Below, piece after piece: positions 1 through 64,000 of a DNA stretch of 64,000 bases. Source of the stretch: an uncultured virus (IMG/VR IMGVR_UViG_3300003319_000181) (Duplodnaviria > Heunggongvirae > Uroviricota > Caudoviricetes). Both the position numbers and the translations under genes were made by a program. Each line of letters starts with the position of its first letter. Within the stretch, counting starts at the first letter, position 1. The stretch lies in IMG/VR virus record IMGVR_UViG_3300003319_000181. The stretch is one strand, 5' to 3'. Under the pieces are notes generated by a model. The model saw only the letters and a program-made list of their open reading frames with translations, was not told where the DNA came from and did no database searches.

Positions 1-391
1 TGACCTGAGGAGCGCTGTCCTGAGGGGCGCTGACCTGAGTGGCGCTGACCTGAGTGGCGCTGACCTGAGGAGCGCTGTCCTTCCCTCTCCTACTGCCGTT
101 CTGCTCGCGTACTGGCCTGACCTTTCGCCGCAACTGGTCGCGGATTTGATGCTATTTGACTCGTCATGCCATCCCAACCCTTCTGCTTTTGACCGCTGGG
201 CAGCGGGCGGCGGGTGTCCCTACGACGGTGTTCACGTTGAGCGTGCAGCGTACTTCAAGGAGCGCAAAGCACTGTGGGGCAAGGGCGTGCCGTGCCGCCC
301 CTATGACTTGATGGCGCGCGTCCTCGCAGAATGTTGCCCGGACTGGACGCCCGAGCAGGTCGCGCAGTTTGAGGCGAAATTCAAGGGGTAA
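1..391 (+). CDS. Pentapeptide-repeat protein, 5'-truncated by the window edge
   Basis: Frame from position 2 reads DLRSAVLRGADLSGADLSGADLRSAVL (A-D-L-x-x repeats) and continues without a stop into ORF 146..391. Confidence 0.85.
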   Translation, partial: DLRSAVLRGADLSGADLSGADLRSAVLPSPTAVLLAYWPDLSPQLVADLMLFDSSCHPNPSAFDRWAAGGGCPYDGVHVERAAYFKERKALWGKGVPCRPYDLMARVLAECCPDWTPEQVAQFEAKFKG

Positions 392-419
392 TCCACAGAG
401 GGGAGCAAGGGAGACGAAG

Positions 420-764
420 ATGCAGGACTGGATTCTTTACCAGATTAGAAGCGCCGAGCCGAACACGTTCCGCTTCGTCATCACGAAGGGCTTTCAGGAT
501 GAGACGGTTGAAGGCCGGTTGAAAGAGGGCGAGTTCATTGACTCGACTTCAACCCTGTTAGGTGAACTCGGCGGCGACGTGACGGTGCTATTTCAGCCGC
601 ACGCTTCCCTGCTCGACGCATTGCTGGGAGTGGCACGCTGGCAGATGCCCGATGGCCCGTGCTGGTGCGAGAACCATCGGAGAAGGGAGGGTCTACGCAA
701 GCACCATTTCAAACCTTGCGCCGCCGCCCGCGCCGCCATCGCCAACGCCGAAAGAGAGGAATGA
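420..764 (+). CDS. Hypothetical phage protein
   Basis: ATG at 420 after a purine-rich RBS; C-terminus CWC...C-AARAAIA typical of small phage genes. Confidence 0.65.
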   Translation: MQDWILYQIRSAEPNTFRFVITKGFQDETVEGRLKEGEFIDSTSTLLGELGGDVTVLFQPHASLLDALLGVARWQMPDGPCWCENHRRREGLRKHHFKPCAAARAAIANAEREE

Positions 765-768
765 GCCA

Positions 769-1176
769 ATGACTTGGAGGCGACCCATGCGGCCCACGGG
801 CGTTGTGCGCTGCCTGCCCTATTTCGGCGCGAAGACGGCCAGCGATGAGGCGATGAACCTCGCATACGAGCGCATGCTTGCCGCCCTGAAAGCGTTAGAT
901 TGGGGCGAGCGGGATTCACTCCGCATCGCCTTCGATAAGAGGCCGACCATTGAAGTCCTACACTGCTACCTTATCGTCGAAGGCAGGGTGGTTGTCAGAG
1001 CGAATATCTCGCACTTTGAAGAGGGCGACGGCCGCGCGGTCAAGTCATGGGATAACCGTGACCTCACGCCTAAATGGTGGGCCATCCTGACCGCGCCGGT
1101 CGTTTGGCCGGATGAGCCGGTTAGGCGTCGCGGCTTTCAAGGATTTCGATACACGGACACAGAACAGTTGTGGTGA
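769..1176 (+). CDS. Hypothetical phage protein
   Basis: ATG at 769 after GAGGA; ends in a RGFQGFRY motif; tightly packed with neighbours. Confidence 0.65.
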   Translation: MTWRRPMRPTGVVRCLPYFGAKTASDEAMNLAYERMLAALKALDWGERDSLRIAFDKRPTIEVLHCYLIVEGRVVVRANISHFEEGDGRAVKSWDNRDLTPKWWAILTAPVVWPDEPVRRRGFQGFRYTDTEQLW

Positions 1177-1535
1177 CAAATATGAAATGCACGGCAGACG
1201 AAAAGACGATGGAGCAGCGCAGACGTGAGCGACTGGGCTACGTCACCCTCTTTATGCGTCCCACCATGCCGGACGGCCTGCGGGGCGATGCGGCGCGCGA
1301 CGCCTGCCTTGACCTGCTGACGGGCTGGTTCCGCAACTCAAAGTGGGCCGTCTGTCGATACGTCTTCTGCCTCGCGCTGCGCGACTCATGGGAAGAGTTG
1401 TGCTTAAGCCTCCGTCTCTTCTGGCACTACCGGGTGATGAGGTGTACGCGAGAAGAGACCGTGCTGAGAGTCTTCGGCCCCGACGCTATCCCCGAAGAGG
1501 TCGAAGAGGATGAGGAGTGGCCGGTTTTGTTGTAG
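1170..1535 (+). CDS. Hypothetical protein
   Basis: ORF packed in the operon, overlapping the upstream stop. Confidence 0.5.
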   Translation: MVTNMKCTADEKTMEQRRRERLGYVTLFMRPTMPDGLRGDAARDACLDLLTGWFRNSKWAVCRYVFCLALRDSWEELCLSLRLFWHYRVMRCTREETVLRVFGPDAIPEEVEEDEEWPVLL

Positions 1536-1543
1536 GAGAGAGT

Positions 1544-1771
1544 ATGTCTGAAAAGCGAAAGCCAATGCTGTACGACCTGAGTGCGATTGAAGGTGACAGG
1601 CGAGCCTACGGCTTCGTCCACTTCAAGGAAGACGGCACACAACGGGGAGAGTTCTCTATCTCCAAAAAGATGGTGAATGGCGATGTGTCCCGCCTTGAGT
1701 TCACGGGCGGCGCGGTTGACATCGAGGACTTGATCTACGCGCTCGTCTTTATCCGCGACAACGGAGCCTGA
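1544..1771 (+). CDS. Hypothetical protein
   Basis: AGGAG RBS before ATG (MSEKRKPMLY...). Confidence 0.6.
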   Translation: MSEKRKPMLYDLSAIEGDRRAYGFVHFKEDGTQRGEFSISKKMVNGDVSRLEFTGGAVDIEDLIYALVFIRDNGA

Positions 1772-1813
1772 ACCATCTGCCCTCCTGCACGGAGAGACTG
1801 AGAAGAAAGAGAC

Positions 1814-2848
1814 ATGCCGAATAAATCAAGTATAGAGTGGACTGACTACACCTCGAATCCGGTCTACGCAATCAACATCGAAACCGGCAAGCGCGGGCAT
1901 CATTGCGTCCACAAGAACCCGCTCTGCGAGAACTGCTACGCCGAGGCCATCAACCTCCTGTGGGGCACGGGGCTGCGGTTCATCGCCCAGAACGGCGACA
2001 AGGTGCGCTTCGCGCTAAGCGAAAAGGAGTTGGACGAACTGTCGAAGCTTGATGCACGTCTCTTGAGGAAGGGCGAGGCGGCGAAGGTCTTCATGTTCGA
2101 CATGACGGACATCGGCCTGCCCGGCATCCCGCGCGCGTTCATCTTCGAAGTGCTTGACCGCATCGCGACCTTCAAGGCCCTCACCGTGCAACTGCTCACG
2201 AAGCGCCCCGTCGAGGTGTGGTGCATCGTCTGGGAATACTGCTGCGAGCGCCGCATCACGGCCGAGAGGTTCAAGCGACTGTGCGGGCACGTCCACATGG
2301 GCGCGAGCGTCGGCACGCAGAGGACGGCCGACGAGGACATCCCCGAACTGCTCAAACTCGCCATGTTCTTCGACGTGCTGTGGCTCTCAATAGAACCGCT
2401 ATTAGAGGACTTGGACATCGGGCGCTTTCTATGCTGCCCGTGGTGCGCGCACGAGACGCCGAAGACTGACGACGCGGGTACAACGTGGCACGACCTAAAC
2501 GGCGTATCAATGCCTTGCCCGACGCCCGCGACCGGCCGGGGCCGCGCCGTCAATAACATCGCATGGGCCGTCATCGGCGGCGAGTCGGGCGCGGGCGCGC
2601 GACAGACGAGCGTTGACGCAATCAAGAACGTGAGCGCGCAGTTCGAGGCGGCAGGCGTGCCGAGGTTCATCAAGCAGGTCGGCTCAAAGCCCGTCATCGG
2701 TGATCTCACGCACTGGCGTTGCCCCTCGAAACTTCTGCCTGACGGCTCCGGCTACCTGCTGAAGTTGAAAGACGCTAAGGGCGGTGACGTGGAAGAGTGG
2801 CCCGCAGACTTGCGCGTCCGCGAGTTCCCCTCCCCCTTCAAGGGGTAG
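1814..2848 (+). CDS. Phage Gp37/Gp68 family (DUF5131) radical-SAM-like protein
   Basis: SSIEWTDYTSNP, C-x6-CxNCYA, LLTKRP, WLSIEPLL, WAVIGGESG, FIKQ and KGGDVEEWPADLRVREFP motifs. Confidence 0.9.
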   Translation: MPNKSSIEWTDYTSNPVYAINIETGKRGHHCVHKNPLCENCYAEAINLLWGTGLRFIAQNGDKVRFALSEKELDELSKLDARLLRKGEAAKVFMFDMTDIGLPGIPRAFIFEVLDRIATFKALTVQLLTKRPVEVWCIVWEYCCERRITAERFKRLCGHVHMGASVGTQRTADEDIPELLKLAMFFDVLWLSIEPLLEDLDIGRFLCCPWCAHETPKTDDAGTTWHDLNGVSMPCPTPATGRGRAVNNIAWAVIGGESGAGARQTSVDAIKNVSAQFEAAGVPRFIKQVGSKPVIGDLTHWRCPSKLLPDGSGYLLKLKDAKGGDVEEWPADLRVREFPSPFKG

Positions 2849-2865
2849 ACGGCCCGCGGTAGGGA

Positions 2866-3132
2866 GTGAGAAAGGAAGAATCAAACGTGGCGACTGTTTT
2901 CCGTAGCAATCTGCCAGAGACGCGCAACCCTCTTTTGAGGCTTCCGGCCGCACGAAGCCTTGCGGAGTTGCCTAGCGAATCAAAGGCAGCGCTCCGCGAG
3001 TTATTGATTCAACTCGGTCGTGATGCCAACGAGAAAGCGGCGCTCTGCTGGCGCACGCATAAAGCCCCTATGGCCGCCTACTGGAAGATGGTCGCCGTCT
3101 ATGCGCGCCACACCGCACGGCTGCTTAAATAG
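2866..3132 (+). CDS. Hypothetical phage protein
   Basis: ORF with HKAPMAAYWK motif; operon packing. Confidence 0.6.
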   Translation: MRKEESNVATVFRSNLPETRNPLLRLPAARSLAELPSESKAALRELLIQLGRDANEKAALCWRTHKAPMAAYWKMVAVYARHTARLLK

Positions 3133-3258
3133 CTCCACTCAGGCGGGAACGGTAGGGAACGGCTTAGGGTTCACAACTGAGCAGTTTGCGTGCCCTAAGC
3201 GCTCAGACGGGTGCTTATTGCTTATCCTAAATGCAGAAGCGTTTCACGAAACGGAGGT

Positions 3259-3501
3259 TTGATCACCGTGAGAATTAGGGAGCAGCGTGGGTATGACCTG
3301 ACCGGCTACGCCGCCGTTCTGACCACCATTCTAGGCATGTCGGACGAAGAGGCGCGGCTCACTATCCTCTTCCGTAACGGGCAGATAGACGCCGCCGAGT
3401 TATGCGAGCGGCTGAGCGACGAGGCGGAAGACGTGGGCGCGAAACGCCTGCTCGTAGACGCGTCGGACTATCTATGCGCTTCGATTGAAGGGGGTGTGTA
3501 A
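3259..3501 (+). CDS. Hypothetical protein
   Basis: GGAGG RBS near 3253; start uncertain. Confidence 0.5.
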   Translation: MITVRIREQRGYDLTGYAAVLTTILGMSDEEARLTILFRNGQIDAAELCERLSDEAEDVGAKRLLVDASDYLCASIEGGV

Positions 3502-3543
3502 CTTCCCCCGGCGGGGCTGACGCTGAGAGTAGAAGGAGAAGAT

Positions 3544-3966
3544 GTGGAAAGAGTCTACGATGAAGAGTACGTGTTGAGACGAGGGCGCGTGGCCGTCGTT
3601 GACGGGCGTAGCGCCGCCGAGCGGCTGGCCCGCGCCATCAAAGAGAATTTCGAGCGGCAGACCTACATCGCCGAGGCGGGAGACGAGGGGAGCATCGCCT
3701 ATGCGGTGCAGGTAGAAGGCGTTGAGGGGCACGGCGAGGGCGACCTGCGCGTTCGAGACATCCGCAACTTTGCGGCCGGGTATCTCGCCTGCCTGAGATT
3801 GAACGCGGTCTACGAACACCTGGCGAGCGTCGAGGTTGTCTACGAAAGCGCCTTTCTCCGCGCGGCCATCGGTAACGCGTTCCGCCCCGAGGCGGCGGCC
3901 GAAATCTTAGAGCGAATAGGGCACGCGTATAGGACGGCGAAAGAGTCGGCGGGCGTGCGGCGGTAG
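3544..3966 (+). CDS. Hypothetical protein
   Basis: AAGGAG RBS and GTG start. Confidence 0.6.
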   Translation: MERVYDEEYVLRRGRVAVVDGRSAAERLARAIKENFERQTYIAEAGDEGSIAYAVQVEGVEGHGEGDLRVRDIRNFAAGYLACLRLNAVYEHLASVEVVYESAFLRAAIGNAFRPEAAAEILERIGHAYRTAKESAGVRR

Positions 3967-4103
3967 AGTTTGACGACGTGCTTCAGGGGTAGCCGGAGGG
4001 GCTACCCCTCGGGTGGCGGGACGGGGTGCGCGCAAATGAGGGGCAAAACCCCTATGGCTTAGGTTCGGGTTTGATGCGCTCTCAAGCGCGCGGAGGTTGA
4101 AGG

Positions 4104-4559
4104 ATGGCAACGACTGGACAGGAATTAGAGGCGGGGCGTGACCTTGATCGGCGCGTCGGCGAGCGCGTCATGGGTTACACGATTTATCACTACGACAAGG
4201 GCTATACGCCTTATTGGGTGCTCACGGATGAGGAGTTCGACCCGGTAGCCAATCCCCCGTGGCATCAGCGCAGTAGCGAAGCGGTAGCGTGGTCTGAAGA
4301 CTGCCCGCACTTCTCGACAGACCTCAACGCGGCCTTCTCGGTTGCCGCGAAAATTCAACAGGACTTCTATTTTCGCTTTTCCCTGCTCGGTCACGAAAAG
4401 GGCTATTGGCACGCCGAGTTCTTCGGCCACCCCGACCCGAAGCAGGACTCGGGCCAGCGTTGGGGCGATAAGTACGCCGCCACTCTGGCGCTGGCTATCT
4501 GTGCCGCGGCCTTACAGGCTCACGAAACCTGGACGGCAGAATTGAAGAAAGAGATTTGA
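4104..4559 (+). CDS. Phage ABA-sandwich (BC1872-like) domain protein
   Basis: AGRDLDRRVGERVMG...PHFSTDLNAAFSV...LAICAAALQA pattern; paralogous to 60801..61265. Confidence 0.75.
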   Translation: MATTGQELEAGRDLDRRVGERVMGYTIYHYDKGYTPYWVLTDEEFDPVANPPWHQRSSEAVAWSEDCPHFSTDLNAAFSVAAKIQQDFYFRFSLLGHEKGYWHAEFFGHPDPKQDSGQRWGDKYAATLALAICAAALQAHETWTAELKKEI

Positions 4560-4582
4560 GGGGCGGGACGGTTCTTTGACAA

Positions 4583-5380
4583 TCAACCCCTCGGGCTCGC
4601 CAGCGCCGTGCTCCGAACATTTGCCCAGTCTACGGGGTGCATGGTGGGGGCGAACTTTGCTTCGATCTCTTCAATGGGCTGCCCTTCCCCGAGCAAATCC
4701 GCGACGGTCGCCGCGAAGGATTGGATTTCTTCTGGCGATAGCCGGTTAATTCCCTTTTTGGAGTTTTCTTTAAAAGCTTTATCTTTAATGGGCGACTTTA
4801 TGTCCACCCTAGACCCTGTTTCCATTTTAGACTTAAAGTCCACCCCGGACTTAATGTCCACGGTTGCTTTCGGCAAGAGCATCCGGTAGATAACGCCGCG
4901 CTTCTTCTTATCGGGATTGTCGAAGTCGTAGCCGAGCACTTCAATCAAACCGCGCTGTTGTAGTCGATGCGCCGAGCGTTGCACCTGTTTACTGCTGATA
5001 TTACAGGCATCTCCGAGGGTTGCGTTAGAGACGGTACAGGTGTCCCGGTGAAAGCCCCACGTGAGCCGATAGAGGCGAGAGAGCACCGATTGGTCACTCA
5101 ACTCCAGCGTCCGGTTGAGGTGGTCTGAAATGCCGTTCGGGGTGGCCGTCCACTGGCCGGGAAGGATGGACGCAGTGTCGTGGGTGGACTTTATGTCCGG
5201 GGTGGAACTTATGTCTACCGTGGACTGTGTCGCGGGTAACGGTTCTTTAGTGTCTGCCGTGGACTCCGAGTCTAGGGTGGACTTTATGTCCGGGGTTGTG
5301 CGCGCGGCCTTCTCCTCTTGCTCGCGCTTCAGGTCGGATTGGCTGACGTTCGGCTCCTTCCTAAGCCAGAGTTTGCTCAT
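4583..5380 (-). CDS. Winged-HTH replication-initiator-like protein with internal DNA repeats
   Basis: LYRLTWGFHRDTCTVSNATLGDACNISSKQVQRSAHRLQQRGLI wHTH; flanking VDIKS/PDIKS repeats; ATG at 5380 overlaps the end of the ATPase gene. Confidence 0.7.
   Translation of the reverse strand: MSKLWLRKEPNVSQSDLKREQEEKAARTTPDIKSTLDSESTADTKEPLPATQSTVDISSTPDIKSTHDTASILPGQWTATPNGISDHLNRTLELSDQSVLSRLYRLTWGFHRDTCTVSNATLGDACNISSKQVQRSAHRLQQRGLIEVLGYDFDNPDKKKRGVIYRMLLPKATVDIKSGVDFKSKMETGSRVDIKSPIKDKAFKENSKKGINRLSPEEIQSFAATVADLLGEGQPIEEIEAKFAPTMHPVDWANVRSTALASPRG
4794..5291. repeat. Two clusters of semi-palindromic GGAC-N5-GTCC iteron-like repeats
   Basis: GACTTTATGTCC-like copies at 4794, 4830, 4848, 5186, 5204, 5261 and 5279, often 18 bp apart. 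Confidence 0.75.
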
Positions 5381-6161
5381 GGTCATCTTCCGACAGCAAA
5401 GCCTCCTTAGCGGCGTCCGCGCACAGTTCCGGCGTGATAGCCGCGCCACCGGCGAAGCGGTAGGCCACGGCCGCCACCTTGAGGATGTCGCGCGGCACGC
5501 CCCCCGAAAGCGTGTAGATGGCCTGATAGGCGTCAGGGGTAAACGGGACGGGAACTTCCGCGCGTGCGCACCTGAAGTTGAGCATCTCCTCAGTCTCGGA
5601 GAGCGAGAGGGCGGCCAGATGCGACGGGGCGAAGATGCGCGAGCGAATGGCCTTCTTCGTCGGGTCTTGGAGTTTCTGTCTCAACTCCAACTGTCCCGAG
5701 AGTACGACCTGCACGAGCTTCGTATCATCGGTTTCGAAATTGAGGAGCGTGCGGACGAGTTCCAGTTGGGGCCCCGGGAGACGTTGCGCCTCGTCCACGA
5801 AGACCACGCAGAGCTTATCCTCGCGGTAGAGTTCGATGAGAAAGGCCCTCAAAGCCTCCTCCTGCGCCGTGAAGCTACGCTTGGCGGGCACTCCGAAGTC
5901 GGCGCAGATTTTCTTGAGAAAGGCGAAAGGGGAGGGGAACGAGGGGCTGGCGATCATCGTGGTGGTCGCGTCTTCACGGGAGTCGTACTCATTGAAGAGG
6001 TAGCGCACGACTGTTGATTTACCCAGCCCGACATCCCCGAGGATGGCGGTTAGCCCTTGTCGGCCGTCAACCACGAACCGGACTTTTTCGAGGGTGACTT
6101 CAAGCGCCGGGGTCAGGTAGAGCAGGAGCGGGTTGGGGCTGATACTGAACGGTTGCTTCAT
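5361..6161 (-). CDS. ExeA/GspA-type AAA+ ATPase
   Basis: PFSISPNP start, Walker A GDVGLGKST, Walker B VFVDEAQ, LNFET, VLSGQLEL, SGGVPRDI. Confidence 0.9.
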   Translation of the reverse strand: MKQPFSISPNPLLLYLTPALEVTLEKVRFVVDGRQGLTAILGDVGLGKSTVVRYLFNEYDSREDATTTMIASPSFPSPFAFLKKICADFGVPAKRSFTAQEEALRAFLIELYREDKLCVVFVDEAQRLPGPQLELVRTLLNFETDDTKLVQVVLSGQLELRQKLQDPTKKAIRSRIFAPSHLAALSLSETEEMLNFRCARAEVPVPFTPDAYQAIYTLSGGVPRDILKVAAVAYRFAGGAAITPELCADAAKEALLSEDDHEQTLA

Positions 6162-6342
6162 GGCGGGGGAGGGTAGCACGCTTTAAACTGTTAAGTCTAG
6201 GGGGAGGGGTGAAGAATTAACGCGCGAGCGAAGAGATTGGCGGTATAATGAGCGGCCTAGAAAGGTGAACCGCGCCAAGCGCACGCTTGAGTGTGGGGTA
6301 GAGGAAGGGGAGTAGGGTTGGAGTTCTGTAAGGAGAGGGGAA

Positions 6343-6723
6343 GTGAGCGACATATCTGGACTCGGTGAATTCTTCTGTCACGCCTGCACCCTACCGGATA
6401 ACGTAGAGGAGTTGCGGCGGAAGTATTTCAACCTGTCACCGTTTGAGCGGCGGCGGCTGAAGGAGGTTCGGGCGATTCTTGATAGAGTGCTCACGGCCGA
6501 CCCGCCCCTGTGTGCGGGCTACGTCGAGGCGGTGGCTGCGCGTGAGGCGCGCGGGTTCTACGAGGGACAAGAGGAGTGGCGGCGCGCGGTTCTGCGCGGC
6601 TGTGTCGAGTACATCGTGGCCGTTGAGACAGGTGAAGCGCCCTACCGTGAAGGGGGCGAGTTGCCGCCGGAGTTGGGCGAGTTTATAGCCCGAGAACTCA
6701 ACCCGCCCGCTGATTCACTATAG
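6343..6723 (+). CDS. Hypothetical protein
   Basis: Strong RBS and GTG start; TATAAT upstream at 6244. Confidence 0.6.
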   Translation: MSDISGLGEFFCHACTLPDNVEELRRKYFNLSPFERRRLKEVRAILDRVLTADPPLCAGYVEAVAAREARGFYEGQEEWRRAVLRGCVEYIVAVETGEAPYREGGELPPELGEFIARELNPPADSL

Positions 6724-6888
6724 AGGAGACGGAAAGGGATGAGTAGCGGAAAGAAGAGTGGTAAGGCACGGCAACCCAAGCGCCGCAAGTGCCTCATCTG
6801 CGGTTTAGTCATCACAAAGGCGAAGGTGTGCAAGGCCAACGAATACATCTGCCAGCCCTGTATGTACCCGCAAGAATGAGGTGAACAC

Positions 6889-7098
6889 ATGGCCGGCACG
6901 GACTTCCCGGATGAGTTGAACTACGCCACCAGCGAAGCGGCCAACTTGGCAATCGTCCGCGCGATGGGCGAGATTAAGTTTATCGAGCGGATGGAAAAAC
7001 TCATGCCCCTCGTGGCGCGGCAGTTGGTTGAGGCGGGCGTTGATTTCTCAAAGGTGAAACCGGACACCGCTCGCCCGCCCGTGTCTCATACCAAGTAG
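6889..7098 (+). CDS. Hypothetical protein
   Basis: GAGGTG RBS before ATG. Confidence 0.6.
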   Translation: MAGTDFPDELNYATSEAANLAIVRAMGEIKFIERMEKLMPLVARQLVEAGVDFSKVKPDTARPPVSHTK

Positions 7099-7305
7099 AA
7101 GGAGGAAGAAAGGTGATTGCATTACCACCTCGGAGGCGACAAACGCGACTACGACGCTCTACACCTTCCGCCGTGAGGATGGCGACACGTTCGGCATTGT
7201 GTTCAAGTGGAAGAGTGGCGAGATTAGCAGCGTCACGGACTGGGTAACGCCGGATGAACTTATTGAGGCTTGCCAGATAATTAAGCGCGAAAGGGGAAGC
7301 TGAAC

Positions 7306-7644
7306 ATGGTCGGAGGTATTGTCATAGAAGTTGTGCCCGGCGAGGGCCGGGTGTGGGTCAACATCCGCGACGGGGTGCATACAAAAGACGTTTGCGCGGT
7401 CTACGTTACGCGCAACCCCACCTCGGAGCGCATCAAGCCCGGGGATGCCTTGTGGTGGCAGGGGAGTTTGTGCTTCTGGACACCGCAGGAATACTCGGCG
7501 GTCGGCTGTCAGCACCGGGAGCACGTTGACTGTACGGGGAAGGTGGGGGTGGATTATGACATCCAGATTCCACGCGTGAGTTACTCGGGTGTTGGTAGAC
7601 CCGAAGGGCATGACATCCTTGACCACACTGAAGTCGTCGGATAG
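7306..7644 (+). CDS. Hypothetical phage protein
   Basis: RBS plus ATG; protein-like composition. Confidence 0.6.
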   Translation: MVGGIVIEVVPGEGRVWVNIRDGVHTKDVCAVYVTRNPTSERIKPGDALWWQGSLCFWTPQEYSAVGCQHREHVDCTGKVGVDYDIQIPRVSYSGVGRPEGHDILDHTEVVG

Positions 7645-7691
7645 GTTCCCCGTCTCATCACCTATAGAGGAGGGAAAGGGAGGAACTGAGT

Positions 7692-7958
7692 ATGAGTGAC
7701 GCAATGGGCACGGAGGTTACGCGGCAATGGGTGGGAAATATTCTACTGGTCTTCGGCCCGAACGATACGATTTCAATGCTCACATGCTTCGCGAATCGGA
7801 TTGAGTTGCGGGGCGATGGGTGGGACAAGAGAAAGACGCGACGCAACCCTTTTCCCGACGGCCGTGTGATAAAGGTAGGTTCGCTGAGAGAGGCACGGCA
7901 CTTCGCGGAAATCATTGCGGACGTGCTAACTGAACCGCCCCGCGCTGACACTACATAA
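7692..7958 (+). CDS. Hypothetical protein, last gene of the + arm
   Basis: GGAGG RBS; converges on the late operon. Confidence 0.55.
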   Translation: MSDAMGTEVTRQWVGNILLVFGPNDTISMLTCFANRIELRGDGWDKRKTRRNPFPDGRVIKVGSLREARHFAEIIADVLTEPPRADTT

Positions 7959-8100
7959 GGAAGGGGAGGAAATCAGGCCGCCGACTTAGACTCCGAAGTC
8001 TCCGCGCCTCATCCTTTGACCTGAAGGGGGCGCAGTACCTAGCCCTGCTGCACCTTACGCCCTCCCGCTACTTCGGACGCCGCCTCTCACTTCTTCCGCG

Positions 8101-8625
8101 CTATCTGCTGTAAATCTCCGCCTCCACCACACGGCTGAACAGCCCATCATTTGAGGCCATCACGCTCACTCTAACCGCAGTTCCGCGCACCGGCGCAAAA
8201 GAAACGTCGCGCACGCACAGGTTGTTATTCGTGACGCTCACGGTCTGCTGCCAGCCTGAAGGCGTCAAAACATCTACCGTGAAATCGCGAACGCCGTAGA
8301 GCGCGCAGGTCTGCGTTGGTGTCGGTTCCACAGGGGAGCCGAACGCATCCTGAAGGGTCACTATCGTTACTCGCCCGATGGAGTATTGGCGTGCCAGAGT
8401 TATGGTCAACGTATCAGGCCAGACACTACGGGTTGCATCGTTCCAGCCTCCACCTGAACCCCATGCGTAGCCCGTCCGGTCGCCGTCAATCGTGGCCGAG
8501 GCGGGGAAGCCTATGCTGTAGGAGGAAGAGGCCGAGGCGATGGCCTGAGAGTCGAGGGCGAGGTTCTGAGCCTGTGCCGTGAGACAGAAGGCAAAGATGA
8601 GAGCGATTGTCAGTAGTTTCTTCAT
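8101..8625 (-). CDS. Secreted discoidin/F5-8 type C (galactose-binding-like) domain protein
   Basis: Signal peptide MKKLLTIALIFAFCLTAQA; NLAL..ASASS..PASATIDGD..GWND..SRVVEAEIY. Confidence 0.8.
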   Translation of the reverse strand: MKKLLTIALIFAFCLTAQAQNLALDSQAIASASSSYSIGFPASATIDGDRTGYAWGSGGGWNDATRSVWPDTLTITLARQYSIGRVTIVTLQDAFGSPVEPTPTQTCALYGVRDFTVDVLTPSGWQQTVSVTNNNLCVRDVSFAPVRGTAVRVSVMASNDGLFSRVVEAEIYSR

Positions 8626-8646
8626 GTCACTCCTTCACTCTGAAAG

Positions 8647-10023
8647 TTAATGCTGCCAGACATCTGCTCGAAACGTGCCACTGGCTGGATCGCCGGAAAC
8701 GAGCGTACAAAACCTGATGGAGACGGTGTTGGTGGCACTCACCCATCCGAAAAAGTTCCCGTTCGCCACCATTGAGCCGTTCGGGACTCCGATAGCTACC
8801 GTATCTCCGACAGCCGCCCCTGTGACGGTGATAGTTAAGTCCTCGCATCCAATAGCTGCCAGATTAGCGAAGTCAAGCGTGGCCGTGTTGGACAGGTGTT
8901 TTGTAATGGTCGTGCCGGAGTTGATATTCAAGTTGCCGGTCGAGACAAGTCCGGTTGTCGTTACCGGATAGGAGCCTAATGCCGTGAATGCCCCTGTTCC
9001 AGTATTTATTTTCCATAAGCCACCCGCAAACGAAACGGTATTGGTATTCTCTACTTGAACAATGTTCACATCGGCGCTATTAGCCCCATTACGAGCCGCA
9101 ATCCATTGTGCGTTAGGGATTCTTATCACTCCCGCCGCTGCCACCGTAGACCCTGCCGATACAAAAGAAGTTGTCGCTAAACTCGTCCCCGTTGCCACTC
9201 CGATATCAGGGGTAGTCAGAGCAGGCGACGTAGAGAAGACGAGACTGGTTGAAGGCGTCCCTGTAGTTCCTGCGGCAGAGAATCCCGTGATGTTATTGAA
9301 GCAGGTAATAGAAGCTGAGGTACAGTTCGTTCCGCCTTTGGAGGTTGGTAGAGCGGTAGTCAGGGCAGAGGCAAGATTAGCGCCCGAGGGTGTCCCGAGA
9401 AAGGTCGCTACTCCGGTTCCTAAGCCTGACACGCCGGTAGAGATAGGAAGCCCCGTTGCGTTCGTAAGCGTAAAGTTGGTCGGGGTCGCCCCGTCAAAGA
9501 GTGCCGCACCTGTTCCCAACTCATCCGTGATGGCAGAGCGTAGATTCGCACTTGAGGGGGTAGCCAGAAAGGTTGAGACCCCTGTTCCCGGTGTTAATGC
9601 TCCAAAGGAGCCTGCATTATTAGTTTGGAGGTCGCCCGATGACCCGGCAGGACTCGCCCCCGCTACCGTACAATCCGTGCGTGAGCTTCCCGAGTTATCA
9701 ACGCACGCTATTCCTGCTCCGGTAAAGTTGATAGTAGTTCTCTGTGTCAGGGCTACCCCTTCGTCTCTGACGGTCTGGTAGAAGAGAGAGCCGCTAAAGG
9801 CTACAGTTGACCATCCCGTCCCGTCTGCCAGGCACGTAGCCGATGAGCAGATATAAGTAGTACCCGTTGAGGAGTTGGTGAAGACGGCTCCGCGAGACGC
9901 AGCGTAGAACCCCGCCCGCTTCTGGACGGCCTGCGCGGTCTGCGTGACGGGGCCGGGGCCTTGCGCCGCGACGCCCGACGCGCATGCGAAGAGGAATGTG
10001 ATTACTAACAGGTGTCGTCTCAT
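8647..10023 (-). CDS. Thr/Gly/Ser-rich tail-fibre-like protein with an N-terminal signal peptide
   Basis: TFLATPSSANL, LTNATGLPISTGVSGLGTGVATFL, GGT motifs and a C-terminal TVTGAAVGDTV module. Confidence 0.65.
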   Translation of the reverse strand: MRRHLLVITFLFACASGVAAQGPGPVTQTAQAVQKRAGFYAASRGAVFTNSSTGTTYICSSATCLADGTGWSTVAFSGSLFYQTVRDEGVALTQRTTINFTGAGIACVDNSGSSRTDCTVAGASPAGSSGDLQTNNAGSFGALTPGTGVSTFLATPSSANLRSAITDELGTGAALFDGATPTNFTLTNATGLPISTGVSGLGTGVATFLGTPSGANLASALTTALPTSKGGTNCTSASITCFNNITGFSAAGTTGTPSTSLVFSTSPALTTPDIGVATGTSLATTSFVSAGSTVAAAGVIRIPNAQWIAARNGANSADVNIVQVENTNTVSFAGGLWKINTGTGAFTALGSYPVTTTGLVSTGNLNINSGTTITKHLSNTATLDFANLAAIGCEDLTITVTGAAVGDTVAIGVPNGSMVANGNFFGWVSATNTVSIRFCTLVSGDPASGTFRADVWQH

Positions 10024-10049
10024 CTCTTTCTCCTATGCCACTCCCATCA

Positions 10050-10097
10050 ACAAGAAAGGCCGACCCAAAGGAAGTCCGAAGGCTTCAAAGGTCGGCC
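10050..10097 (-). terminator. Stem-loop followed by a U-rich tract between the tail spike and the downstream gene
   Basis: GGCCGACC...GGTCGGCC stem followed by TTTCTTGTT on the minus strand. Confidence 0.55.
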
Positions 10098-10164
10098 ACG
10101 TCGTAAGCGGAACTGCGGTAACGCGCGCCCGTAAAAAGTGTTCAGAGCCATGATTAAACCTCCG

Positions 10165-12567
10165 CTACGGTGCTGGCAGGAAGCTGATACCGTTGATGCT
10201 GATAGCTCCCGCCGATGACCCCAATCCCTCGGGCACGACCGTCCCGTCCGTGTTGACGCGGATGCGCTGAAAGGCTGTGTTGTTGGTTCCGGTTTGAATC
10301 TCATCGGCTGACGGACGGAAGCCTACGGGGAGCGTGAAGATGCTGGCGTCGGCCGGGCTCCCGCCCGTCACCGTCCCGCGCAGGCAGACCTGCCCGCCAT
10401 GCAGGCAGTACCCGGCCGACGCCAGTCCTGCTCCGACGTTCGTCCACGAGTTCGTGAGCGTTGCCGCGTCGTAGGTATCCCCGCCGGTCGAGTACGTACC
10501 GGCCGTCTGTTTCAGCACGCCGAAGCCGTTATTGGCGTTCCCATCGCCCACCAGACACTTGCTGCAATTAGCGAGTGAGACAGCCGGACTGCCCGAGACG
10601 ACCGTCCCACGAAAGAAATTGCCCTCAACCAGAGAGTCCGCCGTTCCGACCATGTGAATGGCCGCCAGGCTTCCGCTGATGTAGTGGCCGAACTGGTTGC
10701 CGACAATCACAACCTCCAGAGAATTATTCACGTCAATCGAATACCGACTGACGTTCTCTAACGAGTTGCCGGTAATGAGCAGGATGCCGATACCGGGAGG
10801 GAGGTCAACCGAGATGTGGTCGGTAAAGCCTGTTGCCCCGGAGATGGCCGGGTCATCGTAAGTGTTGAACTTACACGCGACGATTTTGCCCCCACCTCCG
10901 CTAGTAAATCTGAGGGCAGCGGGGGCCATGTAGGTCTTCGACTGGAAATCGGAGGCGACGACGGCCCAGTCTCCGGCGTCAATGTTGATGGTGTTGGTGA
11001 CAAGGAGGCCGTAATTGACCGGGTTAATCAGGTGGGAGCGAATGACCGTCCAACTCGCTCCGTCCTGCACCACGTCATTGTAGAAACCTTCGACAACGCA
11101 GTCCGTGAGATTGACGCGGGTGCTGGAACTGGTCGCTACAACCGCGATGCCTGCCCCGGCCGTGGGAGGATTCACGGGAGCGGCATTACCTACACCGTAG
11201 GTCGAGTTGCTGTTGAAAAGATAGAGCCCCTCAAAACTCCCCGAGTCGGCCGAAATCGTGAACAGGTTCGCCGTCCGGGAAGTCTGAACAACCTTTGTGA
11301 CCCAGGTCGTCGCCGAGGGGGAACTGCCCGAGCCCTCGCCCCGAACGGTACAGGGAACCGTGATGGTCGTGAGCGCCGCCGTGACCTTGTAGACGCCCGC
11401 CGAAAAGTAGAGCACCCCTCTCCCCGTGGAATTAAGAGCGGCAATCGCGGCGTTGACGCCTGCGGTGCAGTCGGTGCTTCCATCGGCGACGGCCCCCCAC
11501 CACTCGGGGTGAATAAGCGGGGGCTTGAAGTTGTTGAAAAAACTGACGGAGCCGGAACCGGAGAGGAAGAAGACCTGCTTGAGCGGGGCCCAGAGGTCGC
11601 CCTGAATGGTGAGCGCCCCCGAGGTCTGCTCTATCTTCCCCGAACCGGTGAAGAGAAGCGTGACGTTGGCCGGGATGCCGAGAGGGCCCGCCTGGGTAAT
11701 CTCGGTTGAGATGACCAGCGTCGCTCCAACGGGAAAGGTTGAGGCGATATAAGAGAGTGCCGCCGTGAGACTGATGAAGCGGTCGGCGTAGACGAAGGCT
11801 TCCGCGTCGGGTAGTCGAAAGTCGTCGTCCGTGACGTAACGATTTGAATTTGAGGGCGAACCGGATGTCCCGGCAAGGGCCTGTGCCTGTGCGGTGGTCG
11901 GAAGCCGCGAGTCGACTTCGGTGACGTAGCGGTTTAAGCTGGAAGGTGTGCCGCTGGAACCGATGAGCGCGGCCCGCTGGTTGGCGGTAGGTAAAAGAGG
12001 ACTGTTTGAGCCGACCGCTTCGGGGTGAGTTGAGACTGCCGGCGCTACGTCCAGATAGGTGCTGCCGAGATTGACGGCCGAGGCGTAGCCTGTGCTCCCG
12101 ATGACCGACTGTACGTAATCAATCATCTCCTGTGTGGTCGGAAACGTCTGTGGTGGGTTTGCCAGATAGGACGTTTGATTAAGCAATTGCAGTTGGGCGA
12201 ATGTCCACGAGGTAGCCGGGTTGGGATTGTAAATAATCCAGCCCGTAGGCGTACCTGCTCCCGAAAAAAGCCAGTCTCGTGGAGTATTACCGGAGAAGAA
12301 CCGGGCGAAGCATTGAATGCTTTGCGGGTTGGGGTCGTTAGCGTCCACCGTGGTACGGAGGCTGAACGCAGGGACGGTGACTTCGCCGTCCACGACCGTA
12401 CAGGTTACGCTCAGGTAGAAGCCGGTCGCACCCGTTCCGCCCTGCACCTGTACCCCGTCCGAGTCCTGATACGTCTGGCTATACCAGACGCGAAGAGTGG
12501 TATTGTTGGTAGAGTAGCCATTAGCCACCGGGAAGGGCTGTATCTGGTCAATGGTGATTTCAGCCAT
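10165..12567 (-). CDS. Tail spike / receptor-binding protein with a pectate-lyase-like beta-helix
   Basis: PEWWGAVADGSTDCTAGVNAAI, LYFSAGVYKV, VRGEG, beta-helix repeats, C-terminal IFTLPVGFRP. Confidence 0.8.
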   Translation of the reverse strand: MAEITIDQIQPFPVANGYSTNNTTLRVWYSQTYQDSDGVQVQGGTGATGFYLSVTCTVVDGEVTVPAFSLRTTVDANDPNPQSIQCFARFFSGNTPRDWLFSGAGTPTGWIIYNPNPATSWTFAQLQLLNQTSYLANPPQTFPTTQEMIDYVQSVIGSTGYASAVNLGSTYLDVAPAVSTHPEAVGSNSPLLPTANQRAALIGSSGTPSSLNRYVTEVDSRLPTTAQAQALAGTSGSPSNSNRYVTDDDFRLPDAEAFVYADRFISLTAALSYIASTFPVGATLVISTEITQAGPLGIPANVTLLFTGSGKIEQTSGALTIQGDLWAPLKQVFFLSGSGSVSFFNNFKPPLIHPEWWGAVADGSTDCTAGVNAAIAALNSTGRGVLYFSAGVYKVTAALTTITVPCTVRGEGSGSSPSATTWVTKVVQTSRTANLFTISADSGSFEGLYLFNSNSTYGVGNAAPVNPPTAGAGIAVVATSSSTRVNLTDCVVEGFYNDVVQDGASWTVIRSHLINPVNYGLLVTNTINIDAGDWAVVASDFQSKTYMAPAALRFTSGGGGKIVACKFNTYDDPAISGATGFTDHISVDLPPGIGILLITGNSLENVSRYSIDVNNSLEVVIVGNQFGHYISGSLAAIHMVGTADSLVEGNFFRGTVVSGSPAVSLANCSKCLVGDGNANNGFGVLKQTAGTYSTGGDTYDAATLTNSWTNVGAGLASAGYCLHGGQVCLRGTVTGGSPADASIFTLPVGFRPSADEIQTGTNNTAFQRIRVNTDGTVVPEGLGSSAGAISINGISFLPAP

Positions 12568-12573
12568 GTTGGT

Positions 12574-12918
12574 TCATCCTATGAATCTGAGGTAGACGAT
12601 GACCGTGGCCGTGCCTGATGTCGTAGGGGAGAAGAGGTATATCTGCCCTATCGGAATCGTGTTACCTCTATCCCCCGTGGCCGAGTCCACGAACGAGCTC
12701 CCGGCCGCCAGCAGCGTGCCGTTTGAGTCGTCCAACTGCCCCGAGAACCCGATCTTGATGTCTACGTTCGCTGAGAAGTTGAGTGCAACGCACTGACCCG
12801 GCAAGGTTTTCGGGAGCGCGTAGGAGAGCACCGTATCGGTCACGAGGTCGTAGAGACTGCGGGCCGTCGCCCCGGCCGTCAACGATACGGTGTTGTAGAA
12901 GAATTGTTGCTCCGCCAT
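12574..12918 (-). CDS. Small virion structural protein (putative)
   Basis: Beta-rich composition; RBS; late-operon position. Confidence 0.6.
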   Translation of the reverse strand: MAEQQFFYNTVSLTAGATARSLYDLVTDTVLSYALPKTLPGQCVALNFSANVDIKIGFSGQLDDSNGTLLAAGSSFVDSATGDRGNTIPIGQIYLFSPTTSGTATVIVYLRFIG

Positions 12919-12928
12919 GATCTCCCCC

Positions 12929-13204
12929 TTACGGAAGGCCGATGACTTCCGCGCCCGCCGTTCCACTCCCCAGCGTGCCGAGACTCGTCAAGGTCAAGGT
13001 CGGAGCCGTAAATGACCACGAGAAGGGGCCGATGACGTTCGTCACCGTACTCAGGTTTGGAACCGTGAACGTGCCCGTGTCGCCGATGGCCGTGGCCGTG
13101 CCGACGCACTTGAGCAGAAGGGACTGACGCCCGGTTCGGCGCGACTCCGGGCCCAGCCCCAAGACCGCGTAGTCGTCAAGAGTGATGGTAATAGTTGCAG
13201 CCAA
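12929..13204 (-). CDS. Small virion structural protein (putative)
   Basis: GGAGG RBS with TTG start; Thr/Gly-rich. Confidence 0.55.
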   Translation of the reverse strand: MAATITITLDDYAVLGLGPESRRTGRQSLLLKCVGTATAIGDTGTFTVPNLSTVTNVIGPFSWSFTAPTLTLTSLGTLGSGTAGAEVIGLP

Positions 13205-13233
13205 TGTTTTATCCTCCTTCGCTGTTCTCTCTG

Positions 13234-13746
13234 TTAAGCACCAGCCGCCGCCACTGAGGCCGCGCGACTCTTTCCCTGTACCGCTCCCAGCGCAAGGTCG
13301 CCGAGGAAGCCGCCGCTCTGGACGGTCGTGCTATTGCCGGTGGATGTGCCGCTCGCCGTGCCGGAACTGCCCGTCTGGACGAGTTGCGGGCGAGTCAGAG
13401 CCGCCAGTGCTCCCAACTGCGTTCCTCGTTGTGAGTTGACATCCGCATACCCTTGTCTGAAAGCCTGCGCCTCATCCTGATTGAGATTGCGCATCCCCGT
13501 CCGCAGTTGAGCATCCCGCATCTGAGGGGTGACATAGCCCCCCATCGGGCTATTGAAGGACGAGGCCAACTTCTGCTTGGCCGTCTCGTACTGATAACCG
13601 AGACCGGGGTCAATCTGTGGTCGCCAGTCCCGAAAGGCTTGAGTGTCCTGAGTGTCAGGAGCGGTCTTCCAGTCAAACGTGTTCGTGTTCGCATAGTTCG
13701 AGTTCTGACTGCCGCTCTGAGTGGTCGTTTGCTTTTTCTTCCCCAT
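13234..13746 (-). CDS. Putative ejection/pilot protein
   Basis: MGKKKQTTTQS start, Q/S/T-rich, Gly/Ala-rich tail as in podovirus ejection proteins. Confidence 0.55.
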   Translation of the reverse strand: MGKKKQTTTQSGSQNSNYANTNTFDWKTAPDTQDTQAFRDWRPQIDPGLGYQYETAKQKLASSFNSPMGGYVTPQMRDAQLRTGMRNLNQDEAQAFRQGYADVNSQRGTQLGALAALTRPQLVQTGSSGTASGTSTGNSTTVQSGGFLGDLALGAVQGKSRAASVAAAGA

Positions 13747-14224
13747 GGGAGCCTCTTTCCGCTAAATAACTGAGCCTCACCCACGTAATCGGTCTGCCGT
13801 GACTTTCCCCGTCCACTATCTTCTGTCCGTCCGGTAGCAGCCCCGCCAGCATACAAAGCCTTTTGACCGGCAGGTTTCGCTCTACTATCCAGACGTAACA
13901 GGCTTTCAAGCCTAGGTTTTGCTCAAGACTGCATCGAAGGGTGAAGACGACCCACGCTAAATCTTCAATAGCGGTTCCACGCTTTGCCCAGACATGACCT
14001 TCAAAAACGCTCGGTGCCCGACACAATACTGAAATGAGTGCGATAAATTCAGGATTGAAGACCCCGACATCGGCCCGCCTATCGGCTTGTTCAATGAACG
14101 TCTCAAAGTCAAGTCTTGAGACTGCTTCGGCGTCACGAAGCCAGCGGGGATAATCCTTCTCCCACCCGTAGACTGCTTGGTAGAGTTCAAAGTCCTCTTT
14201 GACATTGAGTCTTCGTATCTCCAT
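13673..14224 (-). CDS. GNAT-fold acetyltransferase-like protein of the tail module
   Basis: FEGHVW...WIVERNLPVKRLCMLAGL resembles the GNAT N-x-x-x-x-x-L-x-x-x-x-G motif; position before the ejection gene. Confidence 0.55.
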   Translation of the reverse strand: MEIRRLNVKEDFELYQAVYGWEKDYPRWLRDAEAVSRLDFETFIEQADRRADVGVFNPEFIALISVLCRAPSVFEGHVWAKRGTAIEDLAWVVFTLRCSLEQNLGLKACYVWIVERNLPVKRLCMLAGLLPDGQKIVDGESHGRPITWVRLSYLAERGSHGEEKANDHSERQSELELCEHEHV

Positions 14225-14751
14225 TACGCGTTGATAATCTTCTGTGTGCGCAGGTCGGCGAGGAGAGCCGCTACGGTCTGGCTTAGCAACTTCACCGCGT
14301 CATCCAAAGCCTGTACTTCAGCCTGTGTGGGAGGATTGCTTATCACCTGCCCCGCGTACGCCGCATAAGCCGCTCTTGAGAGGGTTCCGGAGGCAGCGCC
14401 CCATCCCGTCGAGGCTGCGATCCATGCGAGGCCCGTAGCGGCGGTGGAGTCCGCCGCCAATCGAGCGTTGTTGGCTCCGACGGCAAGTCTTGCTCCCGTC
14501 GTAGCGTCGTGCGTGTAGATGTCTCCCTTAGTGGTTAGGGGGCTCGTCAGAGTGATGGTCGTGCCCGCAGGGGAGAACGTAAATCCGCTTGTGCCGCCGT
14601 CGAGGGTGAGGGTCGGGCCTGTCAGACCGTTAAGCACTGTGACCGCCGTTGAGCCGGGGAGAGGCGCGGGTGCAAACGATTCCACAACCGGCGTGCTGTA
14701 TTGCAGCCTCACGTAGTCGGGGTCGGTGACGATGGTTTCAATGCCGTTCAT
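14224..14751 (-). CDS. Tail-associated structural protein
   Basis: PLTTKGDIYT..ARLAVG..LAADSTAATGLAW fibre motif; SNPPTQAEVQA; RBS before ATG at 14751. Confidence 0.65.
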   Translation of the reverse strand: MNGIETIVTDPDYVRLQYSTPVVESFAPAPLPGSTAVTVLNGLTGPTLTLDGGTSGFTFSPAGTTITLTSPLTTKGDIYTHDATTGARLAVGANNARLAADSTAATGLAWIAASTGWGAASGTLSRAAYAAYAGQVISNPPTQAEVQALDDAVKLLSQTVAALLADLRTQKIINA

Positions 14752-14770
14752 ATTTGGTATAATCCCCCTT

Positions 14771-15079
14771 ATGACGAATGAAGAGATTGACGGTGCAATT
14801 GCCCGGTTATTCGCTTCGGGCTTAGGTGCGGCACTCGCATCTGAGATGTCCATCGGACAGCCCTTCTATGACATCCCTGCACCGAAGAAGCTGATTGAAG
14901 ACTTCGCCCGCTCCCTCGTCGCCCAAGCCTACGAAGAGGCGGCAGACAAAGTGAAGATTCTTGCCGACTATGTTGACAGTCTGGCAGGCGAGGGCGCTGG
15001 CGCTGCCAGTCTCTACGAACTGGAAGGCGACGTGCGCGCCTTAAAAGATTCCCTTTCTGCCGAGCCTGTCTCATCCTAA
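14771..15079 (+). CDS. Hypothetical protein, antisense insert in the late operon
   Basis: Fills the gap between two minus-strand genes; extended -10 TGGTATAAT ends 7 nt upstream of the ATG. Confidence 0.6.
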   Translation: MTNEEIDGAIARLFASGLGAALASEMSIGQPFYDIPAPKKLIEDFARSLVAQAYEEAADKVKILADYVDSLAGEGAGAASLYELEGDVRALKDSLSAEPVSS

Positions 15080-17160
15080 GTACGACAACCTTGCACCACA
15101 TGCTCAATGACTACCTCGTCTAATCTGTCTCGCGTTCCCGCCCCCGAATAAGTCCCTTCCACTTGAACCGTAGATACACGCAGGTTTGGGCAATTAACCT
15201 GAAACCGCTGAGACACTGAGACATTACTTGCGTCGGGTATCGACACCGCCCCGGTAATACTCGCCGAGTTACCTGAGGCCAGAGACGAAACGGGCACTGC
15301 CTCAGTCGGCCCTGCCCCGAACACTCCAAAACTTCCACTTGTCGTCTTCGCCGTCACCGTTACCGCCTTCACGCAACTGTTCCTCTGCTCCGAACCGTTG
15401 TCTGAGAACTGCGCGGCCCCGCGCCACGCCACGGGTGAGCCGGAAGGTACATCCCACTGGTAGGTTCTGACGACGACGGAGTTATCGGCCTGCCTTCCCC
15501 CTGCTAAGAACTGAAGACTTGTGCCGATGGTCTTCGCGCTTGTGACTATCATGTCCCCCGTCGTTGAAGAGAGGTCGATAAACCCAATCCAGTCGTCCTG
15601 CCGGAGGCCGAACATCAGGACTTTGGTCGTCCAGAAGCCGGAGGAGTTGAGAGAGTCCGCGACGTGAAAGAAGCAGATAGCCCCGTTGGTCGGGTCTTCC
15701 GCTAGTCGGACGTGACAGGGAATCCACGAGTCGGTTATCTCCTCCACATGGCCCGCAAACTCTCTCTCTTCCGACCCTTCAACGCCTTCCGAGGCTGAAC
15801 GGGTCGGGCCGCTCACGGGGAAGCCGTACAGTCGTCCGTTTGAGAAGACCACTTGGTCAGGCCCCGTAAAGCCCGACTTCCAGAACGGCTGAATCAGCAC
15901 GGGAGTATCCGGTTGAGGCGTGGCCTGAGCTATCTGAAGGTGATTAGAGGTAAGCAGGTAGAGTCTCCCCTGCGCCTGTGTGACCCCGTAGATGATTTCA
16001 GGCGGCGATGAGGAGAAAGCTAACGTCAGCGGCGCGGCTTCAATGTTTCCGGGCTTGGCCGGGACGATGAACGGCCCCGGGCTGGAACCGTTCGTACCCT
16101 GACAACTGACGTAGACGGGAACGTTGTTGAAGTTCACGACGAACTCGGCCGCCGAAGGCTGGTCGTTATCAAACGTCACCAGTTCGTTCCGTTCTATCTG
16201 CGCGTCCAGCCATTCAAGGTCGAAGGTTCCGCCGGCCGGACTGACATCGCTGCTCGTCAGGAGCCTGACTTTATGCCACGGGCCGTTGAGGTAGTTCTTA
16301 TCCGCTCCTAATGAATCGCTAAACAGTGTCCCCCAGACAACCCACGCGTTCTGTCCATTCGTGGTGTCCATCGCAGGGAGCGTAATCCGAATCTTGTCAC
16401 CAGTGGCTAAGGTAACGTCCGCCCGCTCTGAAGGATTGTTGTAGCCGCCAGTCTCGGTTCGTGCGGGGGTAATCACTATCGAATAGGAGCCGGCCTGCAT
16501 GCCGGGCGAACCACCCCCAACGGCTGCTAGGGTCGGGGCCGCGGGCGTCGTCATCCCCAATGTGAAGTTCGTGTAGGTTCCCGCGCCCGAGTTGAAGAGT
16601 GAAATCTTCGGCTGTCTCGTAAGCGAAAGAGAACTTGAGAGGGCCGCACCGTTGAGCCGAAACGTTCCATCCCCGACGGAGATGAGCGTGCCTTGATCTA
16701 ACCGGATGACGTTGCCCCAGATGGACGTGCCGCGTTCCGTGTCCACCGCGAAGAGGAGGGGTAGGCGAACTCCCGTTTTACCCGTCGCGGTAAACGTCGG
16801 GGCCGAGGCGCAGACGAATGACGTATCCGAGACGACGCGCGAGACGCCGAGGAAGGCGGCGCGGTTATTACCCGCGTCTACGACAAGGACGTATTGACCT
16901 AAGTGAAGTTCGGTCGTAAACGCGGTTCCGGTTCCGGTGATGGTCGTTGAGCCGTTCGTAAAAGCTATAGTGCCGGTCAGGTTAGACGTGGCTATCGTCT
17001 CCGACAGGCTGAGGGAGCCGCCATAGCAGGTGGCGTAGGGTTGCGGGTCTAAACCTTGAATGATGAGATTTTGCATCCGATAGAACGAATCATCCCCGAC
17101 ATCTCCGCTTCGAGAGGATGTCGGAACAAATCGTGCGGGACGAATGACCCTAGTGCCCAT
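15076..17160 (-). CDS. Tail tubular/nozzle-like (packaged-DNA stabilisation) protein
   Basis: About 694 aa, beta-rich; position after head-tail adaptors in a podovirus-like order. Confidence 0.55.
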   Translation of the reverse strand: MGTRVIRPARFVPTSSRSGDVGDDSFYRMQNLIIQGLDPQPYATCYGGSLSLSETIATSNLTGTIAFTNGSTTITGTGTAFTTELHLGQYVLVVDAGNNRAAFLGVSRVVSDTSFVCASAPTFTATGKTGVRLPLLFAVDTERGTSIWGNVIRLDQGTLISVGDGTFRLNGAALSSSLSLTRQPKISLFNSGAGTYTNFTLGMTTPAAPTLAAVGGGSPGMQAGSYSIVITPARTETGGYNNPSERADVTLATGDKIRITLPAMDTTNGQNAWVVWGTLFSDSLGADKNYLNGPWHKVRLLTSSDVSPAGGTFDLEWLDAQIERNELVTFDNDQPSAAEFVVNFNNVPVYVSCQGTNGSSPGPFIVPAKPGNIEAAPLTLAFSSSPPEIIYGVTQAQGRLYLLTSNHLQIAQATPQPDTPVLIQPFWKSGFTGPDQVVFSNGRLYGFPVSGPTRSASEGVEGSEEREFAGHVEEITDSWIPCHVRLAEDPTNGAICFFHVADSLNSSGFWTTKVLMFGLRQDDWIGFIDLSSTTGDMIVTSAKTIGTSLQFLAGGRQADNSVVVRTYQWDVPSGSPVAWRGAAQFSDNGSEQRNSCVKAVTVTAKTTSGSFGVFGAGPTEAVPVSSLASGNSASITGAVSIPDASNVSVSQRFQVNCPNLRVSTVQVEGTYSGAGTRDRLDEVVIEHVVQGCRT

Positions 17161-17249
17161 CTGTGCTATACTCCCAGACACAAAGCGGGCCACACGGACG
17201 CGGCAAACGCCCATGCGGCCCTCACCACAGACGAAAGGATGTTTTCGTA

Positions 17250-17798
17250 ATGGCTTCTGAATATCTTACCGTAGACCATCTCTCCACTAAAGACCTGAAG
17301 CGGATTTTCTCTAAAATCAAGATTGACCCGACTGTATCCTTTCAGGGAACGCCGTGCTGGATTTGGACTGGATGCACTACGTCGGCAGGTTATGGGCAAG
17401 TTCGCTGGAACGGGCGCACAAGTCGCATTCACCGTGTGCTGCTGGCTTGGGTTGAAAAAATATCTCTCCCTACCATTCGCCATTTTGGTTCTGACCGTTA
17501 TAAAGAAGTTGACCATCTTTGCCAACACTGTTCTTGTTGCAATCCTGCACATCTTGAGTTGGTTACGCGCAAAACCAATCTTCTGCGGGGTGGCGGCATT
17601 GGCGGTGCGTATGCTCGTCGAATAACCTGTAAGCATGGACATGATTTAACGCATACCCCTTATCGCTCTAAATATGGCCGTCGCTGCCTTCAATGCCGCT
17701 GCAACTATCAAGCGCAATACCGCATCCGCGCACAAGCTAAGCAGCTTGCTTCGTCTGGCTCGCTAGGGCCTGAGCCAATGCTGTCTGAAAATCGCTAA
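17250..17798 (+). CDS. HNH homing-endonuclease-like protein, antisense insert
   Basis: CWIWTG, GYG, IHR, VDHLC..CCNPAHLE and CKHGH..RRCLQC motifs; lower GC; AAGGA RBS. Confidence 0.9.
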   Translation: MASEYLTVDHLSTKDLKRIFSKIKIDPTVSFQGTPCWIWTGCTTSAGYGQVRWNGRTSRIHRVLLAWVEKISLPTIRHFGSDRYKEVDHLCQHCSCCNPAHLELVTRKTNLLRGGGIGGAYARRITCKHGHDLTHTPYRSKYGRRCLQCRCNYQAQYRIRAQAKQLASSGSLGPEPMLSENR

Positions 17799-18309
17799 GA
17801 ACTTCTTCGGGCACGTTTAGGTCTGCGTCTGCCGTTGCAGGTATTTCCGGCACGGAGGCGATAGTTATCTCTAAATCGCCCGTAAATGCACCGGGGTATT
17901 CTTCAAGCGGTGCAAGATAGTGCAACGTGTTGTCGGACTTGATCGTCCACCAACTCAACTGGGATTGAAGGTTGTTCCGGGGCTGTACGAAGTCCACCCA
18001 CTGCGGCACGAGGGTCTGCGTCTGCGCCACCGTCACGTCGTCCGGGTCGGCAATGGTCGCCCCGTACTTACAACTCGTCAGCGCCTCCTCGGGCAGCGTC
18101 CCCGCCCCGTTCGTCATCGTCACCGTATGCGTGCGTCTCAGCAGGCTCTCCGCCTGCGGATTACCAACGTAGGAGAGCGCGACCTGTTGGAAGATGGTCG
18201 GCACTAAGGACTCGGCCACCATCTCAATGTCAAGGAGCGGGGAGACGTTGGGGTCTGCGCCCGCGAGCGCCATCTCACACGAAGTAGCGATGAAGGTCTT
18301 GTAGTCCAT
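17737..18309 (-). CDS. Putative head-tail adaptor
   Basis: Position and size in the late operon. Confidence 0.5.
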   Translation of the reverse strand: MDYKTFIATSCEMALAGADPNVSPLLDIEMVAESLVPTIFQQVALSYVGNPQAESLLRRTHTVTMTNGAGTLPEEALTSCKYGATIADPDDVTVAQTQTLVPQWVDFVQPRNNLQSQLSWWTIKSDNTLHYLAPLEEYPGAFTGDLEITIASVPEIPATADADLNVPEEVLSDFQTALAQALASQTKQAA

Positions 18310-19046
18310 CACTGCGCTTGTGCGGCCAGAACAGGCCCCGGCATGGAGACCGGGGAAACGCTCGTAAACCCTGAACGTATCCCCTGCAACGTTTCGCTAA
18401 ACGCCTGCCTCGCCTGCGCGGCCTGCTGAGAAAACTCGTCATCACGAAACAGCATGCTGACCGTCCCGCTCACGTAAGCCTCCTCCAGCGTGTCCGCCAG
18501 CAGGAGAGGGCCGTTTGCTTCAATAGCGGTCTTCTGTGCATCCCCATTGTAGACACAGACCTGAATAAGAACTCCGGGCGCGGGCCTCGTGTGGATGATG
18601 GTGTCGCCATTGATGGAATAAAGGTAGACGGGAATCTTCCAGTAAGCGGAACTCTTCAGGCGGCGGCGTATCTCCTGTGGCGGTGCAGATGTGCAGACTA
18701 TCGTCGGGTCTTCCGCGTCCAGCACCGCGCCGTAGATACCGATTACCTTGACATCGTTCTCGTCTACGCCTGGGATAGTGGAGCCTGTCGGCAAAGGCTC
18801 CGTAACGCTCAGCAATGGCTTTCTGAGCGATTGATTGCCTGTCTCCGCAATGACCTCCGCAATCCGCTCCTCGGCCAGCCTGACGGCGTCCTGAATGCTC
18901 GTGAAGGGGAAGATGGTCGAACCGTACTGCGCCGACGTTTGGGGCGAGACGTTGTAGTTGGTCTGAAGCGTGGACGCGACGGGGCCAATGATCGCGTTGA
19001 CGCGAAGCCCCGACTGTCTCACGATGTAGTTGTACGTCAGTGCCAT
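18309..19046 (-). CDS. Putative head-tail/neck protein
   Basis: Translationally coupled late gene. Confidence 0.5.
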   Translation of the reverse strand: MALTYNYIVRQSGLRVNAIIGPVASTLQTNYNVSPQTSAQYGSTIFPFTSIQDAVRLAEERIAEVIAETGNQSLRKPLLSVTEPLPTGSTIPGVDENDVKVIGIYGAVLDAEDPTIVCTSAPPQEIRRRLKSSAYWKIPVYLYSINGDTIIHTRPAPGVLIQVCVYNGDAQKTAIEANGPLLLADTLEEAYVSGTVSMLFRDDEFSQQAAQARQAFSETLQGIRSGFTSVSPVSMPGPVLAAQAQ

Positions 19047-19817
19047 CTAGCCCCACCAAGTCCCATCCATACTCCCCCTACGAACGGTGATACCGGGGTC
19101 GTTAGTGCTCCTGATGAAGCGGTCGAAGTCGTCCTCATATTTCTGTCTCATCGGTGCCTGCGCAGCGGCGATTTCTTTCCTCCGATTGCTGTTCGCCTTT
19201 CGGCCTTCTTCGGTACCCTCGTCAAACCATGCTGCATGCGCCAAGAGCAGTTCGACTGCATCCATTTCAATCAAGGGATGGAACTGTGCCAGCAGTGGAC
19301 TGTCGGTTATCGAAGCATCTTCGGCCCACGATCCTTGCGAGAAGCAGACAATATAGGTAGCCGGAAGTTGAGGAGTTGGTAGCACTCTCACCCACACGTT
19401 AGGGTCATCAGGCTTGCGGTAAAAGGCGATTCGCGCCGCCGTGTTTGGGCTTCCGTCCCAGTTAAAAACGTAACTCGCAACATTTGCGGGAAGGCCCCAG
19501 TCGTAATAGAGGTCGTTGATTTCGGAGAAGTCCACATACCTCGGGATGAAAGCCTGATTCTGGCTGTAGGACGTAATCACCGAAAGGGGCTTTCCAAAAC
19601 TTGAGTTAACCGGTAGCGTGTAATCTGCCGTATTGGGCGTAACGTTTAATTGACACTCCTGAATCGACCATGCCTTCCCCGTGGCAGAACTCCGGTTCAC
19701 TCTCGCCTGTGCTGAGTCGGTCACGGCACGAAAGGTATGGCGCAAAGACGGGAATTGAGGGAGCGGGTCGTTAAGTCGCTCCCTCGCGCTATTCGCCATC
19801 TGTTGCAGCGTCGGCAA
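19047..19817 (-). CDS. Phage adaptor / tail tubular A-like protein
   Basis: TPNTADYTLP, VLPTP, SPLLAQFHPLI motifs; GGAGGAG RBS with TTG at 19817. Confidence 0.6.
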   Translation of the reverse strand: MPTLQQMANSARERLNDPLPQFPSLRHTFRAVTDSAQARVNRSSATGKAWSIQECQLNVTPNTADYTLPVNSSFGKPLSVITSYSQNQAFIPRYVDFSEINDLYYDWGLPANVASYVFNWDGSPNTAARIAFYRKPDDPNVWVRVLPTPQLPATYIVCFSQGSWAEDASITDSPLLAQFHPLIEMDAVELLLAHAAWFDEGTEEGRKANSNRRKEIAAAQAPMRQKYEDDFDRFIRSTNDPGITVRRGSMDGTWWG

Positions 19818-19818
19818 C

Positions 19819-20859
19819 CTACTCCTCCAAACCTGCCTCACGGCGCAAACGCTTCCACGTCTGCGGGTGTACCCCCTCGGGCCGCTCGCCCGCCAAGTCG
19901 TAACTCGGTTGTGCCGCGCCCCGCTCCCGCTCCAGTTCCGCGATGCGCTGCTCGGCCAGCGCCAGTTTTCTCCCCAACTCAACCGCCTCTTCAACGCTGA
20001 TTCCGGCCCCGCCCACCGGTCTCTGCACCGCGTCCCTGACCGTCGTCGCCAACTCCTGATTCATCGCGGCGAGCGTGGCGAAGGGCTGGTCTTGCGGCTG
20101 GATTTCCAGTTGCGCCAGAAGAAGTCTTCCCAGAGGGGAATAGGTGTAGACGTGACCCTGCGGGTGGGTGCCCTGCTTGAGTTGCGTATGCTCGATGTCG
20201 AGTTTAGCGAGTGCCCACAGGGAGAACTCCTCACAGGAGAGGAGCCATTCCTCCTTGTACTGGCCCACGTCAACGGGAAGAATCTGGTTGACGCGCCCCT
20301 GCCGTATCTGCTCACGAAGCCCTCGCAGCGTCGGCTCAATGCCATCGCCGAAGAAGGCCATTTCAATGATGTCCAGAATCCCTGTCTCGTCCGCGTTGTG
20401 GCACTCCTCCCACTTGCGGCCGATGAGGGACTTGAGTTCGACGACGCCCTTGGAGATACCGCCGTTACCGTTATCGTTCTGAGAGCGGTTGAGGATGTTC
20501 GAGACAGCATCGGCCGGGTAGGCGGGGATGTAGGGAATGGGCGACTTAACTTCGACGCCTCCCACGCTCATCCCCTGCCAGACTCCTCCGCCAACGTTCT
20601 GCAAATGCTCGGCGGGCATGTGGTCGGCCCCCATCTCGACGAACGCCGCCACGCCCCGGGGGATGAATCCCCGCCCGTACTTCTGAAGACAGGGTGAGTT
20701 CGTCTCTTCCCCGCCGGGGGCGAGCCAGTCGATCTGCTGCTTGCGTTTGGGTTCGATGACATCGCCCGCGAAGGCGAGCCAGCGCACCGTCTCCCGGCCG
20801 ACTATCTTCGTATCGAAAAATTGAACCGACGGCTGAACCTGCGGTCTGACTGCTGACAT
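19819..20859 (-). CDS. Hypothetical late protein
   Basis: 346-aa ORF with AAGGAG RBS. Confidence 0.65.
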   Translation of the reverse strand: MSAVRPQVQPSVQFFDTKIVGRETVRWLAFAGDVIEPKRKQQIDWLAPGGEETNSPCLQKYGRGFIPRGVAAFVEMGADHMPAEHLQNVGGGVWQGMSVGGVEVKSPIPYIPAYPADAVSNILNRSQNDNGNGGISKGVVELKSLIGRKWEECHNADETGILDIIEMAFFGDGIEPTLRGLREQIRQGRVNQILPVDVGQYKEEWLLSCEEFSLWALAKLDIEHTQLKQGTHPQGHVYTYSPLGRLLLAQLEIQPQDQPFATLAAMNQELATTVRDAVQRPVGGAGISVEEAVELGRKLALAEQRIAELERERGAAQPSYDLAGERPEGVHPQTWKRLRREAGLEE

Positions 20860-20870
20860 GAACTCTCCTT

Positions 20871-21722
20871 TTAGCTAAACCACGTCTTCTCGGTCGGCAC
20901 CCGCCTTCGGGCCTCCCTCAAAGCCATCAAGGCGTTGGCCGGGACGATGCTCGCGCCGTGGGTGTTGACCTCATCCTTGTACTGCCGTCTCAAGTCGTCC
21001 CGTTTGGAGACTTGAGCATCCGTTGCCTGTTGAAGTCCCCAGCGTGAGGCTTCCAGTAGCGCCGCCTCTGACAGTTCTTCGTGGGGACTCAGTTCCGCCT
21101 CCTTGTCTCTAGCCCTGACGGCGCGAGCCAGTGTCTCCAGCTCCGTCTCGTCAGGCTCTTTGTATCTCCCGTAGCAAATCTCGCGAGACGCCTTCCAGAG
21201 CCTTGCGCAGCACCGCCCGTTCTTCTTATGCTTGGCGATGATGCCTATCCCCGCTAACGCCAGATACCACCCTTCACGAGGGGCGGGGCCGTGGACATCG
21301 CGGCGCGTGCAGGACTGAGACGGAACTATCAGGCCCAGAGATTCGGCCTGACATTTCCGGCACGAGAGAGGGTCGTGGACGTAGCGCACCGCGTCCCAAC
21401 TCCTCGCGTACTGACCCGGCTCGAACCTCTCTTCCAGCACCCACCTTGGGGGACTGATGTCCACGTACTCATCGAAGGGAAGTTCAATGGTAAGCGCCCG
21501 GTATTTCTGCCGGAACTCGCCCTTAGTGGCGTTACCGAACTCGTCCCATTCGAAGTTCTCCCACCTTCGGCACTCCCACGCCCACTTGAGACGGACGATG
21601 GGCGCGCCGGAGGCGGAGAGTCCGACGATGCGATTTAAACGCTCTTGGTAGGCCGCGACATCGAAAGTGGGGGGCTTCCAGATGCCTTTGGCCGTCCAGC
21701 CTTTAGGGTCGTTGTAGTTCAT
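20871..21722 (-). CDS. Hypothetical late protein
   Basis: 283-aa ORF abutting the upstream gene. Confidence 0.65.
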   Translation of the reverse strand: MNYNDPKGWTAKGIWKPPTFDVAAYQERLNRIVGLSASGAPIVRLKWAWECRRWENFEWDEFGNATKGEFRQKYRALTIELPFDEYVDISPPRWVLEERFEPGQYARSWDAVRYVHDPLSCRKCQAESLGLIVPSQSCTRRDVHGPAPREGWYLALAGIGIIAKHKKNGRCCARLWKASREICYGRYKEPDETELETLARAVRARDKEAELSPHEELSEAALLEASRWGLQQATDAQVSKRDDLRRQYKDEVNTHGASIVPANALMALREARRRVPTEKTWFS

Positions 21723-22493
21723 TTACCCGATGACCCTGTAGGCGATGTAGAAAACGCCGGTGCCCGTCCCTGTGATGAACGGAGCCGTGGCATTGGTCAC
21801 AATCACGGGGGCGTTGGCGGTCAGGGTGAGCGATGCCTCAATGCCGGCGACGTTCGTGAACGAAACGGTCGTGCCGGCGGCTGTCACTACCGCTGCCGCG
21901 ATGTCCGCCGTCACCTTCGTGCCCGACCCGTCCGTGTAGCGGAACTCCAAGGCCCCGCCGTTGGCGTAGGCCGTCCCCGATGGGGAGAACTTCAGGGCCA
22001 AGTCCATCACGCGGATGGCCTTACCCGACCCCGGGGCCGCAATCAAAGAGACGGGCGTCGCGCTCAGGGCGAGTATCTGCGCTGAACTGAGCGGAACCAC
22101 GGTCGTCAGGATGCCGCCCGCGCCCGCCACCGAACGGTTGAAGGCCGTCCAGCCCGTCCCGTCAGACCAGAGCATCGCGTTCTGTCCCGGCGCGAGGCTG
22201 AGCACACCGTCGGTCGTCCCGTTGATCTGCTCACCCGAGGCGGGGGCGATGGAGAGATTGGCGGTCGAAGAGGGGGAGTTGAAGATGTAGACGATACCTC
22301 TACCCGTTCCTCTGGCTACACCCTGACCTGAGCCGATGGAGTAGCCCGCGAACTGCTGGCTGGCCGAGTAGAGAGTAAGAGTTGCGGCAGCGGTCAGCGT
22401 GGCTACTACCGTGTCGTAGGCGGTGGCGCTCGAAAGCGTGGTGCTGCTCGTGATGGGCAGCGTGACTTGGTTGGGCGTGAATCCTGTGCTCAT
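21723..22493 (-). CDS. Capsid decoration / fibre-like protein
   Basis: Follows the capsid gene; EQING..LWSDGTGW and LIAAPGSGKAI motifs. Confidence 0.6.
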   Translation of the reverse strand: MSTGFTPNQVTLPITSSTTLSSATAYDTVVATLTAAATLTLYSASQQFAGYSIGSGQGVARGTGRGIVYIFNSPSSTANLSIAPASGEQINGTTDGVLSLAPGQNAMLWSDGTGWTAFNRSVAGAGGILTTVVPLSSAQILALSATPVSLIAAPGSGKAIRVMDLALKFSPSGTAYANGGALEFRYTDGSGTKVTADIAAAVVTAAGTTVSFTNVAGIEASLTLTANAPVIVTNATAPFITGTGTGVFYIAYRVIG

Positions 22494-22561
22494 CGAATCT
22501 CCTTAACTCCGTGCCGAGCCGGAGAGGTGAGTGGGGGCGCGAGGGCCGCCCCCGTTAGTGG

Positions 22562-23836
22562 TTAGCCCGCGCTGACCGAGGTCGCGTAGGGCAGTTGCGC
22601 TCTCTGGATGAACGCCGTGCTCCTCGGACTCAAGTTGGCGGCGTTGCCCTTCCAGCCAATCGCCGAACTATAATTATCTGAACCCGTCCCATTCGCGCCG
22701 AGCAGCATCCGCTGTTGAAGTCCGTCGCGGTTGTACTTGCCGAACTTCTTCTGCTCGTACATCTTCATCTGCGAGGTCTGCGCGAAGTACACGCGGTCAT
22801 CGTCCATGTCAGACGCGCAGATGAAGCGGGTGTCCCCGTCCGTGTAGTCCCCTTGGACGCCCTTCATCGTCTCCCCACCCTCCTGATTGCGGATGTAGTA
22901 GGAGAGGTTGTAGCCCTGCTTTTTGATGGTGGAGTATTGACCAAACGTCAGAAAGGCGGTCAGGTTGTTCTTCGAGTCGGCCGCGTTGTTTCTGGTCTGC
23001 AAGAGCGCCTTGGTGTTTTCAATTGCCGCCGGGGTCAGGAGTGCTCCGGCGAGGTCAACGCCCGGCGCGTTCAGGTCGGGGAACTGTGCAGTTGAGAGAC
23101 CCTGCAAGACTCTCGACTGGTTGCTGATGAGCCAGCCCAGACCCCGCATCGCCATCTGGTAGGCTCCGACCGAGACGATGGGGTCGCCCGAGGAGATGGT
23201 GCCGCTCGTCAGGTTAATCGTGCAGGAGGTCGCACCCTGAGTCGTGACGGTAAACGTCCCCCGGACGGTCGCGGTCGCGGTGTTGATGGCCTGAAACGTC
23301 CAGCCCTGCCAGAGTCGTGTGGCCCCCTTGGTCTGGCCCGGCGTCGTCGCCGCGGCCGTGGTGCAGGTGAGCGTCTGAGACCCCAGAGACGAGATGTTCG
23401 AAGCCGAGTAGGCGAGAGCGCCGGAGCCGTCACCGTAGAAGTACTGCTCAAGACGCTTCTGGGCCGTCTCCGAATACTTCGTCATGATGTCTTCGTAGCT
23501 CTCGATATTGTCCTCGGTGTCGTTCTCCATTGACTCGATGGCCGAGCCAGTCCAGAGCATCGGGAAGGCGTACATGGTGGGGTAGACCCACATGCTGACG
23601 GTCTGCATGGGGCCGGCGGCGTTGAAATCTGAATTGGTGGGGACGAACCACGTCTCCCCCGAAGGACGGGTAGAGTAGTTGGGGAGCCTGTAGCCCTTCT
23701 CGGTCAGGGCCGGTTTATCGACGGCCTTCCCGAAGGCTTTCATGCCGGGGTCGTTGTTCTCGTAGAACTCCCGGGCTTTCTTCTCGACGGCCTGACGCTT
23801 CAGGTCGGTGATGTTATTGAATTCGACTGCGGGCAT
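22562..23836 (-). CDS. Major capsid protein (HK97 fold, P22-coat-like)
   Basis: 424 aa directly after the scaffold; YFYGDGSGALA and MRGLGWLI..VLQGL motifs; AGGAG RBS. Confidence 0.8.
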   Translation of the reverse strand: MPAVEFNNITDLKRQAVEKKAREFYENNDPGMKAFGKAVDKPALTEKGYRLPNYSTRPSGETWFVPTNSDFNAAGPMQTVSMWVYPTMYAFPMLWTGSAIESMENDTEDNIESYEDIMTKYSETAQKRLEQYFYGDGSGALAYSASNISSLGSQTLTCTTAAATTPGQTKGATRLWQGWTFQAINTATATVRGTFTVTTQGATSCTINLTSGTISSGDPIVSVGAYQMAMRGLGWLISNQSRVLQGLSTAQFPDLNAPGVDLAGALLTPAAIENTKALLQTRNNAADSKNNLTAFLTFGQYSTIKKQGYNLSYYIRNQEGGETMKGVQGDYTDGDTRFICASDMDDDRVYFAQTSQMKMYEQKKFGKYNRDGLQQRMLLGANGTGSDNYSSAIGWKGNAANLSPRSTAFIQRAQLPYATSVSAG

Positions 23837-23845
23837 ACTCTTCTC

Positions 23846-25303
23846 CTAAGCAGTGAGTCCCGCCGCGTTCGTCAACCCGTACTCCCGGTCAATCTTTCGA
23901 TTGAACTCCCGATACTCGGGAGTTCCCAACTGGTAGGGGTTCGCCTCGTAAGGATTCCCCGAGCCATTGGTAGGCTGAACGGTTCCCGTGGGGACGACGC
24001 GGGCGGTAGCCGCGCTCAAGTTGGAAGCAGTCGTCTGACTGGCGGTCTGTAAGCGGTTGGCGGTCGGGTCGGCGAGCGCAAGCGCGTACTCGTTCAGTTT
24101 GGTGTTCAGTTGCGCTTTCGCGAGGTTGGCCTCCGAGAGTGCCAACCTCGCGCGCATCTGGTCGCCTGAACGGGTGAACCGGATGTACGCCTCGCGGCTC
24201 CCGGCGAACGCGTTGACGAGCTCGTCGAACTTGGGGTCTAAGGGAGTCCCGGCCTCCTTTAGTGCCTCTTCTGCCGTCCACCTGATTTCGGGGATGAGCA
24301 GGGAGGCGAGTGCCCCCATGACCTTCCGGTATTCCGCCTGACTGACCTTCTCGTCGGTTGACGGCTTCCACTGTGCGGCTAAGGTCTTGTGGATGGAGTC
24401 GTACATCTCCCGCCTGACGCCGGAAATATCCTCGTTGACAGCCTGCGTCGTGGCGCGCTCAAACTCCTGCTGCTGAGCCTGTCGTTCCGCTTGTTGACGC
24501 TGACTGTCCTGTTCACGCCACTTCCGGGCATCCATCGCTTCAGCCTTGTCCTGCAAGTAGTCCATGACGGTCGCCGGGTACTGCCCGTCCGTCTGTCTCT
24601 GGTACAGGATGTCCTCTCGCTGAGCCGGTGAAAGAGCCTTGAAAGCTTCGTGATACTTCGGGTCTATTCCTGCCAGTTGATCGGGAGTCACGACCCCCGC
24701 GGGTGCGCGTGAGTCAATCGCCTTGTAGTCGTCAACCCGGTCGGGGTCTAACCCGATGGAGCGGAACCAGTGGCGGGCGAGCGTATCCTTTCGTCCGTTC
24801 TCATCCTCAACGACGAACCCCAGCCCGTCGAAGGTCAGTTGCGACACCGTGCCCGGACTCTGGGTTTCGAGGTCTTGGAGGAAAGGAGTAGAAGTGAACG
24901 CGCCCGGCACGGTGTTACCCGTCGGGTCAACTACAGGGGAGTGAATCTTGCTGACGAGTTCCCGCTGAGAGACGACTTCGGAAGGGTCGGCGAACCTGCT
25001 CGCCACGTCCTTCCACGCCATCAGCGGTTCCGTTTCAGCTTTGTGCGCTTCGTAGGCCGTGCGGAGACGAAGAAGGCCGTCGGCGTAAGGCGTTTTCTGT
25101 TCCGCCTGCTGCTTCAGGGTTTCAACGTCGGGAAGACCCTCAAGAGGGTCATCCTGCCCGGCCTGTGCCTGCTGTCCTTCCGCGCCTGTGACGCCGGCCT
25201 GCGGTTGAGCGGAAGGCTCCACAGCGGATGACGAGTCCGCCCCACCCGCGGGTGTACTGCCTGGAGAATCGGCAGTCGGTACGTCTAAGACTTCTGTTTC
25301 CAT
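23846..25303 (-). CDS. Capsid scaffolding protein (putative)
   Basis: Acidic disordered N-terminus, helical Q/A/E-rich body, immediately upstream of the capsid gene. Confidence 0.7.
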   Translation of the reverse strand: METEVLDVPTADSPGSTPAGGADSSSAVEPSAQPQAGVTGAEGQQAQAGQDDPLEGLPDVETLKQQAEQKTPYADGLLRLRTAYEAHKAETEPLMAWKDVASRFADPSEVVSQRELVSKIHSPVVDPTGNTVPGAFTSTPFLQDLETQSPGTVSQLTFDGLGFVVEDENGRKDTLARHWFRSIGLDPDRVDDYKAIDSRAPAGVVTPDQLAGIDPKYHEAFKALSPAQREDILYQRQTDGQYPATVMDYLQDKAEAMDARKWREQDSQRQQAERQAQQQEFERATTQAVNEDISGVRREMYDSIHKTLAAQWKPSTDEKVSQAEYRKVMGALASLLIPEIRWTAEEALKEAGTPLDPKFDELVNAFAGSREAYIRFTRSGDQMRARLALSEANLAKAQLNTKLNEYALALADPTANRLQTASQTTASNLSAATARVVPTGTVQPTNGSGNPYEANPYQLGTPEYREFNRKIDREYGLTNAAGLTA

Positions 25304-25324
25304 ACGGTTTGACGAGAACCCGGT

Positions 25325-25585
25325 ACGTCCAAAAGAAAAAGCCGCCAAGTGTCGGCGGCGGTTCAAGGGTGATGCCCTTGAAGGCTACTGACAGTTGGCG
25401 GCGTTGAGAGGTGATGCCCCTCAGAGACCGTCGGTTTATTTAGTTGTGACCCTGCTTGTTAGACTCTGCTAAGTTCGGAGAGTGGACGGGGTTCCAAAGG
25501 GTCTCAATCTTTTCCCCCCGCCCTCTCCGGTTGATAACCGAGACGCTTTCCGCGTGACGGCTTCGGCAACCGCATACTATCACAA
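25325..25585 (-). promoter_or_regulatory. Promoter and structured leader/attenuator of the scaffold-capsid operon
   Basis: TGaTAGTAT extended -10 near 25582-25574; two hairpins with GGGCATCACC cores; GCCGCCAA/TTGGCGGC stem plus U-run. Confidence 0.6.
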
Positions 25586-25809
25586 TTCTCTTTACACAAC
25601 ACACTACTTTTTACCAAACCCTCTCTCCCGCTCCAACCTCGCTTTCATCCGGCACACAAAGCGGTACAGCCCTTCAGCCGTCTCGTCGTCACCGTGAATA
25701 ACGAAGTGCTCCACCCACCCCACGGCGTTCTCTTTGAGGAGGCGGTCGCTACTCTGCGCCGCGCTCTCCGTGGAGCATCGGGGGAATGAAGCGATGTTGG
25801 GAGTTGCGC

Positions 25810-26064
25810 TCACAATACCCTCCGCGCTCTGGAAAGGATGCTCGCCGTTACGTCCAATGCGGCCAACTCCTGACAAGCACCCTTTGTTACGCACTCACCT
25901 GAAGCAGCATTCTCGCTCGCCGCTTGTCGGCAGTAATCAATTGAGTCCCAGTTGTCATCATCTAAAACTAGGTGCCAACAGCATCCTGCACCATGATGGG
26001 CGTAGATGCGGGAGATAAGTTCTGCCGCTCGCGGGCTTACGTTTTGTCGTTTCGGTGCGCTCAT
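25810..26064 (-). CDS. Hypothetical protein
   Basis: AGCCWHLVLDDDN motif; ATGA overlap with the upstream gene. Confidence 0.6.
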   Translation of the reverse strand: MSAPKRQNVSPRAAELISRIYAHHGAGCCWHLVLDDDNWDSIDYCRQAASENAASGECVTKGACQELAALDVTASILSRARRVL

Positions 26065-26270
26065 AGCATTACATGATTGATAAAGATACGGGCGTACCGC
26101 TTACCCTGCGCTTTAGCTTGCTCGGTCGCTTCGTCAATGGCCTTGCGGAGCCATTCGTAGTCAAGCGGCGCTCTGCTCATAGAGACGCTGATAGTCACCG
26201 TGTCTTCCGGCTGAAACCAGACTTCAACGTGCGTGCCGGGAGTCGGTAGGTCTGTAGTGGGTTCGCTCAT
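26061..26270 (-). CDS. Hypothetical protein
   Basis: ATGA overlaps on both sides. Confidence 0.6.
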   Translation of the reverse strand: MSEPTTDLPTPGTHVEVWFQPEDTVTISVSMSRAPLDYEWLRKAIDEATEQAKAQGKRYARIFINHVML

Positions 26271-26512
26271 ACCTTCTTCGTTACCAACTGGCGCAGGTGC
26301 GCGTTGAAGTGCCTCCCGCTGGAATCTTTAGTCTGAAACGTATCTTTGAACGCCTTCCACTGTTCAGGTGAAATCTTCCCCTTGTACGTGCCGCTCTTCA
26401 TCGTGACGGTGCAGACGCCCGTCTTCGCGTCGTAGCGGGCGTGGGTGAGCCATGATGATTTGATAGGGTATGGCTCTATCCCTACCTGCTGTTTGCTATT
26501 GGCACCCGGCAA
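26267..26512 (-). CDS. KTSC domain protein
   Basis: IKSSWLTHARYD..TVTMKSGTY..SSGRHFNAHLR matches the KTSC consensus. Confidence 0.75.
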   Translation of the reverse strand: MPGANSKQQVGIEPYPIKSSWLTHARYDAKTGVCTVTMKSGTYKGKISPEQWKAFKDTFQTKDSSGRHFNAHLRQLVTKKV

Positions 26513-26697
26513 AATGTTTCCCCGATCTTATCCGCCAAAGGTCTTGGTATAATGGCGACGCTCTCTTGGCTTCGCTTTTGTTCACAAAGATTGACGAAAT
26601 TTCCATCCTGCCGCAGTACCTCATAGACCGTTCTGGCAGGCCGTGTTATCCCGTCGCTTCGCCTCAGCGGCACTAGCCATGTAACCAGCGCACCCAT

Positions 26698-29367
26698 CTA
26701 CGCCGCCCTCCTTCCGCTTTGCGCCATCCGCGCCACCCTCTCCGCAGAAGCCAACTCGGCCCCCCGCATCGCCAACTCCCTACTTTGCGTCTCCCGCTCG
26801 TGCGCCCTCTGGGCCTCGGCCTGTCCTGCCTCGTGCGCCTGCTGCGACTCCTGAGAGGCCAACTGCCCCTGCTGCTCAAGGGCGGTCTGCTCGGCCTGAC
26901 GCCCAGCCTCCATGTCCGCCTGTGCATTAGGGTCGGGCTGGCCCTGCTGTTGAGCCTGCTCAAGCATCGCGCTCCCGATAGCACCGGGGGCGGCACCCGC
27001 CGCCTGTACCGTCCCTTCCGCTGCGGCAAGCATGGCGGACTGTTGGGTCTGGTACATAATCTGCCCCTGTGCCAACAACTCACACGCGGCCCTCAAAGGC
27101 ATTGGGGCCTTCTGCCCGTCGTCCGTGTCGAGGAAGTCGGAGAACCACTCGGCCTTTCGCTTGAGGTTAGGCTCTGCGGGGCTTATCGGGGGTTGGATGG
27201 CTCCACCTTGAGGGGCCGCGACCATCTGTCCCGTCATCGGGTCTACCATCGCGCCGACTAAAGCGAGCGGGTCGTCAATACCAGCCTCAAGCGCCGCTTT
27301 CATCTGGTTCAGACGCTTGCGGCAGAGTTCGGCCACTTCATCAAACTCGTCAGTAGCTATATCAACATCAAACGCCCGCTCGATCTTCGTCGCCATCTGG
27401 GGCTTGGCTTCAACCAGTTGCATGTATCCGGCGACGCCCCCTGTCATCAACAGCATGTCGTTTAGATTCTTACGGGTCTGGTAGGGGCCCGTAGGTATCT
27501 CAGAGTTTTTAATAACCTCGTAGAGTAAGTCCGTATCTAAATCAGCACCTTTCAGGTCTATCGATTGCTGTTCGCCATACTTACCTGTCAGTTGAATCGT
27601 CCGCTGTTGTGGAAAATGTTTGACGTAGAGCTTGACGGTTATCTCACTGGAGCGTTTCCTGACATCCGCCTTCTCCGCGAAGATGGGCATGTTTACCGTG
27701 TCGGCCGTGGACTGCTCAAGTTGAGCGCCCGTGGCCGTATCATTCCGGCCCGCCATGCCGGGCAGCCCCCCCGTAAACTCGGTAACGGAAGTCGTAAACG
27801 CAAACCCGTTGTTGAGAAACGTCTCGATGTAGCTGCCGATGTCGCTTAACAGCCCTCGTTCGGGTGCGAACTGGTGAATAGCGTCGGCCAGTCTCGCCGT
27901 CTCGGGCAGCTTCGTCATGTCGAAGGGAATGTTTGCCTTGGGGCTCCCGAGGTATTTGACCTTGTCGGAGTCGATCAACTCCTTGTTGTAGCCGATGGCG
28001 GGCGTGCCAGTAGCGGCGATGTAGTCCAATCTTTGCGAGTCAAGGATGTTGGCCCGCTTCTGCACCTCAACCGTGTCCGCGATACCGCGTCCGACTCCCG
28101 AGAGAGATTTCTTGTTCCACGCCCCCGAGACGATGTGGTCTTTATGTCTTTCAGCATGAAGGCCCAGAAGCGTGGACATGCCGTTGAGTCCAACAGCTAC
28201 TAAGCCATCAGGGAACGTGTCGGTCAGTTTTCCTTTGCGCAGCACGCCGCCGTCTATCGTCTGCTCATCCGCCTGAATGACGACATCCGCGTAGTCTTCG
28301 GGACTCAGCCACATCTCGTCAAACGTGACCTGCTCACGGAACTCGTCTCGCCTGTCCGTGGTGAAGCCCGTAGAACCAAAGAGCGCTTGCCCGTTCTTCG
28401 CGAGGGCTTCAATCATGTCGAGCCCCGAGTCGGAGTCGGTATTTCCTCCGTGCGGAAGGTTGACGTTACCCAGCACTAACCGGATGGAGCCAAGCGGGAC
28501 TCTCTGTCGATAGATGGCCCACGACGAATCTTCAATGCGGCGGTTCAAGTCGAACCGGCAGCCGAAGAGGGGCATCTGCTCACAGACTAAATCCCCCTGC
28601 GAGTGCTTCTGCTGGCCGATGACCGAGGGCAACATCCGGCTGGCCCCGCCTTCAAGGAGAACGCTTCTGCTCTGACAGTTGGGGCAGACTCCCGTACCTC
28701 CTTGGGCTTCCGCCATGAACGCGCCGAAGCCTTGAGGCTTGAACTCTTCTTCGCTCCCCGTATACTGACACTCACCGCAGAACCCGTAACCTCCCGTCTT
28801 CACCTCCTTCGGCTCAAAGACATCCGTCAATATCTGGCTGGACTCCGCGCGAGTATCAAACCGGATGCGGTTGATGTATGTCCCGCCCGTGATGGCAAAC
28901 AGTGACTGCCTTCGGCAGAAGTCGGCCGTGTACCACTTGCGCTCGTAGTAGTTGTTGACGGCGTTCGCCGCTTTAGCAGCTGAGATGCACTGGTCTTTGT
29001 TGCTACCTGCAGTGATAAGCACGTCGGGGTTCGAGAGCAGGTCTTTCGCCATGAGCATGTTGGCGTAGAACTGCATGTAGTTGATGCTTCTGGGAGTAGT
29101 GGTTGAGGGGGCGACGGGAAGGATACCCCATCCTCCGGTGACGGGGTTGCGGCGGAGGATTTGGTCGCCTGAGATGAAAAGTGAGACCAACTGCATGACG
29201 CTGTATATCTCGCGCCACACGTCTTGGTCTTTGCGATGGTAGTGCGCGAAGCGCTCCATCATCGCCTTAAGGATAGGATGCTCGGGGCGTGGCATGGCCT
29301 TGTCGCGCAGTTGCAACAGAGGGCGGACGGGGGCGAGGTTTCCAGTGGGGGAAGTCTGGGGTGTCAT
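26698..29367 (-). CDS. Portal protein
   Basis: 889 aa upstream of scaffold/capsid; AAKAANAV, GVGRGIAD, DTATGAQL motifs; Q/A-rich C-terminal tail. Confidence 0.8.
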   Translation of the reverse strand: MTPQTSPTGNLAPVRPLLQLRDKAMPRPEHPILKAMMERFAHYHRKDQDVWREIYSVMQLVSLFISGDQILRRNPVTGGWGILPVAPSTTTPRSINYMQFYANMLMAKDLLSNPDVLITAGSNKDQCISAAKAANAVNNYYERKWYTADFCRRQSLFAITGGTYINRIRFDTRAESSQILTDVFEPKEVKTGGYGFCGECQYTGSEEEFKPQGFGAFMAEAQGGTGVCPNCQSRSVLLEGGASRMLPSVIGQQKHSQGDLVCEQMPLFGCRFDLNRRIEDSSWAIYRQRVPLGSIRLVLGNVNLPHGGNTDSDSGLDMIEALAKNGQALFGSTGFTTDRRDEFREQVTFDEMWLSPEDYADVVIQADEQTIDGGVLRKGKLTDTFPDGLVAVGLNGMSTLLGLHAERHKDHIVSGAWNKKSLSGVGRGIADTVEVQKRANILDSQRLDYIAATGTPAIGYNKELIDSDKVKYLGSPKANIPFDMTKLPETARLADAIHQFAPERGLLSDIGSYIETFLNNGFAFTTSVTEFTGGLPGMAGRNDTATGAQLEQSTADTVNMPIFAEKADVRKRSSEITVKLYVKHFPQQRTIQLTGKYGEQQSIDLKGADLDTDLLYEVIKNSEIPTGPYQTRKNLNDMLLMTGGVAGYMQLVEAKPQMATKIERAFDVDIATDEFDEVAELCRKRLNQMKAALEAGIDDPLALVGAMVDPMTGQMVAAPQGGAIQPPISPAEPNLKRKAEWFSDFLDTDDGQKAPMPLRAACELLAQGQIMYQTQQSAMLAAAEGTVQAAGAAPGAIGSAMLEQAQQQGQPDPNAQADMEAGRQAEQTALEQQGQLASQESQQAHEAGQAEAQRAHERETQSRELAMRGAELASAERVARMAQSGRRAA

Positions 29368-29549
29368 TGACCGTCGTTGGGCGTTCTCTGGCTCCGCTCA
29401 ATGCTGATGGTGGCCTCCGGGTTGGCCGCTCTCAGTTCATTGACCGCCTTCACCTTGTCGGCCTCGGCCTGCTGGTTCAGCGGACTCTCCTCCCGCCATG
29501 CCGTGAACGTAACGTCGTCACCATCGGCGACTTTGAAGCGATAGAACAT
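29364..29549 (-). CDS. Hypothetical protein
   Basis: Coupled overlaps with both neighbours. Confidence 0.55.
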   Translation of the reverse strand: MFYRFKVADGDDVTFTAWREESPLNQQAEADKVKAVNELRAANPEATISIERSQRTPNDGQ

Positions 29550-29899
29550 TACTGCTCACTCTCCACAACAAACGTAGGTTCTTCACCTCTCAGGTAGGCC
29601 AAGAACCACTTCTCGGCCTCGCCCTCATCAAGCCCCGCGTCTCTCGCACACTGCTTGTAGTAGGCGAGCGTCGCCTCATCCTCAGCGGTGAGCGTCGGAC
29701 GCTCCGTGTTAGTCTTCTTCGGCTTCACCTCAACGGAAGGCTCCGACACACCCCGATGCCCGTGCGCGGTTAAGGCCACGTTGACAAGCGCATCCTCACG
29801 GAGTAGGTGGCGCTCGCGCTCTGCCTTCAACTCGCGCTCAAGGGTCTTGACGCGCTTTCGCAGGCGTCGCAGTTCCGAGTAGGACGAAAAGAGGCCCAT
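29549..29899 (-). CDS. Hypothetical coiled-coil protein
   Basis: TAATG-coupled ORF upstream of the portal. Confidence 0.6.
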   Translation of the reverse strand: MGLFSSYSELRRLRKRVKTLERELKAERERHLLREDALVNVALTAHGHRGVSEPSVEVKPKKTNTERPTLTAEDEATLAYYKQCARDAGLDEGEAEKWFLAYLRGEEPTFVVESEQ

Positions 29900-30243
29900 T
29901 ACTCAGGTGGGAAGCCCGCGCTCTGCGTCGTCGTCGCGTAGGTCAGGCCCACGAGCTCCGTAGTCGTCATCAGGGGCGCGATGCGAGCATCCGATAGTTC
30001 CGTTGAATAGGAGCCTAACTGGATACCGCGGTTGACCCTCGCCTTCGCGTAAGACTCATCCGCGTGCGTGACGGACGCGGTGACAGCCACCTGAAGGCCC
30101 GTGTTTGTGTCCGCGCTCGCCACCGTGGTGTTGGTCAGGTAGGCGTAGAAGCCGAGGTTTCCCGAAGCCCCTAGGCACGCCCCGCCGATCTGCTGGCGCG
30201 AAAGGTACTGCTGGTCTGCGTGTAGTCCTGCCAGAACTGCCAT
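29899..30243 (-). CDS. Hypothetical protein
   Basis: GGAG RBS; coupled to the next gene. Confidence 0.6.
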   Translation of the reverse strand: MAVLAGLHADQQYLSRQQIGGACLGASGNLGFYAYLTNTTVASADTNTGLQVAVTASVTHADESYAKARVNRGIQLGSYSTELSDARIAPLMTTTELVGLTYATTTQSAGFPPE

Positions 30244-30245
30244 TG

Positions 30246-30809
30246 CTAGCTCTCCTTCATTTGTTCAGTCTTCAGTCTCAAAACGGCCTGCTCGAATCTG
30301 GCGAGTAGCGTATCCCCTTCAAGCGGGGCCGACCCCGTGAGTATCCGCTCGCCGTGCGCGAGGAACTTTTCAACGTGACTCGGGACGCAAGCCCGAAGCG
30401 GAGGGTCGCCCGCGCCCTTCACCTCATCCCACGCCCGGCTGATGACCTCAGGGACACTCAAGTCGGAATTGGGCGGGCGCTCGTCGTCGTGGGTGACTCT
30501 CTCGTCGGCAATCTTCTCGGGCGCGAGAGAGTGCGCGGTATCTTCGACGACGGCAGGCGGAAGTACACCCGCAAATTCCGTCACCGAGTGAGTAATCTTA
30601 AAGCCCTCTTCTAAGTTCAACGAAGGGACTTCAAGGCCAGCCTGCCCCCTCTTGCCCCTCTTCTTCGCCCTCCTGCTTAACCGTGATGCAGCCTCATGTA
30701 CCACCTCGTCATCGTCAGGTGTAGGCTTGGAGTGGCGTAGAGTCTTGGCGTCAGCGGAAGCCTCGGCGTCTACCTTCTTTGCCTTCTTCGCTGCTTTGGT
30801 TTTGGTCAT
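30246..30809 (-). CDS. Hypothetical protein with a Lys/Ala-rich N-terminus
   Basis: ATGA overlap; MTKTKAAKKAKK start. Confidence 0.6.
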   Translation of the reverse strand: MTKTKAAKKAKKVDAEASADAKTLRHSKPTPDDDEVVHEAASRLSRRAKKRGKRGQAGLEVPSLNLEEGFKITHSVTEFAGVLPPAVVEDTAHSLAPEKIADERVTHDDERPPNSDLSVPEVISRAWDEVKGAGDPPLRACVPSHVEKFLAHGERILTGSAPLEGDTLLARFEQAVLRLKTEQMKES

Positions 30810-31024
30810 TCTACGGCCTCAATCTCTCCCGGTCTTCCGTCGCACTCTTCAATGTCCATTTCGCAGACGGTTCGAGGCTCTGCACAGACGTTGTTGAAAC
30901 ATCCTCCCTCAAATTGATAGCAGACTACGTGCCAGCAGTGGCGGACGCGGGGTTGGGAGTCGTCAGCCCGACACAGGGCAGTGACTACCAAGAGGAGTAG
31001 CAGGGCTAAGAGTCTCGGTTTCAT
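30806..31024 (-). CDS. Small Cys-rich secreted protein
   Basis: Signal peptide MKPRLLALLLLLVVTALCRA; six Cys in the mature part. Confidence 0.55.
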   Translation of the reverse strand: MKPRLLALLLLLVVTALCRADDSQPRVRHCWHVVCYQFEGGCFNNVCAEPRTVCEMDIEECDGRPGEIEAVE

Positions 31025-31125
31025 GGAATAAGCCCATAAACGACAAAAGCCCGCCCCGGTGCTTATTCAGCACCGAAGGCGAGCCATCAACAGAGGTTGA
31101 ATCTCGCTAACTAGATTGCAAGGAG

Positions 31126-31656
31126 CTAGGCGGCTGTGGTCACTCTCTTCAGCGGTGTGCCATCTGCAATGCTGAGCCGTTGCAGCATCACCAGTACATC
31201 CCTAGGCTGTGGTGGCTCATTCCGCTTATGCGACTTGCGCCACTCAAGCAACGCGATAAAAAGGTCGCCAAAGTCTTCGTACACTCTGAGCGTGTCATAC
31301 CAGACAACGATCTCCATCCGCAGCGGAGTACGACCCTCTAAGGCGCTGAAGTCATACCATCTAATCTGAAACTCGTTATCCGTACTGCTAAGGTTGAACT
31401 CCTCAACAAACTTCGCTTCTTTCAGTTCGCGCTTTGCGTACCACGCCCGCGTCAACTGGATGAAGGTGCGCGGCTTGGGGTCGGGCATCACTTCCGACCA
31501 TCGAACCGGCGGACGTAAATTCATCGCAAGCACGGCAGGGTCAACACCAACCTTCGGCCTGTAAAGCAGGCGAAGCAACGTGTCGCGGGTCGGGACTGCA
31601 CCGCCTATCTCGGTTGAAGGCGGATTCAGTTCGGGATACTTGATTTCGTCGCTCAC
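31126..31656 (-). CDS. Hypothetical protein
   Basis: 176-aa ORF with a GTGA overlap. Confidence 0.55.
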   Translation of the reverse strand: MSDEIKYPELNPPSTEIGGAVPTRDTLLRLLYRPKVGVDPAVLAMNLRPPVRWSEVMPDPKPRTFIQLTRAWYAKRELKEAKFVEEFNLSSTDNEFQIRWYDFSALEGRTPLRMEIVVWYDTLRVYEDFGDLFIALLEWRKSHKRNEPPQPRDVLVMLQRLSIADGTPLKRVTTAA

Positions 31657-31904
31657 CTGTCTATCCCGTAGTCCTCTCTCACTTCCCGCCGCAACTTGTC
31701 CAGCCGCCGCAGCAGGTTGTAGCCCTCCTGCTTGTTCGGGGCGAGTTTAGCATATTTCCCCGCCATCACCTCATCTAATTTTGCCCTTACTTTGACAACC
31801 TTCCCGTACGTCTCCGGCTCGTCCTGTGCTACGCAGAGTGCAGCATCCAGAGCAGCGCGCGTCTCGGTCAGGAGGTCGAGGGGGATGGAGATGGAGTCAG
31901 GCAC
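31653..31904 (-). CDS. Hypothetical protein
   Basis: Packed small ORF. Confidence 0.5.
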   Translation of the reverse strand: MPDSISIPLDLLTETRAALDAALCVAQDEPETYGKVVKVRAKLDEVMAGKYAKLAPNKQEGYNLLRRLDKLRREVREDYGIDR

Positions 31905-31906
31905 CT

Positions 31907-32263
31907 TTATCGTCTCCCGAATGCCGCAAGCAAGCCTGAGATGAGGCCCCGGGCGGCCGGTTGGTTTGCCTGCGCCGTATACGCCGCCACCAAGTATTCC
32001 TGATATGCCAGAGACGCGCTCATAGAGGCACCCGTGGCGGTCAGATTTCGCTCCGGCGCAGACAGTTGCATATTGAAGCGCGCCGTGGCCTCAACTTCTG
32101 CCGCTCGCCTCGCGGCCAGTTGCCGCAACTGGCTGTCTCGGTAGGCTGCAACCAATGGACACCCACGGTGCGCGCGTTTTCGCTCTGGCAGATACAGGTC
32201 GCAGGCATCCTCGGTGCCGTGCATCCACCAGAAGCAACCGCAGTTGTAAACAGGTTCGTTCAA
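31907..32263 (-). CDS. Hypothetical protein
   Basis: AAGGAG RBS with TTG start. Confidence 0.5.
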   Translation of the reverse strand: MNEPVYNCGCFWWMHGTEDACDLYLPERKRAHRGCPLVAAYRDSQLRQLAARRAAEVEATARFNMQLSAPERNLTATGASMSASLAYQEYLVAAYTAQANQPAARGLISGLLAAFGRR

Positions 32264-33085
32264 CCGCCCTACTCCTTCGTCGCAGACTCAAGCGAGCGGT
32301 TCAGCCTCTCTGCGATGATGTCGTACTCGGCCATTACTTCGGCCTGCTCAACCTGTGCAGGCGTTCTGGCATACTTCGACGTGCCGCACTCCGCGCAGTA
32401 TTCAGCCATTCGTTACTCTTCCGCAGTGCGGGCATTTACCGCCATGATCGCTTTTACTTCCGACCAACTAAGCACGACCCCCGCGACTGTCGCCTGCCTT
32501 GCCCACCTCGGCCCACCTAAAAGGGGCCATCCAAAAACGTCGAAAGCAGAGGAACGGCGATTAGCATTAAGGTCGCCCGCACGCATCTCTTGTAACGCTC
32601 GTTGTTCAGAGTTACACCGGCTCTTTCTGTGTCCGAACATTCCATCACTCCTCGTGGGCTTAGGGTCTTTCCAGCGTCGGAACACGGCTACTCCTTTGCC
32701 GCCACCTGCTTCAGTGCGGCCACCATCAAACACCACTGATGATAGAGACTGCCCTTGAAGTGAATGTGATCCATGTGTTTGACGCGCTCGCCGCAGACGA
32801 TGCACAAAGAATCGTTGGCTTCGTAGGCCGTGCCGTCACAGGGACAGTTCTCAAAACCAAATGTGTACTCTTCGGATGTGTACTCGGCCATTTACTATCC
32901 CTAGAAGCGGATTGCCCCCTTTCTCAAAAGTGTGCGCGCGGCGCAAGCACTCATCATCGTAGACGTGAATCCGTTTTCTAAATATCTCGCGCGCCTCGCG
33001 CCAGCCCTGAGCCTCAAACGTTTCAAGCACCGCATCCCCGTCAGATTGTCTAACGACCGCGAACGTATCGGCAACCCCCATCTTT

Positions 33086-35317
33086 TCACTCATCACCTTC
33101 TCCTACACCGACCTCTGCCCCCGTCCAATCCCACTGTCTCACGGCAGGTTTAATCTTACTCTTCGCCCTTGCCTCCTGATAACACACAGCCATTTCCTGC
33201 GCGGGGGAGTAGTCCGTCTTTAACGTCGCACGCCTATACTTCTCGGGTGTGATACTCTCCACCTTTTCGTCGTAGGTGAGGGGGGCGGCCTGTACACAAC
33301 TGTCGTGAAAGAGCATCATCAGCCCGTTGATAAAGTCGTCGTTGAGTTTGAGGATACCCCCCTCTTTCTCGCCCTCAACCGTCAGGAACGGGTCACGTAG
33401 TCGGCAGTTCTTCGCCTGATAGCGGAACAGGTCGGAGTCCGTCAAATCGTCCGGCGTCATCGCCTCCTGATACTCTGCCTTGCCGTCGGGGACGACCACG
33501 AAGAAGTTGGTAAAGCCCATGACCCCCGGTTTGATACGGTGGGGCAGACTGTAATCAACCTTCATCAAGAGGTTAATCATATCCACCCCGCCGTCGCTGC
33601 CCGGATTAGTCGGCTCGAAGGGGAGTCCGAACACCTTCTTGTAGATGGTGAGCGCTCCCGTCATGTCTTTCTTGCTGTGCTGCTCATGACTGCCTCGGAA
33701 CTTGACGTAGTTCTGCGTGCGGCGAATCGGGTCAACGCACTCAGGAATAACCGAGGCAAGCAGCTTGCGCCGCTCCGCGATGAGACGAGTCGTGTCGTGT
33801 ATCAAATGTTGTAGGTTCGTCGCCTGAAGGGTCGAGGTAACTAATTGCTCCCATGTAAACCCCTGCCCCCTGACGGTCACGACCGGACTCATCTTTGAGA
33901 GGATTCTGACCGCCACCTCGTCTGGCGCAGTCCCGGCCGCGAAGCTCATCGGGTGGAAGAGAAAGGCGCACCCCGGCAGCGGCTCGTTCTGGCTCGACAC
34001 GGTGACGATGCCCGCCACGTTGGCGTGATGCTTCGTCTTGGTTCTCGCCCAGTCGTTGAAGACGTACTTGTACCAGCGCCTCGGTATCTCACGCGTGCCG
34101 TAGATGCTCTCAAATTCTAACTCGGTGATGACGTGGACGGCGTCGTCGTAGTTCTGAAGCACCAACCCCTCACGGTCTTGGTCTACTTCGTGCTGGCACT
34201 CCTTCTTAAACGCCGGTAAGCCTTCGGTGTCAATCTCGGCCTGAATCCGTCTGGCATCCCACAGCCTTGAGGTGGGCTTACCCGAGACGTACACGTCCTT
34301 GACGATGCCCCCGACGGTGCGAACCTCGGTCACCAAATCCCTCACGGCCGGGACGGGGTTTGTAAAGACCCGGTTCGTCAACACGCGGGCGTGCTGCTTC
34401 CACACGCGGTACATGCAGGAGAAGCGGCTGATGAGGTTCTGCGCCCACCACACGAGAGTATTCCATTGGCGCATGGGGAGGATTTCGTGGGTGAAGGTGT
34501 AGAAGTTGTTTTCGGCGATAACCTCCGAGTCGCTACGCTGGTCAAGGTCGTCGGGAATAATGAACGTCGGCCTTACATCCTCTTCGTTCGCGCCCGCCAT
34601 CCCTTCGTCAAGCCCCGCGAAGTCGAAAACGTATCCAGCCTCGGTGTTGAGGAAGTCGGCCCGCCACCCTTTGGAGACGCCTTTATAGCCCCGCTTCACT
34701 TCCGACAACTTGCCGTAGTATTTCCTGACCTGCGAAGAACGCAGAAGCGCCTCAACGGAACTGGCCGTGCGAGCTACCTTCTTCTTCGTGCCGCCTACGA
34801 CCAGTGAATATCCACCCACCCCCGCCGATGTACTGAGACAAGCATCAGCGATGATGACGCGTCGCGCAATCGTGGTCTTGAGATGACCTCTTGACCAGAT
34901 GGTGAAGTAAGCAAGAAACGTCGGAAAGTGTTCCTCATACAAGGCGTCAAGTTGCTGTTGATAAGCGGCCTTTGACAAGACGCCGATCTCGACGGCCTGC
35001 CTTAGCTTCCTCTCCTCCAATTCGATGTGGATGAGGGCGCGGCGCGCCTTCCAGTGCCACTCTATGGCCTCGGAGTGGTGGCGGTCGTCCGTCTCGGCCG
35101 AGTCGAGCGCGTCCACGAAGGCTTGGCCGAACATTTCGGCGTACCAGACGCACCAACCCTTAGCCTCAAGTTCTCTCGCCTGCGCCGAGTTGTCTGGACT
35201 CTGCCGCGGCGTTGGCTCGGCTGACGGCTTCGAGAAGTCGCACAGTCTTGTCGGCCATGACCCCGTGAAGGGTTGCCAGTTCACCGGCTGGTTGTTTTTG
35301 TAAGTAGTTAACGTCAC
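33086..35317 (-). CDS. terL: Terminase large subunit (start uncertain)
   Basis: Walker A-like WSRGHLKTT, Walker B FIIPDD, RNase-H-like acidic residues (VFNDWA; LNDDFING); lies between a TerS-like gene and the portal. Confidence 0.8.
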   Translation of the reverse strand: MTLTTYKNNQPVNWQPFTGSWPTRLCDFSKPSAEPTPRQSPDNSAQARELEAKGWCVWYAEMFGQAFVDALDSAETDDRHHSEAIEWHWKARRALIHIELEERKLRQAVEIGVLSKAAYQQQLDALYEEHFPTFLAYFTIWSRGHLKTTIARRVIIADACLSTSAGVGGYSLVVGGTKKKVARTASSVEALLRSSQVRKYYGKLSEVKRGYKGVSKGWRADFLNTEAGYVFDFAGLDEGMAGANEEDVRPTFIIPDDLDQRSDSEVIAENNFYTFTHEILPMRQWNTLVWWAQNLISRFSCMYRVWKQHARVLTNRVFTNPVPAVRDLVTEVRTVGGIVKDVYVSGKPTSRLWDARRIQAEIDTEGLPAFKKECQHEVDQDREGLVLQNYDDAVHVITELEFESIYGTREIPRRWYKYVFNDWARTKTKHHANVAGIVTVSSQNEPLPGCAFLFHPMSFAAGTAPDEVAVRILSKMSPVVTVRGQGFTWEQLVTSTLQATNLQHLIHDTTRLIAERRKLLASVIPECVDPIRRTQNYVKFRGSHEQHSKKDMTGALTIYKKVFGLPFEPTNPGSDGGVDMINLLMKVDYSLPHRIKPGVMGFTNFFVVVPDGKAEYQEAMTPDDLTDSDLFRYQAKNCRLRDPFLTVEGEKEGGILKLNDDFINGLMMLFHDSCVQAAPLTYDEKVESITPEKYRRATLKTDYSPAQEMAVCYQEARAKSKIKPAVRQWDWTGAEVGVGEGDE

Positions 35318-35600
35318 TCGCTAACTCCGCCTGCACTTGCAGGGCCTTCAAATTGGTCTTCAGGTAGTCAAAGACCAATTCATCCAAGTGCTCGCCTTTT
35401 TTGCGTCCAAGTTCGTCCAACTTCTCCGGGGGAATCTCCGACCGATAGCGGCTCACGGTAGAGTGGGGAAGCCCCATCGTGCGCGCGACCTCCATCACCC
35501 CTGCACCCAATAGCAGCGCTGCTATCACCTGCGCCTTCACGTCAGGCGGACGGGCCTTCCCTCTTTGCGTCCTCACGTTCACAGCGTTTATACGTCTCAT
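35166..35600 (-). CDS. terS: Terminase small subunit (HTH)
   Basis: GVMEVARTMGLPHSTVSRY HTH; LATLHGVMADK; directly upstream of the large subunit. Confidence 0.7.
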   Translation of the reverse strand: MRRINAVNVRTQRGKARPPDVKAQVIAALLLGAGVMEVARTMGLPHSTVSRYRSEIPPEKLDELGRKKGEHLDELVFDYLKTNLKALQVQAELASDVNYLQKQPAGELATLHGVMADKTVRLLEAVSRANAAAESRQLGAGERT

Positions 35601-35754
35601 AGAATATCCGTTCAAGTTCGTCCAGAGAGAGCGATGGATACTCCGGTAGAAGCATCGTCAAATGCTCTCGAATCTCCTGACGCTCTGTATCCTCTGTATC
35701 CTCTGTGTCGGTTGCTTCGTCCATCTCCCTCCCCTTCCTTATGTAGTGTCACCT

Positions 35755-35913
35755 TCATAACAGCATCGCCAGCGCCAAAAGCGCGATGAGAATCAGCACC
35801 AACAGCGGACTGAGCGCCTTGCCGATGACCGCCAATACCACGCAGAGTAAGAGCACAATAAGGGCGATGAGCGCGCCCAGCCCGTAAGACCGGCCTGAAA
35901 TGGTGATGGGCAT
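35755..35913 (-). CDS. 52-aa two-TM membrane protein (holin-like), not in the ORF track
   Basis: MPITISGRSYGLGALIALIVLLLCVVLAVIGKALSPLLVLILIALLALAMLL; TAATG overlap with the giant gene's stop. Confidence 0.65.
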   Translation of the reverse strand: MPITISGRSYGLGALIALIVLLLCVVLAVIGKALSPLLVLILIALLALAMLL

Positions 35914-38900
35914 TACCTTCTTGTCCCTTCTCTTCCCGTCTGAGTCGTCGTCTGTAAGGGGTCTAGCGCTCTCAGGAGCCTGCGCCCGAGACCGCCCTTA
36001 CCCCGCTTCCCACCCAGAGGGTTCTCCTGCTCCTTCAACTGTTCCCGCCAAAGGGGGACGCGTCTTTGCATAGATTGAACGAACCCTCTGGCCTGTCTCT
36101 GCTTCGGGTCAAGCACCTCCCCCGCCTCGTTCACCGCAGCAGACAAGGGGACGTAGCCCGAGAGGAATTCCCCCGCCCTCTGCCCCAACGACTTGTCGGA
36201 CTCGGCATCGGCAGCGAAACGGAGAAGCGGTTGGTCTGCCACCGCCCCGAACAGCGCCTTACCCGCGCGAGTAGCCCTCACATCCAGAGCGCGCCCCTCT
36301 TTCCTCGCCTCTTCAGGCACAAAGCGTGTAGCCTGCTCGTAGATGGTCGCACCGAGCTTGAGGACGTTGCCCAGCGGATTGCCCGAAACTACTATGCGAG
36401 TATTGCCAATCTTGAGCGAACCGGGGAGGATGCCCAGACGCCTCCGCTCGGAATAGGTCTTCTGGTCGTCCTTGTAATCCGTATCGCCCGCTAACAAGCC
36501 TTTCGAGGCGAGGACGGCCCCAAGCATCAACACGCCCGTCCCCAGCGTCCCACGCCCGAAGGTCTGCGCGAACTGTTTCTGCTCGGCCTCCGACATGAAG
36601 GAGGTGAGATTCTGCGCCGCGCGCCTCCTTGCCCGCCCGTACTGAATCCCGGCCTTAGCCAGTCCAGCGGGTGAGTAGTCAAGCACGCGAAGCATGATGT
36701 TCGTGGGTGTTTTGTCGAAGGGCACAAGTTGCTCAAATGCAAACTTGCCCACCTCACTCTTGTTCTTCAGTTTGGAGATTGTGTCGGAGATAGCATTCTC
36801 ATTCTGGAAGGTAGCAAACTCCGCGTAAGCAACGGCTTCGGCCTGCATCTCAGCAGTTGGATTCTCAAGCAACTCCTTTTGACGCGCGGAGATATTAACA
36901 CTCCGGTCGGTGCGCTTCTCGTTCATCGCCTGCACTCTGGCCTGCTCTTCCAGAGAACGGCGAACGGCGTAGGTCTTAAACACATGGTCTTCCGCTCCGA
37001 GCGTGCGGAACGAGTGGTTGATATACGCGTCAAGGATGGGGAAGCGAGTCTGAATCTCTTCCAGCTGCAACTTCGCGCCTTCGGGGTTGCCGTGACGAAT
37101 GATGTTCCACGCCTCGGGGATACCTTTGACGACTGCCGCTTTTGAGGCGCGGGCGACAGAAGCAATAGAGGGGCCCGCGACAGTCCTCCGACCGGTCTTA
37201 CGGCTAATGAGGGCATCGGCGAGAACGGCAAAAGGTTTAGATGCCTCTTCGCTACCCTGAAAGGCGACATTGGAGATGATATTGCGACCGTGCGTCTTCG
37301 GTGAAGAGAGAAGATTTGCTCGACGGAAGGCCGTCAGGACGCGGTGCCACGGGGTATTCTGACGCGGGCCTTCCAGTGGGCCGATACCCTCGTCAAGAGA
37401 AGGGCCTTCGGGCGTCCCGAAACCTTCGGAAAGCTTCGGCCCCTGCGCGCGGCCTGTGCCCTCACCGAGACGAGGCCCCTCAATGCGAGCGGGGCGCATA
37501 GCAGGGCCAAGCTTCGGTGCATCCGTGAGTTTCGGCCCCTGCACAGGTTGGGAGCGACGAAGAGTCTCCAACTCCTTCCGCAACTCGTCGCGCTTCGCCC
37601 TCAGCGCCGCAACGTCCTCGGAGACGGGCTGTGCGCCCCGCCTCTTCGTCGAAAGGTCGCCCTCAGCTATCCGGCGCTCATAGTCAGCGATGCTTGATTC
37701 AAGACGTTTGCGGTAGGCATCAGCCCCTTTACGTGCAGCCTCTCTCGCCCTCTGTGCTATGGGCGACGGGACGGGGTTGGCGGACTGGTAGAGAGTATCG
37801 CCCTGTTTGGGGGAGCCCTGCGGCGTTATCTTGGGGGGCTCCAGCACTCCGGTAAAAGGGTGAGTGTCCCAGCCTTCATCGTAGAGCTTTTGCAGCCGCC
37901 GCCCCTTCGCCTCGGACATGATGTAGGCGTCCTCACGGCTGCTGTAACGTCCGCCCACGGCCTCCGCAAGCCGCCCGGCTCGCCCCTTGTATTCACCCTG
38001 TCGAGTGGGGCGCACGGCCACGCTGCCCTTGGCATAGCGAGCCTTTGAGATACGAAAGGCAGGGCTTACATCACCTTCTCCGACTCGTCCTGTATCCCCT
38101 GTTCTTTGTACCGCGCCGCTTGGGCCGCCCTGCGCGCCCGCTCCGCGATCATTCTTTGCTGCTCGGTAGGCGCTGGCGTCTTCAATGACTCCACGGATTT
38201 CTGTCGGGTGGAGTCCGGCGGCCGTTGCTTCTCTGGTGAATCTTCCTTCATCAATACGTCCCTCATAGAAGTCTTCAAGGAGTTTCACGTTCGAGTCTAT
38301 CAGGTTGTCGATTGGCGCGGGAGCCTCTTCTACGGTGGGAGTTACTTCACCGTTTGTTTGATACTTCGCTATCGCGGCATCCATCGCCGTCCGCGCATCA
38401 CCTTGTAGATGCTTCAAGTCCGCCCACTTCGTTAAATCTTCAGGGGTGATATGCGAAGAGCGGGGCTTGCCCACGGCTCCCGCGAGCGCCCACCTGACAT
38501 CGTCCGCCGACGCGTCAGCCTTCAGGCCCAGCGCCGGCTTGACTTGCGGGCTGTTTACGAAGTCGGACTTGTAGAGTTCGTTGACGAGCTTGCCGTGCTC
38601 GCCCTTCGGTGCGGCGTCAAGCATCCGGTCGAAGACGGCCGTCAACTTTTCGTTGGGCTTGAACTTGAGCGGATGGTCTTTGCCGCGTATGGCCCCGTAG
38701 ATTTCAGTGAGCCACTGCTTGGCAGACTCGAAGACGCGGCGTAGCTTTTCGGACGGGCTGACTCCGGTCTTCAGGTAGCGCTCAAAGCCTCTGGCAAATG
38801 ACTCTTCGTGTGTGTTCTCCCAAACACCATTCTTGACACCTAAAGCCTCTTCGGCGTCCCTCAACAGTTCGGGGCTCAAGTCTCTGCGGAAGACGTGGGC

Positions 38901-41900
38901 CATCTCGTGCCATGCGGAAGAGATGTCGGGCTTACTCAAGCCTCTGAGGATGGCGCGGTTGTCGCGCAGGAACTCTACCGCGGCCTTGTTCTGCTGGCGG
39001 AGGATGTCAGGTGATTGCGCCGCACTCGTCGGCGCGTCAGTCGGTTTTGATGCGTATTTCGCCTGAAGGTCAGGGTAGTCAGCTATAACTTCCGCCGCGA
39101 CAGGGCGACCTTCTTTCAGCGCCTTCTCCACATAGAAGCGATGTGCGTCGCGGGCTAAATCCTCGCCGCCGGCGTCGTGGAATTTCTCCCACTTCCCGAT
39201 GGGCTTGATGAGGGGTTCGCCGTCACTCCCCGTGCCGATAATGCGCCCGCGCCCTGTATACCAGTCCGCCTCTTTCAGGCCAGCGAACGAATACGGATTC
39301 GGGAGCGGGTAAACAGAGACGCCGGACAGTTCTAAGTTATCCCGGTAATCACGGCTGCGCCCCGACTTCGGCAGCGCGCCTGCTCGATAGAAGTAACCCT
39401 CGTCGCCTGCCTTCCAGTTGGTCTCGCGCGGGTCTTGGTTTTCGGTGATGTGCGCAGGCTCGTCCCATCCGCGCTTCGGATTGCGAATCACGCGCGCTTG
39501 AGTGGGCCTGAAGTCTACTAGTGGCACTTCATGTGGAGGTGTTGATATTGCTCGGCGGCCTGATGTCTCATTTGGCCCGTTCGCCGCCCCCTCTTCCTGT
39601 CCAGACACCTCGGGCCGGTCGGAGGACATACGCGGCATTCTACCACCGCCCTGATTCAACGACCCCGGCCCCGCTTCCCCTCCCCTCCCGAACCCCGCGA
39701 ATCTTGACGGCACATACTCTGCCGGACTCCTTCCATGTTCCTTAGCCCATGCCCTTGCTCTCGCTTCAACAGTTAGTAGCGCCGCATCGGCCTGTGCATC
39801 TGAAAGAGTCGGGATAGCGTGCCGCAGTCCTGAGCGGAACGATTCACGGCCTATACTTCCCCACGGGTCTGCCGAGTCACCCGAGCCATCGTGACGAAGG
39901 AGTCTGACGGAAGGGTCGAAGAGTTTGGCGGCGTCGGAGGGGTGAAGCTGGTCGGCTACTTCTCCTTGAGAGGGGGCGGGGGGCAGCGCTTCCGGCGTCG
40001 ATACTCCCGTCCGTACTTCCGACGCAACGCTTTCGGCAGATGTCGGTGTCGATTCTTCGGAGTGCGGACGTATTTGACGGGGTAGTAACTTTGGCTCCGA
40101 AATAGCCGTTCCGCCTCGGGACTCAGTTGCCACATTATTCGCATCTTTTGCCTTCGCTTTTTGCGGGCGTCGAATCATGGAGTCCGAAATAGAGTAGTCC
40201 TTATTGCGCCCTTTGTTCTCCACGAAGCCGAAGCGTTTATAAAAGTCAATAAGGCGCGAATGGGAGATTGCATTGTCGCCATAATCCCCCTTGCGCGCGG
40301 GTGTTACCGTGACAGTCTTACCATTATCATCTGCATATCTCACAAGGTCACGCATAAATGCCGTGCCTGCGCCTCGGTTACGCTCATCCATTGGGAGTCG
40401 AATATCCCGAAGCTCAACCTTCCCGTGCGCTTCCGTAAGAGTAAAGGTAACGTTGGGGTGTTGCGCGGAAAGGCTTTGCTTCAAGCCTTCAAAGTTGGGG
40501 TATCTCGCTTCATACGCGCGGCGCAACTGCGTTCCTTCAGGTGTCATCATGCCCCACTTGAGAGTTGCGTTCGGATTTTGCTCTTGGAGTTCTCTTACTA
40601 ACTTGGAGCCAATCCCCTGTCGCCTTGCTTCGGGTGCAGCCTCTACAATGTCAATATGGGCATCGCCGCGAAATAGCGAATACTTGAGTCTGCCAACGAT
40701 TCTCCCATCTTCAGCCTGAGCCGTTATCCATCCATCAACCTGCCCGTGATGCGCGCCTACCACTTCATCACGAAGTTGAACCTTTAAGGGTGATGCGCCC
40801 TGAGATTCACCCACTTCAGATGTGCCGCGTAAAGGCTCTGCTCCTCCTGCGACAATTCTTGAGGCTGTACCCCTATCCGCCTCTCCAGGCGGTAACACAA
40901 CTCCGCCCCTGCCGCCTGCGCTTGCCTCATCTGGTTCCGCGTTCCGTGTGCGCGCCTCGTCAGGATTAATAACTGCTCCTCTGACTTCTTCCACATCTCC
41001 CGTGCCACTTCGTCCGGTTCCCGCATCTACCCCCTCCGGTATCTGTGGCGGCCCGTCGAAGTGTCCCGCCTCATCTCGTGGTTGAAAGTGTGAGTGATGA
41101 GGCGTCTCTGATTCCAAGGTCGCCTCTGTTCCAGCATACTTCGCCGCGAGGTCGGGAAATCGCTCGGCATAATAACCACGCCAGAGGTCGTTAGCCGAAG
41201 CCCACGCGGGGCTCGACGGGTCGATTTGAGCCGACGGGTCGAGCACGAGGTCGGCCACGCCTCGGTGAAAGCGCTCCTGTGCCGCGTCCGACTCGTCGGC
41301 CTCGTCGGACTGCAGCGCCCGAAGCGCCTCTACGGCCTCAACGTGGCGAGGGTCTCTCCGGCGCTCGGCCTCAGCCGGATTGACGATGTCGGCGAGTCGC
41401 ACCCAGCGCTCTTCGCCCTGCGGCGTGATGCCCAGCAGATATTCGTCGGGGTCTCTTTCGCGAGCCTGCTCCGGGGTGAGCTCGTAGGGCGTGACCCTCA
41501 CACCGTCCATGAGCGGGACGGTGTGAGAGGGGTCGTATTTAGCGCGACCGAAGCGGCGCGGCTGGCGCTTGACGAGCACGTTCCCATCGGCGTCAAACGC
41601 GGTCGTCGCCTCTGCCGACAGGGTCGCTGCCGGGCTACCGTCACGGGCCCCGATAACCTCTCCATCCCTGACGACACGGGGACGATGAAACCCCTCGTTG
41701 ACCGGAATATCAGGCAAGGACTCAAGTGTTGATTCAGGAACAGTTCTGCGAGTTAGGTCTCCTAGTACACGGGTATCGCCTTCTGGCTTGATGGCCTCAC
41801 TCAGTCTCGCCTGCTCACCTTCGGGCTTACCGCCCATCGCCAGTCCGAGCAGAGCACCTCCCGCCCCTCTGGCGACAACAGTCGGCCACGGCGTCTGCTG

Positions 41901-43970
41901 CGGGTCACGGTAATGCTCAAGCGTCGCCTGCCCCACATCAAGCCCCGCCTGAGCGATAGTTCCCGGTGCGGCGGCGCGCAGATACTCCCCCACCCCACGT
42001 CCCGTGGGCTTTCCCAGTGTCCCTTCAAGCAGGAGGCCCGAGCCGAACGCCGTGATTGCGTTCTGCGCCCTCACCGCTGGCGGTTTGTCGGCATCTCGCA
42101 CCAGAGATTCACCGGCCATTATGGCCGGTAAGGGCAACCCCGTCACGCGTCTCGTCAACACTAACTGAGCAATCGACAGCCCCGCTCCAGTGGCATATCT
42201 GACCGCCTCGGGGCCGTATTCCATCTCTTCCCCTTCAGGACGCATCTGCGACTTGGCCTGCGTGACGGCACCACGGCGTTGCAGGTACGCGCCCACGTCT
42301 CTCACGGCATCTACTCCCAGTTCCCGCCCGAGCACGTTGACGACGTTACCGGCCATCGCACCCAAGTTCGCCGAGAAGCCCTCAAAGGGTTGCGCGAACG
42401 CCCGCTTGTACTGGCCGCCGTACTCACCCCGATTGATGGATGCCTGTGTCGCTTCCAGTTCCGCCTTGTCTTCCGGCTTCAATTCAACCGGGTCGGCCTT
42501 GACGTGTGAGTAAAGTTCACCCGCCACGCCCGCGAGGTGTTCGCCCGGCGTGTAGTTCGTGAACGCCTCAGAGACGTTACGGGCAGCGCGCGATGGTAGA
42601 AATAAACTCGCCTTGTAATCGGATCGCAGTCTGCCGACCGCCTCTGCGGGCAGCAGGACGAAACCCGCTGAAGTGGAGGATAGGGGCTTGCCCTCCGCAT
42701 CGTACAGACCCGCGCCCCGCCTTGCGAGCCAGTCGGCGACGAAGGGCTCGGGGATGTCGGCAGCTTGAGAGAGGTGTACGGCCATGGCCTTTGCCGCGTC
42801 TTCGGGGTTGTGCGCGTCGCCGATGGGGATGCGATAAGTTCCGCCCTTCGCTTCAGCCTCTATCTTGAGGTCGCGCAGGCGACGGCCCTCCACGGTATAG
42901 AGAGATGGACTTTGCCGTGCCTGCGGTCGCACATCGGCAAAGTCTTCCGCGCGCTCCCCTTCTTCGGATACGTAGCCGGTCGGCGGCGCGTACATCTCAG
43001 CCTGTTGTTGGTGTAACCGTTCGGCATAAGTCGTGGCTGCTTCAGGTGAATCGAACATGCCCAGATGCTTGCCCGTTCGCTTAAAAAGGTCTACCGCCTG
43101 TCGATCAGTCAGCACCTTTCCATCATCGCTAACAGTCGGTATCAGCACCTCACGACCATCTATGTTGACAGAGATGGAACGGATGGTGCTGATTGAGCCA
43201 TCGGGATTCTTCACCACGGGGCGTTTTGTCAGGTCGATGTTCCCGGCAACTACCGGCTGCACGCGTGAGCGCATCCGTGCCACCCCAAAGTCCGGTACAG
43301 GCATGTTCCGCTCTCGGTTAGGAGGCGTCTGGGTAAGCAGGGACTGCGCCGAGGAGGGAGAGGTCTGTGGCGTTGCCTGTGGAGGGGCCGCTTCACTCTG
43401 AGAGGGTGGTATTGAGGTAGGGGATTCATCCCAGTCGTTATCCGGGCCATCGTAGTCGGCCCACTTTGAGAGGACGCCCGTGACGTATTGACTCGTGCGC
43501 GTACCGTCCGTGTCGGCCTTGTCTCGCCTGAAGACGTGGCCGGGCTTTGCCCCCATGTTGCCCGGCCCTGAGAAGTAACCTCCAACCGCTTTGGCCCACG
43601 CCTCCGCGTCGTCGGCACTCTGCGGTCGAGCCTTGTCGTAGAGGCTTCTCAGGTAATGAACACTGCCGACGACGTTTTCAACCGGGTCGCGGGGGTTGAC
43701 GCCTACCTGCCGTGCCGTTGCGGGCATCAACTGCCCCGGCCCTTGCGCCCCGGCCGAGGAATCACGCACGTTCGGATTCTTGCTCGACTCCTGCGTGAAG
43801 AGGCTGTGGCGCAGACCTTTGGGTACTCGATATTCACGCCCGACGAAGTCAACGAGTTCGTCGAACGTCATCTCACGCTCAGGCTGTGGCCTAAGTTGTT
43901 CGGCGGGCGTGGACAAAGAAAAGGTGCCTCTGGGTCGAAACAGTCTTCGTCCCAAAAGCACCAAAATCAA
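35913..43970 (-). CDS. Giant polyvalent internal virion/ejection protein: lytic transglycosylase + 2 GNAT + HExxH metallopeptidase-like domains (start may be 43871)
   Basis: QESS..GAQGPGQLMPATA (SLT); RRQGIGSKL and RNRGAGTAFM..FYKRFGF (GNATs); WHEMAHVF..HEESFARGFERY. Confidence 0.85.
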   Translation of the reverse strand: MILVLLGRRLFRPRGTFSLSTPAEQLRPQPEREMTFDELVDFVGREYRVPKGLRHSLFTQESSKNPNVRDSSAGAQGPGQLMPATARQVGVNPRDPVENVVGSVHYLRSLYDKARPQSADDAEAWAKAVGGYFSGPGNMGAKPGHVFRRDKADTDGTRTSQYVTGVLSKWADYDGPDNDWDESPTSIPPSQSEAAPPQATPQTSPSSAQSLLTQTPPNRERNMPVPDFGVARMRSRVQPVVAGNIDLTKRPVVKNPDGSISTIRSISVNIDGREVLIPTVSDDGKVLTDRQAVDLFKRTGKHLGMFDSPEAATTYAERLHQQQAEMYAPPTGYVSEEGERAEDFADVRPQARQSPSLYTVEGRRLRDLKIEAEAKGGTYRIPIGDAHNPEDAAKAMAVHLSQAADIPEPFVADWLARRGAGLYDAEGKPLSSTSAGFVLLPAEAVGRLRSDYKASLFLPSRAARNVSEAFTNYTPGEHLAGVAGELYSHVKADPVELKPEDKAELEATQASINRGEYGGQYKRAFAQPFEGFSANLGAMAGNVVNVLGRELGVDAVRDVGAYLQRRGAVTQAKSQMRPEGEEMEYGPEAVRYATGAGLSIAQLVLTRRVTGLPLPAIMAGESLVRDADKPPAVRAQNAITAFGSGLLLEGTLGKPTGRGVGEYLRAAAPGTIAQAGLDVGQATLEHYRDPQQTPWPTVVARGAGGALLGLAMGGKPEGEQARLSEAIKPEGDTRVLGDLTRRTVPESTLESLPDIPVNEGFHRPRVVRDGEVIGARDGSPAATLSAEATTAFDADGNVLVKRQPRRFGRAKYDPSHTVPLMDGVRVTPYELTPEQARERDPDEYLLGITPQGEERWVRLADIVNPAEAERRRDPRHVEAVEALRALQSDEADESDAAQERFHRGVADLVLDPSAQIDPSSPAWASANDLWRGYYAERFPDLAAKYAGTEATLESETPHHSHFQPRDEAGHFDGPPQIPEGVDAGTGRSGTGDVEEVRGAVINPDEARTRNAEPDEASAGGRGGVVLPPGEADRGTASRIVAGGAEPLRGTSEVGESQGASPLKVQLRDEVVGAHHGQVDGWITAQAEDGRIVGRLKYSLFRGDAHIDIVEAAPEARRQGIGSKLVRELQEQNPNATLKWGMMTPEGTQLRRAYEARYPNFEGLKQSLSAQHPNVTFTLTEAHGKVELRDIRLPMDERNRGAGTAFMRDLVRYADDNGKTVTVTPARKGDYGDNAISHSRLIDFYKRFGFVENKGRNKDYSISDSMIRRPQKAKAKDANNVATESRGGTAISEPKLLPRQIRPHSEESTPTSAESVASEVRTGVSTPEALPPAPSQGEVADQLHPSDAAKLFDPSVRLLRHDGSGDSADPWGSIGRESFRSGLRHAIPTLSDAQADAALLTVEARARAWAKEHGRSPAEYVPSRFAGFGRGGEAGPGSLNQGGGRMPRMSSDRPEVSGQEEGAANGPNETSGRRAISTPPHEVPLVDFRPTQARVIRNPKRGWDEPAHITENQDPRETNWKAGDEGYFYRAGALPKSGRSRDYRDNLELSGVSVYPLPNPYSFAGLKEADWYTGRGRIIGTGSDGEPLIKPIGKWEKFHDAGGEDLARDAHRFYVEKALKEGRPVAAEVIADYPDLQAKYASKPTDAPTSAAQSPDILRQQNKAAVEFLRDNRAILRGLSKPDISSAWHEMAHVFRRDLSPELLRDAEEALGVKNGVWENTHEESFARGFERYLKTGVSPSEKLRRVFESAKQWLTEIYGAIRGKDHPLKFKPNEKLTAVFDRMLDAAPKGEHGKLVNELYKSDFVNSPQVKPALGLKADASADDVRWALAGAVGKPRSSHITPEDLTKWADLKHLQGDARTAMDAAIAKYQTNGEVTPTVEEAPAPIDNLIDSNVKLLEDFYEGRIDEGRFTREATAAGLHPTEIRGVIEDASAYRAAKNDRGAGAQGGPSGAVQRTGDTGRVGEGDVSPAFRISKARYAKGSVAVRPTRQGEYKGRAGRLAEAVGGRYSSREDAYIMSEAKGRRLQKLYDEGWDTHPFTGVLEPPKITPQGSPKQGDTLYQSANPVPSPIAQRAREAARKGADAYRKRLESSIADYERRIAEGDLSTKRRGAQPVSEDVAALRAKRDELRKELETLRRSQPVQGPKLTDAPKLGPAMRPARIEGPRLGEGTGRAQGPKLSEGFGTPEGPSLDEGIGPLEGPRQNTPWHRVLTAFRRANLLSSPKTHGRNIISNVAFQGSEEASKPFAVLADALISRKTGRRTVAGPSIASVARASKAAVVKGIPEAWNIIRHGNPEGAKLQLEEIQTRFPILDAYINHSFRTLGAEDHVFKTYAVRRSLEEQARVQAMNEKRTDRSVNISARQKELLENPTAEMQAEAVAYAEFATFQNENAISDTISKLKNKSEVGKFAFEQLVPFDKTPTNIMLRVLDYSPAGLAKAGIQYGRARRRAAQNLTSFMSEAEQKQFAQTFGRGTLGTGVLMLGAVLASKGLLAGDTDYKDDQKTYSERRRLGILPGSLKIGNTRIVVSGNPLGNVLKLGATIYEQATRFVPEEARKEGRALDVRATRAGKALFGAVADQPLLRFAADAESDKSLGQRAGEFLSGYVPLSAAVNEAGEVLDPKQRQARGFVQSMQRRVPLWREQLKEQENPLGGKRGKGGLGRRLLRALDPLQTTTQTGREGTRR

Positions 43971-43988
43971 TATAGCACAGGCGGCGGA

Positions 43989-44204
43989 TTATGTGGCGCT
44001 TTTCTTTCGCGCCTTCGGCGGCCTCCCCGGCTTACCTTCCTTGTACTCCTCAACCTCTTTCCGATACACGAACAGCGTCCCGCCTATTTCTACAGTCCGC
44101 AACTTTCCCTTAGTGACGAGCTTGTGAATAGCGGGGCGCGACACGCCGCGAATCCGCGCCGCCTCTGCCTGTGTGATTAAGTCGCCCACTTCTTTCTTGA
44201 CCAT
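43989..44204 (-). CDS. Excisionase-like HTH DNA-binding protein
   Basis: LITQAEAARIRGVSRPAIHKLVTKGKL; C-terminal GRP AT-hook-like tail. Confidence 0.85.
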   Translation of the reverse strand: MVKKEVGDLITQAEAARIRGVSRPAIHKLVTKGKLRTVEIGGTLFVYRKEVEEYKEGKPGRPPKARKKSAT

Positions 44205-44272
44205 GCCTTGTCAGACCGCGCCTCGCCCCACCGTGCCACACCCTACCTGTCCAGCCAATACCTCACCACGCC
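44203..44272 (-). ncRNA. GGY-NN pentamer array (candidate guide RNA) in the leader of the HTH gene
   Basis: 14 phased pentamers: ggcgt ggtga ggtat tggct ggaca ggtag ggtgt ggcac ggtgg ggcga ggcgc ggtct gacaa ggcat. Confidence 0.75.
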
Positions 44273-44282
44273 CAGAAAAGGG

Positions 44283-44340
44283 TTTACACGACAAACCGTT
44301 TCACGTATAATAGGTTAACACTCAGAACGGATTTGAGCAA
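44283..44340. promoter_or_regulatory. Overlapping sigma70-like promoters for the two oppositely oriented units
   Basis: + strand TTTACA-17bp-TATAAT (44283-44311); minus strand TTGCTC-17bp-TAACCT starting at 44340. Confidence 0.65.
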
Positions 44341-44368
44341 TAGGCTTCCGAGTGTTTTGCCTTAACTC

Positions 44369-44449
44369 GGCTCGGCTTGGCGGGGAATGGCAGGAGCTTG
44401 GTCGGCCAGCGCCGGGCGTGGTTAGACTTGGCTAGGTCTGGTTAGGACA
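44369..44449 (+). ncRNA. GGY-NN pentamer array upstream of the Cas7/RAMP-like gene
   Basis: ggctc ggctt ggcgg ggaat ggcagg, then agctt ggtcg gccag cgccg ggcgt ggtta gactt ggcta ggtct ggtta ggaca. Confidence 0.7.
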
Positions 44450-44465
44450 ACGCAAAGGAGAAAGA

Positions 44466-45083
44466 ATGAGCAACATCGTCAAAGCGAAAGTCACCATCAA
44501 GGGCGTGCGTCCTTTGCTGCAACACTGTTTCGGGCCGGACGCGCTCCCGCTTGAAAAGCAGGAGAAGGACGGCGTGGCGGGCAACTCTCCTAATGAGTGG
44601 CGCAAGACAGCGCTCGTCACGAAAGACGGCCAGCTTTACCTTGAGCCGTCCTACGCCTTCGCCACGATCCGCGACGCGGCGAAGCACACGAAGAAGGGTA
44701 AGGGCAGCATTCAGAGCGCGGTCGCGGCGACGCTTCAGGTAGTGGACGACAGGATTCTGCTCGACCGCTACATGCCAGGCTTCCCGAACGGGCACGCCTG
44801 CGACGTGAAGACGGTTGAGCCGCCGCCGACCGACCCCGACGCGCCCGTGTACTTGGACGTGCGGAGCGTCAGGAACCCGAGCACGAAGGCGCGCAACGTC
44901 CGGTACAGGGTCGCGGCGTCGCCGGGGTGGTCAACGTCCTTCACTATCCTGTGGGATAAGACCATCGTGGACAGGAACCAGATGCGCGCTGTCCTGAACG
45001 ACGCGGGCACGCTGGTAGGCATCGCGGACGGGCGCAGCATCGGCTTCGGGCGCTTCACCGTCGAGAGCTTTGAAGAGGTTTAA
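44466..45083 (+). CDS. Stand-alone Cas7/RAMP-like RNA-binding protein (Vipr-like)
   Basis: N-terminal beta strand VTIKGVRPLLQH, LYLEP, RYR..W.TSFTI, C-terminal Gly-rich loop AGTLVGIADGRSIGFGRF; AAGGAG RBS. Confidence 0.75.
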   Translation: MSNIVKAKVTIKGVRPLLQHCFGPDALPLEKQEKDGVAGNSPNEWRKTALVTKDGQLYLEPSYAFATIRDAAKHTKKGKGSIQSAVAATLQVVDDRILLDRYMPGFPNGHACDVKTVEPPPTDPDAPVYLDVRSVRNPSTKARNVRYRVAASPGWSTSFTILWDKTIVDRNQMRAVLNDAGTLVGIADGRSIGFGRFTVESFEEV

Positions 45084-45086
45084 CGT

Positions 45087-45156
45087 GGCGAGGCAGGGTG
45101 CGGTAAGGGGGTCGGGCGGGGCACGGCGTGGTTAGGACGGGTGAGGCTAGGCAAGG
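45087..45156 (+). ncRNA. GGY-NN pentamer array between the RAMP-like gene and the HNH gene
   Basis: ggcga ggcag ggtgc ggtaagg g ggtcg ggcgg ggcac ggcgt ggtta ggacg ggtga ggcta ggcaagg. Confidence 0.8.
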
Positions 45157-45453
45157 ATGCCAAAGAAACGACAGCCTAAAGAAATCTGGCAGGAGACGCG
45201 CAGGCGAATCTACGAACGCGATGGGGGCTTGTGTCAGTACCCGCACGGCAAGCACCCCGTCGCGTTGGATGAGTGCCACATAGATCACATCAGGAGCGGG
45301 AAACTCGGAAGCAACGCTGACTCTAACTTACGAACCCTGTGCCGGACGCACCACGTACTACGCGTGGACTTCCGGCATCGCGGGATGATCGCCAGCGCGT
45401 TAAAGGCTGGCATCATACCTCCCAACTGGCGCGAGTTGGTTTGGGAGGATTAA
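45157..45453 (+). CDS. HNH endonuclease
   Basis: RRRIYERDGGLCQ..CHIDHI..GSNADSNLRTLCRTHH. Confidence 0.9.
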   Translation: MPKKRQPKEIWQETRRRIYERDGGLCQYPHGKHPVALDECHIDHIRSGKLGSNADSNLRTLCRTHHVLRVDFRHRGMIASALKAGIIPPNWRELVWED

Positions 45454-45458
45454 CACGC

Positions 45459-45535
45459 GGCACGGCCCCGTTCGGCAAGGCGTGGTCAAGAAGGGCGTGG
45501 CATGGCGAGGTCGGGAATGACCGGGTAAGGCAAGG
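45459..45535 (+). ncRNA. GGY-NN pentamer array downstream of the HNH gene
   Basis: 15 phased pentamers: ggcac ggccc cgttc ggcaa ggcgt ggtca agaag ggcgt ggcat ggcga ggtcg ggaat gaccg ggtaa ggcaa, then gg. Confidence 0.8.
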
Positions 45536-45540
45536 TTGAA

Positions 45541-45607
45541 TTGCGGCGGCGGCGAAATCTTCGGGGTGCTTTTGGGTTATGAAGACCTCTTAGAACCGCC
45601 GCCGCAA
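45541..45607. terminator. 12-bp GC stem closing the cassette
   Basis: TTGCGGCGGCGG (45541) and CCGCCGCCGCAA (ends 45607) form a perfect inverted repeat between convergent genes. Confidence 0.6.
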
Positions 45608-45613
45608 ACTTGT

Positions 45614-47395
45614 TCACTGCCGATTTCTTATGCGCTGGATAACTTGCAAAACGTTTGAAGGAGTAGCGCCCGTTACTGTTCCGCCCTGACTTGAACCGCC
45701 CCTCCTCATCTGCGGCGGCTGTCTCCGTCCATAGCCGGGATGGTTGGGCCTACCTGAAGTGAGGGCGTACGAACCATCAGGATTACGTTTGACGAGTTGC
45801 CCGTACTGCTCATTCAGGGCGGCCTCGTAAGATACAAGGTCAGTCTCCTGAGTACGGTTTTGTGCGATTAAGGCATCATAGCGTTCGTCTTCTCTGGCAA
45901 GCCTGTCCTGAAGCTTGGCGAGACGTTTTTCATCCGCGTCTCCCTTATCCTCTTTCTTCTCTAATGCCGCTATCTCCGCTTGGAGTCCGGCACGCGACTT
46001 CTCAAGCGCCCGCGCCTGCGTGCCGCTCTCAAACAGGGCCGCCCGTTTGGTGCGGTGCTCGCCTATCGCCTTCTGAGCGTCCTGCCATACGGCTAAATCG
46101 TTCTGGTACTTCCTGTCCGTAGCCTCCTTAGAGTCTTCAAAGGTCTGATTGCCGTACTGGTTGTTAGCCGTGATGTTGGCTCCCTCCACACTGCGGTCAG
46201 CCCCATAGGCCGCGCTCGCCCTCATCCGTCCATAGCCCGGCACGCTCACAAAGTCCTCGCTCGGCTCAGCCTCAAAGGGAAGCGTCACCACGTCCTGCGG
46301 GTCTTTCGTGTTGACCGCATACATTTTTCCGTCACGGCCCTTCTGCACGGAATAATTGGCGGCGGTGCCCTTCAGACCCGCTACCTTGACGGGAGCCTTC
46401 GTCGGGTCGTTCATGTCTACGGCAACTACCCCGTCGGCAGTGTCCCTCAGTTGGTAGTTAGGCTTCACTCTCGGGTTTCTCAGCGCATCAGTCTCGGCCT
46501 GTGTGTGCTCAAGAGTCGCTTGTCCCATCTGCCGTTTCAGGGCGGCGTCGGCCATCTCATTCATCCGCCCAAGACGCCCATAGGTGCGCGCAATCTCTTC
46601 ATCCCGTCGTTCGCGCTCGTCAAGATTAGGCGTCACGACCCCATGTATCCCCTCCCCGATGGCACCTCCCAGTGCGCCGCCTAAACCACCCGCCGCCAGA
46701 CCCCGTAGCGCTCCGCGAAGCGCCGCGAGTCCCGCCGACTTCCAGCGCCCGTTGCTATCCTCCGGGTTGCGATAATTCTCCAACTCGCTTGCATAGCGGG
46801 AGAGGTCGGCGCGGGTGTCACCCGTCTTTTGAAGAATGGGACTCCGACGCTGTCCACGGCCCAACTCCGACCCCAACGGACTCAACTCGACCTCTTCGCC
46901 GTGGCTGGGCAGGTAGCGAGAGAGAAACTCGGAGTTCCCCGCCGGAGCACGACGACCGAGGTCGATCATGTAGGGGAGCCGTGGGGCCGGGGTGGACGGA
47001 AACTCGGGCGGGGGCGTCCCTGCTGAAAAGAGTTGCGGGCGCACTTCCGATGGCCCCGTTGCCGAGGTCTCGGAAGGCAGTGTTGGGTGATACGGGTTGG
47101 TCTGCTCCGGCACGGGCCGGTCGGGAGATTGAACTTGCTTGAGTAAGTCTCCGAACTTCTCAAAACCACCCGGATAAACTCGGCGCTCACGCGTGGCGGG
47201 CTCGTTTGTGTCAAGCGCAAGGCCATCCTCTTCCGCAGGGGAGCGCAGGAAGCGCAGTATCTGGCCACCCCGGTTGCCGACGTTCAGCGCGGGCGTGCCG
47301 TCGGGGAGTCTTTCGTCCATCGGCGCACGCGACGGTTGGCGAGAGTCATCCCCCTGGGGTAAAAGAAGCCTTCTTAGTTGAGAGCCGAATTGCAT
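45614..47395 (-). CDS. Putative internal virion/ejection protein
   Basis: Pro-rich N-terminus, glycine-zipper GLAAGGLGGALGGAIG, coiled-coil C-terminus. Confidence 0.6.
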   Translation of the reverse strand: MQFGSQLRRLLLPQGDDSRQPSRAPMDERLPDGTPALNVGNRGGQILRFLRSPAEEDGLALDTNEPATRERRVYPGGFEKFGDLLKQVQSPDRPVPEQTNPYHPTLPSETSATGPSEVRPQLFSAGTPPPEFPSTPAPRLPYMIDLGRRAPAGNSEFLSRYLPSHGEEVELSPLGSELGRGQRRSPILQKTGDTRADLSRYASELENYRNPEDSNGRWKSAGLAALRGALRGLAAGGLGGALGGAIGEGIHGVVTPNLDERERRDEEIARTYGRLGRMNEMADAALKRQMGQATLEHTQAETDALRNPRVKPNYQLRDTADGVVAVDMNDPTKAPVKVAGLKGTAANYSVQKGRDGKMYAVNTKDPQDVVTLPFEAEPSEDFVSVPGYGRMRASAAYGADRSVEGANITANNQYGNQTFEDSKEATDRKYQNDLAVWQDAQKAIGEHRTKRAALFESGTQARALEKSRAGLQAEIAALEKKEDKGDADEKRLAKLQDRLAREDERYDALIAQNRTQETDLVSYEAALNEQYGQLVKRNPDGSYALTSGRPNHPGYGRRQPPQMRRGGSSQGGTVTGATPSNVLQVIQRIRNRQ

Positions 47396-47403
47396 GACTC
47401 ACC

Positions 47404-47853
47404 TCACGCGGCAACGGAGTCTCTATAGCCATCCTGCGCCGACTCCACCTGCGCCCAGAGGACAAGTTCATGTGTGACGTTGCGCACCAGCGCATCAAGG
47501 TCGATGAAGTCGTAATCGGGCTTAAGAGTGTCGTAGCGCGACACAAAAGCATGGCCGCCTTCGCTTACCGCTCCCGAAAGGCGCGGCTCATTCCACGCGG
47601 CGATGAGTGGGCAACTCTTAATCAGGACTCCCACGCGCTCACGGAGTTCCTGCGATGACATGGGCGCGAAATCTTCATACGGCCACTCATGCATGAACTG
47701 CTCAATAGCCTCTCCTAATCTGTCGGGAGCAACGTAGGGCGACTGATGGACAGCCCAATGCGCCAGCGCGCCCTTGAGCGCTTTGTGACCGACGTAGAGT
47801 TTGTCCATGTGCCAGAGGTCTGGCATGGTCGGTATGTTCAACGTGCCTGTCAT
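47404..47853 (-). CDS. Hypothetical protein
   Basis: GAGGAG RBS; FIDLDALVRNV motif. Confidence 0.6.
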   Translation of the reverse strand: MTGTLNIPTMPDLWHMDKLYVGHKALKGALAHWAVHQSPYVAPDRLGEAIEQFMHEWPYEDFAPMSSQELRERVGVLIKSCPLIAAWNEPRLSGAVSEGGHAFVSRYDTLKPDYDFIDLDALVRNVTHELVLWAQVESAQDGYRDSVAA

Positions 47854-47863
47854 ATTTCTCCTC

Positions 47864-48166
47864 TCATCCCGTCTTATCCACCTTCCCCTCGACCCGCATA
47901 ATGTCGCGCGTCAACCTCAACTCTACTTCCGCGACATGAGCATGCATTTCAGAGCGGAAGGTGTGACGCTTAGTCGTACCGTCATCCTTTACTGCGTCGA
48001 TCTTCACGCCCAGCTTCTCAAACCTCTCATCATCCTGTCGGTCGTGCTCGGCCACGTCCCGCCGCAACCCCTCAATCCGTTTATCCAACTGGTTCACGAA
48101 ATAACCGACCACCGCCAACGCGACAGTAAAGAGCAAGCCCACACCCCATTTAATCCACTCCTCCAA
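47864..48166 (-). CDS. Single-TM coiled-coil protein (lysis-cassette-like)
   Basis: N-terminal TM followed by a charged helix ending RVEGKVD. Confidence 0.6.
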   Translation of the reverse strand: MEEWIKWGVGLLFTVALAVVGYFVNQLDKRIEGLRRDVAEHDRQDDERFEKLGVKIDAVKDDGTTKRHTFRSEMHAHVAEVELRLTRDIMRVEGKVDKTG

Positions 48167-48167
48167 G

Positions 48168-48476
48168 TCAACCCCCGCCCGGCAATTTCTTCAACTCCTC
48201 TTCCAGCCCCCTGCGTTCGGCCTTCTCTGCCCGGGCCTTCCAGTAGTCGCGGTCATCCTTCAACTGCTGCGCCAACTCCTTCAGCCCTGAGACGGCCGCG
48301 CTCTCGGCCTCACGGCGAATACGCGCCCGTATCTCCCGGGTCTGCCACGCGATGAGGCGTCTATCGACCGGAGCCTTCCTGAGCTCCAGCCGATAGCGCA
48401 GGTAGCCGAGCAGCCCGCCCGCCGCGACGAAGGCGATGAGGTAGCCGAGGAGCGTGAGATTTGTTGGCTCATGCAT
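48168..48476 (-). CDS. Single-TM coiled-coil protein
   Basis: LLGYLIAFVAAGGLLGYL TM, then charged helix. Confidence 0.6.
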   Translation of the reverse strand: MHEPTNLTLLGYLIAFVAAGGLLGYLRYRLELRKAPVDRRLIAWQTREIRARIRREAESAAVSGLKELAQQLKDDRDYWKARAEKAERRGLEEELKKLPGGG

Positions 48477-48477
48477 C

Positions 48478-48984
48478 TCATGCGCGGGGTTCCGTGCCCG
48501 TGAGGATGGCTCTCAACTCCTCCAACTCTCGCGCAGGGACGAGGACGTATCTGGCCTGACTCTTCACCGCTTCGGTCGCGGAGAAGTCGAAAGCCTTGAA
48601 GGGGTCGAAGTCTCCCGCCGCCTTCACGCGTTCAACCGAGTAGGCGCGACCGACGATGACCGGGCAGATGGTCGCCGCCTTCCCTGCCCTGTATGCAATC
48701 CGGCAGAGGTCTTCCGCCTGTCCGCGCTCAACGTAAGCCCCGCCGTCTTCCAGCGCGTTCGGGTTGGTGATGGGGTGCGGAGAGGGTCTGCCCCTTAACC
48801 TCGCTTCGAGTCGGGCTGTGACGTTCGCAAGCCTCACGGCGCAGCGCATGAGCCAGTAGCCCATCCCCTTCTCGCGCATCCAGACCTGCCAGAGCGTGCC
48901 CTGCTCTCCGTCGTAAGGGGGGAGGTAGGCCCACTCGGCGGGAGCCGTCTGCGGGGCGCTGATAACTTGAGCGGTCGCGGCCAT
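48478..48984 (-). CDS. Hypothetical protein
   Basis: ATG at 48984 abuts the upstream stop. Confidence 0.55.
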   Translation of the reverse strand: MAATAQVISAPQTAPAEWAYLPPYDGEQGTLWQVWMREKGMGYWLMRCAVRLANVTARLEARLRGRPSPHPITNPNALEDGGAYVERGQAEDLCRIAYRAGKAATICPVIVGRAYSVERVKAAGDFDPFKAFDFSATEAVKSQARYVLVPARELEELRAILTGTEPRA

Positions 48985-49347
48985 ACTATTCCGGGTCGTG
49001 GGTTGCGCCCGCCTGCCCGACCGTCTCGCGGCCCAACTGCCGCACCTTTGAGGCAGCACCCTCGGCTGCCGCCTGCGCGACCGATTCACTCTCTTCATGG
49101 GACAGAGGGTCGCCTATAAAATCGACCGAGTAGTCACCACTCGTACTAATCATCGGGGGAACTCCTTTCAAGACACACATCCACAGCAGAGCCAACAGAG
49201 CCAGCCGTGCCGTGACGGACATGTGTGATTTGGTTTAGTATTCGCATCGCTCTCGGCCTCTTCCGTAGGCTGAGATAGGCGGCTTCGGCCGCTGAAGGGT
49301 CGGGCAAGTTAGTTTCGACGCTGGCTTGTCCGACCCGCTCCCGCTCT

Positions 49348-49587
49348 CTACTGTTTCTCCGCTTCAAGTTGCCTGATTGCCTCGTCGAAGCCCTCACGCG
49401 CCGCCTTCAATGCTCTGAGTGCCGCCCGGTCGTCGGTGTTCGCGAGCGCGAGCGTGACGACCGGCCCGACGTTGACGAGTGCTCGACCGATAGCGTCGTC
49501 AGCACCGGTGTTGTTGCTGTCTCGCTTCTGCAAGCGTTGGCCGAGCAGTAAGAGTCCTGCCGGCAAAAAGGGAATGATAAACTCCAT
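49348..49587 (-). CDS. Hypothetical protein
   Basis: D.NNTGADD motif; TGATG overlap. Confidence 0.6.
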   Translation of the reverse strand: MEFIIPFLPAGLLLLGQRLQKRDSNNTGADDAIGRALVNVGPVVTLALANTDDRAALRALKAAREGFDEAIRQLEAEKQ

Positions 49588-49808
49588 CAGTTGATTTCCT
49601 TTCTCTCTACGACATCACCCGTCACGGTCTGCCCGTGCGGAGACTGTTTGAGGAGGCCGCCCAAGACGCCGAGGATGACGAGCAGCGCTCCTTCAATAAA
49701 TTTCGTGTCGTGCCCCGTGAAGGCGAGCACCATGTAGCAGGTGAGGAAGAGGACGACGCCGATGCCGGCGAGGAACTTGTCTTTAATGGCTCCGGTCTGT
49801 GACTCCAT
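49587..49808 (-). CDS. Holin-like two-TM protein
   Basis: Two hydrophobic helices and a charged C-terminus. Confidence 0.55.
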   Translation of the reverse strand: MESQTGAIKDKFLAGIGVVLFLTCYMVLAFTGHDTKFIEGALLVILGVLGGLLKQSPHGQTVTGDVVERKEIN

Positions 49809-49856
49809 AATGCAAATGCCCGGCCGCCTCTTCCGCACCGCCCGAGGTATCGAGCG

Positions 49857-49914
49857 GGAAAAGAAAAGCGCCCGCGAATCGCTCGGATGTTCCGAACAAC
49901 TCAGCGGGCGCTTA
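49857..49914 (-). terminator. Intrinsic terminator-like stem at the early/late boundary
   Basis: AAGCGCCCGC...GCGGGCGCTT stem followed by TTCTTTT on the minus strand. Confidence 0.6.
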
Positions 49915-49927
49915 ACCTTGCGGTGGC

Positions 49928-50182
49928 TTAGCTCGCGTGTCGAATTTTCAAGCTCTCAAGTTTCTTGTTCAGCCGATCCAGTCGGCGGTTAAACTCGCGG
50001 CGCGTCTCATGTATCTCACGAAGTAAAGCCTGCGCGTCCGCCGGGATTGTATCATGTTCCTCCGCATCAGTCTCACTCTTTTTCTCGGCTTTCACTTCTC
50101 TTTTGCACTCTTGGCACACCACTTTCCCCACGCCCGAGGTGCGCGGCTTGGGGTTGGAGCAGTGGCAGAGGGTGGCGCTCAT
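49928..50182 (-). CDS. Small Zn-finger/coiled-coil protein
   Basis: CHC..CQEC followed by a coiled coil; ATGA overlap. Confidence 0.55.
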   Translation of the reverse strand: MSATLCHCSNPKPRTSGVGKVVCQECKREVKAEKKSETDAEEHDTIPADAQALLREIHETRREFNRRLDRLNKKLESLKIRHAS

Positions 50183-50439
50183 CCGCAGTCGTCATCCCCC
50201 TTCTCAATATCGCACCCGTGCTTTGCCGCGCGGCGCTTCCAACTCTCTGCCTGCGCTTTCCAGTATGCAACCACCTCCTCGGGCGTAGCGGGGCGCGTCA
50301 GCGACTGAGCCCAGTGAAAGGCACTGCCCGTCTCGTCAACCAACTTGGCGCTCGGCTCGTTAAGCATGGAGAGCACCTCGCAAAGTTTGCCCTCGTTACC
50401 CTGCCCGTCTTTCTGCCTGACGATGTCGCCTAAGTTCAC
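50179..50439 (-). CDS. Hypothetical protein
   Basis: AGGAG RBS with GTG start. Confidence 0.55.
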   Translation of the reverse strand: MNLGDIVRQKDGQGNEGKLCEVLSMLNEPSAKLVDETGSAFHWAQSLTRPATPEEVVAYWKAQAESWKRRAAKHGCDIEKGDDDCG

Positions 50440-50852
50440 GATTGTTTCTCCTTCTCTTCCTTCTTCCGACCCTGCTCCCTCTTCTTCTTATCCAACAACT
50501 TAGCTAACGCTTCAGATGAGCGGTAGTGAGGAACTTGTCCCCGGCCGTAAGTAACTTTGGGTTTCTTCTTAGGCATCTTGTCCTTCCGCGCTAACACGTC
50601 TCACACACACAGCTATACTCTTCGCCGCCACCTATTGAGACCTTTGTATGGTCATGGTCGCCGTCTACCCCTTTGACTTCACGGCCACAGTAGTAACAGC
50701 CGTCGATGCAGGGCTGGCCGGGATGGGGGCAATACTCACGTCCCCGCCAGCGGCCTTTAGTGCCTTCGTTCTCTTCGATCATGCCTTATACACTCCCCGA
50801 TGCAATACCCGAAATGGTGTGCGAATTATTTCCGTCAGCCGGAAGAAATAGC

Positions 50853-50881
50853 TTGACATTGCTTCCGAGTCGCGGTAATAT
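50853..50881 (+). promoter_or_regulatory. Near-consensus sigma70 promoter
   Basis: TTGACA-17bp-TAATAT. Confidence 0.8.
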
Positions 50882-50928
50882 CTCAATCGTGCTAAGGCAC
50901 AGAGATTGAGACGAAGGAGACAGGAAAC

Positions 50929-51162
50929 ATGATTCGCAACACCAACGAAAAAAGCTACGTGAAGGGCGACAACGGCCAGTATTACGTGCAGGTGAAGGAC
51001 AGCAGCAGCCGTTGGGGTTTCTACCTCGCGCAAGCCGAGGGCGAAGATAGCCAGTCGTGGGACGGCGGCTTCGGTTCGGGCGCGTCGGAGTGGGAAGTCG
51101 TCCCGGTCAGCAAAGTGCCGCGCAGCGTGCGCCGCGAAATGGATTGGCTGTTTCAAGACTAA
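50929..51162 (+). CDS. Hypothetical protein
   Basis: RBS; first gene after the strong promoter. Confidence 0.7.
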   Translation: MIRNTNEKSYVKGDNGQYYVQVKDSSSRWGFYLAQAEGEDSQSWDGGFGSGASEWEVVPVSKVPRSVRREMDWLFQD

Positions 51163-51172
51163 GGAGGCAGCC

Positions 51173-51382
51173 ATGACCGTTTGGACAACCAAGAAGGTCG
51201 GAGACGCACTAGGCGTCTCCGACCGCCAGGTTAGAAACATCGCCGCCGCGCTCGGAATCACGCCCGCCGGGGAGAAATTCGGCAACACTCCCACGTTCAC
51301 GGACGAGCAATACCGAGAAATCAAGAAATACCACGCGAGCAATAACAGGCCCGGCCCGAAGGCGAAGAAAGGTAAGAAGTAG
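51173..51382 (+). CDS. MerR/excisionase-like HTH protein
   Basis: WTTKKVGDALGVSDRQVRNIA..FTDEQ; AAGGAGG RBS. Confidence 0.75.
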   Translation: MTVWTTKKVGDALGVSDRQVRNIAAALGITPAGEKFGNTPTFTDEQYREIKKYHASNNRPGPKAKKGKK

Positions 51383-51789
51383 TGGGCTTGAGACCTTACG
51401 GCGGCGGACACTCTCAACACGTGGCCCGCAGAAGGAGGAATAATGGTCAACGACACCCGAACCTGCCGCGAGTGCGGCGGCAAGATGGTCTTCCAAAAAA
51501 CACGTCCCGCGGGCCCCTTTGTCGCGGGCGACGCCACCTCGCACGTCGATCTATACGAGTGCGAGGAGTGCGGGGCGGAGGATTGGGAGTAGGTCACTCG
51601 CCCTCACCTCCCGCCACCCCGAACACAATCGCCCACGCGGTAGCCGCCACCCTCTGCCCGCGCGTCGTCTTGGGATACTTTTCCGCCAACCGCTGCTCGT
51701 ACTCGGCGGGCGTGCAGACGGGGAGTTTGACGCCCGCCTTCCTCGCCAGCGCTTTGACGGCGCGCGGCGTTAGCGCCGGCTCTCTCTCT

Positions 51790-52095
51790 TCAGACATGGG
51801 AGTCCTCCGCCCTCGCCTTCTCAAGTTTCTCTCGCAACGTCAGTCCATCAAGACCGGTCGCGCAGACGCAGGCGTGATACTCGACGCGCGTGTGCGGGTT
51901 CGCGCCGAAGCATTGCCGGAAGATAGCGCCCTCAACCCGCTCGCCACACTTGAACGTGTCGTGAGGCCGATGGCCGCAACCGGGGCACTTACCCGCCGCT
52001 CGCCACTCCTCAGACTGTAGGCGCTCGCGCTCAAGACGGCGCGTCCGCTCGTCGTCACTTTCCTCAAAAGAGAACACAACTCTTTTCGGCATCAC
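51790..52095 (-). CDS. Cys-rich hypothetical protein
   Basis: CPGCGHRPH..C..C..CVC. Confidence 0.55.
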   Translation of the reverse strand: MMPKRVVFSFEESDDERTRRLERERLQSEEWRAAGKCPGCGHRPHDTFKCGERVEGAIFRQCFGANPHTRVEYHACVCATGLDGLTLREKLEKARAEDSHV

Positions 52096-52111
52096 TCACC
52101 TCTCGAAAACG

Positions 52112-53512
52112 TCACGCCGCAACCTCCGACCTGCTACACCCTTCCATTGATTCGATCATCCTCCGCGCGAGTAGCGAAGGAACGGCGTTGCCCACTACCA
52201 GACAAGCCAGCCCGTTCTTTGCGGGTAAGACGTACCAGTCGGGGATAGACTGAAAACGTGCTAAGGCGCGGGGAGTCATGCTGACGACGCGCCCTTGCGA
52301 GAGCCATGCGCGGGGCTTCGCGGCCTTACTGTGCATCGTTGCCAGCACGCAGGCGGATGGCTCCGACGCTTCGCGTACGTCTAGCGTGGACGTGCGCTGC
52401 GCGAGAAAGGCACGTGTACTTCCCGCCGTGTTCGTCTGCGTCCAGATAGGTTCGTCGTCAGTCCTGACGACGAACCTCGGGTTATCGGCCGAGGGGTGGG
52501 CCACGAAGGCGCGGAAGGGGTGACGGGTCTGCGTCGCGGTGAGTGTCCCGACGGGACACTCACCCTCAAAGATTTTCAGTTCGCCCCCTTCGGAGTTGGA
52601 GGGCTTACCGTCAACGATGAAGGCGCGAGACTTGCTCGCCAGTCGGGTAGTCAGCGTGAAGATAGGGGCGTCAGAGTGCCGCACTCTGACGCCATCGTTG
52701 AAGCCGTCCCGCTGGTCGTCCATGATGAATGCGCGCGGCATGTGCGAAGCCTTTCCATCTGTGACAACTGAGACGGCGGGCTCCACATCGGTACGGTGAA
52801 GTTTTCCGAACTCCTGCCCTGTATTCTTACTGTCAATCAATATGCCGCGGGCGATGCTGTCTGGCAGTCTCTTCAACTGCCACTCTGCAAAGCGCGACTC
52901 TGGCAAATCAGGTATCAAGTCCTCTATTGCCCTGTACCAGCCGCTCCACTTGAGCAGAGGCGCGGAGAAAAGGTCGGTCTGCGCGGAAGGGTTGCGCGCG
53001 TGCGTCGGCTGCAGCCTGCGTGGCTTATGAGCCTTCGACGCTAAGAGGATGAGACGCTTGCGCGTTTGTGGGACTCCATAATCAGCCGCGTTAAGATGCC
53101 AGTAGTCGAAAGCATAACCGGACTCTTCCAGCGCGCGGAGGATGACCTTGAACGAATCGAACTTACGATAGCCCCAGACGTTTTCAAGGGAGACTCGCGG
53201 CGACTGAAATTGCCGTATGGCCCGTGCGAACCCCTCGGCCATCGAAACGTCTTCCACCTCCTCTTTGCCATCCTTCTTAGCCGCGGAGGCGTTTTTGCAA
53301 ACAGTAGAGCCGTGGAGCCAATAGGGAGATTGTAGCTGTGAGTAATCAACGTCTTCAGCACGCGCGAGGACGACGCCCGCCTTGAAGTTGGCGTCGTGCA
53401 CCCCTGCTACGGCCGGGTCACATTCGACCGTCCACATAGGAGTCAATCCGGCTTCTACCGCTCCTGCTTCGAAGCCTCCCCCTCCCCCGCCGATGGTTGC
53501 TAATGTCTTCAC
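52112..53512 (-). CDS. C5 DNA cytosine methyltransferase
   Basis: Gly-rich motif I, TVC (motif IV variant), LENV, YGVPQTRKR, RFQSIPDWY, VGNAVP; true start GTG near 53512, not 54214. Confidence 0.9.
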   Translation of the reverse strand: MKTLATIGGGGGGFEAGAVEAGLTPMWTVECDPAVAGVHDANFKAGVVLARAEDVDYSQLQSPYWLHGSTVCKNASAAKKDGKEEVEDVSMAEGFARAIRQFQSPRVSLENVWGYRKFDSFKVILRALEESGYAFDYWHLNAADYGVPQTRKRLILLASKAHKPRRLQPTHARNPSAQTDLFSAPLLKWSGWYRAIEDLIPDLPESRFAEWQLKRLPDSIARGILIDSKNTGQEFGKLHRTDVEPAVSVVTDGKASHMPRAFIMDDQRDGFNDGVRVRHSDAPIFTLTTRLASKSRAFIVDGKPSNSEGGELKIFEGECPVGTLTATQTRHPFRAFVAHPSADNPRFVVRTDDEPIWTQTNTAGSTRAFLAQRTSTLDVREASEPSACVLATMHSKAAKPRAWLSQGRVVSMTPRALARFQSIPDWYVLPAKNGLACLVVGNAVPSLLARRMIESMEGCSRSEVAA

Positions 53513-53593
53513 CACATACCTCCAATACCGGCGCGGAGGAAGCGCCCTCCGCAGTAATAATTCAGCGTCCGAAATTATTTTTGAAGAAAGTGC

Positions 53594-53622
53594 TTGACTC
53601 AGTGGGCCACTGAGTGTATAAG
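53594..53622 (+). promoter_or_regulatory. sigma70 promoter with a perfect palindromic operator
   Basis: TTGACT-17bp-TATAAG; ACTCAGTGG-G-CCACTGAGT at 53597-53615. Confidence 0.8.
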
Positions 53623-53671
53623 TATTCGTGTGCTGAGGCACGAGAGACGATTCCCGAAGGAGATTAAGCAA

Positions 53672-53926
53672 ATGGCCCAGACAATTGAAGCAAGATGCAA
53701 AACGGCAGGGACGATTCGGATTGAGGGTGAGCGGACGGCGTGCGGCGATTCTCGCGGCAACTGCGACTGCGGCGCGCACGATCACTACCACGTCGCCAGC
53801 GCAGAGAAACTGCACGAGATAGCGAGCAGGTATTCGTGGGTTGAGCGCCCGCAGGGAAAGACGTTGCGCGGCTCTGCTTACACGCGCCGCATGGCCGGCA
53901 ACGACTTCAACGGCTACGCGCAGTAA
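53672..53926 (+). CDS. Small Cys/His-containing hypothetical protein
   Basis: AAGGAG RBS; follows the promoter. Confidence 0.65.
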   Translation: MAQTIEARCKTAGTIRIEGERTACGDSRGNCDCGAHDHYHVASAEKLHEIASRYSWVERPQGKTLRGSAYTRRMAGNDFNGYAQ

Positions 53927-53933
53927 GACACAG

Positions 53934-53970
53934 AGAGGGGCCTGGTAGGTCGAATCTACCAGGCCCCTCT
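53934..53970 (+). terminator. Long perfect hairpin
   Basis: AGAGGGGCCTGGTAG...CTACCAGGCCCCTCT. Confidence 0.7.
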
Positions 53971-54014
53971 CCGCTCGATTCCCAAAGGGTTCGATTAAGC
54001 GGAGAGAGACTACC

Positions 54015-54218
54015 ATGCCCACGAAACATTGTCGAGAGAAAATCACGCTTACTGAGGCCGAACGGGCGCGGCTCGCTTCCGAGGCCGAGGACGCAGACCT
54101 CTCACTCTCCAACCTGCTCCGCACAAAATTAGGTCTTGAACCTCTCACTCGATACTCAGCCCCCAAAGGTAATAAGTTCGCCCTCAACAATCCCGGCCGC
54201 TCTAAGCAAAACAAGTGA
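54015..54218 (+). CDS. Ribbon-helix-helix (MobC/CopG-like) protein
   Basis: KITLTEAERARLASEAEDADLSLSNLLR. Confidence 0.7.
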   Translation: MPTKHCREKITLTEAERARLASEAEDADLSLSNLLRTKLGLEPLTRYSAPKGNKFALNNPGRSKQNK

Positions 54219-54412
54219 AACCACTGCCTTTCAAGGCGCGGGAGGATTCACTTCTTTCTGATAGAGGAGACGAAGCTGTTAATCCGGCGACGGGAGCGGA
54301 TTCGCGTATTCCCCTCGATACGCTTAAATGTTTGGAACGCGCTAGAGCCTGTGTCATGTCAGGCCGACACCTCCTTTCTGTGTTGGTGATGCGTTACCCC
54401 GCCGCCGGAAAC

Positions 54413-55063
54413 TTAAACTTTACGGAGCGCACCCCTGCATATCTCCGGCTCACCTTCGTCGGACGTATAGCGGTTCAGGAGGTTGCGGCATGGGCCACCG
54501 ACCTTGTGCGTCGTCATGTAGGTGTTTACCTCGCGCCCGCACACTGGGTTGTCGCACTTCAACTGCTCGCCTAGGAGCTTGCGGCCTGCCTTGATGACCT
54601 GCGCGACGCCGACCTCGGGGGCGTGCCGCTCATGGTACTGCGCCATGAAGGTAGAGAAGGCGGCCGGGCGACACTCGCGGCAGGGCGCGACGATCTCCGC
54701 ACCTGTCGCCGGGAAGTAGACGGTCGCCATCTTTTCAGGGCCGCAGTAGGAGCACGCGCGGTCGGAGTCTGCAAAGGCTTCGCGCTCAATGGCCGCTCGT
54801 TTCTCGCGCTCGCGTTTGGCAAGCAACTCACCGTAAGCCAGTTTCACGTCCACAGGGTTGACGGGCCGACGCGGGTCGGCGTGGTTGTCGCAGGCGAGGT
54901 CGAAGGCGGCGCGGAGGTCTTCGAAGGGCACGCGCTCGACGAGGCGGTTCGTCCAGTAGCCGACCTTGCGCTCAAGTTCCGAAGGCCCGCCACCTTCCGC
55001 CTCGGTCGCGTCCGGGGCCGGGAGGTCAACGCTCTCAAACGCCTCAACAATCATCAAACTCAC
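54413..55063 (-). CDS. Replication-associated protein (helicase-loader-like position) with Zn ribbons
   Basis: Directly downstream of the initiator; CSYC..CREC and C-terminal Cys cluster. Confidence 0.5.
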   Translation of the reverse strand: MSLMIVEAFESVDLPAPDATEAEGGGPSELERKVGYWTNRLVERVPFEDLRAAFDLACDNHADPRRPVNPVDVKLAYGELLAKREREKRAAIEREAFADSDRACSYCGPEKMATVYFPATGAEIVAPCRECRPAAFSTFMAQYHERHAPEVGVAQVIKAGRKLLGEQLKCDNPVCGREVNTYMTTHKVGGPCRNLLNRYTSDEGEPEICRGALRKV

Positions 55064-55070
55064 GGCCGCC

Positions 55071-56096
55071 TCATACCTCTTCCTCAGCTTCGGCGAGTCG
55101 CTGGGCCGCGAAAGCGTATGCGGCGCTCGCGTTTCGATTCTGTCGCGCGGTTCGCTCCGAAACGTTAGGGCGGCTGAAGCTTCCCCGAACGATGTTAGTC
55201 TCTTGCCCACTCTCAACCTCCGCCTCTGCGTATCCCTTGAACCGTTCAAGGTTTTGGTCGTTCCGGCAAATCAGTTCCAAGTCGTCGTAGACCGTGCCGC
55301 GGTCGTTCTGGCCCATGTGCTGCGGGCTCGCCCGGCAACCCTTAATCGCCGCGCTGAAATCCTCGCGAGTGAATCCGACCGGGGAGCGCAGGCGGTCGAG
55401 CAAGGCGCGCCCGCGCTCGGGCGTGAGTTTCGCCTTGCCGTTCTTGCCCATCGCGCGCCGCCACTCGGCGAAGATGTCGAGCATCAAGACCCACTCGCCC
55501 TCCGTGGGCTGCGCGCACCGCTTATGCTTTGGGAGTTCGGCGATAGCCTTGCGTAAAGCCTTCGCCCGCTCATCCACGGACGGGGCGTCGGGCGTCAGCC
55601 CGACAATGTTCCGTAGCGTAGCGGAGGAACTATCTGTAGAAGTTCTTATATCCGAATAAGGCGCAATCGGCGTGCCGCCGTCTGAGGTGTCGGCTGTGTC
55701 ACCTTTCCCGACTAAAGGTGTCTCCGGTGTCACCTTTGCATCCGATAAAGGGGGCCCTGATGACACCTTTTCCGGTGGGGTTGGTGCTGCCGATGTCACC
55801 TTTTGAAAAGGTGTCTCCGCCGTCACCTTATCAGACTGACCCGCAATTACAGGTAAATATGGGATGGTGTAGACGCTCGCGTGTCCTTTACCTTGCCCGC
55901 GCGTGATCGTGATGTCACCATTTGCTTCAAGGTCTTTAATGACGCGCTGGACTTGCCGCTTGCCGAGACCGAGCAGTCCCATTAACTCGGGCAGCTTCGG
56001 GCCGGGCGCGCCGTTGGTCTCAGCAAGGATAATGAGCAGCAACAAACCGTCTCCGGTCTGCTCCGTGTGCTCCCTGATGGCAGCGACGTTGCTCAA
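55071..56096 (-). CDS. Phage replication initiator (N-terminal wHTH)
   Basis: LGLGKRQVQRVIKDLEANGDI wHTH; KVTxETP linker repeats; C-terminal GQNDRGTVYDDLELICR domain. Confidence 0.8.
   Translation of the reverse strand: MSNVAAIREHTEQTGDGLLLLIILAETNGAPGPKLPELMGLLGLGKRQVQRVIKDLEANGDITITRGQGKGHASVYTIPYLPVIAGQSDKVTAETPFQKVTSAAPTPPEKVSSGPPLSDAKVTPETPLVGKGDTADTSDGGTPIAPYSDIRTSTDSSSATLRNIVGLTPDAPSVDERAKALRKAIAELPKHKRCAQPTEGEWVLMLDIFAEWRRAMGKNGKAKLTPERGRALLDRLRSPVGFTREDFSAAIKGCRASPQHMGQNDRGTVYDDLELICRNDQNLERFKGYAEAEVESGQETNIVRGSFSRPNVSERTARQNRNASAAYAFAAQRLAEAEEEV
55685..55830. repeat. Iteron array / probable replication origin
   Basis: About five AGGTG-N(10-11)-CACCT inverted units inside the initiator gene. 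Confidence 0.7.
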
Positions 56097-56455
56097 CCTT
56101 CACCCCTAAACTTCGCCGTCAGTTCGTAGAATTCTTCGTAGGTGTGCCGGTGTTGCTTCCGGCTGTTGCAAGGCACACACGCTAAGACAAGATTCTCTAT
56201 CTCGTCGCCGCCGCCCTGATGCTGTGAGATTTTGTGGTCAAGTGTAGGGCTTGAATAACCCTCGGGGATCGTGTAGACCTTTATCAGTTCACCGCTCTTA
56301 CCGTACGGCTCAAAGCGGGCAGCGCAATAATCTTCCTCTTCCCCGAGAGGTATAAGGCGCGTATGGCAGTAGTGACACCGCCAGCCATCGGTCTCGGCCA
56401 AGCGCCGCATGAGTCCCGCTCGCACGGCGGGTTTAAATTTGCGCTTTGTAGTCAT
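56093..56455 (-). CDS. HNH endonuclease
   Basis: DGWRCHYC..TLDHKI..GGGDEIENLVLACVPCNSRK. Confidence 0.9.
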   Translation of the reverse strand: MTTKRKFKPAVRAGLMRRLAETDGWRCHYCHTRLIPLGEEEDYCAARFEPYGKSGELIKVYTIPEGYSSPTLDHKISQHQGGGDEIENLVLACVPCNSRKQHRHTYEEFYELTAKFRGEG

Positions 56456-56532
56456 ATTTCAAGCGCCTTGCCATGTACGCGCATGATTTGGGCGAGCGTC
56501 ATCAGTCGGTCTCAAAAGTAGGCTCCGAGCCG

Positions 56533-56874
56533 TCAAAAGATCGACCCTCCGCCCGAGCCATTCGACTTACGCCTTAACTTTGCGGTGCTCGCCTCACGCC
56601 TGCACCGCAAGCAATTCCGCCTGCGAGTCACAGGACGCTTGCCGCATCGGGTACAGACGCCGCGCGCGACCCGTTGCCAATACGACTGCTCACGGTGGTA
56701 CTTTTGCCCGAGTGTGCAGCGGGCGCAGCGGGTGGTGCCTTCCTGCGCGGTCTCGCCGCACTGCACGCACAGCGAGACCGCGCAGCGGCTGTAATAACGC
56801 CCTAAGCGTGTCTCTCTACTCTGTTGTCCCACTACAGTGATAATCCTCCGCAGGCTGGTGGACACTTCTCTCAA
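56533..56874 (-). CDS. Double Zn-finger basic protein
   Basis: CVQCG..CARC..GVCTRCG..CLRC. Confidence 0.55.
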   Translation of the reverse strand: MREVSTSLRRIITVVGQQSRETRLGRYYSRCAVSLCVQCGETAQEGTTRCARCTLGQKYHREQSYWQRVARGVCTRCGKRPVTRRRNCLRCRREASTAKLRRKSNGSGGGSIF

Positions 56875-57392
56875 TTATGGCCGTCCGGCACGCTTCACAA
56901 GTCCGGTCGTAGAGAAGCGAGAAGAATTTGACGAGAATCATCCCGGCAAATTCGGCCGGGATTTCCAAGTCAAGCGACCGTGCAAAAAAGACAGCCTTCC
57001 GTGCCGCGCGCGCGCGGTGAACCGGGGGCAACTTGCGCCCCCACTCAAAGCACTCAAGCAGCCGCCGCAAGTAAACTTTCTGCTGCCGCTTATTCACCCG
57101 AGCAGCCACCGCCTTTCACGGCGCGGGAGCGTTCACCCCCACGGGTCGCCATCGCACTCACCACAGAAGCCGTTCGGGTCTAGCTCGCTCCCGCAGTCGT
57201 GACACGTCGGCAGGTCGTCGTCTTCGTCGTCGTGGCACGCGCAGTCATTCCAGGGGAAACCACAGTATTCACACTCGCTCATATCTATTCACCATCCGGG
57301 GTGGCCCGCAGTTCGTTAAAACGGCAACGGCGTCGTGTGCCGCCCCTGCCGCGGCCGGTGCGTCCAGCGCTAACACGGGCCGCCCCGAATCT

Positions 57393-57980
57393 CTACGCGC
57401 GACGAACCTGCGCCGCGTTGTCCCTGAAGATTTTGAGCACCTCGCGCTTATCCTGCTCGGTCAGACCGTCCAGGCCGGCGGTAATCTCGTACTTCTGGTT
57501 GACCCACTTCTTGACCTTCACGGGGTCGTAACCCAAGGCATCGGCCGCTGCAAGGATTTGCATGGAGAGTTCTGTCGAGGACTCGTTGATAGCTTTGACG
57601 GCTGGGGTGCCCGGAACCGTCTTGATTTGCGTTGGGGCCTGTGCTTTCTGCTGGCCCCGTTGCGCCTCTTCCCGGCTCGCCACTCCGCGTTTGACCTCGA
57701 AACCCAAGAGGGCCAGCGCGCGACCGACTGAACTTGTCTCGCAGACCTCAACGTAGCTACCAGCCTGCACATGACCGGCGCTCCTCAGTTCGTACGCGTG
57801 GCCTGTTGCTGCCGGCAGTGCGTCGTCAGGCTCGCGGTAGACCTCTGCCCGGATAAGGACAAACCCCGTCTCTTGATTGTGCTCAACGATGGAGGTCACA
57901 ATCCGGCCTTTGGGATAGGTCGCATAGAACTTGTCGATCCTCTCGGCGACGGTGATGTACTCGTCAGGGTTGAATCTCAC
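57393..57980 (-). CDS. Putative ssDNA-annealing protein (Rad52/Sak-like)
   Basis: YITVAERI..ATGHAYE..VEVCETSSVGRALA; early/recombination context. Confidence 0.55.
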   Translation of the reverse strand: MRFNPDEYITVAERIDKFYATYPKGRIVTSIVEHNQETGFVLIRAEVYREPDDALPAATGHAYELRSAGHVQAGSYVEVCETSSVGRALALLGFEVKRGVASREEAQRGQQKAQAPTQIKTVPGTPAVKAINESSTELSMQILAAADALGYDPVKVKKWVNQKYEITAGLDGLTEQDKREVLKIFRDNAAQVRRA

Positions 57981-58080
57981 TTCTTCCCCTTCCGTTTCGC
58001 CCGCCTCACCTCAAAGTAATCAAATAACTTTTCGGTGGGCTTGCTGACGAGAAATAAGAAGTTGTTGAAGAGTCTGAGTA

Positions 58081-59268
58081 TCATGCAACCTCCTCCGCGG
58101 CCGTGTCGGAGTTGAAGAGGGGCGGCTTGACGAAGCAAAGCACGTCCTCATAGTCAATGCGCGGACTGCCGTTCTTCTCAGCGAGCCGTCTAAAGAAGCT
58201 TTTCCGCTCGGTCGTCACCTCTTGGAGTTCGCCGTCCAGAGTCATCTGCGCGCCGTGATGCTCGACGAGCCAACACCTGTGGTGGTGCAACTGCCTGAAG
58301 CCCACCGCCTCACAGAGCGCCGCCCACTGGCCGCTAAACTCGACCACCTGCTTCTTGCGGACGAAGCGCTTGGTGACGAAGACGGCGTGACCGTTGGGCG
58401 CGAGTATCTTGTGGAGTTGTTCGAGGACGAGGCGGGAGGCTTGCCAGAAGTCTGCGCCAATGGCTTTACCCAAACTATTTTCTTCAACAGCTAAGATGTA
58501 ATCCTTTTTCAGCCTATTGATACCGTCCTCACTCCAAACACCTTTCCGGCCGCCGTGCTTGGCGTTCGATCTGTTCTCCTTAAACGGCGGGCTTGTAATC
58601 GCCGCGTCGAAACTGCCCTCCCTCATGCCCCCGAGTTGGCCGGGGGTCGCGCCGTAGGGGTCACGGTCGTTGGCCCGGCGCATGTTGGCCTCATTACCGC
58701 CAGTTCCCGCTTGCTGAATGCGTGCGCTCGCGTAAGGGGGGCTGCTTATCGCGCAGGAGTAGCCACTGCGGAAAGCCTCGACGTGAGTGCCTGTGCACCG
58801 CTCCGGGTGCAAGTCCCTCCCCTGCCCCTGACACCCGCCGGCGTACGGCGGACTGCTCACCGCCAACTCACCGCCCTGAAAGACGCTCGCCAGTTCCCTT
58901 GAATCGCCCTGCCTCAGTTCGGCCGTGCCCCACGAAGGCATCCGGGAGTGACGCGAGTTCCACAGGGCGATGTTCTGTCGGCCGAGTTCGACGAAGCGGG
59001 ATTCGAGTTCGCACCCTTTCCAGTGACAACCTCTGAGCATGGCATCAAGCGCGCCGCCGGCAATTCCACCGAAAGGATCGACGACAACGGAGTCGGGACG
59101 TATCCAGCCCTCCTCCGAAGCGTGGGTGTAAATCTTTCGGATGAGCGCGCGTGAATATTTAGCGGGGTGACTGTACGCCTCGGGCACAAGGTCACTCCCC
59201 CACGATTCGCCGTAGCAACCGTGCCAGTCGCTCACAATCGGATACAGAATGTCTGGAACTGCGCTCAC
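58081..59268 (-). CDS. Amino (N6/N4) DNA methyltransferase
   Basis: HPAK, VVDPFGGIAG, ELE, GDSR and three SPP(Y/F) motifs. Confidence 0.85.
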   Translation of the reverse strand: MSAVPDILYPIVSDWHGCYGESWGSDLVPEAYSHPAKYSRALIRKIYTHASEEGWIRPDSVVVDPFGGIAGGALDAMLRGCHWKGCELESRFVELGRQNIALWNSRHSRMPSWGTAELRQGDSRELASVFQGGELAVSSPPYAGGCQGQGRDLHPERCTGTHVEAFRSGYSCAISSPPYASARIQQAGTGGNEANMRRANDRDPYGATPGQLGGMREGSFDAAITSPPFKENRSNAKHGGRKGVWSEDGINRLKKDYILAVEENSLGKAIGADFWQASRLVLEQLHKILAPNGHAVFVTKRFVRKKQVVEFSGQWAALCEAVGFRQLHHHRCWLVEHHGAQMTLDGELQEVTTERKSFFRRLAEKNGSPRIDYEDVLCFVKPPLFNSDTAAEEVA

Positions 59269-59350
59269 CTACCCCTCCACTACCTCAATCAAAAGAAACC
59301 ACCTCACGCAGCCATCAACTCAGACAGGTAAGAGAACTTATCGTAAGGCG

Positions 59351-59650
59351 TCACGGGGACGCTTTGACTTCTTCTCTGCCCCCCCCCTCAGCCTTTTCTC
59401 GCTTGAATGACATGGCCGCCCGATGGAAGATACACAGCACGAACCTGCCCGAAGGGTTATCACACAGCTTGCACAGCCCCGTCGCTTTGCGCGCTTCATA
59501 GCGTGAGTGGAAATAGTCCCTGCGGTCTTTCGTGCTTCGCGCACGTCTACGCCTAGCCGCCTGACGCTCACGCTCTACCGCGCGCAGGAAGTTTTCCCAC
59601 AGGTCAGGAACGGCCTCTGCTATCTGCCGTGTAAAGGGTCTGTCGTCCAT
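59351..59650 (-). CDS. Basic Zn-finger protein
   Basis: RKATGLCKLC..LCIFH. Confidence 0.55.
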   Translation of the reverse strand: MDDRPFTRQIAEAVPDLWENFLRAVERERQAARRRRARSTKDRRDYFHSRYEARKATGLCKLCDNPSGRFVLCIFHRAAMSFKREKAEGGGREEVKASP

Positions 59651-59784
59651 CCTGCACCCTCTCAGCCTCTAATCGGCCATCCTTCATCATCTATTTAACG
59701 TCGCGAGACTCTCCCGACCCCCATCAAACGTTACGGAACGGTCGCGCTTGCGACCCCGCGAGCCGGAAGAGTCCCGCGAACCTG

Positions 59785-59958
59785 TCAGGCGATGACCGGC
59801 ACGCCACCGACGCGCTCGACGAGGTACGCCTTGACACGCCTTACGGCCTCCAACTTCCACCGCCCGCCATCTGCCTCAAAGAGTGCCACCGTCGGCAATT
59901 CGTTCTCGTTGCGGCCCGCGCGCACCCGCAGGATGAAGTCCGACTCGGGCTGACTGAC
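59785..59958 (-). pseudogene. C-terminal remnant of a conserved phage protein
   Basis: QPESDFILR..VALFEADGGRWKLEAV..KAYL matches a C-terminus I recall from longer phage proteins; no convincing N-terminal part upstream. Confidence 0.45.
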
Positions 59959-60019
59959 TGCGGCGACTCTCTTCCGGGGTGAGCCAGTGACCGCAGGTTC
60001 GGCATTGGACTTCACCTTT

Positions 60020-60790
60020 CAATACCCACCTCGCGCGTCTGGCCGCTCTCATTACTGGTTGCCGTGACGATGAACTTGCACCACATGATGGTTTCCTTTC
60101 GTTGGGGTAAGCACTGTCAACCTGCGGGCCGGATTCCCCTCCCCGGCAACCCTGTCTTGTCGTCAGGACGTGCCACACTCGGCAGAGTGGCCTGCGACTA
60201 CAACGTGATTTGCCCTTGCGGGCGTTTACCCAAGCGCTGCCGCACTTCCGCAGGTTGAACTTGTGTCGAGCAGAGCCAGGCGCTTGCGCGACTGTGCGAG
60301 ACATTAGACGACTCGCTCTGCCCGAACTTTTAAAAGAACTAAGAAGGGCACGGGGCGGTGCCGTGGTCTGTTAGGCTCGTCGAGCGCCACAAGCTTTTGG
60401 TTAACCGCGCCCTCTGCCCTCTTCGAGAGCGGGTAAGCTCACACCGTAACCCGTCCCGCTCGCTGTGCCGGTGTTTGCCGACAATTCGATTGCTCGACAG
60501 CGGGGAGCCTTTTGATTTACTCGCCACTAGCACGAGATGGGGGCCTGCTCAGGCCGTACCGCAGCGTCGAAAAGAACTGTTGACGGGGAGGGGCTAAGCC
60601 TACTCGGCGTGCCTTTCGTGCCGCCGCCCCTCACCCCGTCTCGCACCGACTCTAGGTAGCAGTTAGGCCGTGAGACCTTCTAGCGTCTGCGCGAAGTTGA
60701 AAAGAACTGATGGCCGCGTCTCCGGCTCTCACGGAGCACTCCCGTTCAATGCATACGCTTAGGGGGCGTCGCGGCCGTAGAAAGAGCAGT
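60020..60790 (-). ncRNA. Cluster of structured non-coding elements punctuated by boxA-like motifs
   Basis: No credible ORF; long stems; G(T/C)TCTTT motifs at about 60335, 60573, 60703 and 60784. Confidence 0.55.
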
Positions 60791-60800
60791 TAGGGAGATG

Positions 60801-61265
60801 TCAGGCAGCGCATGCCGCTGTTTGCTCAACCGCTCGGAGCGCGGCGCGGCAGATGGCAAGAGGCGCGGTCGCGGCCTGTGCCCTTGCTACCGCGTCGCAC
60901 CACTGGGGCCTACCGTGCGGCGTGAACGTGGCGTGATACCCGTCCGTCGCGTCGTACGGCGTGAGCAACGTCAGCCACAGTCCCCGCGCTGCCATTCGCT
61001 CGATTACCTGCCACGCGGCGGAGATGTCGGTTGACCATCCTTGAGACGGCAGAAAGAAAGTGAACGGAATAATGCCCTTCGGCGGCCAAGCGTATTCGCC
61101 GCTCTCAATCATCGGGACGGCCGTCGGACTAGCGAGCACTTCACCCTGCCCAGGCAGCGGGCCGTCAAAATCGTGCTTCGGAGGCTGCACGCGCATCCAG
61201 CCGAAAATGCGCTCCGCAACCAAAGCGTCAAGTTCTCTACCGGCTTGTAGTTCGTCGCTCATCAT
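60801..61265 (-). CDS. Phage ABA-sandwich (BC1872-like) domain protein
   Basis: AGRELDALVAERIFGW..WSTDISAAWQVIE..TAPLAICRAAL. Confidence 0.85.
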   Translation of the reverse strand: MMSDELQAGRELDALVAERIFGWMRVQPPKHDFDGPLPGQGEVLASPTAVPMIESGEYAWPPKGIIPFTFFLPSQGWSTDISAAWQVIERMAARGLWLTLLTPYDATDGYHATFTPHGRPQWCDAVARAQAATAPLAICRAALRAVEQTAACAA

Positions 61266-61316
61266 CAGTTCCCTTGTCACCCCCTGACCGTCTGGGGGGG
61301 GGCAGTAGAAGGACGG

Positions 61317-61640
61317 TTAGGCCGTGCGCGTCAGTAACCCGAAGTCGTAGCCGATGGCTTCGACCTCTTCACGGCTCAAGACCTTCCCCTCTTGGGGTCT
61401 GCCGCGCAGCTTGAAGACGACCGCCAAGTCCCCCGGTTGCTGTTGATTGTTCGTGCGATTCACTTCAACGGGGAAGCCGAAGAGTTCAGTCAAGATGTCG
61501 GCGGTTGCCTGATGGCCGATGGCGCTCTCGGCCGAGTTAGTCAACGCGATCTCGCGGGCGTCCTCTAGCATCAGAGGTTCGTATGAATATTTCCCGTAGG
61601 CGGTGACGATGGACGTGTTGTAGAGAAAGACTCTCGGCAT
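61317..61640 (-). CDS. DUF1874/STIV-B116 family protein (AcrIII-1-like cA4 ring nuclease)
   Basis: LYNTSI, SAIGHQATA, VNR, PGD..VFKLRGRPQEGKVLSREE; AGGAG RBS. Confidence 0.85.
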   Translation of the reverse strand: MPRVFLYNTSIVTAYGKYSYEPLMLEDAREIALTNSAESAIGHQATADILTELFGFPVEVNRTNNQQQPGDLAVVFKLRGRPQEGKVLSREEVEAIGYDFGLLTRTA

Positions 61641-61750
61641 ATGGGCTCCTGTTTCAGAGTTGCGATATGAGACGCCCGCGCCGCAGGCCGAGCACCATTC
61701 GCCCGGCTCGCCGTTCTTCGGGGGCGCAACGCCACAGTGAGAGCAGACTT

Positions 61751-61951
61751 TCACGCTGCCCTCTTCTGAGTGCGGAAGTAAGTCGCCCTGTCGTACACAA
61801 CTGCCGACTCCCCGCACTCGGGGCAGATGGCATCACCGTTTCGCCACTTCGCGGAGCGCGCGTTGCATACGTTCGGACAGTCGAGATATTCGTTGCGCGC
61901 TAAGCGAATCGGCTCCCTGCTCGTCAGTTTTGGTGTCTTGTGCCTCGCCAT
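61751..61951 (-). CDS. Small double Zn-ribbon protein
   Basis: CPNVC..CPECG. Confidence 0.55.
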   Translation of the reverse strand: MARHKTPKLTSREPIRLARNEYLDCPNVCNARSAKWRNGDAICPECGESAVVYDRATYFRTQKRAA

Positions 61952-62103
61952 AAGTACCTTTCATCCGTAGCCGTGCTCGCCTTTGGAGCGGGCGTGGCGC
62001 TGTTGAGTAAGAGTGGTGGTTAAGGGGGCCATGCGGCTTTGTGTTTGTGTCTGGTCGTGATATACGGTGCGCGTTCTACCATCCCATTCGGAGGTGTCTA
62101 CCC

Positions 62104-62487
62104 GTGTCCTTCGTCGTCGGATTGGTATCGCTCCTTTTCGGTCTCATTGTGTCCACCTATCTGTATGCTTGGCTGCTCCTGCCGCTCATCTACAATTTGC
62201 CAATGAGCATCTACTACTATTACAAGGGCGTTCTGAGATTCGCGGCGATCCCCATGCAACTCATCGCGCCGGTCTTCTGGACGCTCATCTTGTTCGCGCT
62301 CGGTTTCATCCTCGCTTGGCTGGCCCCGCGCGCGTTGGCGTACCTGCTAACAGACCCTTACTTCGTTATAGGCCAACTCATCGGGTTACTGATGATTCTG
62401 AAAACTCCTCTGACAAAAGCCGGTCGCGCCGACCTGTGGCACGACTACGAGCGGCGGACGTTTGCGCGGCTCCAAAAGAATGAATAA
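62104..62487 (+). CDS. Multi-pass membrane protein (moron-like)
   Basis: GGAGG RBS with GTG at 62104; three or four hydrophobic helices. Confidence 0.7.
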   Translation: MSFVVGLVSLLFGLIVSTYLYAWLLLPLIYNLPMSIYYYYKGVLRFAAIPMQLIAPVFWTLILFALGFILAWLAPRALAYLLTDPYFVIGQLIGLLMILKTPLTKAGRADLWHDYERRTFARLQKNE

Positions 62488-62495
62488 GAGGTCGC

Positions 62496-62834
62496 ATGAT
62501 TATGGATATTCAACGAATCGTCGGCGGCCTCATCGTTGCCGCCTTCGCCTTCGGCATCAGCTACAAATGCACCGGCAAAGACGGCGATAAGCTGAAGGCA
62601 TACATCACCTGTGTGTGTGTTACCTATGCCGTGTCCGTCGGATTGGCCGAACTCTTCGGCGCGCCAATCAAGGCCGGGGAGATAATCGAAGCAACTCGGC
62701 AAACAGTCCCCCGTGACGTACCTGGTTGGTCATGGAAGGAAAAGGTTGAGTTTTCACGCTTCATCTTTTGGGTCTCCCTCCTCCCGGCTATGGTCGGCGT
62801 CTACTGCGCGCGAAGGTGGCCTGATGATGATTAA
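62496..62834 (+). CDS. Membrane protein (three TM)
   Basis: GAGGT RBS; hydrophobic segments. Confidence 0.65.
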   Translation: MIMDIQRIVGGLIVAAFAFGISYKCTGKDGDKLKAYITCVCVTYAVSVGLAELFGAPIKAGEIIEATRQTVPRDVPGWSWKEKVEFSRFIFWVSLLPAMVGVYCARRWPDDD

Positions 62835-62880
62835 GTCACCGCGCGCCTACTGCCGATCCGAGCGGCCGCCTTTACCCGCC

Positions 62881-63167
62881 TGCCCGGCTTCTGGTAGTCA
62901 AGCCTGCCACGCCGCGCCGTACCTAGCCGTGCCTGCCGCGCCCTACTCCACCTTGCCGTGCCTTGCCTGCCATTCCGAACCATGCCCTCCACGCCGAACC
63001 CCGCGTAGCCACGCCTGCCCCGCCCAGCCATACCCAACCGTACCGGGACGCGCCCCGCCTCGCCTGCCCTACCAAGTCCCAACTCGCCAAGCCATGCCAT
63101 GCCTCGCCGTGACTGACCGTGCCAAAACACGCCAAGCCCAGCCCTGACGGGCCTTGCCAAGCCTGCC
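62881..63167 (-). ncRNA. Large GGY-NN pentamer array (about 51 pentamers, GGCA-delimited units)
   Basis: Starts right after the stop of 63168..63716; units of 19, 9, 5+3, 6, 5 and 4 pentamers separated by 4-nt GGCA (one GGAG). Confidence 0.85.
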
Positions 63168-63716
63168 TCATGGAGCGATGGCCTGCGTCGCCTTCTCCAC
63201 GTAACTCGCCGCGCGCCGCACACGCTGCCTGTCCGTCTTGCCCGCGAGCCTTTCAAGCGCCTCAAGACTTCGCTTGGCCGAAGAGAGCCGCGAGCGAGAC
63301 TCACGCATCGCGGCGTCGAACTCGTCGGGGCTCTGCGCCAGCACGCGGGTTGACTGGTAGTAACTACCCGACTCTTCTTCCCCCTCCTGCTCCGCCGTCG
63401 CGACACCACGCGGGATGTGCGCGTAGGCGGGCAGCGGCGGCTGCTCCCCTTCGGCCTCGATCACGACCATGCGGATGAACTGCCGCGCCTCCCACAGCCG
63501 GTACATATGGCCCGCCTTCGAGTCGTCCCATGTGAAAGCGCCGTGGATGGGCGAGCGTTTCGACGCGGCGGCCTTGACGACGGCCTCGGTCTGAAGCTGG
63601 CCGCCGTTGCGCTCGCGGATGCGCTCCAACTCTTCGCCCGCGTCCTGCGCCTTGATGCCCCGGTACGTCTCGCCGCCTTTGAACTTGAATTTGTTGAAAG
63701 CCATGTCTTCAGCCAT
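63168..63716 (-). CDS. Accessory protein between the RAMP-like gene and its array
   Basis: AGEELERIR..SPIHGAFTWDDSKAGHMYRLWEARQFIR; GGAGG RBS; overlaps the upstream stop. Confidence 0.75.
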   Translation of the reverse strand: MAEDMAFNKFKFKGGETYRGIKAQDAGEELERIRERNGGQLQTEAVVKAAASKRSPIHGAFTWDDSKAGHMYRLWEARQFIRMVVIEAEGEQPPLPAYAHIPRGVATAEQEGEEESGSYYQSTRVLAQSPDEFDAAMRESRSRLSSAKRSLEALERLAGKTDRQRVRRAASYVEKATQAIAP

Positions 63717-64000
63717 TGCGCCGCACCTCCATAATGGACTCGACCTTGAACCGCCCGAACTGGCCATCCTTCTCCGGCCGCCACTCCCCGACGCCGACCC
63801 CGAACCCCGCGATGTTGAAGAGGTTCAAAATCTGCTCCTCGCTGAGCGCCGACGTGTTGTAGGTGAGGCGGAAGATTGCGCGCCATTCGGAGAACTCGGC
63901 GCGGTAGCGGATGTCGGCCGTGCCCATGCCGACGCGCACCATGTCCTCGCGCATGTGCGGCTCGCCTTTGATGATCGCCAGTTCACCGTCGATGTGAAAC
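63709..64000 (-). CDS. Second Cas7/RAMP-like (Vipr-like) protein, C-terminal part only
   Basis: MREDMVRV..DIRYRAEFSEW..AGFGVGVGEWRPEKDGQFGRF Gly-rich loop, homologous in pattern to 44466..45083. Confidence 0.75.
   Translation of the reverse strand, partial: FHIDGELAIIKGEPHMREDMVRVGMGTADIRYRAEFSEWRAIFRLTYNTSALSEEQILNLFNIAGFGVGVGEWRPEKDGQFGRFKVESIMEVRRNG

Follow-up and report, generated by a model that had tools for sequence, protein, structure and literature searches.

A probable phage-borne VIPR locus with a staggered vrRNA array and a predicted target in the capsid gene of rival phages

The window analysed here, a stretch of 64,000 nucleotides, makes up the greater part of a 70,377-nt contig that has genes for phage head, tail and replication, and very probably carries a phage-borne VIPR system with a staggered vrRNA array. 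VIPR, a CRISPR-related RNA-guided gene silencer, was first described in 2026 (10.64898/2026.04.26.720920). Both the system and the staggered layout are already published, so that the element is of a kind already known. To the thinly covered staggered type, it adds a motif at unit boundaries, a candidate for a natural target and evidence that Y-less repeats stay in register. ORF and repeat parsing of the window gives, in minus-strand order, a 3' fragment of vipr, a 182-aa accessory gene (vap) and a pentamer tract. This corresponds to a minimal vipr-vap locus on a phage, as judged from its visible part, the region upstream of vipr lying outside the window, flanked by a non-coding GGY/NN pentamer tract. 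The three-part vipr/vap/array cassette is common to most of 129 related loci and is kept across many host phyla; an array with the same grammar is present in 77 of the 80 best viral relatives. The locus is real and most likely functional.

The initial annotation described the first gene as RAMP-like and quoted its G-loop peptide. This reading holds: the open frame at 64000-63709 (minus strand) contains that peptide and is homologous to Vipr. The visible part of vipr (63709..64000) comprises the 3' 96 codons, encoding the thumb, the RRM strands and the G-loop; the 5' half lies beyond the window end, and the homology covers these C-terminal 96 aa alone. The fragment matches the Vipr of SUSP1 (PDB 36pp_D) with an E-value of 1.9e-7 using phmmer, and a profile of its relatives does so with an E-value of 4.9e-10. 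It is assigned to phrog_4652, Pfam gives nothing significant for it, and full-length relatives have a median size of 210 aa. A thumb arginine is aligned to R138 of SUSP1 Vipr and a G-loop E-W-R to D177-W178-R179, Glu replacing Asp177. According to the SUSP1 cryo-EM study, the thumb arginine and the G-loop triad bind GGY (10.64898/2026.04.26.720927). Over its C-terminal 96 aa the protein is a RAMP of the Vipr type, thumb and G-loop included. Its Vipr relatives in scans of viral, genome and metagenome sequences do not exceed 73%, which leaves no orthologous arrays for a comparison with that of the window locus.

The annotation was equally right in placing an accessory gene 3' of the RAMP-like gene, followed by the array. 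The vap gene (63168..63716, minus strand, that is 63716-63168 in reading direction) overlaps vipr by 8 nt, and the tract starts at 63167. Its AF2 model (pLDDT 93) has an alpha/beta N-domain and a C-terminal helical hairpin. Vap belongs to phrog_15946 and to a family of 7620 clusters at E<=0.001, is present in 77/80 viral loci and 44/49 genome loci, and is clade-specific, with a conserved H-x-x-F-x-W motif; it is absent from the five relatives of the other RAMP-like locus of the window (locus 1, discussed below). Pfam gives nothing significant for Vap. Fold searches returned only generic helical hairpins for the whole model, with no solved-fold match, a best Z of 2.8 for the N-domain, and unnamed phage proteins only in a viral structure library and the Atlas, a result that is no proof of a new fold. 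Comparison with SUSP1 Vap1 gave an hhalign probability of 0.1 and 3.8 bits, scores that a remote homology could escape, and no nuclease match was found. By likeness to Vap1, as presented in two reports, Vap would probably aid silencing (10.64898/2026.04.26.720920; 10.64898/2026.10.15.759431); that it acts at GGCA is speculation. Considering gene overlap and orientation, vipr, vap and array would probably be co-transcribed. No convincing promoter or terminator was found at the array. Just below it end two convergent membrane-protein-like genes (62041-62834, plus strand) without PHROG family.

The array occupies 62881..63167 on the minus strand, and the re-parse gave again both the 287 nt and the 51 pentamers counted initially. 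From 63167, it reads GGCA-19-GGCA-9-GGCA-5-GGAG-3-GGCA-6-GGCA-5-GGCA-4-GGCA and ends at 62881, with GGCA slips at 63167, 63068, 63019, 62971, 62937 and 62908 and a remnant at 62884. It is the densest 5-periodic GG stretch within the window and contains 29 GGYNNGGY motifs, whereas 2000 dinucleotide-shuffled sequences have 2.9 +/- 1.7 and never more than 10. Entropies at pentamer positions 1 to 5 are 0.5, 0.8, 1.1, 1.8 and 2.0 bits, computed on 56 pentamers of the parse, of which 5 lie past the array end. The phase-breakers had all been taken as GGCA. This is the case at the other breaks, but the break between 5 and 3 is GGAG.

Comparison with relatives' arrays shows how these steps may be read. 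GGCA accounts for 459 of their 644 non-5-nt steps. Other 4-nt steps, corresponding to Y-less repeats, were seen in 96 of 627 units. Among 84 internal GG 4-mers, the base at position three is A in 33 cases, T in 28, G in 21 and C in 2 (GGCA being excluded by definition), a spectrum that resembles N4 and differs from Y3; moreover, in homologous pairs, for example GGGA/GGTGA and GGTC/GGTTC, NN is kept and Y is lacking. Therefore, GGAG is to be read as GG-AG, and the supposed "5+3" units become one guide of nine repeats, unit 3 (62972..63015, minus strand, as are all units), with its Y-less repeat at 62990-62987. Target predictors demanding strict pentamers would split such guides. By the same logic, the units of 6 and 5 repeats (62909..62967) may form a single guide of 12 repeats in which GG-CA is an internal repeat. 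Unit 2 (63020..63064) has nine repeats, and the 19 repeats of unit 1 (63069..63163) can be taken either as a single long guide or as 9+9, repeat 10 then hiding a boundary. The last "unit" of 4 does not stand as such, since 62881..62908 consists of the terminal GGCA, a single clean GGY pentamer out of four and a degenerate tail; in relatives, the two most frequent array endings have one or two pentamers past the final GGCA. The array would hold 4-6 guides. GGCAGG had been proposed as the mark of unit boundaries. This role is supported for GGCA, but GGCAGG alone is not the signal, the 1-nt slip is; in-phase GGCAG was counted 75 times among 2733 pentamers.

The initial annotation saw polar growth or decay in the shrinking unit lengths. 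Relatives lend this no support: over 85 arrays, the mean rho is -0.006, with 42 negative and 40 positive values (p 0.95). Among the 781 distinct units that GGCA delimits in loci L001-L216 (L081 and L132-L136 left out), 600 have 8-12 repeats, 13 have 5-6 and 56 have at least 17. It could still be argued that the window array is decaying, with working guides in units 2 and 3 only and with the 19-, 6- and 5-repeat units as remnants of fusion or truncation. The rarity of such lengths fits this idea, as do the lack of targets for these three units and the fact that none of the 85 relative arrays shrinks as steadily (rho <= -0.9). However, a boundary is hidden in 5 of the 15 clean long units of relatives, Y-less repeats would allow 6+GGCA+5 to be a single 12-mer, and unit 3 matches its site perfectly, apparent defect included, which makes general decay rather doubtful. 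We favor an array whose apparent shrinkage is partly a parsing effect, with possibly some decay at its 3' end.

Another proposed check was that variation among relatives should be concentrated at NN. For orthologous guides, this check has its direction wrong. Orthologous units out of a set of 256 clean ones form 17 families, in which extra alleles at positions 1 to 5 number 5, 20, 21, 6 and 9 per 168 columns; N4/N5 vary less (15/336 columns) than G2/Y3 (41/336). From this allele distribution, NN are diverse between guides and conserved within a lineage. Whole units are also reordered as blocks between relatives. The claim of selection rather than microsatellite drift is supported, given a constraint that is 5-periodic and orthologues separated by 1-nt indels. 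The same two observations make it extremely unlikely that the tract is a drifting microsatellite or encodes an 82-aa Gly/Arg-rich protein (63171-62923). Such an ORF does exist, its ATG overlapping the vap stop, and a like tract is annotated as a CDS in Gordonia phage UmaThurman (gp40), but a sense frame is open in 25 of 95 arrays when 23.5 are expected, the probability of an open frame is 0.34 here, and unit lengths spread over all frames; the array was accordingly rejected as a coding tract. In UmaThurman, the staggered array annotated as hypothetical protein gp40 (L082:2769-3110) lies between vipr (gp39) and vap (gp41), so that a cultured phage with the same cassette is at hand. Several Mycobacterium phages carry adjoining vipr and vap homologues.

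What would such guides recognize? Unit 3, read with AG and with a 1-nt-skip code (18 bases), is found exactly (18/18) in seven contigs of the viral-contig scan. Six are records of one family of 80-90% identical phages, 29-40-kb HK97-type temperate phages, where the site lies on the antisense strand of the major capsid gene (phrog_617) with the skips at wobble positions; five of the nine skip columns vary among the six capsid sites. This match requires that the 4-nt GG-AG repeat be read in register. The best score of unit 3 in the window's own DNA is 13/18. By computation, NN matching with a 1-nt skip on wobble positions is seen for this one window unit and for a unit of the related locus L127 (see below). 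The triplet 5' of the match begins with AG in five of the six capsid sites (L299, L301, L302, L304, L305), as GGCAG would read across the overlap; this is not so for L127, and it is possibly due to chance.

For 18 bases, about 2 contigs are expected by chance, as estimated from the 34 and 30 hits obtained at 16 bases. The six records, being one family that could arise by chance, are not significant by their count, and the weight of the target therefore lies on its context. The seventh contig (L300) is unrelated yet perfect, showing that chance matches do occur. Nevertheless, a fortuitous capsid match, with the true targets elsewhere, appears quite unlikely. Two protein searches point to the same host family: the nearest named homologues of the target capsid are from Pyrinomonadaceae (73-82%), and so is that of the window AAA ATPase (75%), which also falls in Acidobacteriota clusters. 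A homologue of this ATPase (37-38%) is present in 4 of the 6 target records, all four of them longer than 5 kb, and in none of 39 control records, these being chance-hit records (44 of 68 loci taken, 39 usable, many of them fragments). Moreover, a two-gene module is common to the window phage and the target phage G929, the site respects the wobble phase, and the motif occurs in only 5 of 120 capsid homologues. Judging from sequence, unit 3 is thus predicted to aim at the major capsid gene of rival Pyrinomonadaceae phages, which probably infect the same soil bacteria as the window phage. At 4583-6179 of the window (minus strand) lies a pair of genes for a replication initiator and an ExeA-like AAA protein, both having adjacent homologues in G929. 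The window phage, of about 70 kb, probably has Pyrinomonadaceae (Acidobacteriota) as host family. Its capsid relative (68%) is a complete 70.8-kb phage, in which the window-type Vipr profile, which also missed 4 of 5 locus-1-type genes, found no match. Few phages of Acidobacteriota have been cultured, and the prediction describes a candidate phage-phage conflict in this phylum.

Of five scans of viral contigs with units of the window, a single one yielded a credible target. No DNA target of unit 1 was found in the window, in records G001-G005, in viral contigs or in the unit-3 target phages; its seed hits (34 and 30 contigs) do not extend (best 26/38), and there is a weak peptide-level lead to HK97 capsids (11/19, p 0.04) in a capsid-enriched set. 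Neither unit 2 nor the units of 6 and 5 repeats found a target in viral contigs or in the unit-3 target phages, which no other unit matches, and no window unit has a self-target or a target in G001-G005. A neighbouring match of units 2 and 3 in L080, 16 nt apart, was rejected, the two falling in different frames with chance-level scores.

Guides of relatives were also searched. Pooled, 531 units showed no excess over shuffles in 3.4 Mb. When 509 units were compared with the loci that carry them (at least 4 kb each), 10 units matched at p<=0.01 with a 1-nt skip, and 4 and 2 with skips of 0 and 2 nt, shuffled guides giving 3, 3 and 0; wobble-phase excess in self-matches is not significant (9/14 versus 46% in controls). 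The L127 unit matches, at 23/24, a tail-module gene that follows the tape measure in a prophage of G316, a genome without this Vipr, and, at 20/24, its own copy; the match ends at both GGCA. The reversed guide gave 0 in 401 genomes. This guide had been picked for its self-match and was one of three tried on host-related genomes, the two others matching 0/401 and 0/121 genomes. Three units of one array (L105:3813, 4471, 7245) match their own prophage at 18/22, 14/16 and 19/24, as kin-directed guides with diverged self copies. The proposal of a multi-guide precursor with GGCA at unit boundaries is upheld by the prevalence of GGCA among the steps, by separate units matching separate genes and by the L127 match stopping at GGCA.

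By transfer from SUSP1, it can be proposed that Vipr would polymerise on the RNA with one subunit per repeat, GGY being buried and NN presented, and that NN would pair with dsDNA at two bases in three. Each 4-nt GGCA would shift the register by one base and close one guide filament, a boundary role that comes from the comparison of loci. Since vap has no nuclease match, the target gene would be silenced by a transcription block, as shown for SUSP1, and unit 3, on unit-length RNAs, would repress the rival phage capsid gene. A bolder scheme, which we consider fairly unlikely, gives tail-less staggered arrays a code of two symbols, with 4-nt GG-NN as an in-register coding unit (as in unit 3), GGCA as the stop of the filament and Vap as a GGCA processing or capping factor in a Cas6/Cas5 role. 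If true, the locus would stand on the way from single guides to processed arrays as in CRISPR, in a phage that would carry, besides, another VIPR armed with HNH and directed against a homologue of the gene flanking it. It is possible, if on balance improbable, that the array is one uncut RNA with several filaments, where GGCA merely resets the register and processing is absent. Consistent with this, the fold of the terminal region is like that of shuffled sequences (z -0.1 to -0.2), giving no structured tail or ribozyme, Rfam has no match at the array, and sRNA-seq confirmed other array types, not the staggered one (10.64898/2026.04.26.720920). Against it, and at other loci, individual processed vrRNAs are drawn for staggered arrays (fig. 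S18 legend) and other VIPR types yield unit-length RNAs (10.64898/2026.04.26.720920).

In staggered arrays, vrRNAs overlap by 1 nt (Yoon et al., 2026; 10.64898/2026.04.26.720920, fig. S18 legend). GGCA followed by GG is such a 1-nt overlap, and the window array therefore has the published layout, its consecutive vrRNAs being offset by 1 nt in comparison with that legend alone. The published type shares vipr, vap and GGY/NN repeats on a phage, with 9-16 repeats per unit, to which window-type unit lengths are near. For staggered VIPR, the text and legends of that report hold no GGCA motif, 4-nt GG-NN repeats, target or RNA data, the comparison leaving aside its figures and data S1-S4, where GGCA, 4-nt repeats, this vap or its type may appear. 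SUSP1 type II (PDB 36pp) shares with the window locus a homologous Vipr with thumb arginine and G-loop triad, the 1-nt-skip code on wobble positions and rival-element targets (10.64898/2026.04.26.720927). In contrast to type II, the window array has neither spacer nor pseudoknot tail between guides: its units abut directly, and no type II structured 3' tail follows each of them. The window vap also lacks detectable similarity to Vap1, and its Vipr has Glu for Asp177. In class 1 CRISPR-Cas, as in VIPR, an array of several units supplies the guide (there a crRNA) on which the RAMP filament (there Cas7) is built (10.64898/2026.04.26.720920), whereas the window locus has no repeats-and-spacers layout, its specificity is non-contiguous, and there is no cas operon in its seen part. 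In the accessible parts of four VIPR papers (10.64898/2026.04.26.720920; 10.64898/2026.04.26.720927; 10.64898/2026.10.15.759431; 10.64898/2026.10.21.760802), we found neither Y-less in-register repeats nor a natural target of a staggered array; a literature search, with subscription journals mostly outside its coverage, found no further VIPR papers.

The phage carries two VIPR types. The RAMP-like gene of locus 1 (44466-45083, plus strand) is in phrog_4652, as is that of the second locus. As initially stated, the two proteins are only distantly similar (17.6 bits, about a third identical in the alignment) and the partner genes differ, locus 1 having an HNH partner. The repeat grammar is shared as regards GGY-NN, but GGCA staggering is not found in locus 1. 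The downstream guide of locus 1 (45459-45538, plus strand) matches 45664-45617 (minus strand) at 22/28 NN bases over the first 14 of its 16 repeats, in the 3' end of the adjoining gene, with skips on wobble positions. Such a match anywhere in the window was equalled by 1 of 300 shuffled guides (4/300 for the full guide), and G001-G005 contain no better one. This suggests, from sequence matching, that the Vipr+HNH cassette may aim at the flanking gene of kin phages, in a homing-element-like manner. A guide of a locus-1 relative (L217:5628) matches at 19/26 the vipr G-loop codons of two other phages (L218, L219, near 5560), a possible case of VIPR-against-VIPR targeting, which is already reported in another study (10.64898/2026.10.15.759431). 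Finally, the opposite strand has another GGY-NN run at 44272-44213 of the window (minus strand). It lies right upstream of a small HTH gene oriented divergently to locus-1 vipr, and minus-strand runs are present in L218 and L219 as well.
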